From a virus (Duplodnaviria > Caudoviricetes), in the IMG/VR virus record IMGVR_UViG_3300012166_000006, positions 1 to 32,666 of that record: a DNA stretch of 32,666 bases; one strand, given 5' to 3'. Positions 1 to 32,666 of the stretch are shown here, in pieces. Under the pieces are notes generated by a model, which did no database searches, was not told the DNA's origin, and was given only the letters and a program-made list of their open reading frames with translations. The number at the start of each line of letters is the position of its first letter. The first letter of the stretch is position 1. Position numbers and translations under genes: made by a program.

Positions 1-1
1 T

Positions 2-859
2 AACGTAGGTGAGTGGAAGTCACTACTGAAGATGGAAACTTTCGAGTTGAAAGACCCCACCATCACAATGCTCACAGCCACTAATGAAGCTATGTCTGAA
101 GATTTCTTCACACGTAGTGCCATACAAGGTGGTTACTTCGCTCGCACATTCATTATCTACGAACGTGAAGGACAGACATCTAACTCTTTAGTGTATCCAT
201 TAGAGAAGAAGGTAGACTACACAGCATCATCTGAATATCTGAAGGAGTTATCAGGACTTAAGGGTGCATTTGCTCCATTCGCTCAGATTGAAAAGACAGA
301 TGAATTCTCTATCAGAAGGATTAAGCATGGTAGGGAAATCTGGTTCAATCCTGTAGGAGCACTATATGATGACTGGTATGATGCCTTCAAGGAGGCAATG
401 AAGATTCAAGAGACTAAGGATGAAACTGGCACACTGAATAGATTTGGGGACTCCGTGCTGAAGGTAGCTATGCTGCTATCATTAGCCCAACATCCCAAAC
501 TAGTCATCACTATGGAAGCAATGGAACAGGCTATTACTGAGTGTGAGAAACTACTTGGTAACGTTCGCCGAACTACTATGGGTAAGCATGGCATGTCTAA
601 TGCTGCCTTACTGAAGTCATTAGTTATCATGGAGCTTCTCAACAGAGAACCACATACCGTAACCCGAATCGTTCTCATGAAGAAGATGTGGATGCACTAT
701 GATAACAGCGAAGAATTTGACAACATGATGCAGGCATTCGATGCCTCGGGCATGATTACAACTTCTAGTATCGGGAACAACATACTGTATACAATGCCAG
801 AGAATCAAGTGGAAGAACTCAAGAAGTTTATGGCTGGAAAACAAGGAGTCAAGCAATGA
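2..859 (+). CDS. DUF3987/YfjI-like replication protein (primase-helicase associated), 5'-truncated by the window edge
   Basis: The frame is open from base 2 (NVGEWKSLLKM...), so the ATG at 32 is probably internal. Motifs PTITMLTAT and IQGGYFARTFIIYE, plus a winged-helix-like C-terminus, resemble phage DUF3987 proteins. Confidence 0.55.
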   Translation, partial: NVGEWKSLLKMETFELKDPTITMLTATNEAMSEDFFTRSAIQGGYFARTFIIYEREGQTSNSLVYPLEKKVDYTASSEYLKELSGLKGAFAPFAQIEKTDEFSIRRIKHGREIWFNPVGALYDDWYDAFKEAMKIQETKDETGTLNRFGDSVLKVAMLLSLAQHPKLVITMEAMEQAITECEKLLGNVRRTTMGKHGMSNAALLKSLVIMELLNREPHTVTRIVLMKKMWMHYDNSEEFDNMMQAFDASGMITTSSIGNNILYTMPENQVEELKKFMAGKQGVKQ

Positions 860-1068
860 TTACAAAAGCAGTTATCGAGAACAGTTTCACGTATCATGCA
901 CCCGTCGGCAATCAGCAGGAGAGATACGTTCGACTGAGAGATATGGCTAAGCAGTTAGCCATTCAAATCATTAACGATACCCCTTCTAGTCGAGAGCAGT
1001 CTACTGCTATCACTAAGTTAGAAGAAGCAATCATGTGGGCGAATAAGGCTATCGCCTGTAACGAATGA
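856..1068 (+). CDS. Acb2/Tad1-like helical hairpin protein (putative immune-signal sponge)
   Basis: 70 aa, ATGA-coupled, with a GGAG RBS. FTYHAP...PSSREQSTAITKLEEAIMWANKAIA matches the RExSxAxTKLEEAxMW motif of Tad1/Acb2 hairpin-domain proteins. Confidence 0.65.
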   Translation: MITKAVIENSFTYHAPVGNQQERYVRLRDMAKQLAIQIINDTPSSREQSTAITKLEEAIMWANKAIACNE

Positions 1069-1202
1069 ATCAACAGAAACAACATAACCCATCCGGTCAT
1101 GGCAAAGGCCGATGGCATGATACTGAGACACTAATTAAATCTCGTAAGAAACGAGATAAAAAGAATAAAGCACAGAAGGAAGCTAGGAAACGTAACAGAT
1201 GA
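1065..1202 (+). CDS. Small basic hypothetical protein (45 aa, not in the ORF track)
   Basis: MNQQKQHNPSGHGKGRWHDTETLIKSRKKRDKKNKAQKEARKRNR*. ATGA overlaps with both neighbours fill the gap exactly. Confidence 0.7.
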   Translation: MNQQKQHNPSGHGKGRWHDTETLIKSRKKRDKKNKAQKEARKRNR

Positions 1203-1399
1203 ATAGACGTGATTTCATCAAAAATGTCCTAGTAACTACTATTGGCATGTCTTCTATAGCTTTAGTGAATGAGCAGAAGATAATTGATGAAACAAGTCAT
1301 ATGAGTGATGTAGAGTTTGAATATTACATCACAACTAATATTAGACTATATGTGGATAATCCACGATATTGTGCAGTGATAACAAACATCGGTGAATAG
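1199..1399 (+). CDS. Small protein with twin-arginine (Tat-like) N-terminus and major-capsid-like C-terminal segment
   Basis: MNRRDFIK followed by a hydrophobic stretch. C-terminal YYITTNIRLYVDNPRYCAVITNI aligns without gaps to the capsid C-terminus FYMVNGMQTFVNNPAATAYIDNL. Confidence 0.7.
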   Translation: MNRRDFIKNVLVTTIGMSSIALVNEQKIIDETSHMSDVEFEYYITTNIRLYVDNPRYCAVITNIGE

Positions 1400-1405
1400 A
1401 AGGAA

Positions 1406-1489
1406 GCCGGGTTGGTGAAACTGGCAGACACAACGGACTTAAAATCCGTCGGTAGCAATACCATGCGGGTTCGATTCCCGCACCCGGCA
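1406..1489 (+). tRNA. tRNA-Leu (anticodon UAA)
   Basis: Acceptor stem GCCGGGT/ACCCGGC, D-arm GTG..TGG..CAC, anticodon arm ACGGA-CTTAAAA-TCCGT (TAA at 1440-1442), long variable arm GGTA-GCAA-TACC, T-arm GCGGG-TTCGATT-CCCGC, discriminator A. CCA is not encoded (CTA follows). Confidence 0.96.
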
Positions 1490-1495
1490 CTACAT

Positions 1496-1759
1496 ATGAC
1501 AATTAAAGTCTATCAAGGAACAGAACCAGGAGATATAGTTGTGACTGCACTCATTACTAAGATGGATTTAGCAGCAAACGACCGTGCTGATAAGCTATTG
1601 AACTATGTTCTACAACAGATAGAGGATGCAGCTGTGAAGGAATACATGCTAATGCATGGGGCTTCTATCATGGCTGCGATTACTCCTGAACTAATTAGCA
1701 AAGTGCTAACTGAGAAGATTAAGGAATCTATTAGCATCGGAGATAAGAATGCTCGTTAA
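1496..1759 (+). CDS. Hypothetical protein (87 aa)
   Basis: The track ORF 1412..1759 runs through the tRNA. The ATG at 1496 (MTIKVYQG...) is the plausible start. Confidence 0.65.
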   Translation: MTIKVYQGTEPGDIVVTALITKMDLAANDRADKLLNYVLQQIEDAAVKEYMLMHGASIMAAITPELISKVLTEKIKESISIGDKNAR

Positions 1760-1919
1760 ACTCCGCATGTGGCTAATTCGTAAACTAATTGGGAGCTATG
1801 GTCCTTATATGGTTCCTGTTCGTGACTACTTTCTATTCGTAGACTATAGTCAGCGTATCTGGAAGATTAAACCTACTTACGAGAATGATTATCCTATACG
1901 GATAGAAAGGTGGGAATAG
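1749..1919 (+). CDS. Hypothetical protein (56 aa, not in the ORF track)
   Basis: MLVKLRMWLIRKLIGSYGPYMVPVRDYFLFVDYSQRIWKIKPTYENDYPIRIERWE*. GGAG RBS, and the stop abuts the next ATG. Confidence 0.65.
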   Translation: MLVKLRMWLIRKLIGSYGPYMVPVRDYFLFVDYSQRIWKIKPTYENDYPIRIERWE

Positions 1920-2180
1920 ATGCTTAAGATAGCAGTCATCGGTAATAACTACGGTGAAGTATCCCGATTCATTGAGTATAAATTCAAGGGTCAGATTGAA
2001 TCACATCATAAATCTAACCAAATTTATACCCTGAAGAATGGAGATACTCTTTATTCATGCCATGATGAAGCGGGTAAAGATAGATATAAGTCTATGCTCT
2101 ACGACGCCATCTTGATAACTGAATACTATGAGTCACTACTCGATGTAATCAGAGGCAGGACTACTAGACCTGTGCAATAA
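1920..2180 (+). CDS. Hypothetical protein
   Basis: 86 aa, AAGG(T) RBS, coupled to neighbours. Confidence 0.7.
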   Translation: MLKIAVIGNNYGEVSRFIEYKFKGQIESHHKSNQIYTLKNGDTLYSCHDEAGKDRYKSMLYDAILITEYYESLLDVIRGRTTRPVQ

Positions 2181-2392
2181 TGCAGAATAGAATAGATAAA
2201 TTCCTAACCTGGCTAGCCGAGAATACCGATTTCGGCGAATGGGATGATAGTGTTAGGATTGAAGTTACATCCAAACTAGTTGAAATAATGACTGCTCCAG
2301 AACCTAAACAACACAAGTGGGTATTCTATATGAATATGACTGCTTGTGAAATATGTGGAGAACCTATAGGCTCGGGTAGACCGTGCCGTTAA
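2180..2392 (+). CDS. Hypothetical protein with C-terminal H...CxxC...C putative Zn site
   Basis: TAATG overlap. HKW...CEICG...RPC. Confidence 0.65.
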   Translation: MQNRIDKFLTWLAENTDFGEWDDSVRIEVTSKLVEIMTAPEPKQHKWVFYMNMTACEICGEPIGSGRPCR

Positions 2393-2607
2393 TCGGACCA
2401 CCCCCAAACGAAGATGCTCCTAAAGAGCCTGTTGAAAGGGTGGAGGTTAATGAATCAGAACACTTACGAGTTCTCAAATACTTAGGTATTGATAATTGGA
2501 AGTGTTCTCATTGCGGCTGTGTGGTGTTTGGACGCTGTAAGGGATGTCCTTATTGCAAACATAAGCTAGGTATCATAACTTCTAGACCGAAGGAGTTCGT
2601 AGGATGA
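2383..2607 (+). CDS. Small Zn-ribbon protein
   Basis: WKCSHCGC...CKGCPYC motif. GTG start overlaps the upstream gene. Confidence 0.7.
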   Translation: MPLIGPPPNEDAPKEPVERVEVNESEHLRVLKYLGIDNWKCSHCGCVVFGRCKGCPYCKHKLGIITSRPKEFVG

Positions 2608-2807
2608 CTGGAAAAATCGCTCGCAAAGTTAAGGATAAGGGATTTGGTTTCATTCAGTCTACTGAAGATGGAAAAGATTATTTCTTCCATCATACTGGAT
2701 GTGATTATCCCTTCGATTCATTACAGGAAGGAGATACTGTAGAGTTTGAAATGGAGAGAAATCCTAAAGGGCCACGCGCTAATCATGTAAGGCCAATCAA
2801 TGCCTAA
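2604..2807 (+). CDS. csp: Cold-shock domain protein (CspA family)
   Basis: 67 aa with RNP1 KGFGFI, RNP2 YFFH and LQEGDTVEFE...KGPRANHV. AAGGAG RBS. Confidence 0.95.
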   Translation: MTGKIARKVKDKGFGFIQSTEDGKDYFFHHTGCDYPFDSLQEGDTVEFEMERNPKGPRANHVRPINA

Positions 2808-3207
2808 AACAAACTTCATTCTATATAATCCTAACTATCATGAAGCTGTGAGAGAAACCAGTATCCTAGCTGATGATGTGAGTGATGGGCATCACACGAT
2901 GTCTGAGCTCTATCAACATAGACATGCACTGTTTATTGCATTGTGCAAAGTCTATGATAACTATATCACACCCCTTCAGTCGCGGGTGAAATGCTGGAAA
3001 TCTAAATTACACGATGATGGAACCATGTTCGATGGATGGTTCATCCTCGGAATGACTGTTTTTGAATTTACAGGTCCTACTACTACGATTACTTACCATC
3101 TTCCTATGACCCACTGGAATAGGATTAATGTAATGGAAATTCCTAACGCACCACCGTGGGACGGGCATACTTCTGACGATGTTCTTCTGAGACTCTATAA
3201 ACTATGA
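2800..3207 (+). CDS. WDGH-motif phage protein
   Basis: SDGHHTMSELYQHR...WKSKLHDDG...ITYHLP...APPWDGHT, a conserved phage family of unknown function. Confidence 0.75.
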   Translation: MPKTNFILYNPNYHEAVRETSILADDVSDGHHTMSELYQHRHALFIALCKVYDNYITPLQSRVKCWKSKLHDDGTMFDGWFILGMTVFEFTGPTTTITYHLPMTHWNRINVMEIPNAPPWDGHTSDDVLLRLYKL

Positions 3208-3986
3208 GAAGGTGGAAATATATGGGAGAACAAGTCTTAGACCACGGCTATGTCAGTCTAGTAGAGACATGGGGTTCTGATAAGACCATTATCGAATCTG
3301 CTAGAATGTCTACTGGTAAGGGATTCCTTGGATGGGGTCCAATGCATAAAACTGATTGTCCCCGTCGTCAAATGCTAGGCTCAGGAGTAAGAGTAGCATG
3401 TGACTGCAAAGAACCTGGAGATGAAAAACTCCTAGCCTATCTTTACAAACATCATCATACTACTCCATTTGAAATGGCAGGAGCTACATTTGAAATTCAA
3501 GCTCCTATCTTTGTATTCAGAGAGTGGCATCGCCATCGGACTCAATCTTATAATGAGATGAGTGCTCGATATATTCCACTTCCTGATATTAGTTATATGC
3601 CTACCATCGAAAGACTTCAAATGGAAGGCGGTGCTAATAAACAAGCTCAGGGTTCAGGTAAAGTAACCAATGCAATAGCTACTAACTTCCAGAGTGACTT
3701 GGAAGAATTCTATATCACAGTAGAACGTATTTATCAGGAAGCCCTGAGAAATGGAATTCCAAAGGAATTAGCTAGATTAGTTCTTCCTGTAAGTCGATAC
3801 AGCAGAATGAGAGCTAGTGCTAATCTTCTGAACTGGATTAGATTCTTACGCCTTCGTGCGGCGCCTAATGCTCAATGGGAAATCCAGCAATACGCTAATC
3901 AAGTATCAATTCAATTAGAACAGAAGTTCCCTCGCACTATGCACCTATTCTTGGAGGAACAAGATGAGCACGGACGAACAAGCTAG
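3204..3986 (+). CDS. thyX: FAD-dependent thymidylate synthase ThyX
   Basis: VLDHGYVSLV, HTTPFEM, APIFVFREWHRHRTQSYNEMSARY (RHRx7S motif), ELARLVLP, LRAAPNAQWEIQQYA. Confidence 0.96.
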   Translation: MRRWKYMGEQVLDHGYVSLVETWGSDKTIIESARMSTGKGFLGWGPMHKTDCPRRQMLGSGVRVACDCKEPGDEKLLAYLYKHHHTTPFEMAGATFEIQAPIFVFREWHRHRTQSYNEMSARYIPLPDISYMPTIERLQMEGGANKQAQGSGKVTNAIATNFQSDLEEFYITVERIYQEALRNGIPKELARLVLPVSRYSRMRASANLLNWIRFLRLRAAPNAQWEIQQYANQVSIQLEQKFPRTMHLFLEEQDEHGRTS

Positions 3987-4449
3987 AGATAGACACGGTT
4001 CACCCCTATTCTATTCACTACTATCAGAGATGGCTGATACTCATGATAAGAAAAGTCATGACTATGCTTCAAATAGTAATCCTTTCGGCAATTATCATTT
4101 TGCTGGACATCTTGCTTTGTTATTCGCTCATAGTAGTGAGGATGCTGGATTTGTTGGCCGTCTTGGTGAAAAGATGTATCGCCTTGCCAATCTTGAACGA
4201 GATGGAAAGATTGCACAAAATGAATCTATCGAAGATACGGAAAGGGACATTGCAGTTATAGCTACGCTATGGATGGCGGACAGACGCCAGCGCAGACTAA
4301 CTAGACAGAATAATATTAATGCCGTTAAGGCACAAATGGCGAAAGGTGAATGGTCTGGTATTATGCCGGAAAAGGCGGACCCTTCAGAACGTAGAGAATC
4401 CCAAGGCCAGCAATACAAATCCGGACAATTAGGAGAACGTCCGCGCTAA
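3964..4449 (+). CDS. DUF1599 / nucleotide-modification-associated domain 1 (Nmad1)-like protein
   Basis: KKSHDYA...NPFGNY...RLGEKMYRLANL...NESIEDTERDIA pattern. GGAGG RBS. Adjacent to thyX. Confidence 0.7.
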   Translation: MSTDEQARDRHGSPLFYSLLSEMADTHDKKSHDYASNSNPFGNYHFAGHLALLFAHSSEDAGFVGRLGEKMYRLANLERDGKIAQNESIEDTERDIAVIATLWMADRRQRRLTRQNNINAVKAQMAKGEWSGIMPEKADPSERRESQGQQYKSGQLGERPR

Positions 4450-4546
4450 CGGGTAAGCCCATAACTCTAATAAATGGTTCTAATAGTAAATTAACTAATC
4501 CTACACAAACTACTGCAAGAATTACTCGCCATAAAAATGGAGACAT
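4361..4546 (-). CDS. Small two-TM membrane protein, last gene of the late operon
   Basis: 61 aa with two hydrophobic helices. AGGAG RBS just after the previous stop. Confidence 0.75.
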   Translation of the reverse strand: MSPFLWRVILAVVCVGLVNLLLEPFIRVMGLPVSADVLLIVRICIAGLGILYVLKGPPFPA

Positions 4547-4554
4547 GACTACTC

Positions 4555-6690
4555 CTAATTGTCACCGTAGCGTTGCATACCCATACCGAAGAACGAAGGT
4601 GCGGCTGCTGGGAGATTTTCAGGATGAATATTGCCACCAATAAGGTCTGCGATTCCTGGTAATAATTCAGGATTCTCAGATGCTAATTCGATTACATCCT
4701 GCACAAAGATGGGGACGAACCTCTTAGCAACTTCGTCAGGAACATTAAAGGGTTGACCTGCTAGGTCTTTACCTCGCAATAGTCCTGTAGCGAAGTTAAT
4801 AATGGGGTTCGCCTTCCCCTCTAAAAATCTACCTGCTACGTCCAATCTGGATGAGCCCCCGTATTTCTCACCTAAGAAATATTCAGTTCCTTTTACGGAA
4901 CTCTTGAACTTACCACCCTGAGAACCTAACATTCCAGCAGCCATATCAAAGGGGGCAATACCTGTATCAGTGCCCTCCATTGATTCTATTCTGGCTTCTC
5001 TGGGACGTAAGATTCTATTGGCTGCAACGATATACTGTTGTGCGCCAGCCCAAGGGTCTAGTCTCACATTACCAATTTTAATCTTGCCGAAGTCACTACT
5101 AGCTGGGTCACTCTCTACTTCTGCTCCACCCATTTTAGCAAGTCCTACCATTGCATTGCCTGCGCCCGCTAATGCAAGTAATGACTTAATAGCTTCCTTC
5201 CTAGTGAATGAATCAGTCTTAGGATTAATGTATGTATAGGGGTTAAGAATCTTTACTCTGCTGGCGATTAGCCGAGGGGCAAAGAATGTGCTATTGAGAA
5301 TTACGGCTGCACGTTCTGCCTTACCGAGACTACCACGCCCAGACGAGTAGTTAACGAAATCAGCAAGTGAACGCGCCAGTGGTAGATTAGTCTCTCCGTC
5401 AGCACCAAACACCTTACCATCTCGCACTAAATTCTCAAATGTATCTGCACGAAGCTTATTTAAGAATGCTGTATATGCTCTATTACTACGCCGCACACCT
5501 GGAACCTTCTCAGCCCAGGTAGACATAACAGCTTCTTCTCTACTACTTAAATCAGTAAGGTCAGTAAGTTTTAATCCAGCATCATCAGCGAAGGACGGTA
5601 ATGTAGTATTACCAGGCCCAACGCGAGGCTTAAATAATGGCTTATCAGCAATAGACTGCTGAATACCCTGAAATGCTTCCTCAGAACCCCAGGCTTTAAC
5701 CATACCAGGTAGAGCTTTCCAAAATCCTCCCTTATGGATTAGTGGAAGTCCCTGACGTAATGGAGCAGACATATCAACACTCGCCATTACAGCGCGTGGA
5801 AAGTTAACTGCTTCTACAACAGGATTAGATTTCTTTACGTCAGTCTTTGGACCTAATGTTCCTCTAGGTCTAGCTTGTCCTACTTCTGATTCTAAGATAG
5901 GCTGTTCTCCAGGTTTCCCTTCATAACGAATTTTGAACTTACCATCTTCCGTTAATGAATCGAATACCCAACCTTGTTCTTTAGCTTTCTTAATAATCTC
6001 AGGAGTAGCTTGTCTAAGAGTTACCTTCTGACCTACTTTTGGTGCACCAGCAACTTCAGCAGCTGCTGTAGGCGTGGCTAAATCAGCAGGCATCTCTCCA
6101 GTAACTTTACCAACTTTAGGTATGTTACCCTTCATTCCTAATACACCACCAGCCATCTCTACGCCACCCATAGCGCGGTCAGCAAGTGTAGAATCAGGGT
6201 CTAATACATTGGATGCACCATGAGCAGCAGTTAATCCCCCCGCAGCTTTGGCACCCATACCAACAGCTTTAGCAATAGCAGGTAAACCAGCTTTAGCAGC
6301 AGTTCCTTGTCCAGCAGTTAAAATAGCAGTAGCAAGGTTAATAGGTGAAGTAAGACCAGATACCAAATCACCAACACCTTCCAATGCACCAGCACCAAAT
6401 CCTTTAGCTTTGGCAAGTGTAGTTTTAAGGTAGTCACTTACTCCCCCTTCGCCAGTAGGAGCCATAGACAATGATGGAGCATCTATATCTCCACTAAAGC
6501 TACGAATGAATCTAGACGGAGCATCAGTTAATGGTTCGGATATCATATCCCAACCACGTCCTAGTAGTCCTTTTTCTTCAGGAACTACAGGTGTGGTAGG
6601 CGTAGTGGTAATAGGTGTAGTAGTGGGAACATCTTCCCAATCTACATCTTCCCACTCGTCATCTTTAGTTACTTTTTGACTGGCTGCCAT
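4555..6690 (-). CDS. Internal virion / DNA ejection protein (large)
   Basis: 711 aa, Ala/Gly-rich amphipathic helices, acidic DDEWEDVDWEDV N-terminus. Last of three ejection-type genes after the tail module. Confidence 0.6.
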   Translation of the reverse strand: MAASQKVTKDDEWEDVDWEDVPTTTPITTTPTTPVVPEEKGLLGRGWDMISEPLTDAPSRFIRSFSGDIDAPSLSMAPTGEGGVSDYLKTTLAKAKGFGAGALEGVGDLVSGLTSPINLATAILTAGQGTAAKAGLPAIAKAVGMGAKAAGGLTAAHGASNVLDPDSTLADRAMGGVEMAGGVLGMKGNIPKVGKVTGEMPADLATPTAAAEVAGAPKVGQKVTLRQATPEIIKKAKEQGWVFDSLTEDGKFKIRYEGKPGEQPILESEVGQARPRGTLGPKTDVKKSNPVVEAVNFPRAVMASVDMSAPLRQGLPLIHKGGFWKALPGMVKAWGSEEAFQGIQQSIADKPLFKPRVGPGNTTLPSFADDAGLKLTDLTDLSSREEAVMSTWAEKVPGVRRSNRAYTAFLNKLRADTFENLVRDGKVFGADGETNLPLARSLADFVNYSSGRGSLGKAERAAVILNSTFFAPRLIASRVKILNPYTYINPKTDSFTRKEAIKSLLALAGAGNAMVGLAKMGGAEVESDPASSDFGKIKIGNVRLDPWAGAQQYIVAANRILRPREARIESMEGTDTGIAPFDMAAGMLGSQGGKFKSSVKGTEYFLGEKYGGSSRLDVAGRFLEGKANPIINFATGLLRGKDLAGQPFNVPDEVAKRFVPIFVQDVIELASENPELLPGIADLIGGNIHPENLPAAAPSFFGMGMQRYGDN

Positions 6691-7880
6691 GTTTTGCCAC
6701 CATCTGTAGATTCAACTTGACGGGTAGCTCCAGTCTTAGAATTACGTTGAGTTTTAGTCATTTTCTCAGGTTTATTACTGGCTCTCTGCATTTTAGGTCC
6801 ATAAATAGCTTCTTGGATTTCATCGTATTGTGCCTTAGATGGACCAGTAGGACGCTTAAACAGATTAGTGCCAGGGGGAGTAACGCTAAAATCGTTACTA
6901 GCAGGATTACCCACTTTGATAAACGGGCGTAACTCCGGCCTAGTATTCCATAGTTCACGTGCAGCATTGAACTGCCTCACTCTAGTTTGTGTAGGTAATT
7001 CGTCCTTACCACCCGTAGTAGTTTTAGCGGAAGGAACAGATTTAGTCTTACGTGATTCTTCTCCACGCACTACAGCAGTAGCACGTGATTCAGCACCCCG
7101 TTCACCAATTTGACGTGATGTGATATCACCTTTCTGTTCATTTTCTTCAGTTCGGAATTCATGACCTAAATGTAACTTATCAAGGTCAGTCATGCTACCA
7201 GTTGGAATACCAGTATCCTGCTGTTTACCAGTTTGGGGGTCAATAGCAATGATATTCCCACCCTTGGGGAATAGGAATTTCATTAAAGGATTCTTAGCCT
7301 TAAACTCATATACGTCAGCACGCTGCTGAGCAATCTTTGCCCTAGCCTCATCCTTACGTTCAGTAGCAGCTTGGGATTGTGCACGTAATTCCTGTGCTAC
7401 AGTATTATAAGCAAGAGTTCGTTCATTTACATTATTGCTACGTTCTAATTCTGCGGCTCTAGTGGTAGGACCAACCTTATTTTTCCAATCCTCCACTTGT
7501 GTCTGATGAGGACGGTCAAACATATTTAATGCATTCTGTGAGCCTGAAACACCGCCCACAATCATAGTAGCAATTTTCTTTAGCATTCCCGCCTTCTCGC
7601 GTTGGGGATATGCTGAGATTAAAGCATTCAATCTGTCACTAGCTTCAGTTTCAGGAGTATAAAGAGCTTTCATCCTGTCTGAAACATTGTATTCATCGGG
7701 TGCTTCCATCCCAGGCTGACCCATAGGATTAGCTGCACCAAATGGATTAATGGGCGGAGGCATATTACCCATGATTCCGCCATTTTGTGGTAAATCGTTA
7801 CCTACCATCGGCGGAGGACCGAATGTATTCTCTCCACCGAATAGCGTTTTCATTCGTAGTGGGTCTAAGAAGCTAGGCAT
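6669..7880 (-). CDS. Internal virion / ejection protein
   Basis: 403 aa with a low-complexity Pro/Gly/Met N-terminus and a helical core. Position matches a podovirus ejectosome. Confidence 0.55.
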   Translation of the reverse strand: MPSFLDPLRMKTLFGGENTFGPPPMVGNDLPQNGGIMGNMPPPINPFGAANPMGQPGMEAPDEYNVSDRMKALYTPETEASDRLNALISAYPQREKAGMLKKIATMIVGGVSGSQNALNMFDRPHQTQVEDWKNKVGPTTRAAELERSNNVNERTLAYNTVAQELRAQSQAATERKDEARAKIAQQRADVYEFKAKNPLMKFLFPKGGNIIAIDPQTGKQQDTGIPTGSMTDLDKLHLGHEFRTEENEQKGDITSRQIGERGAESRATAVVRGEESRKTKSVPSAKTTTGGKDELPTQTRVRQFNAARELWNTRPELRPFIKVGNPASNDFSVTPPGTNLFKRPTGPSKAQYDEIQEAIYGPKMQRASNKPEKMTKTQRNSKTGATRQVESTDGGKTWQPVKK

Positions 7881-8848
7881 TAGATTGCTCCGCCGGGCAT
7901 ACCAATCATGGTTCCGGCAACATTAGCACCAGCATTTAATGCAGTCTGCCACCATGGAGTTCCAGGAGGTGCCTGCTGACCCAGTGAACGTAATTGCATA
8001 TCAATTAAACCTAAGCCACTACCCTGGCGTAGATTCTCTAATTGATTACGCTGCTGATATGCCTGTAATGCCTGATTACCGAATGTAGAAGCCATACCAG
8101 GAGTAGCAGAGTATAGGCCACGCTGACCTTCTAATCCACGTAGACTCATTTCCTGAGAAGCTAATTGTCTAGCCTCCCAAGCTGATAATCCTTGTTCAGT
8201 AAGTTCCTTAGCACGCTGGTCTAATCCAGCTTCAGCAAGAGAACCCTGCTGTAAGCCCTGCATACCAGCAAGTTTACCTTGACGGATATCCTGTGCTAAA
8301 GTAGCATTAACATTAGTTGTAGCATCTGCTAGTTGCCCAGGTAATTCACGCTGAGCCTTACTAGCAGCAGCAATGTAGTTAGCACTACCCCCTGGACCAC
8401 CTAATGAGCGCGCACGGTCCATTTCCATCATCGTATTGCCATAAGCAGCACGAATAGGAGACATACCACGCGCACGTAGTTCTTGAATATCCTGAGGTGA
8501 GTATCCACCAGAATTAGCGAACTCTCTATACCCTCCCATAGCCGTGCCCATATCAGGACTACGATTATAGGTGATAGCTTCAGGTCTACGACCAGCGATA
8601 CTAGAGGACAGATTATTGACGCCTGAACGCCAATCACCATATCCTCCCATCATCGTATCGTAATCCTGCCTTTGTCTACCGGCAGCATTAGAATATGCAT
8701 TATAGAAAGACTGACTCTGGGGAATAAATTCCTTCTCTAAGTCAGACTGACTACCAAATAAACGGTCACGTTCACCCCCTGCGAAATCGTATATTTCTTC
8801 GCGCTTAGGGGTAACTTTTCCTTGTTGTTCCTTGTTATCGTCGCCCAT
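7880..8848 (-). CDS. Internal virion / DNA transfer (pilot-like) protein
   Basis: 322 aa, Gln/Gly/Ala-rich, with a C-terminal WWQTALNAGANVAGTMIG hydrophobic helix typical of P22 gp7-like proteins. Confidence 0.6.
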   Translation of the reverse strand: MGDDNKEQQGKVTPKREEIYDFAGGERDRLFGSQSDLEKEFIPQSQSFYNAYSNAAGRQRQDYDTMMGGYGDWRSGVNNLSSSIAGRRPEAITYNRSPDMGTAMGGYREFANSGGYSPQDIQELRARGMSPIRAAYGNTMMEMDRARSLGGPGGSANYIAAASKAQRELPGQLADATTNVNATLAQDIRQGKLAGMQGLQQGSLAEAGLDQRAKELTEQGLSAWEARQLASQEMSLRGLEGQRGLYSATPGMASTFGNQALQAYQQRNQLENLRQGSGLGLIDMQLRSLGQQAPPGTPWWQTALNAGANVAGTMIGMPGGAI

Positions 8849-9227
8849 CGCTAACCCTCATAGAAAGAGCCTGACACCTAGGATGAAAGCCATGCTGTTT
8901 CAGGTGCTCAGCGTATTTTTCATCCTTAACAAAGGCGTGCAAGTAGTCAATTTCAAATTTCTGACAAGTAAAAATAGAGACTGCTTGAGCCTCTACTAAT
9001 GCTCGCCCGAGGGTTATTCCAGAATTTTCCTTATCAGTGACGATTATAGTCTCGGCTATTGGTCTAATACCGCCGGCAATGATAATTTTGTCATCATCGT
9101 CAACGATAGCAAACGCATTTAGAAATCTATGGAAGAAATTGGGCAGATTAAAATCTTGTCCATAGTATTTATCGTGCAATTCTTTGACCCTAGGTAGGTC
9201 ATCGAGTGTTAGTGAGCGGGCTCTCAT
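8835..9227 (-). CDS. GNAT-fold acetyltransferase-like virion assembly protein
   Basis: RSLTLDDL...IIIAGG...YLHAFV...HLKQHGF pattern. Located just upstream of the ejection genes, like T7 gp13 / P22 gp14. Confidence 0.6.
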   Translation of the reverse strand: MRARSLTLDDLPRVKELHDKYYGQDFNLPNFFHRFLNAFAIVDDDDKIIIAGGIRPIAETIIVTDKENSGITLGRALVEAQAVSIFTCQKFEIDYLHAFVKDEKYAEHLKQHGFHPRCQALSMRVSDGRR

Positions 9228-9583
9228 CTTACGTCGTTATGCTCAATAGAGTAATGATTACCGTCTTTCTTTTTACCTTCAAAATCCCCACCCCACGCGC
9301 ATTCAAATTCTTTGGTAGATAGAGATTTCCAATATTCACCTAATGGACGATGAGATTCAGTTGAAGTTAAGTATTTACCGTCTCGAAATAAATTAAGGTC
9401 GATGGCTAGTCTTGAGATATGTAGTGAATTAGGAATACCTTTACCTAATGCAGCTAATCTCTCAGCTTCAGCAGGCGAACGCCACGCCTCACCTAATGTC
9501 AGTTCAAAGCCTAATTGCCATGCCTTTTTGAAAAGCAATGGAAGTAATCTGACAAATGCAGATTGTTTCTGTCTTAATGTCAC
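9224..9583 (-). CDS. Peptidase M15 family endolysin (L-Ala-D-Glu peptidase-like)
   Basis: GEAWRS...NSLHISRLAIDLNLF...WGGDF...DGNHYS, i.e. SxHx6D and DxxH Zn-binding motifs. Confidence 0.9.
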   Translation of the reverse strand: MTLRQKQSAFVRLLPLLFKKAWQLGFELTLGEAWRSPAEAERLAALGKGIPNSLHISRLAIDLNLFRDGKYLTSTESHRPLGEYWKSLSTKEFECAWGGDFEGKKKDGNHYSIEHNDVR

Positions 9584-9903
9584 GACAGCACATCCTCATC
9601 ACCATCAATAGTCAGAACGAGAATGTTATTAGTTCCAGCTAATGCCTGAATGATTTCGGCCGCTTCTAATACATAGTAACAGAAGTGGTCAAGAATAGCG
9701 TTAGCTCCAATGCTATAAGCATCAAAGAGCCGTGTTGCAGCCGCATCTGCTCCAATGGACATAGTGAATGTCACTACTGATGCAGACGGATTCTGGATAT
9801 GGACATGTCTTAGAATGCCCCTACGACCAGCAGCCACTGTATACTTAGTTGCAGCAGCATTGCTAACTTGAGCAGGACCAGCCATCCGTTTGGCGATTCT
9901 CAT
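9580..9903 (-). CDS. Small beta-sandwich tail/virion protein
   Basis: 107 aa beta-rich protein (TKYTV...IQN...VLEAAEIIQA) within the tail module. Confidence 0.55.
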   Translation of the reverse strand: MRIAKRMAGPAQVSNAAATKYTVAAGRRGILRHVHIQNPSASVVTFTMSIGADAAATRLFDAYSIGANAILDHFCYYVLEAAEIIQALAGTNNILVLTIDGDEDVLS

Positions 9904-10097
9904 TTCTCTATTTCTCCCTTTGCATCAAACAGAGACACCGTAAAATCTTTATCGTTAAAACTCAAGTTACCAGGTTGAATGCCGTGGGACAATAGAAGAT
10001 TAGTTTTTTGTTCCATTAATCTTTGTTCATTTACAGTTATTTCAAATAGTTTAGCTTTAAGTTTATAGTATTCAAGTTCCGTTAATTGTTTTACCAT
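9900..10097 (-). CDS. Small coiled-coil protein, possible tail-fibre chaperone
   Basis: 65 aa, directly downstream of the fibre genes. Confidence 0.45.
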   Translation of the reverse strand: MVKQLTELEYYKLKAKLFEITVNEQRLMEQKTNLLLSHGIQPGNLSFNDKDFTVSLFDAKGEIEK

Positions 10098-10110
10098 GCT
10101 GATATATACC

Positions 10111-10740
10111 TCATGGAATTGTTCTATACTTTATAAAACTTCCAGTCATTATTCTAACACTCGTTCCGGCTGTTTCACTTGCTAGTTGAATAGTTAAGTT
10201 ACCTGCGGGTGAAGCTCCAGCTCGAAGCATACCTTGAATAGAAACTGGCCAACTTTGAGTTGTATTAGGTAATCCTCCAACAGCAACTAATAAAGCAGCA
10301 TTAATATTTCCTGATGCGAATAATGGAGTTCCTGTAGCTGCTTGAAATTCTCTAATTTGAGCTACTCCATCAGTCATTCCTGTAGGCCATGATAATCCTA
10401 TTCTTGGATTTACAGTAGCAGTAGCAGTTCTAATCATTAAACTTGCTTCAAATTCATAATTTAAATTAGCTAATGGAGTTAATATTAATGGAGAATTTTG
10501 AACGGCAGTTAATGTAGTTGCAAAATCTACTGCTAATTTAACATAAGCCCAGGGGTCACTTCCGCCACCCCCAACTGCCGCTCCAATAGCAGTCCAATTA
10601 ATTCCATCAATAGTTTGTTTTAATATATTAGTAGTTGTATCAAACCATAGAATATTAGTATATCCTACTCCACTTCCAATTTCTCCCGTAACAGTAGGAG
10701 AAAGAGCACCGCGAGCCAGATATAAAGGACTATATTTCAT
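10111..10740 (-). CDS. Tail fibre / receptor-binding protein
   Basis: The likely start is 10740 (MKYSPL, ATGA-coupled). LWFDTTTNILK...W motif, Gly linker, and C-terminal jelly-roll-like end (GNLTIQLASE...GSFIKY). Confidence 0.6.
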   Translation of the reverse strand: MKYSPLYLARGALSPTVTGEIGSGVGYTNILWFDTTTNILKQTIDGINWTAIGAAVGGGGSDPWAYVKLAVDFATTLTAVQNSPLILTPLANLNYEFEASLMIRTATATVNPRIGLSWPTGMTDGVAQIREFQAATGTPLFASGNINAALLVAVGGLPNTTQSWPVSIQGMLRAGASPAGNLTIQLASETAGTSVRIMTGSFIKYRTIP

Positions 10741-12014
10741 ATTACCTGATATGTGAAAATGTAACTCCAAGACTGACTAGTAATATCTCCCGATATCCAT
10801 TGGATAACGGCAGTATTATTAGCTACTGAACCAATAACTTCAGCCCCCTGTCCTGCTATAGTTCCACAAAAGGCTACTCCTGCCACATCTTCAACTGCAC
10901 CAATATTAGATGCTATAGGTAAAGTCATTTCAAATGAAGTAGCTGTTCCTGTTAGTGTAGGGTCAGCAGTAAATCGACCAGAAACAGTTACAGTATCTCC
11001 AACTCGCGCATATTGAGCTTCTGTTAATGTAACATTAGCATCTAAATTAACTTCAGCAGACCTAGTTGGAGTATAAGTCTTCCCAGTTCCAGTAAGTTGA
11101 CTTACTAATCCAGCTTCATTGATACCAAATATTTCTACTGTGCCACCAACATCATTGGCATATAATCCAGCAGTATTAGCATCTAATGTAGCAGGAGCAG
11201 TTCCGTCACCAAATATTAAACTTTTAGTTCCCGTCGCAGGGTCTGTTTGAGAATCATTAATGATTACGTTACCATTAACACTAATATACATGAAATTAGT
11301 TGCGGCAGCGCCTCCACTAATACGAAAAGCATTAGCTTCATTTCCAACTACAGTAAAACGCCATTCAATTCCATTCTGTTGTTGGAAACAAGTAAATCCT
11401 GCCTGCGCATTAGCATTACCAGAAGGAGACCTGATTTGTAGATATGTGCTACCAGCAGTATTGTTTTCTGTAAATCGAGCTACATATCCAATATCAGTGC
11501 CAGCACCAAAAACGTCTAGTAAATTAGATGGATTAACTAATCCAATACCTACTCTAAAGTTTGTGCGATTAAAAAATAAGTGAGTATTATCCTGAGATAG
11601 AGTGCCACCAGCACCTGCGAAAATGATAGAACCAGGAGTAAACCCTCCAATAGGATTACCGCCAGCAGGAGAAGCAGCATTACTATAAGCAGCTTCCTCT
11701 ATTCCCCCATCTAAATCACCCGGCATTCCAGGGGGTCCAATCGGACCTTGTGGACCTGTAGGACCAGGAACTCCTAATGGATTATAATCAAACTCTTGTT
11801 CTCTCCAAATAGGGGAGGATTCTGCACCAGTAATAGTTCCTGCACTTCCCCCACCAGATGATGAACCGGAAGCAGCATCAATTAGTGCTTCTAATCTTCC
11901 TAAATTAGTTAATAACTGGTCAATTGTTTGCCATAGGGCATTATTCGTCTGTTGAACACCAGACGTTAGCAATGTAGAACGAAGTTTCTTAAAATCGGGA
12001 AATCCTTCAGCCAT
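10737..12014 (-). CDS. Tail fibre protein with short collagen-like repeat
   Basis: 425 aa with GVPGPTGPQGPIGPPGMPG, GSIIFAG, RVGIG...PSNLLDV fibre repeats and a C-terminal YARVGDTVTV...LPI head domain. Confidence 0.8.
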   Translation of the reverse strand: MAEGFPDFKKLRSTLLTSGVQQTNNALWQTIDQLLTNLGRLEALIDAASGSSSGGGSAGTITGAESSPIWREQEFDYNPLGVPGPTGPQGPIGPPGMPGDLDGGIEEAAYSNAASPAGGNPIGGFTPGSIIFAGAGGTLSQDNTHLFFNRTNFRVGIGLVNPSNLLDVFGAGTDIGYVARFTENNTAGSTYLQIRSPSGNANAQAGFTCFQQQNGIEWRFTVVGNEANAFRISGGAAATNFMYISVNGNVIINDSQTDPATGTKSLIFGDGTAPATLDANTAGLYANDVGGTVEIFGINEAGLVSQLTGTGKTYTPTRSAEVNLDANVTLTEAQYARVGDTVTVSGRFTADPTLTGTATSFEMTLPIASNIGAVEDVAGVAFCGTIAGQGAEVIGSVANNTAVIQWISGDITSQSWSYIFTYQVI

Positions 12015-12334
12015 TACGGACTCATATAACTAGGTAAGTCTGCTTCGACAGGCTTGGCAAAGATTATAATACGATGAATATTTAGAATAGTTTCATTAAT
12101 TTCTGTGATTCTGCATTCCAATTGAATGCGCTGAGATTTGAAATTAGCTAATCGAGTAGGTTCAACTTTAGTAGTTGCAGACATGACAATAGGAATCATT
12201 GTAAATGACTCCACATCATCAAGACTATTTAACTGCATAAGGAGATTACCCGAACCAGTCACACGCATTCTAACTGCGGCAACATGGTGGACAAATTCTC
12301 CTCCGCCACTTTGACTCTTTCTTCTAGCCACCAA
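12014..12334 (-). CDS. Tail protein resembling the C-terminal domain of a tail nozzle/hub
   Basis: 106 aa, TTG start with AGGA RBS. VRMRVTGSGNL...FKSQRIQLE...IHRIIIF beta-sandwich pattern. Confidence 0.55.
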   Translation of the reverse strand: MVARRKSQSGGGEFVHHVAAVRMRVTGSGNLLMQLNSLDDVESFTMIPIVMSATTKVEPTRLANFKSQRIQLECRITEINETILNIHRIIIFAKPVEADLPSYMSP

Positions 12335-15300
12335 TATATCCTGTCTTAAAGAATGGGTCAGGAATTTCTACATCGGCTTCTGTGGGTGATGAGCCAGTTA
12401 AAATTGTATCGTCGGTTTTGCCTGGAACTAATGTGTAGATTCCGGACATATTCTCGACAAGTAACTTAGCTGTTTCTCCTGATAATACAATTCCTCCAGA
12501 ACCTACGACTGTAACATCAGCAGGAATATCTGGGGGTGTTAATAAGTAACTTGGTGCAGTAGGTGCGCCAGGACCATTCCATCCAGGCTCAGCTAATCCA
12601 CAAATTCCATCTACGCCCCATCCACCATTACCAGCAGTAGTAACACAGGATGGTATAATGAATACTGTGTAGACAACTAGATTAGCATTGAGAGTAACGC
12701 CTACTTGAATGGAATCAACTCCACCGCCAGTAATAGCAGTGGTAGAACCAGTTCCATCTTGTAATCTAGTGCTATTGTTAGTTGTATGACCTGGGTCACG
12801 TGAATATTGATTAGCATTTGTAACAGCAGCGATAATAGCAAACAGGGGTCTACGACCATTAAGAGTTACAGGAATAACTCTATCACCTGCTCCACCATTA
12901 CCAGTGTAAGTTCCAATATAAATAATATTTGAATTAATACTGTTACCGTCAGTTTGTCTCCACAGAGCCGCGCAGGCACCAGAAATTCCGTTTAAAGATG
13001 TCCCAGCTATTAAACTGCCTGCTGCAAAAGTAGATAAACCAGTAGTTGAAACAGCAGCGGAACTTAAAGTTCTAGACTGCGTAGCTGTAAATCCTGGACC
13101 CTTAATCCATGCATTAAATGCAGCAGTATTGTTTTTAACATTCTCCATCTGAGCTAAAGCGAACTCAGGAGTAAATCCAGAATCAAATAGAGGAACTGTA
13201 TTAGTTCCAGCATCATATTTCCAAGGAACATTCATTAAGATACGTGACATTACGTCAGAGAATGCCACATATTGATAAGTTACACCACTATTATTACTGT
13301 TAGCACTAGTTCCAACTAGGCTAATAACAGTATCTCCATCAGTATTAATTCGGACATTTATTGCTAATCCAGGTAACGCATCATCATCTACCATATTAGC
13401 ATGGGGAGCAAGCATTGCGCTATTCCACCATGTTTTAACATTTGTAGAAGTATTGCGAATGTAAAGCCAATGAATTCCGGGTAAGGCGACAGTAATATCC
13501 TGAGCCGTTCCATTGCCTACATAAGTGCCTGTGGCAACAGCTACAGAATTAGGAGGAGGTGTAGTAGCTCTCCCCATGTAAGTAGCATAATAGGGAGAAT
13601 TGTGATATCCAATTAATTGAGTTATTCCGATAAAATTAACAGGGTCATACTCATCTTCAGGACCGTATGAGCCCATATATTGAGCTTCCATTTCCAGGAA
13701 GGATACAGTAGTTAAATTTGCATCAGTTGACTTAATTAGTAACGGTAAAGAAGGTTCATATTCAGAAACTAGAGGAGGAAATTCTGAACCCGCAGCTACA
13801 TTTTGTAAGGTATTATAGCCATTCCGAAGTGTGGTAAAGCTCTTAGTAACAGTAGCTTCCACACCTGCTAAAATAGACCCTATCTTATCTGTAACAGAAG
13901 CAACACCCTTCGATACAACTGCTCCAATACCAATTGCTAAAGGTCCAAACTGTCTCACGAAGCTGATATTACTATTTAATTCTCCATCCGCTTCTGTATT
14001 TGCAGCTAAACGAGCACCTGTAGTGCTACTAGTAATAGTTGCAAGAGGATTAGCAGGTGGAGTTTGTAATAATGCTCTGTAGTCACCCGTCCAATTGGTA
14101 TTCTCAGAAAGGCTAGTGCCTCTAATCCATTGACAATGATGACCCATGACATAGTCAACAGTATCCCTGAATGTTACTCCACCAATAACAGTGGGGTCGC
14201 CAGGGTCCATGTTAGACCAGTCATCGTAATGAAGTTGGCTACCATTAGCAGATACACTTGAACCAAGAGTGCTACTACTATGAGTTACCTGACCTGCACC
14301 ACCTACGCGAACGTCACCAACCCAATCAGATAAAGTTGCTCCTAAACTTTCTACAGTAACCTGAGCTTCACAACCACTTCCTGTTATAACATAATTAAGA
14401 TATACGTCTATTCTTATCCATTGTTTAAGTGGTAATACAGTGCCCGAAGGGTCTAAATTAGAATGAGTGAACCCAAAGTTATCTAGTGTCTCTCCATTTA
14501 ACTTACCAGTGGTATCAATTTGAATACGAGTAGCGCCTCCACCACTATCAGTGAAAGCAATTAATCTAGCTAAACTTGCAGTTGGATATTTTTCAATCCA
14601 TAAATAGAATCGTTCCCATGAATTCCTACCGTTAATTATAGGATTAATAGTCTCATTTAATTGACGTGTAATGGCTTGACCAGTGCAACACATCCCGATT
14701 CCATCAGGAGTTCTGGATGCAGCACGAGTATATACTTCAGAGAATACAGTTCCACCGTCTCCTTCTGGTCCAGTGCCAGGAGCATCTTGTCCACCATTTG
14801 TCCATTCAAACCCAGTTATGAAACGTCTAGGTCTAATGTCCTCAAATTCTGTAGGTGTATCAGAAGTTATTCCTCCTGCAATACAAATGACACCTACCCA
14901 TACCCATGCTAATGGTGGGCCTGCACCCCAAATAGGAATTGAAGGATGTCCAGGAATATCTAACCAATCCTGGTTATAGTCAAACGTATAGGAAGCAGGA
15001 GGCCACCAATAGTTTCCCTCAGGATTACCAGGGTCAGAAGGGTATACATAGGTATGCATACTCTTGATAGCCTGTGGAGCCTGCCAACTTCCGTCTATGT
15101 TGTAGCGAATTGTATATGGAGGCTGAACAAACTGAATCCAAGTATCGTCAACGTCATCCCAGCCGTTCGCAGTCTCAGTAATACCGAGAGCGTCACGTGC
15201 ATAACCAGGACTACGTGAAATTAAATTTCCACCGAACGTAGCTACAGCAGCTTCGTAATCAGCGGCGTTTTTGAACCAAATGTTGTAGAACATGTATAAC

Positions 15301-15341
15301 CATACATGTCCCGCAGCAGGTTCAGTAGGCCAATTGGGCAT
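12324..15341 (-). CDS. Large multidomain tail / host-recognition protein
   Basis: 1005 aa, Thr/Gly/Ser-rich beta domains, a ConA/LamG-like segment (WERFYLWI...QWIRIDV...YDDW) and two GTYxGNG repeats. Confidence 0.65.
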   Translation of the reverse strand: MPNWPTEPAAGHVWLYMFYNIWFKNAADYEAAVATFGGNLISRSPGYARDALGITETANGWDDVDDTWIQFVQPPYTIRYNIDGSWQAPQAIKSMHTYVYPSDPGNPEGNYWWPPASYTFDYNQDWLDIPGHPSIPIWGAGPPLAWVWVGVICIAGGITSDTPTEFEDIRPRRFITGFEWTNGGQDAPGTGPEGDGGTVFSEVYTRAASRTPDGIGMCCTGQAITRQLNETINPIINGRNSWERFYLWIEKYPTASLARLIAFTDSGGGATRIQIDTTGKLNGETLDNFGFTHSNLDPSGTVLPLKQWIRIDVYLNYVITGSGCEAQVTVESLGATLSDWVGDVRVGGAGQVTHSSSTLGSSVSANGSQLHYDDWSNMDPGDPTVIGGVTFRDTVDYVMGHHCQWIRGTSLSENTNWTGDYRALLQTPPANPLATITSSTTGARLAANTEADGELNSNISFVRQFGPLAIGIGAVVSKGVASVTDKIGSILAGVEATVTKSFTTLRNGYNTLQNVAAGSEFPPLVSEYEPSLPLLIKSTDANLTTVSFLEMEAQYMGSYGPEDEYDPVNFIGITQLIGYHNSPYYATYMGRATTPPPNSVAVATGTYVGNGTAQDITVALPGIHWLYIRNTSTNVKTWWNSAMLAPHANMVDDDALPGLAINVRINTDGDTVISLVGTSANSNNSGVTYQYVAFSDVMSRILMNVPWKYDAGTNTVPLFDSGFTPEFALAQMENVKNNTAAFNAWIKGPGFTATQSRTLSSAAVSTTGLSTFAAGSLIAGTSLNGISGACAALWRQTDGNSINSNIIYIGTYTGNGGAGDRVIPVTLNGRRPLFAIIAAVTNANQYSRDPGHTTNNSTRLQDGTGSTTAITGGGVDSIQVGVTLNANLVVYTVFIIPSCVTTAGNGGWGVDGICGLAEPGWNGPGAPTAPSYLLTPPDIPADVTVVGSGGIVLSGETAKLLVENMSGIYTLVPGKTDDTILTGSSPTEADVEIPDPFFKTGYIGG

Positions 15342-15748
15342 TATGCGCTCTCACAAGTGATGCGTGGAGTTACTCTAATCACACTTCCTGCAATCGGAGT
15401 AAATGGCACACTACCAGATGGAAATCTTTCCGCATACATTAAAAGACCGTCTGAATTTCGTGTAATAAAATATCCATAAATAGTGCCAGGTGCATTAATT
15501 GCGCCAGTAAAAATCCACTGCTGAACAGCATTATACAGAGCAATAGTAGGTCCACCACCTGTAACAGTCCAATTCGCAAATGTAAGTGGAACATTAGCGT
15601 AACCTCCGCCCGCAATTTCTGTGTAGTCAGCCGCTGCGTCAGTGCCAGCAGGAGTCCTGTCATTTCCATATATCCGCATTGTTAATGCAGGTGTAAGGAA
15701 TGTATTAAGTATTGCTACTTCTTGAACGTTCGTTACAATTAGACTCAT
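15341..15748 (-). CDS. Small tail-fibre-associated protein
   Basis: 135 aa with TEIAGGGYA...W...F...GTIYGYF...LMYAERF, a pattern common in genes preceding large tail proteins. Confidence 0.6.
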   Translation of the reverse strand: MSLIVTNVQEVAILNTFLTPALTMRIYGNDRTPAGTDAAADYTEIAGGGYANVPLTFANWTVTGGGPTIALYNAVQQWIFTGAINAPGTIYGYFITRNSDGLLMYAERFPSGSVPFTPIAGSVIRVTPRITCESA

Positions 15749-17256
15749 ACTTGGTCCGCGCCTATAATGAAATCATCGATGTTCCAGATAGCAATGGTAT
15801 TCACTAAGAATATGAATGACCACGGCCACCACTTGATGTTTTTTGGGTCTAGCCCATTTTTATAGTCGCCATACATTATAGTTCTATCTGTAGTAACATA
15901 GTATATGCGTTGTGCGATTGGGTCATGGAGGACTTGAATTTTTCTAAATTCATTCCTATCCATGTCATACCAGTTGGACTGAATTTTTGTTGATAATTCA
16001 GGCAATACGTATCGCCCATTAAATAGACACATTCCTTTGTAAGTTGCGATGAACAAAAAGTCAGCATTAGAAGACCCTGAATCTAATACCGTGGCAATGC
16101 CATGAACTGAAGTTCCAAGAGCTTCATCAACTGAGGAATATTCCCATGATGTAGGAACATCACCATTATCTACCCAGGAAGCTGTCTTGGAACGTTTGAA
16201 TCCGTAGAATACACCCCTAAGAATTTGACCGTTAGTAATTGGATTACCATCTGGAGGCATTGTAAGAATGCCAGTAATCTGCGATATAGCTTCTGGCTCT
16301 CCAGGTGCTGATACTCTGTATAGAGAGATATTATCAAACTCTCCGCCCAAAATAAGACGGTTATTATAAATAGCCAGAGTAGTGCCAGCAGCGATTTCAG
16401 AAAAGTTATCAAGTAGATGGCTCGCGTCAAGTAAAAGGTCAGCATCGTAAAAAGAAACATTGGCTAATACAGTTGTAACGTTATCATTAATGACAGCACC
16501 AGGGATAAAGAATAGTTGGTATCCGGTAACATCACCATTGTAAGTTTGAATTACTTTGGACGCTACAATATGACGTTTAGTCCACTGAGCACCCACGAAT
16601 GTAGGAACAGTTGAAAATGATACTGATAATGCTGCTGATGTGGTGAATGAGTTTAAGGCTACTGGAGCCGACAAATATCCAGAATCAGTTTCTCCCACAA
16701 CTCCAAAGATATGCAACCCTGCATCAGTATGCCCTGCAATTCCATTAGCAACAGTAATAGTCCCAGCAGGAGTAGTTCCGGCAGCTTTACGTGCCGCAGT
16801 TCCATCTCCCTGATAAACATAGAGAAACTCGTTATCGAGTCCTTTCTCAACATTTAATCCTCCAACTACATAGGTTTTAAATGGTGAAATTAGAGCTCTA
16901 CCATTGTATGGAACAAATGCAAAATCTTCCATACCGGCAATAGTAAGAATAGGACCAAATATTGTATCCGCATCAACTACATGATAAATTTCTCCATTTG
17001 CACCATTTGCAATTAATACAAGTATTGTATTTCCATCATCAGTTGGATAGTTGTAAATTCTACGAATATTCTGAATAGGAGCCACTACATCTTGATGTAA
17101 TCCGACTCCAGGACGCATACCAAAACCATAATCACCCACCGATTGTAAATTATCACATTCGGCAAAGTGGTCCATTGGGGTATCTTCTGCATCACCCCTT
17201 TGATATAACCCTTTGAATTCTTCTAGGGTTATTGGTTCGTGGTCGCGATATGCCAT
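15745..17256 (-). CDS. Tail nozzle/hub protein (P22 gp10 / T7 gp12-like), apparently lacking its C-terminal part
   Basis: N-terminal FKGLY...ECDNL...GMRPG and beta-propeller-like blades (YNNRLILG, SAPGEPE, GNPIT, FKRSKT). Lies downstream of the adaptor. Confidence 0.65.
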   Translation of the reverse strand: MAYRDHEPITLEEFKGLYQRGDAEDTPMDHFAECDNLQSVGDYGFGMRPGVGLHQDVVAPIQNIRRIYNYPTDDGNTILVLIANGANGEIYHVVDADTIFGPILTIAGMEDFAFVPYNGRALISPFKTYVVGGLNVEKGLDNEFLYVYQGDGTAARKAAGTTPAGTITVANGIAGHTDAGLHIFGVVGETDSGYLSAPVALNSFTTSAALSVSFSTVPTFVGAQWTKRHIVASKVIQTYNGDVTGYQLFFIPGAVINDNVTTVLANVSFYDADLLLDASHLLDNFSEIAAGTTLAIYNNRLILGGEFDNISLYRVSAPGEPEAISQITGILTMPPDGNPITNGQILRGVFYGFKRSKTASWVDNGDVPTSWEYSSVDEALGTSVHGIATVLDSGSSNADFLFIATYKGMCLFNGRYVLPELSTKIQSNWYDMDRNEFRKIQVLHDPIAQRIYYVTTDRTIMYGDYKNGLDPKNIKWWPWSFIFLVNTIAIWNIDDFIIGADQV

Positions 17257-17294
17257 ATCTTAATATGCGTGTAAGATGCGCATCCCCTTGTTTA

Positions 17295-18218
17295 TTACGC
17301 CGGAACAGTTACGATATCTGCGGCCGTATCAGTTACCCAATTACGCCACACATCAGTAGTTCCGGGCTTGTAACCCTTAGCGATTGTCACATTAGCAGCC
17401 GCATCAGGAAACAAATTACGTAAAACCTGATTCAATGAACCCTGTCCAGCAACAGCAACAAGATTCACCTTATTATTAGTATCGTTTGCAGTCTGTCGGA
17501 TAGTGTTGTAACCGATAAGAGATTCCGTTAAGGACATGGCAATAGCGTTCGTATTACCATTGAACTTATTACGGAGAACTCTCCATTCGCGGGGCACAGC
17601 AGCAGCAGTGTTAAGTCCTAAGAGAGCAGTTCCAGTAAGACCCTGGAATCTGCAATCTTCAATTAATGCAAAACCACTTCCACCATTATCTTCGATACCA
17701 ATCTGGCTTGTGCCACCATTGGCAGCGAATAAACAGTTAGTAGCACGGAAGTGAGAAGCATCAATAGTATCTACCGATGCAGAACGAGTGAGTCGAATTG
17801 CAGCAGAAGATGTGTGGGGAGTGAATTCTACGTTTTCAATCGCCCACCCCTGCGAACGAATTTCTAACAGTGGAGTTGTAGCTACTGCTCCTGACGCTGG
17901 AGGAAGCCAACATGCACCACCACCAGTTGCAACGCCCCCACTAGTAGCTTGACGAGGCATATTAGCCGCACCGAGAATGGTAACGTCATACACATCATCA
18001 GGAGCAACAGCCTGTTCACGCAATACTCCGCCCAGGATGATAATATCCCTAGAACGAAGATTAGCCTTTAGTGTAGTGAAGTCAGTGAATGAACCACGTG
18101 GCCCATTACCCTGGGGGAATAAATAGAATACGTTACTGATTTTCCCCAGACGATTACTGGAGATTGAAAGGTCACGACTATCCTGACGAAGTTCTCGCCA
18201 GAACCCTGCTTGAGACAT
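17295..18218 (-). CDS. Right-handed beta-helix (pectin-lyase-like) virion protein
   Basis: DVTILG, IENVEF, ATNCLF, IEDCRF, VLRNKF rungs. GGAGG RBS. Confidence 0.75.
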   Translation of the reverse strand: MSQAGFWRELRQDSRDLSISSNRLGKISNVFYLFPQGNGPRGSFTDFTTLKANLRSRDIIILGGVLREQAVAPDDVYDVTILGAANMPRQATSGGVATGGGACWLPPASGAVATTPLLEIRSQGWAIENVEFTPHTSSAAIRLTRSASVDTIDASHFRATNCLFAANGGTSQIGIEDNGGSGFALIEDCRFQGLTGTALLGLNTAAAVPREWRVLRNKFNGNTNAIAMSLTESLIGYNTIRQTANDTNNKVNLVAVAGQGSLNQVLRNLFPDAAANVTIAKGYKPGTTDVWRNWVTDTAADIVTVPA

Positions 18219-18263
18219 TGTGTATCCTCCAGCCTTTTAGGCCAGCGTTACTACGCCAAAGGA

Positions 18264-18962
18264 CTACTGAAACGTCCTACGCTTGTAGGATGCTCTGAAT
18301 GGCCTACGCCTTGTTACAATAGCCTGTCTACCCTTAGTTCCGATACCAGTAGCCCTGCCCATTGCTAATGCGGCAAAACCATTCAGGTCGTCTGCGCGAG
18401 ATTTATTTTCACCGATAAACTCAGCGCATAATGCAGCAGTTCGATACTGCAAAAATGTCTGTGCATTGATTACACCGATGAGAGAAGTTTCATCTACAAC
18501 AGGTGTAAACAAATTACGTGTATATTCCATTTTAATATCATTATCCTGGTCTGATGGCAGGAGTTTAATTTTCTGAGATTCCCATACCCAGAATATAAAT
18601 TGATTAATTTCGACACCTTCCATATAAAGTGGAATAGCATCGACTTTAGTCATTGGAATCCAAGGGTCTATACCCTCTTGGCGTTCCCATAATTTTTGAG
18701 GTTCAATTAAATCATCAGGTAATTCAGGAAGCGGACTGACACCAAATTCTATGGTTTCAGTTCCTGATGGACAGTTAATAACAGCAGAAGTAGCAGCAGT
18801 AACGGGTATATCATTCAGCTCAAATTCCTCCTCTAATTCCTGCAACGCAGTGTTTAAATGAGGAATCTGAGCCGTATAGGTGTAGACAGTTCTAGCTACA
18901 TCATTTAATTGCGCAGCGGCTGCATTCATTACAGTTCCTGCGACTAAATCGTATGTAGCCAT
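18264..18962 (-). CDS. Head-tail adaptor / tail tubular protein A-like
   Basis: Helical N-terminus (LND...LNTALQEL), LPDDL, IKLLP...IKMEY, FLQYRTAA. Position between head and nozzle genes. Confidence 0.7.
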   Translation of the reverse strand: MATYDLVAGTVMNAAAAQLNDVARTVYTYTAQIPHLNTALQELEEEFELNDIPVTAATSAVINCPSGTETIEFGVSPLPELPDDLIEPQKLWERQEGIDPWIPMTKVDAIPLYMEGVEINQFIFWVWESQKIKLLPSDQDNDIKMEYTRNLFTPVVDETSLIGVINAQTFLQYRTAALCAEFIGENKSRADDLNGFAALAMGRATGIGTKGRQAIVTRRRPFRASYKRRTFQ

Positions 18963-19195
18963 TAAGCAACCTTTCGACGAACTAATTTACCGCCCCAGGT
19001 TCCGATTAATTTGCCATGCTTAGGTTTTTCAGCAGGTTTAATCGGTTTAGATTTCTCTACAGTGACAGTAGGAATGAATCCCTCGATTGCTCGTTGAATC
19101 ATTAACACCTGAACTGCATCAATTTCTACTTTATTCAGTTGTTCTCTCGTCAGATATCCATGACGAAGTAAATCCAAAAGAATCGGGGGATGCAT
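18962..19195 (-). CDS. Hypothetical protein
   Basis: 77 aa, coupled on both sides, basic C-terminus. Confidence 0.65.
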   Translation of the reverse strand: MHPPILLDLLRHGYLTREQLNKVEIDAVQVLMIQRAIEGFIPTVTVEKSKPIKPAEKPKHGKLIGTWGGKLVRRKVA

Positions 19196-19196
19196 A

Positions 19197-19889
19197 TTAC
19201 TGTGCGAACTTAATGTTAGCCGCGTTAGGATGATTCATATCAATAGCACGGCACGATGGACACACAGGGTAATCGGGACTCTTGGGTGTGCCACACGCGA
19301 AGCAACGCTCCTGACGCATCATCGTGAAACTCTGCATCCAGTCCTTATTATCTACGCCAATTTCTTTGGCAGCAAGTCTCATATCATCGCTAATAGCTAA
19401 GGGGCTACCACCCGAGCGAGCCCACATAGTATCAGCAATGTTGATGAGTTCCTCATACCAACGCTTCTGTTTTGTTGCAGCACTGTCAATTTCATGCTGG
19501 AATGACTTACGAAGCGTAGTAAGGGTATGTTCACCAGGGACATAAAATAGTCCTGGTTTAATATCGCTCATGTTACAGCCGAGAATTCCGTTGCAATAGT
19601 CATTAACAACAGAATCTGCAACCTGTATAGCACCGTTAGTAATTTCAAGTAGTGGCTGTTCTTCATCAATTTCACGCCACCAACTGCTTGAACCCACAAT
19701 AAGAAGCGATGGTTTCTCATAGGAACCTGGAAATAGTTCAAAAACTCCTGGCGAAATAGTGTATTTGAATTCCTTAATATATTTTGGAAAGATTGAGCAG
19801 ATAGTTGCCTTATCAGCAGGATTAATCGGTCCACGGATAGTTCTACGCCGATAATCCTGTAATCCGGGAAATCCACCAATTTGACTCAT
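19197..19889 (-). CDS. Hypothetical late protein with C-terminal Zn ribbon
   Basis: 230 aa with CFACG...VCPSC. Confidence 0.75.
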   Translation of the reverse strand: MSQIGGFPGLQDYRRRTIRGPINPADKATICSIFPKYIKEFKYTISPGVFELFPGSYEKPSLLIVGSSSWWREIDEEQPLLEITNGAIQVADSVVNDYCNGILGCNMSDIKPGLFYVPGEHTLTTLRKSFQHEIDSAATKQKRWYEELINIADTMWARSGGSPLAISDDMRLAAKEIGVDNKDWMQSFTMMRQERCFACGTPKSPDYPVCPSCRAIDMNHPNAANIKFAQ

Positions 19890-20545
19890 TATTTATCTCC
19901 AAATTGCTTATGGGGCACAATTATGGCCTCACCACCACCTTGGTTACGGCTGAGGGTCGCGCCCAATAACCCTGTTTCATCGCCATATAGTTCTTCAACT
20001 ATCTTGTCGATTCCTGCCCTACGCGTTGCAATATACTGTTCCTGAGAACCTTCCTCTGGGTCAGTATATCTCGCAGTAGGTAATCTGTCGGGCGATTCAT
20101 TGCCCATAATCATCATCTTAGCTACAATCTGTGCAGCTAATGTAGAATCGATGATGAACTTGCATTGTTCTAAAGTAGGTGCAACATAATCATGTTTACC
20201 AGTATACTTATTAGTTTTAAAGAATGTGATTAGTGGTTCGTAGGAAATCTTTGCTCCTGCGAGTTCCTTCTGTTGATAATCTGGAACTACAACCAATCGC
20301 TCCAGGATATGCTTCTCCTGAATCCATTGCTTGTATTTCGGCATTTCTCTTACTTCAGTGACAGTCCTGATGAAAATACCAGCAGGAGTAATATCATCGA
20401 AAGTTCCAAAACGCTTCTCATATTCATCTTCAGACCAAACAACCTTAAACATTGGTAGGCCAGAGACGGTATCGACTCCATATAACTCTTTTAGCGATTT
20501 GTTTATCGCTTCGATGATATGTGGCGCTTCGATTTGAACCTTCAT
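19889..20545 (-). CDS. Hypothetical late protein
   Basis: 218 aa, GAGGTAGG RBS, TAATG-coupled. Confidence 0.75.
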   Translation of the reverse strand: MKVQIEAPHIIEAINKSLKELYGVDTVSGLPMFKVVWSEDEYEKRFGTFDDITPAGIFIRTVTEVREMPKYKQWIQEKHILERLVVVPDYQQKELAGAKISYEPLITFFKTNKYTGKHDYVAPTLEQCKFIIDSTLAAQIVAKMMIMGNESPDRLPTARYTDPEEGSQEQYIATRRAGIDKIVEELYGDETGLLGATLSRNQGGGEAIIVPHKQFGDK

Positions 20546-20569
20546 CTGACCTACCTCTGTCTCTTGCTG

Positions 20570-20884
20570 TTACGTCATTGCAGGACGCCACCACTTCGCA
20601 GTGGAGGGGTCATAATAGAGAGTAAACGCCTGATTCTGAATAGGCGTATATGCTGAATGAATGTTACCAGTGGTCAGTAATGCACCAGGAGCACCATTCG
20701 TAAAGATAAACGTCAATTCGCAATAACCAGAAGTCGGTGGGGTAATAGTAGCAACCTGCACCGTTCCAGTTACAAACGTCAGTTTAGTAGTAGGAGCAAG
20801 AGTAGCAGCCGATGCCATAGTAACAGGTAACGGCTGTTTATCGCTCTGAACGGTGGAGAAATTCTGACTAAGAAGGTCTGACAT
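20570..20884 (-). CDS. Putative capsid decoration / cement protein
   Basis: 104 aa Thr-rich beta protein immediately after the major capsid gene, with a strong AGGAGG RBS. Confidence 0.55.
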   Translation of the reverse strand: MSDLLSQNFSTVQSDKQPLPVTMASAATLAPTTKLTFVTGTVQVATITPPTSGYCELTFIFTNGAPGALLTTGNIHSAYTPIQNQAFTLYYDPSTAKWWRPAMT

Positions 20885-20896
20885 GATACCCTCCTA

Positions 20897-22156
20897 TCAG
20901 TATCCAGCCGGAACCGCAAGATTATCGATATAGGCAGTGGCAGCAGGATTATTCACGAACGTCTGCATACCATTGACCATATAGAAGATATCTGCGGCGG
21001 CCACACCACCTGAAGAACTGCGGATTTCAAAGATATTCCTACCATCGGTCTTGTAGAAACCAATGGGAAGAATCTCACCGCGGCCCCACACTTCGTCAGA
21101 GACAAAGTCAATACGAGTTTTATCCCAGTTGAAAGATGGCTTGTCGGGAGCGCCCGCAAACTGCATCTTATCGAAATACATGTTCAGTGAGCCCTCACCC
21201 TTACCATTGTTATTGGGCTGCTGAATCATAATCATTGCCTGACCAATATCCTCATACGCCTGCTTCTGCGCGGGATGGAGCCAAGCATTTAACTTAAAAC
21301 TATTATCGATACCGACACGGTTGCCGATAGCGTTAACAGCCAATCGCGGTAACGGGAGACTCAGTGCCGAGCCACCAGCATTAACACGATTGCTACGAAT
21401 TTCCGGCGTAGCAGCACGGCTGAATCCTAACCAGGTTCCAGTCGATGCATTGCTGTGGTGATAGGGCACACCAAACAGTGCCGGCAGGGAGTTAGGCGAA
21501 CTAATACCATCAACCACAATCTTATCAGTGGCCGTAGCACCAGCAACAGCCGGTGTAACGTCGATGATTTTATTCGCAACGTCCCACTTAGTAATGACTC
21601 CCTTACCACGAAGGGTTGCGAGAGTCGTATCGTATACCTGAACCGTCTGGCCGTAACGCACAAGACGTGCGCCAAAACCATCATCGTCCAGAGTATAAGT
21701 ATCGACACCAGCCGCAGTAGAAACTGCTGAAATGACGCCAACGACGCCATTACCAGCCTGCATTAACTGGCTATCCAACTGACGACGTAATTCATCTAAT
21801 GCAGTAGCCGTCAGACGGCGAACAGCATTAGTGATAGCCTTACGGTCGTTATCAGTTGACCACTGAGTTAACTTAGTGTATTCGATGTTCTCGGACACGA
21901 ACACACAAGTTAAGACAGCCTTATCCCAAGTAGGACCGCCGCCCCGTCCCAGGTCGCCCCCGTTAGGGTCGAAATACTGGAAACTACCACCGGGACGCAG
22001 TTCCAATGGAACGCGCATCTGTCGATTCGAGATAACTTCTACGTCACGCTTCTTGATGTTAGCGTAGAATTTATCATCGCGCTCGAACAATACGCGAATC
22101 TTGGGAATCACTTTCTCCAGCTCTAAAGCTGTGACTTGTGATTCAACAACTGCCAC
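20897..22156 (-). CDS. Major capsid protein (HK97 fold)
   Basis: 419 aa after the scaffold gene. GTG start with TAAGGAG RBS, biased codon usage, ELRRQLDSQLMQAGNG spine helix and C-terminal NNPAATAYIDNL. Confidence 0.88.
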   Translation of the reverse strand: MAVVESQVTALELEKVIPKIRVLFERDDKFYANIKKRDVEVISNRQMRVPLELRPGGSFQYFDPNGGDLGRGGGPTWDKAVLTCVFVSENIEYTKLTQWSTDNDRKAITNAVRRLTATALDELRRQLDSQLMQAGNGVVGVISAVSTAAGVDTYTLDDDGFGARLVRYGQTVQVYDTTLATLRGKGVITKWDVANKIIDVTPAVAGATATDKIVVDGISSPNSLPALFGVPYHHSNASTGTWLGFSRAATPEIRSNRVNAGGSALSLPLPRLAVNAIGNRVGIDNSFKLNAWLHPAQKQAYEDIGQAMIMIQQPNNNGKGEGSLNMYFDKMQFAGAPDKPSFNWDKTRIDFVSDEVWGRGEILPIGFYKTDGRNIFEIRSSSGGVAAADIFYMVNGMQTFVNNPAATAYIDNLAVPAGY

Positions 22157-22182
22157 TGTGTCTCCTTACTAATCCGTGAGGA

Positions 22183-23517
22183 CTAGTCAGAGTTAAGGAA
22201 TTCCAGCGATGACATTCCGGCAGGAATATCTTTCGCACTCTTAATTTTACCAGTCCGAGGCTTAACTTCTGAGGACTCGGATTTCCTAATAGTAGACTTG
22301 GACTCTTTAGTAGAGTCATCTTTATCTTCAGAGTCATCTTTGACTCTCTTACCAATACCCCTTAAGGCTTCATTTCGGGCCCGTTTAATGACTGCGGGCA
22401 ACAGTGTTTTAGCCTTTGAGAGAATGGCGGACCTAACTGCATCTGTTGAGCTTTTATCGTAGTTCTTCTCGGCAGCGCGTTGCCACAGCTTATCGACAAG
22501 AACCTTGAATCTTGAGTCACGTTCAATGAGATTGTTAAGAGTTTCTAATGCATCGCGTGACGCATTCTTCTTAACATAGTCTGACATTGAATTCTTTGGG
22601 TCGATATGCTGAAGAACAGTATTCTTCAGGACATTATCGGTTTTACCCTTAAGTTCAGTTCTAGCAGTTGTAAGACGTTGTTCGTTAAACTTACGCTCAC
22701 GTTCTGCTAATTCCTGGGATTTCTTATCACCAGGGCCTGCATCAGCATCATCAAGATTCTGAGCAGGAGTATATTTAGTAGTTCCAAATACAAATTTATT
22801 TAACGCAATGGCTGCGTTCTGTAAATCCTCATTATCATTCTCTTTGCCATCACCATACATAGCAGCAACCGTATGCTTAACGACGTTACTAATTACGTGG
22901 AAGTATGCCTTCTCATCAACTGCTCTGAGATTGGGCAAATAGTTATTAACAAGTCTATTGAATCCAGCTTTGTTACCCTTCTGGACTGCCTGTAATAGTT
23001 TCTGAGTATTTCCTTGAAGGATATCAGTTTCAAAGTTATCAAGAGTTTTCTTAGCTTCGACAGCTTCTCTAGCATCATCAATAGTAGGTAATAGTTCAGT
23101 GAATTGCTGTTCACGATAGTAAGCTTTTTCAAGATATGGAAAATCCTTGAATAGCTTCGGATACTTTTTAAGAATTTCCTGTCTACGAACAGGAGTAACT
23201 AATTCCAACTGTTCATCAGTCGGACCTTCTAATTCTTCTTCTAATTCGTCGAGTTCGTCTACTTCCTCGTCCTCGTCATCATCCTTATCGTCTTTGTTAG
23301 TATCTTCGTCATCATCAGATTCTGGAGGCGTATCATCTCCAGCTTTCTCAGTCTCCTTAATAGGTTTTTCCGTTTTAAGGTCGATAGTTTCTGGTTCTTT
23401 ATCGTCATCGGCGCCAAGGAAGTCAATGATACTTTCTTTATCACCGCCTCCTCCTAAACCAGTATTATCGTCTGGACTGAGTAGTGGAAACTGAATGCTA
23501 CGCCACAGTTTTAACAT
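22183..23517 (-). CDS. Capsid scaffolding protein
   Basis: 444 aa with a very acidic N-terminal region, coiled coils and a basic C-terminal tail. Lies between portal and capsid. Confidence 0.75.
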   Translation of the reverse strand: MLKLWRSIQFPLLSPDDNTGLGGGGDKESIIDFLGADDDKEPETIDLKTEKPIKETEKAGDDTPPESDDDEDTNKDDKDDDEDEEVDELDELEEELEGPTDEQLELVTPVRRQEILKKYPKLFKDFPYLEKAYYREQQFTELLPTIDDAREAVEAKKTLDNFETDILQGNTQKLLQAVQKGNKAGFNRLVNNYLPNLRAVDEKAYFHVISNVVKHTVAAMYGDGKENDNEDLQNAAIALNKFVFGTTKYTPAQNLDDADAGPGDKKSQELAERERKFNEQRLTTARTELKGKTDNVLKNTVLQHIDPKNSMSDYVKKNASRDALETLNNLIERDSRFKVLVDKLWQRAAEKNYDKSSTDAVRSAILSKAKTLLPAVIKRARNEALRGIGKRVKDDSEDKDDSTKESKSTIRKSESSEVKPRTGKIKSAKDIPAGMSSLEFLNSD

Positions 23518-25870
23518 CGCCTTCTCCCTTTATGGGTGCAGTTTTTGACTTATTGGGTTTCTCTGGAGGCGCAGCACCATTACCTTCAGGACCAGGTCCT
23601 AACATACCAGGTGGGGGCATCATCATCATTTTGTATGACTTAGCATACAGAAGGACGTTCTTATACCCCATCTGATTATCAACCTTAGCCATACGTCCAG
23701 CTTCAGATTGTAACCAGCCTTTAAGAATTCTGAATCGTAATTCAGGAGTATCTACATCAGGGTCAGGCTGAATAGCAGGCTGCTCCATTGGTGGTGGAGG
23801 TGGCATACCAGCCATCATAGCTTGCTGTTCCATCATTGGGTCAGGAGGCATTTCTATTGGTTCAGAATTGAGAAGCGCCTTGATATCATCATAGGTAGCT
23901 TCAATCTCATCCTCACCAGGAACATAGAAATCTGTTAACCCAATAGCCTCGCGAATGAATGGGAGATTCTCAGGAGCACCAAGAATCGCCAGAATTTCAG
24001 GATTGCCACCGTTAAGTAATTGCATTACGGTGTCACGAATCTGCCCCCACGTCATAGGCAAATTCTCATTAGCTTCTAATTCAATCTTACCAATCTTACC
24101 TTCGAGCTCTGCTTTCCGAATGAAGGTGTTGATAAAATTGCCATCCTTAGTTCTCTGAACATCTCGTTCATCTTCCTGAACGATTTTAATATACATTGGG
24201 ATGGCTTTGCCAAACACATTCTTCCATCCCATTGTTAACATTTTCCAAACATTCTGGAGTCGCTGTAATGCCTGCGAACGACTCATTGAATATTCAGATG
24301 CAGTCTCACTACCCTGTAACTGTCCCCCGAAAATAGATGGCTGTGCAGCGGAGCAGAGTTGTCCTAATGACTGAATCTGATTAGCAAAAGGCATAACCTC
24401 TGCTGATAACGTGGCAGTTTTCATCTCGTGAAAACCATCCGCCAACGTTTTACCAGATGCAGCAGTAGCAGGAAATACACCACCAGGTGTAACTTCTGTC
24501 TGCTCGTATGCCTTAAAATTTAATACCTTAGGGTCAGCAAACGTCTGGCCGACACCATGTTCCATAGTTTGTAAAGTAAGTGAAATAATATCATTAGTAA
24601 TCTCTTGAACACTGGTAAGTAGCATACCAAGAGGGTCAAAGTAAACGAAGTCAGACAGTGGGTTATAAATAAGAGTCCAACAGTCGTCCATAGCCTCGGG
24701 CTCTGCACACGCATATTCGTCATTGACAAGAGTTACTTTTACTCCAAATGGGAATAGTTTCTTAAGTTCATCGAATGCATCTTCATTACCAAGGATATGA
24801 AAACGCTCAGGACGAATCCAACACTGTTTAGTAGTTACAACATTCTCAGGATATGCACCCTGATACTGTGGAGAGAGTCTAGCCCACTGTTCATACTGGT
24901 CATATCCACCAGGACTAGAAGTGGTCTTAGCCATTTCCTTAGCAATCTTATCATTGCCTCGGATACCTTCATACTTATCCATCGCCTTTGTGTAATCTCC
25001 CTCAAAGGCATAGATAAGATACATGCATTCTTCTTGTTTCCTAGCAAAGTTGGAAACCTTGACATTTAAGCCACCATACGCTTCTAAGCATACGCGGCTC
25101 TTAGCCTGTTCCGTTTCACCAACTAATCTAGTAACAGTGAATGATTCCTGCTTTAACTCAGGGTCCATCATCTGCATACAGGATGGACAAAGGTCTTTCT
25201 CTGGGCTATTACCTAGAATGGCACGAATAGCAACATCGCCCTCATCAGGCATAAACTCATTGAATTCAGTATTCTTTAATTCTTCATCTTCTCCCATAAT
25301 ACGGTCATCCATTTGGAAGCCGCACTGAGAGCACACAGTATATTCATGATTCTCTACTGTGTCTGTATATTTATTTTCCTTGTAGGTTCCATACTTGGAA
25401 TCCTGTTTAGTATAGTTATAGTAGAACATTGCACCTTCAGTGCAATAGATGAATAGAGAATGTAACCATAGTAATGGAACATCATTATGTCGATAGATTA
25501 ACTGAGCAATCTTATCTCCAGTCCTAGCCGTAGCTAAGTCCAGAGTATCTTCAGCATCATCAGGATAACATTTAACAGGAGGAACGGTAACAGATAATGC
25601 AGCAATGATAGATTCCAGGTAAGCCCGGAATACGTTCATTTGCTTATCGTAGTATTCCTGGTCATTATTACCAGCAGCCTGTTCGTTATCCCAAATGCGC
25701 CAGTCATGCGCTACTTCAGAATACCAAACTTGAGTAAAGTTTTCCCAGAATAGCTTTAGCCTACGCCACTTTCTTAGCTGACGCTCACGTATAGCTATAT
25801 CTTCTTTACCGCAACCGTCTGCGATAGACTTAAGCCAGGTTTGAACTTGAGGAGAATACTCTTTACCCAA
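23498..25870 (-). CDS. Portal protein (P22-like) with CxxC...CxxC insertion
   Basis: 790 aa. MNVFRAYLESIIAALS..PPVKCYP, SETASE...SRSQALQRL and a Pro/Met/Gln-rich tail. TTG start with GAGG RBS. Confidence 0.88.
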   Translation of the reverse strand: MGKEYSPQVQTWLKSIADGCGKEDIAIRERQLRKWRRLKLFWENFTQVWYSEVAHDWRIWDNEQAAGNNDQEYYDKQMNVFRAYLESIIAALSVTVPPVKCYPDDAEDTLDLATARTGDKIAQLIYRHNDVPLLWLHSLFIYCTEGAMFYYNYTKQDSKYGTYKENKYTDTVENHEYTVCSQCGFQMDDRIMGEDEELKNTEFNEFMPDEGDVAIRAILGNSPEKDLCPSCMQMMDPELKQESFTVTRLVGETEQAKSRVCLEAYGGLNVKVSNFARKQEECMYLIYAFEGDYTKAMDKYEGIRGNDKIAKEMAKTTSSPGGYDQYEQWARLSPQYQGAYPENVVTTKQCWIRPERFHILGNEDAFDELKKLFPFGVKVTLVNDEYACAEPEAMDDCWTLIYNPLSDFVYFDPLGMLLTSVQEITNDIISLTLQTMEHGVGQTFADPKVLNFKAYEQTEVTPGGVFPATAASGKTLADGFHEMKTATLSAEVMPFANQIQSLGQLCSAAQPSIFGGQLQGSETASEYSMSRSQALQRLQNVWKMLTMGWKNVFGKAIPMYIKIVQEDERDVQRTKDGNFINTFIRKAELEGKIGKIELEANENLPMTWGQIRDTVMQLLNGGNPEILAILGAPENLPFIREAIGLTDFYVPGEDEIEATYDDIKALLNSEPIEMPPDPMMEQQAMMAGMPPPPPMEQPAIQPDPDVDTPELRFRILKGWLQSEAGRMAKVDNQMGYKNVLLYAKSYKMMMMPPPGMLGPGPEGNGAAPPEKPNKSKTAPIKGEGDVKTVA

Positions 25871-25871
25871 G

Positions 25872-26474
25872 TTAACCTCTAGGTCCAGTAATGTTTTCGG
25901 GCGGCATCATTTCTTCCCGTCCAAATATTCGTTGTAAGAGTCCTGGTTCTGCTTTCGGATTAGACTTCTTTCTAGTAACTTTGCGGCTACGCTCAGCGAT
26001 AGTAGGGTCAATTTGACCATTATCAGGGAGACGTATATCCTCACGCCTAACGTTGCGTAAAGCCTCACGATTGACAGCTTCATCTTCAACTTTGTTAGGT
26101 TCATAGAACTTCCGCATGAAACCTCTGCTACCCTGTCCCACATGCGCAAGTTCATGAGTTAATACATCATCAATATTCTGTTTATCCTTTTCAATTAGTT
26201 CTCGATTCATAGCGACAGTTCCCATTGGACCTGTGACAGCATATGCATCAGGATACATTAGTTTAGATAGTCTACCCATCGGCATTACTCTGCCTAACTT
26301 AGCAGATTCAACAGGCATTTCATTCTGCCTACCAGCCATAGAGGCTTCAAGAGCAGGCCATTCTTTAGCAGTAGATTCAGACATAGGTCCACCGAATACC
26401 CTTTGCAGGATACTAGTAGATGGTGTATCTACTTTACGAGGCTTGGCTTTCTCGTTCTGCTGCGGCAATGCCAA
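25872..26474 (-). CDS. Zincin-like HExxH metallopeptidase-domain protein
   Basis: AYAVTG...VLTHELAHVGQ...EDEA. Lies between TerL and portal. Confidence 0.65.
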   Translation of the reverse strand: MALPQQNEKAKPRKVDTPSTSILQRVFGGPMSESTAKEWPALEASMAGRQNEMPVESAKLGRVMPMGRLSKLMYPDAYAVTGPMGTVAMNRELIEKDKQNIDDVLTHELAHVGQGSRGFMRKFYEPNKVEDEAVNREALRNVRREDIRLPDNGQIDPTIAERSRKVTRKKSNPKAEPGLLQRIFGREEMMPPENITGPRG

Positions 26475-26820
26475 CCTCTTTTTCTAATTCTTTAACTTCT
26501 TCATCGCTAACTGCGTCAGCAGGTTTTGGTGCATTCTTAAGTAGTTTAGCTGTCTCTCTATCTTCTGTCTCTAACATCTGTCTCCTTACACTCCAAGGAG
26601 TATGACGTGCAGCAGAAGTTCTAATAGGTTGAAAGTTTTCAGGAGATGCTGGCTCACGTTCTATGGGCTTATCCAATAGTCTATTGAGTAGTGTCTTATT
26701 ATCAAGTCTTAACTGCTCTACTTGAATTCTGAGAGTGTCACAGTTCTCACAGTGATGTGGTTCAGGAGCGAACTCCTGTTTCATTTGTTTCCATTCACGA
26801 ATCCATTTAATTAAAAACAT
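26434..26820 (-). CDS. Hypothetical protein (CxxC plus coiled coil)
   Basis: 128 aa starting 2 nt after the terL stop codon. Confidence 0.7.
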   Translation of the reverse strand: MFLIKWIREWKQMKQEFAPEPHHCENCDTLRIQVEQLRLDNKTLLNRLLDKPIEREPASPENFQPIRTSAARHTPWSVRRQMLETEDRETAKLLKNAPKPADAVSDEEVKELEKEVGIAAAERESQAS

Positions 26821-26822
26821 TA

Positions 26823-28496
26823 TTATCTCCGGCCATGAAACCGCTTAATCATGTGTGGTGTTTCAGCAGATTCAATAGTTCGCATATTACGATAGAAAGC
26901 TGTCCAATCTTGCGTAGCGTTCAGCCTCGCGATTATTGCAGCTTCCTTTTGAACTTTCTTAAATTCCTCTGATGCCTCATCGAAATAACGCTCTGCCGTG
27001 TCTACCGCATAGCGAGCGTTATCGTATGGGTCATCACCATTGAATTCCTTGACATCTTCAGCAGGAACATCATTCTTTGGCTTATCGTAGTTACAAGCTT
27101 TAATAGATTCAATCATCATTGGGCAACAGTTAGGATGCCCTTCATGATTATTAACACCACCTTCCTCGCACCTAAATATCTGAAACTTAGGAATGTTAGT
27201 CTCAGGTTCTGGCGGGTCGAATAGTGCTAAGTAGTTTTTGTAATCATTGAGTCCTCTGTTACGAAGCAGCCACATGGCTCGTTCTTCGTTATAAATTGGC
27301 ATCTCATTCGATGGAATGACCTGCTTTGGTTTCCATCGGAAATATTCATGTAATAGCATCTTTCCGGCAACTCTAGACCCCGGTGAATTATTTGATAACT
27401 CGACCTGTCGTCCGAGTGCTGTTTCGATTTGTTGCTGAATTGTATGTTCTTGTCCACGGTCTTGACCCGCTGACTTACATACTTTAACTACTTTAGGTTC
27501 CTCGCGCTCGCAATAATCTTTAACTACGGGAGCCCATTCTTCAATCTTTGTCTTTAACCATCCAAACTCACGATAGAGGTAAAGACGCTTATTGGGTGAT
27601 ACTGCGTAGAAGGCAACGTATGCCATCGCAGCGAATCCCCAATCTATTACGATAAACTTCGGCCACCATGTTGGAATCTCAAACGGTTCCACCACATGTA
27701 AGGCGTTATCAGGTTCGTCAGGAAATTTATGGTCACGAAACTCATCAAATACTTGACCCTGATAAGCATCCCAATCTCCAAACTTCTTTGCCTTACGCTC
27801 AGCCTCCGACGGAATACCATCTAATCTCTTAGCGTATTCTGGGTCAGCATGAGGGTTATCGGCTACAGTCGCATGAATGTATATACGTTTAATTCCACCT
27901 TTACCCTCAATGATTACCCCGCCTTCAGGGTATGGTGCAACAAAACGTTTCTTTACGAATGTATGTCCAATACCTCCTGGCATTCCTGCTGCACGAACGA
28001 TAGCAGGTAATGTGGGGTCACTAGTTCGGACACGAGTGAAAGCAATATAGATGTAAATATATTCAGTATAGGAAGTTAATTCGTCAGGAGAGAATAGATT
28101 AATTTCCATCGAGTCATATTTGTGAACATCATCTTCGTTCTCACAATGACCGAGGAAAATATTAGCACCAGTTCTAATACCAGTTCCGCCCATTTCGTCT
28201 GGACGCGGAAATGTCCAGCACATATCAGTTTTATTAAATGTAGCTCCTAGTTTTGTATATAACTCCCGCGAACGGGGAATGATTTCATTCTTTAGTTCGG
28301 GATAAGTGCGGCGCATGAAAACCTGTTTGAATCTAGGGTTTTCATGCCACCGCCTACTAACACCATATACTAATAATACGTCAGACTTACCAGAACCTGC
28401 GCCCCCACCGTAGAATGCCTCGAATACGGAATTAGGGACCGCGAGAAATGGGTCTTGTTTAATATTGGGTTTCCAAAAACCCTTATCAAATGCCAT
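26823..28496 (-). CDS. terL: Terminase large subunit
   Basis: Walker A YGGGAGSGKS, RRTYPEL, Walker B ..PDEL, PGGIGHTFVKKRF, DNPH, GDWD, RNase H-like IDWGF and DDPYDNARY. Confidence 0.95.
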   Translation of the reverse strand: MAFDKGFWKPNIKQDPFLAVPNSVFEAFYGGGAGSGKSDVLLVYGVSRRWHENPRFKQVFMRRTYPELKNEIIPRSRELYTKLGATFNKTDMCWTFPRPDEMGGTGIRTGANIFLGHCENEDDVHKYDSMEINLFSPDELTSYTEYIYIYIAFTRVRTSDPTLPAIVRAAGMPGGIGHTFVKKRFVAPYPEGGVIIEGKGGIKRIYIHATVADNPHADPEYAKRLDGIPSEAERKAKKFGDWDAYQGQVFDEFRDHKFPDEPDNALHVVEPFEIPTWWPKFIVIDWGFAAMAYVAFYAVSPNKRLYLYREFGWLKTKIEEWAPVVKDYCEREEPKVVKVCKSAGQDRGQEHTIQQQIETALGRQVELSNNSPGSRVAGKMLLHEYFRWKPKQVIPSNEMPIYNEERAMWLLRNRGLNDYKNYLALFDPPEPETNIPKFQIFRCEEGGVNNHEGHPNCCPMMIESIKACNYDKPKNDVPAEDVKEFNGDDPYDNARYAVDTAERYFDEASEEFKKVQKEAAIIARLNATQDWTAFYRNMRTIESAETPHMIKRFHGRR

Positions 28497-28505
28497 TGCT
28501 AGTGA

Positions 28506-28727
28506 TTACTCTACGTCCTTGAATAATGCACCCTCTGGAAGCATTACTCGTGCCTTAGCGTAATTATCAGGATTACCAACTAATGCCTGCGCAGCCTGTG
28601 TAGCAGCGGCTTCTGTTGGAAATACTGATGGATGAATAGTCCATGAATCATTGATAGTAGCTTTCTTAACAACAACGAAAGCATCAGTCGTTGCTTCATC
28701 TGTTACTTGTTCAAACGTATTTCCCAT
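28506..28727 (-). CDS. Hypothetical protein
   Basis: 73 aa, strong AAGGAG RBS. Confidence 0.75.
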   Translation of the reverse strand: MGNTFEQVTDEATTDAFVVVKKATINDSWTIHPSVFPTEAAATQAAQALVGNPDNYAKARVMLPEGALFKDVE

Positions 28728-28767
28728 AACTCTCCTTTAACTAGCTGGGCTATAGTGGGCCTAAGAG

Positions 28768-28801
28768 TGGGGTGATACCTACTCCCATAGATACCACCCC
28801 A
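28768..28801 (-). terminator. 15-bp RNA hairpin with GNRA loop (terminator, attenuator or processing site)
   Basis: Minus strand UGGGGUGGUAUCUAU-GGGA-GUAGGUAUCACCCCA. Three G-U pairs form only on the minus strand. The U tract (CUCUU) is weak. Confidence 0.55.
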
Positions 28802-28836
28802 ATCCGTTTAATCAATATCTAAGGGGTTAGAATTGA

Positions 28837-29139
28837 CTAGACGGGAGTGCTACCGCTATCGAAAATCTTAGCGACAGCCGCAGCCTTCTCAGCAACACTA
28901 GTAAGTGCCGCCTTATCTTCATCGCTCAGACCAGTGCTACGCGTAAGCAGGGTCTGAATATCGGTGGTGATATCGTTGAGAGCGGTAGTCACCGCATCTT
29001 CCATTGCCTGAACTTCTGCACTCTTTGCCATTGTCTGCTCCATCCTAGCTAGGGTTGTGAGAATAGTTGATAACTGACGTTCGAGACGTTCAGTATCAAC
29101 TGTGTGATGATGAATGTGAACGTTTACCTCGGCCTTCAT
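28837..29139 (-). CDS. Helical protein with N-terminal HIHHH motif
   Basis: 100 aa, coiled-coil-like. Possible internal start at 29031. Confidence 0.7.
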   Translation of the reverse strand: MKAEVNVHIHHHTVDTERLERQLSTILTTLARMEQTMAKSAEVQAMEDAVTTALNDITTDIQTLLTRSTGLSDEDKAALTSVAEKAAAVAKIFDSGSTPV

Positions 29140-29140
29140 G

Positions 29141-29698
29141 TTATGTGCCTGGTTCTAACAATGTGCAGATGATAGCATACACTGCATTAGAAGTAGCGAA
29201 CATATAGGCCACGTGCTTAGTTGCCGCATTTACTGCTGGCATTATCTTAGTAGCGTCAATGAATCGTAACATTTCATACGACCCTGGACGACATTTAATT
29301 ACTGATTGACTCTCAGTATTAGTAACGATTTCTTTCTGTGATACACCATAGAACACAACGAGTTGAGTAGACTTAGGACTCTCACCGTCAGTTGTGCTAG
29401 GTGTAACTGTTATTTCAAGTAGATTGTTACCCACTACAAACAGTGGAGCAGGAGCTTCACAATTCCATGGCTTCGCTGTTCCTATACATTTGACTCCACT
29501 TAATGTAGTTACAGAGCCATTCATGTAAAGTTTGTAAAGCATTAGTGTAGCTAAGTCAGCATTCACTCCATTGTCATGCTGAAAGCTAATCTTATCTAAT
29601 GCATATTGTAGTTTGACAATACCTGTAGGTGGAGTCTGCGCCCCACATACGGAGGCAAATAGTAAGACTACAATGAGCGAAGCGAATAGTTTACGCAT
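29141..29698 (-). CDS. Secreted protein with Sec signal peptide and FN3/Ig-like domain
   Basis: The likely start is 29698 (MRKLFASLIVVLLFASVCGAQ). YKLY...LEITV...GESPKS resembles the end of an FN3 domain. Paired cysteines. Confidence 0.65.
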   Translation of the reverse strand: MRKLFASLIVVLLFASVCGAQTPPTGIVKLQYALDKISFQHDNGVNADLATLMLYKLYMNGSVTTLSGVKCIGTAKPWNCEAPAPLFVVGNNLLEITVTPSTTDGESPKSTQLVVFYGVSQKEIVTNTESQSVIKCRPGSYEMLRFIDATKIMPAVNAATKHVAYMFATSNAVYAIICTLLEPGT

Positions 29699-29912
29699 GA
29701 TTGATTGTAATGATTGAGGCTCCACCATCACTACGAATCCATGCAGCAGATACGGGTGAAGTAGCAGCAGCCCATGTTGATTGGTCATTAGACCATTGAA
29801 TTGTGCCAGCACCCTGGTCTGTAAATGCCCAATTACCAGACGGTAAGGCATACACAGTTCCAGAATCCATCGTAAACGGTCTACCGACGGGGATTGTTTT
29901 AGTGTATGCCAT
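29691..29912 (-). CDS. Small beta-rich hypothetical (virion?) protein
   Basis: 73 aa, TAATG-coupled. Confidence 0.7.
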   Translation of the reverse strand: MAYTKTIPVGRPFTMDSGTVYALPSGNWAFTDQGAGTIQWSNDQSTWAAATSPVSAAWIRSDGGASIITINHA

Positions 29913-30247
29913 TACTTTCTATCTCCGTCTCCAGGTTTGTATTCTTCCCATCTAACAGATTCTTTAAGATGTCTATCAACCATATTATTGATATCTTCTT
30001 TACGGAGCTGATTACGCTCTACGTTTTCGAGTAATGAAATGAGTCGATAATTACTTTCACTATTTTTAACTTGTGCAGCAGTATTTTCTTTGATAACATT
30101 CATTAGTAATTCAGCAGTGGTTCGCCATAATTCAGTAAATTGTTTTACATCCTTCCTATAAAACATGAACATGAATCCAGCAAGTATGCCTCCTACCCCT
30201 AGGGTGATGAGCCACTTAGTGAATTCTACTTGCTCCATTGCCGTCAT
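29912..30247 (-). CDS. Putative holin-like protein (single N-terminal TM plus coiled coil)
   Basis: WLITLGVGGILAGFMFMFYRKD followed by an amphipathic helix, a BhlA-like architecture. Confidence 0.55.
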   Translation of the reverse strand: MTAMEQVEFTKWLITLGVGGILAGFMFMFYRKDVKQFTELWRTTAELLMNVIKENTAAQVKNSESNYRLISLLENVERNQLRKEDINNMVDRHLKESVRWEEYKPGDGDRK

Positions 30248-30819
30248 TAATCCTTAGCCTGTATCACTTGATACGTTGATTCCTCGCGTTGCTGTGGAGC
30301 ATAGAATACAAATGCTGGACCACCACCTGTATTAACTCCACCAACACCGTTAGCTTGTTCAGGTTCTACATTCTTAATTACTTGTGACATATCCCGGGCT
30401 ATGCCTGCTATGTCACGAGCTTTAGCTGATGCTAATTTATCAGGAGTTAGATTAGTTAAGGCGAGCATAAGCTTCGCACGCGCACGCTTAGCTATACGTT
30501 CTTTCGCACTAACGATTGTATTTCTATTGGGTTGCTCATCATATGATGCTGTGGATGTAGCACCATGAGCATATGCTGACGCAGCTGAGGGAGATATACC
30601 GAAGTTCTTAGCTAGTGCTACTGCCTCTTGTCTTCCATCAGTTACACTAGTTTCACCAATGATTTGTCGTAAAGAATCAGGAACATTAACGTCACCCTCT
30701 TTACGACCTGGTCTAGTAATGTCAACTATTTGAGCTACGGGAATAGACTTCGGTTTAGGATTGACACAATCCGTAAGGGCTGAATCAAATTCCTTATCCG
30801 AAACTATTCCCATACCCAT
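30247..30819 (-). CDS. Putative terminase small subunit (HTH plus helical hairpin)
   Basis: The likely start is 30819 (TAATG overlap). HTH-like AVALAKNFGISPSAASAY, helical core and a C-terminal beta strand (AFVFYAP). Upstream of terL. Confidence 0.5.
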   Translation of the reverse strand: MGMGIVSDKEFDSALTDCVNPKPKSIPVAQIVDITRPGRKEGDVNVPDSLRQIIGETSVTDGRQEAVALAKNFGISPSAASAYAHGATSTASYDEQPNRNTIVSAKERIAKRARAKLMLALTNLTPDKLASAKARDIAGIARDMSQVIKNVEPEQANGVGGVNTGGGPAFVFYAPQQREESTYQVIQAKD

Positions 30820-31205
30820 TACTGTTCGCTCCAATCCTGGAGTAGTTCCTTAATTTTAGCGAAAGTCTGAGCCTGTTGCTGAGTATCTCCCCCGCCCTCA
30901 CGTAATGCCTGTTGAATGCCAGGGTATAGTGTGGAGACATGCTTATCATCTCCATCACCTACAGTTGCATCAGCCATTATCCTTGCATTGTGTTCCAACA
31001 CTTTTGCTAATGCTGGTGATGGCTGAACTGGTGTAGTGGCTGGCTTAACAGGTGGAGTGGGTAGTGGAATGGGAGTGATAGGAGTTAATCCCGGCGAAGC
31101 TGTAGGCATAGCCACTACAGGCATAATGGGATTAGCAGGAGTAGGGTCAGCTATGTTTTTAATAATCGGAGCCCCAGTTACGGGGTCGATTTCTATGTTA
31201 GCCAT
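30819..31205 (-). CDS. Pro-rich hypothetical protein
   Basis: 128 aa, coupled on both sides. Confidence 0.65.
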   Translation of the reverse strand: MANIEIDPVTGAPIIKNIADPTPANPIMPVVAMPTASPGLTPITPIPLPTPPVKPATTPVQPSPALAKVLEHNARIMADATVGDGDDKHVSTLYPGIQQALREGGGDTQQQAQTFAKIKELLQDWSEQ

Positions 31206-31429
31206 TAGCTGATAGTAAGAGTCCAGGTCGTTCCGGACTTAGTAGCAGTAACCGTAGTCGCAGCGTTAACACTCACTTCCTTACGAGTATTACCCTGCGC
31301 ATTCGGCTGTGTGAAATAGAGCATATTCGTTTCAGCATTAATAGTGAACTCAGAGACACCAGTGAATACACCAGCAGTTAGTGTATTACCGGGTCCAACT
31401 GTTCCGGTGACTGTAACGGTTGCTGACAT
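31205..31429 (-). CDS. Small Thr-rich beta protein, first gene of the late operon
   Basis: The likely start is 31429 (MSATVTVTG) with an AAGGA RBS. The track's longer start overlaps the promoter. Confidence 0.7.
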   Translation of the reverse strand: MSATVTVTGTVGPGNTLTAGVFTGVSEFTINAETNMLYFTQPNAQGNTRKEVSVNAATTVTATKSGTTWTLTIS

Positions 31430-31481
31430 GATGTATCCTTGAAATATTGTTTGACTTTTCAGTCGAGAAAATGCCAGCGTC

Positions 31482-31510
31482 AGACTACCATAGTCCAGAC
31501 TGAAAGTCAA
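31482..31510 (-). promoter_or_regulatory. Sigma70-type promoter for the late operon
   Basis: Minus strand TTGACT-N17-TAGTCT with a TG extended -10, about 50 bp upstream of the first late gene. Confidence 0.65.
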
Positions 31511-31763
31511 ATTATTCGATGGTTATTTTATTTTTCCCAGGAAATATCAGGGTAGTTATAAAAGGGGACCCATATATCTTTCCCATGTCAGTTGATTGCT
31601 ATATCCCCGCAGAAATGTGCACATATGAGACTCTACGTGCAGGCGTGTATGGGGGTGTGAAGGAACCTATGGGCAATGATGTGCACATGTTGCATATAAA
31701 TACACAGAAATTCAAACATACGTTCACAATTACACATAGCTATACATAGCCTCGCATTATGAC

Positions 31764-31844
31764 GTGACATAGAGTGTCACCTGTAAACCCTTGAGAACAA
31801 AGGACTTGCCACATTGTGTCACTCATGGTGACAGATAGTGTCAG
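31764..31844. promoter_or_regulatory. Array of GTGACA/TGTCAC half-sites (putative activator-binding UAS) with embedded IHF-like sites
   Basis: GTGACA-N5-TGTCAC (31764-31780) and TTGCCA-N5-TGTCAC-N5-GTGACA-N5-TGTCAG (31806-31844). TAAACCCTTGAGA (31784-31796) has one mismatch to the reverse IHF consensus. Confidence 0.6.
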
Positions 31845-31906
31845 TGCCCATTCACAATACTATACATCACTGCACATCCTGACATAATATTATGAGCCTG
31901 AGAACA

Positions 31907-31922
31907 TGGCATCGCGTATGCT
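31907..31922 (+). promoter_or_regulatory. Sigma54 (-24/-12) promoter
   Basis: TGGCATCGCGTATGCT: GG-N10-GC spacing in a TGGCA...TGCT context. Confidence 0.6.
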
Positions 31923-31988
31923 TTATATATGGTTGTCGGGCAAGTGGCAAGGGGCCAAAGAAAATCGGAGGTAGGGGCAAGAAACCAC

Positions 31989-32017
31989 TTGACACGCGCA
32001 CGGCACTGTGATACACT
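31989..32017 (+). promoter_or_regulatory. Strong sigma70 early promoter
   Basis: TTGACA-N17-TACACT with a TGn extended -10. Confidence 0.8.
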
Positions 32018-32061
32018 CGTTTCTGTTAGGGGCGATGTTGCCCACTACTAAGGACACTCAA

Positions 32062-32412
32062 ATGCAGACAAAGACTGGCAAGTTTACTTTCGCTATCCCT
32101 GAAGGCCACGCGCAGGCCGGCGAGAAAATCGAAAAGACCTTTGAATACAAGGTCTGTGATAATGAGGCGGAGGCTAATGCTGTAATCGCTGAGAAAAAGT
32201 GGTCAGTGGTTGCATTGGTCAACGATAATCTCAAGGCCAATTCGCGCAGCAATGCGTATCAGGCTGCGCTACTGCCGTATCGTCCTTCGGAAGTTTCGCC
32301 CGAGGAAATTCAGGAGCGTATGGTGCGCGATTACATCCGCCTGGGTATTCCGGAAGATACCGCGCGCAAGCAGGTTGCCGCACTTCTGGCGATGGCTGCT
32401 CAGGCTCAGTAA
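32062..32412 (+). CDS. First early protein (116 aa), function unknown
   Basis: ATG at 32062 with TAAGGA RBS (MQTKTGKFTF...). More GC-rich codon usage than neighbouring DNA. Confidence 0.8.
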   Translation: MQTKTGKFTFAIPEGHAQAGEKIEKTFEYKVCDNEAEANAVIAEKKWSVVALVNDNLKANSRSNAYQAALLPYRPSEVSPEEIQERMVRDYIRLGIPEDTARKQVAALLAMAAQAQ

Positions 32413-32423
32413 CACTAACGGAA

Positions 32424-32447
32424 GTGGGGCCAGAACATCGGCCCCAC
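32424..32447 (+). terminator. GC-rich stem-loop after the first early gene
   Basis: GTGGGGCC-N8-GGCCCCAC. No U tract follows. Confidence 0.45.
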
Positions 32448-32469
32448 AACCATAATTGAGGTATAACTA

Positions 32470-32577
32470 ATGTGGACTGAACGCGCGAAGCATACTTTCT
32501 TTTGGGCAATCTATCTCATTGGATTCTGTTCTGGAATCTACGCAACAATCGCATACAACATGATAGGAAAGGGGTGA
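32470..32577 (+). CDS. Small single-TM early protein (35 aa, not in the ORF track)
   Basis: MWTERAKHTFFWAIYLIGFCSGIYATIAYNMIGKG*. GAGGT RBS. Confidence 0.6.
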   Translation: MWTERAKHTFFWAIYLIGFCSGIYATIAYNMIGKG

Positions 32578-32666
32578 AATTCCCCTCGCACATACAGTAA
32601 TCGCTTACTGCACTGTCCAATTGTGCGAAGTTCAGGATACCTGAAGTCCTATTGCTTACTGCACAA

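Follow-up and report, generated by a model that had tools for sequence, protein, structure and literature searches.

Why would a phage carry, in a small gene among its non-structural genes, a segment that resembles the C-terminus of its own major capsid protein and is fused to a twin-arginine-type leader? The question is raised by an ORF at positions 1199-1399 (+ strand) of a virus DNA record of 32,666 bases, which was analyzed over its whole length and is referred to below as the window. The product is a 66-aa microprotein that begins MNRRDFIK and in which an acidic linker connects a twin-arginine leader to a segment matching the capsid C-terminus; it belongs to a group of homologues here called family A.

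Genomic setting and capsid match of the microprotein gene

The + strand of the window carries a primase-like gene, a gene for the thymidylate synthase ThyX, a cold-shock domain gene and small accessory genes, and the − strand carries the terminase, portal, probable scaffold and capsid genes. The microprotein gene shares an accessory block with the cold-shock domain gene (PF00313, positions 2604-2807), a WDGH domain gene (PF25311, positions 2800-3207) and the ThyX gene (PF02511, positions 3204-3986). Its start codon and the stop codon of a 45-aa basic ORF (1065-1202, + strand) overlap as ATGA, an AGGA sequence lies 10 nt 5′ of the ATG, and a tRNA-Leu(TAA) gene (1406-1490, + strand) follows directly downstream. 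Two genes upstream (856-1068, + strand) lies a gene that an initial annotation of this DNA had called an anti-defence-like sponge, and a match to PF24729 (E = 1.4e-17) identified it as an Acb2/Tad1 hairpin (sponge-like) gene. That this neighbor is a meaningful partner of the microprotein gene was not borne out, as inspection by eye placed the Acb2/Tad1 gene after the primase gene also in relatives that lack family A. An optional gene located two genes past Acb2/Tad1, in a non-structural and anti-defence setting, is weakly marked by its position as an anti-defence decoy.

Strand and neighbors, and only these, suggest that the microprotein gene is expressed early. A promoter scan gave 8 matches against 11.8 in shuffled sequences, i.e. 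no excess, and a single RNA run, in which a fraction of 0.07 of the sampled words was present and no contig spanned positions 1070-1393, was uninformative on expression. One protein of 186 aa (P0175), encoded on a single 1003-bp contig, runs through the microprotein stop codon, across the tRNA gene and into the ORF at 1496-1759; it is likely a sequence error or a rare variant.

The major capsid protein of the window (419 aa, SU10/podovirus-like group) is encoded at 20897-22156 (− strand), after the terminase, portal and probable scaffold genes. It matched phrog_14242 (major head) weakly (E = 1.3e-5) and NF033394 with E = 5.7e-7, which is below the cut-off of that model, and SU10_MCP was found on 12% of the members of a neighboring Atlas cluster. 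BLASTP aligned microprotein residues 42-65 (1322-1393, + strand) with capsid residues 391-414 (20915-20986, − strand) at E = 0.002, and exactly reproduced the ungapped alignment proposed in the initial annotation, with 7/24 residues identical and 14/24 positive. The two DNA segments are identical at 30/72 nt, with 13, 11 and 6 identities at codon positions 1, 2 and 3, respectively, from which it follows that the conserved level is protein sequence. Among the 108 ORFs of the window, the capsid protein was the best non-self match of the microprotein (score 43, the next being 38), with p = 0.0026 in a test of 5000 shuffles. Of the 270 pairs of a small and a large gene in the window, 3 others did at least as well by p value, so the single pair is only suggestive.

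Homologues were therefore considered as a family, gathered without regard to the capsid. A phmmer search over 1.84 billion representatives returned 33 proteins of 61-141 aa at E ≤ 0.001, and loci of related phages supplied 3 further members. A profile search of 1399 candidates then recovered 26 proteins, of which 16 were new, and brought family A to 52 distinct sequences of similar length and layout. When a family A profile (37 sequences) was compared by hhalign with a 61-sequence capsid profile, the last 30 columns matched with a probability of 91.6, E = 8.3e-7 and a score of 45.3, far above column shuffles (mean 12.9, maximum 21.4; 0/200 reached 45.3). The match was unchanged when the query was left out, and was recovered at E = 7.3e-6 with a second capsid alignment of 30 sequences. 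The pattern VxNPxxxAxIxN was likewise kept; in the 37 aligned sequences its positions were occupied by V in 23 (I in 10), N in 33, P in 37, A in 21 (G in 8), I in 37 and N in 22. Neither of the outcomes that the initial annotation had named as fatal to its claim, a profile match at the level of shuffles and a pattern lost among homologues, was thus obtained.

Further searches pointed the same way. The homologues keep NP-x-x-C-A-x-I, and several run on in register with the terminal I-P-x-G/K-Y of the capsid, which the query lacks. When the 499 segments of the window were scored with a profile of the C-terminal 27 columns, the capsid came second only to the microprotein gene (iE 0.0017, against 1.3 for the next segment). 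A DNA pattern made from the C-terminal motif alone matched 14 metagenome stretches: four family A genes (two distinct types), one leader gene with two joined capsid pieces, two true capsid C-termini (L181 and L182, the former a phrog_1328 major head protein at E = 2e-35), three small ORFs that lack a leader and end in the motif, and four unrelated stretches. Direct matches to PF17236 and NF033394 were weak (1/37 family A members each). Taken at the family level, these profile comparisons make the capsid homology of the microprotein clear, and they confine it to the C-terminal 24-30 residues. Leaderless small ORFs whose end is the capsid C-terminal motif lie on other phage-like contigs (L177:2722-2940, L178:1652-2128 and L189).

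The possibility that the segment tracks the capsid of its own phage was rejected: for four genomes that carry the two genes, the phage's own capsid was outscored by 10-42 of the 71 capsids of the clade. Family A profile scores had a median of 14.8 bits and a maximum of 31.2 bits over the clade capsids, and reached 27.7 bits with the distant capsid L181. The absence of tracking suggests that the family A segment derives from an old capture of capsid sequence and has probably evolved independently since.

Leader, linker and predicted structure

The leader (residues 1-24; 1199-1270, + strand) contains an RRxFIK motif followed by a run of 16 uncharged residues and has no AxA site. Tat h-regions comprise about 13 uncharged residues or more by a TatFind-like rule, and a polar c-region with an AxA signal peptidase site is usual, although not universal, in Tat substrates. 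The run has a family median of 12 residues, at least 13 being found in 21/51 members, and 3/51 members have an AxA site. Of the initial claim of a Tat-like signal, the motif itself held: RR lies within the first 35 residues in 51/52 members, with F three places past the first R in 50/51 and K/R five places past it in 48/51, and the microprotein (NRRDFIK) matches the consensus S-R-R-x-F-L-K given in the available part of PMC5539426. Beyond the motif the signal is less typical: the hydrophobic run, 16 residues long in this protein, is short in most members, and the cleavage site is missing in 48/51. PF10518 matched 19/37 family members at E ≤ 0.1 (best 5.6e-5) and gave no match for the window protein; TIGR01409 matched 11/37, with the window protein at E = 0.054 and 13.9 bits against a cut-off of 16.7 bits. 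The conserved RR motif and mostly missing AxA site imply that the receptor-binding motif is kept and that a cleaved export signal is not evident.

Residues 25-41 (1271-1321, + strand) form an acidic linker, predicted to be an amphipathic helix, with a family-specific D-x-x-F motif and a median family charge of −4; it is not capsid-derived. In the 37-row alignment, R3, F6, P55 and I61 are invariant, and R4, D37, F40 and I64 are at least 90% conserved. Family A thus resembles the Tat signal peptides of PF10518 and TIGR01409 in its N-terminal RRxF(L/I)(K/R) and the uncharged, moderately hydrophobic run that follows, but differs in that the run is mostly short and that a cleavage motif is absent, an acidic linker present and the passenger tiny and capsid-derived. 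Its last 24-30 residues are homologous to the C-terminus of SU10/podovirus-like capsids (PF17236, NF033394, phrog_14242 and phrog_1328), but the microprotein corresponds to about 7% of such a capsid, lies on the non-structural strand, is optional and has an unrelated leader fused to it. As a full-length HK97-fold capsid it fails, with its 66 aa, a helical model without a capsid match and a strand opposite to that of the head genes. Not being a capsid protein and failing parts of the Tat-substrate test, the microprotein was assigned to neither class.

The AlphaFold model of the microprotein has four helices (pLDDT 77, pTM 0.58), with residues 37-53 helical and 54-66 mostly coil. This helix conflicts with the hydropathy of the family, which at residues 42-53 alternates as in a strand (moment 1.74 at 170° versus 0.65 at 100°); column hydropathy also correlates with that of the capsid segment (r = 0.60), which is presumably a strand in HK97-type capsids. 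Nothing matched the microprotein model in a Foldseek search at E ≤ 0.001. The predicted capsid model was of low confidence (pLDDT 47.6, about 30 at the C-terminus), too low for the segment to be located on it, and a fold search with that model was meaningless.

Whole-protein searches of Pfam, PHROG, PADLOC and PDB sequences assigned no family to the microprotein, a word-indexed protein search with its sequence alone returned nothing, and a single-sequence Atlas search gave no usable feature match, its structure matches being short and helical only. Two of the three viral loci found by single-sequence search matched essentially via the leader. Prokaryotic genomes gave four matches; the contigs are 1.4-16 kb long and were binned with four unrelated taxa, and they are uninformative on the host. 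Neither the capsid (E ≤ 0.01) nor family B (see below) had any match in INPHARED phage records, and a family A query gave only 5 matches, at E 8-10. Some family A members bear a Cys-rich or basic C-terminal tail (L147:3757-4203, P0013 and P0023; 108-144 aa). A separate family of RRxF-leader phage proteins (134-169 aa) occurs on larger viral contigs (L002:5001-5510, L003:5001-5468 and L105).

Other capsid pieces in small genes of the clade

The initial annotation had asked whether other phages have genes that join an RRxF leader to a capsid fragment, and such genes were found when the capsid profile was run over 21,099 stop-to-stop segments from related loci. With leaders trimmed, 31/33 leader-bearing small ORFs matched the capsid, against 0-1/33 in ten control draws. 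At least three capsid regions stand behind RRxF leaders (about residues 3-59, 222-250/285 and 387-414). The loci were fetched partly via families A, B and C, and these counts consequently describe architecture, not prevalence.

Family B joins an RRxF/L leader and an LLWVPG motif to capsid residues of about 3-59; in two members (L019 and, with a related leader, L197) the passenger is instead capsid about 218-254. It has 751 relatives at E ≤ 0.001, and an LFERD-type capsid motif is present in 98/120 among the matches listed. One family B gene, with the leader, LLWVPG and capsid about 6-38, lies on a contig that overlaps the start of the window (L004:1876-2142, the same as L136:8139-8408). This contig shares its primase and microprotein with the window at 100% identity and extends further upstream, where it carries the gene between a cold-shock-like gene region and a DNA polymerase-like gene. 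Given this overlapping contig with family B, the window phage likely has both genes, one for the first and one for the last piece of the capsid.

Family C is leaderless, about 110 aa long, and has an unrelated core flanked by capsid residues of about 60-72 and 360-393 (L019:7533-7856, L015:8141-8473, L022:3443-3775, L107, L111, L112, L113 and L161); in L113 the two pieces are in swapped order. A complete genome (G001) contains families A, B and C plus an intact capsid gene. Other leader genes bear further or joined pieces, as judged partly by eye: L184 (ORFs 343-723 and 644-877 after orienting), L165:9989-10291 and L160:939-1280, with capsid about 222-285, with 343-352 plus the C-terminus, and with the C-terminus plus the N-terminus. 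In L184 and L165 two pieces appear, by eye, to be joined.

The capsid dominates as the source of such pieces. When 16 core-gene profiles were run against 2464 small ORFs from 69 early-region loci, 34/39 partial matches at iE < 0.1 were to the capsid; reversed sequences gave 12 matches of any kind at this threshold. Among the five non-capsid partial matches, two strong ones to the gene at 4555-6690 were read as truncated homologues, and the others, two Cys-rich (iE 0.02-0.06) and one to the terminase (iE 0.053), were also set aside. Portal or terminase pieces were not found in small ORFs of the clade. Similar leaders were observed at five distant phage loci (L168-L172), those of L171:2872-3117, L172:6361-6648 and L168:6829-7074 being of the family B type. 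The passengers of L171, L172 and L168 resemble what we take to be P22-like coat motifs, and Pfam and PHROGs gave no support for a capsid origin of the L168-L172 passengers.

Possible roles of the capsid-piece genes

In the full-text literature searched, which is mostly without subscription papers and supplementary gene tables, no phage microprotein that combines a capsid piece with a twin-arginine leader is described; the gene design is real and conserved, and apparently undescribed. Capsid proteins trigger several bacterial immune systems, according to the available parts of PMC10286901 and PMC13581612, and in the literature covered, as far as the accessible texts go, the sole phage escape from such immunity is mutation of the capsid itself. 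Several readings of the microprotein were weighed, the remaining probability being left to mechanisms not thought of.

We tentatively favor a reading in which the optional microprotein may be a membrane- or Tat-directed bait that removes capsid-sensing host proteins. It would be made ahead of the late capsid gene, to judge from strand and neighbors; its RRxF motif would engage TatBC, and its capsid segment would bind a sensor or a cofactor of that sensor. The leader, left uncleaved, might then tether the bait-sensor complex to the membrane, or it might bring the complex to the Tat machinery for hitchhiker export, either route shifting the complex out of the cytoplasmic pool so that the bait would not itself trigger defence. 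In favor of a bait are the family-level capsid homology, the capsid C-termini recovered with the DNA pattern, the several capsid regions behind leaders, the preponderance of capsid among the passengers and partial matches, and the purifying selection described below. Being generic for the clade and not matched to self, the segment suits a bait for a conserved pattern. Precedents for the separate steps come from the available portions of three papers: a 29-residue capsid region suffices for Gol-Lit recognition (PMC3014915), DSAD1 and a structural trigger compete for DSR2 (PMC10286901), and Tat exports partners that have no signal of their own (PMC4273604).

Several points argue against a bait. 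Avs7 senses the whole HK97 fold over a broad interface, reading shape and not specific contacts (PMC13581612, as far as available), and a piece of 24-30 residues cannot rebuild that fold. As the accessible text on Gol indicates, a capsid peptide can activate defence instead of blocking it. The model makes residues 37-53 and 54-66 helix and coil where family hydropathy is strand-like, the uncharged run is short in most members, an AxA site is present in 3/51, and a 51-aa family A variant with internal deletions (L194:1501-1656, − strand), decayed-looking and possibly a minimal form, has lost both the hydrophobic run and the NP motif. Full export, moreover, would put the protein across the membrane from cytoplasmic sensors.

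Two known systems are informative by comparison. DSAD1 is a small phage protein whose competition with a structural trigger for an immune sensor is the mode of action proposed for the microprotein, and the likeness considered is one of mode; DSAD1 is experimentally supported but concerns the tail tube and not the capsid, and no export leader is mentioned in the part of PMC10286901 available. T4 Gol (PMC3014915, likewise in part) is a conserved 29-residue capsid stretch recognized alone by host factors, but it belongs to the capsid protein itself and its effect is to activate defence, whereas the microprotein is a separate gene product with a leader and comes from another capsid region and family.

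A bait is one form of a broader and rather doubtful idea, in which phages of the clade would keep modular adaptors made of an export-type leader and interchangeable conserved capsid pieces from the N-terminus, internal motifs and the C-terminus, with Tat as a disposal route for sensors or for rival capsid subunits. Were it correct, the adaptors would represent counter-defence by relocalization together with a map of host-recognized capsid epitopes. A family of genes presenting defined capsid pieces after twin-arginine leaders would amount to a new type of counter-measure, or of weapon between phages, and would demonstrate that phages use the Tat pathway. The copied pieces predict which capsid stretches are important to a binding partner, and the genes, at 200-330 bp and with natural variants of both modules, make module swaps easy.

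Alternatively, the target could be the capsid itself, a conceivable but less probable arrangement in which the segment would replace the C-terminal strands of folding or unassembled subunits and the leader would take these subunits to the membrane or through Tat. The outcome would be poisoned head assembly in co-infecting relatives, or clearance of free capsid monomers that would otherwise trigger immunity. The copied pieces cover both capsid termini and conserved internal motifs, and the strand-like alternation of hydropathy and its correlation with the capsid segment fit such replacement. Mobile elements are known to interfere with tail assembly through Tai systems (PMC11364771), small accessory genes that act on virion assembly; what they block is the tail, and the available text describes neither capsid fragments nor Tat leaders. 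Against capture of subunits, the best 80 capsid matches in the clade are 68-100% identical to the window capsid, so a generic poison would likely strike the phage's own head; no counter-gene was identified, and the segment does not track its own capsid.

In an unlikely third arrangement, the leader would be the active part, binding or jamming TatBC or otherwise remodelling the envelope, and the capsid piece would be incidental recycled cargo. A nearly invariant RR and F (51/52 and 50/51), a short run and no cleavage site would fit a receptor-binding, poorly exported peptide, and the five distant loci have leaders with no capsid match in Pfam or PHROGs. Cargo of no consequence is, however, hard to reconcile with passengers that are capsid in 31/33 ORFs and come from several capsid regions, with the invariance of P55 and I61 in the passenger, and with capsid pieces that exist leaderless too (family C; L177 and L178).

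Capsid homology combined with a hydrophobic leader might also indicate a helper of the phage's own morphogenesis, either a membrane tether or a minor head component that nucleates procapsids. This is very unlikely, given that the structural genes are on the other strand and that the segment is no closer to the capsid of its own phage than to the remaining capsids of the clade. The gene is also optional: in a near-identical phage (L005), whose primase is identical over 270 residues, positions 1196-1392 are missing as a clean gene-sized gap, and the 45-aa basic ORF is retained. Among 29 genomes searched, the full capsid gene was present in 29/29 and intact family A in 3/29. In 21 near-complete relatives chosen only via capsid or primase, intact family A was found in 2/21, a version with internal deletions in 1/21 and some capsid-piece gene in 10/21.

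Substitution patterns indicate that family A is under purifying selection, a family-level result, as the test contained no close homologue of the window gene itself. Over 55 pairs, median pN was 0.42 against a median pS of 0.70, and close pairs had dN/dS of 0.07, 0.15 and 0.46 on 5-6 changes each; family B pairs listed with an estimate had dN/dS of 0.15-0.33. Whatever the function, it is an unusual route of gene birth for pieces of a capsid protein to be captured repeatedly in small genes that purifying selection then maintains. Chance resemblance or non-functional gene-shuffling debris, which would suit the marginal single pairwise match among many comparisons, the one decayed-looking copy, a close pair with 1 non-synonymous and 0 synonymous changes and another with dN/dS of 0.46 on five changes, is highly improbable and largely refuted by a profile match far over shuffles, by 52 distinct members alike in length and layout and by pN below pS family-wide.
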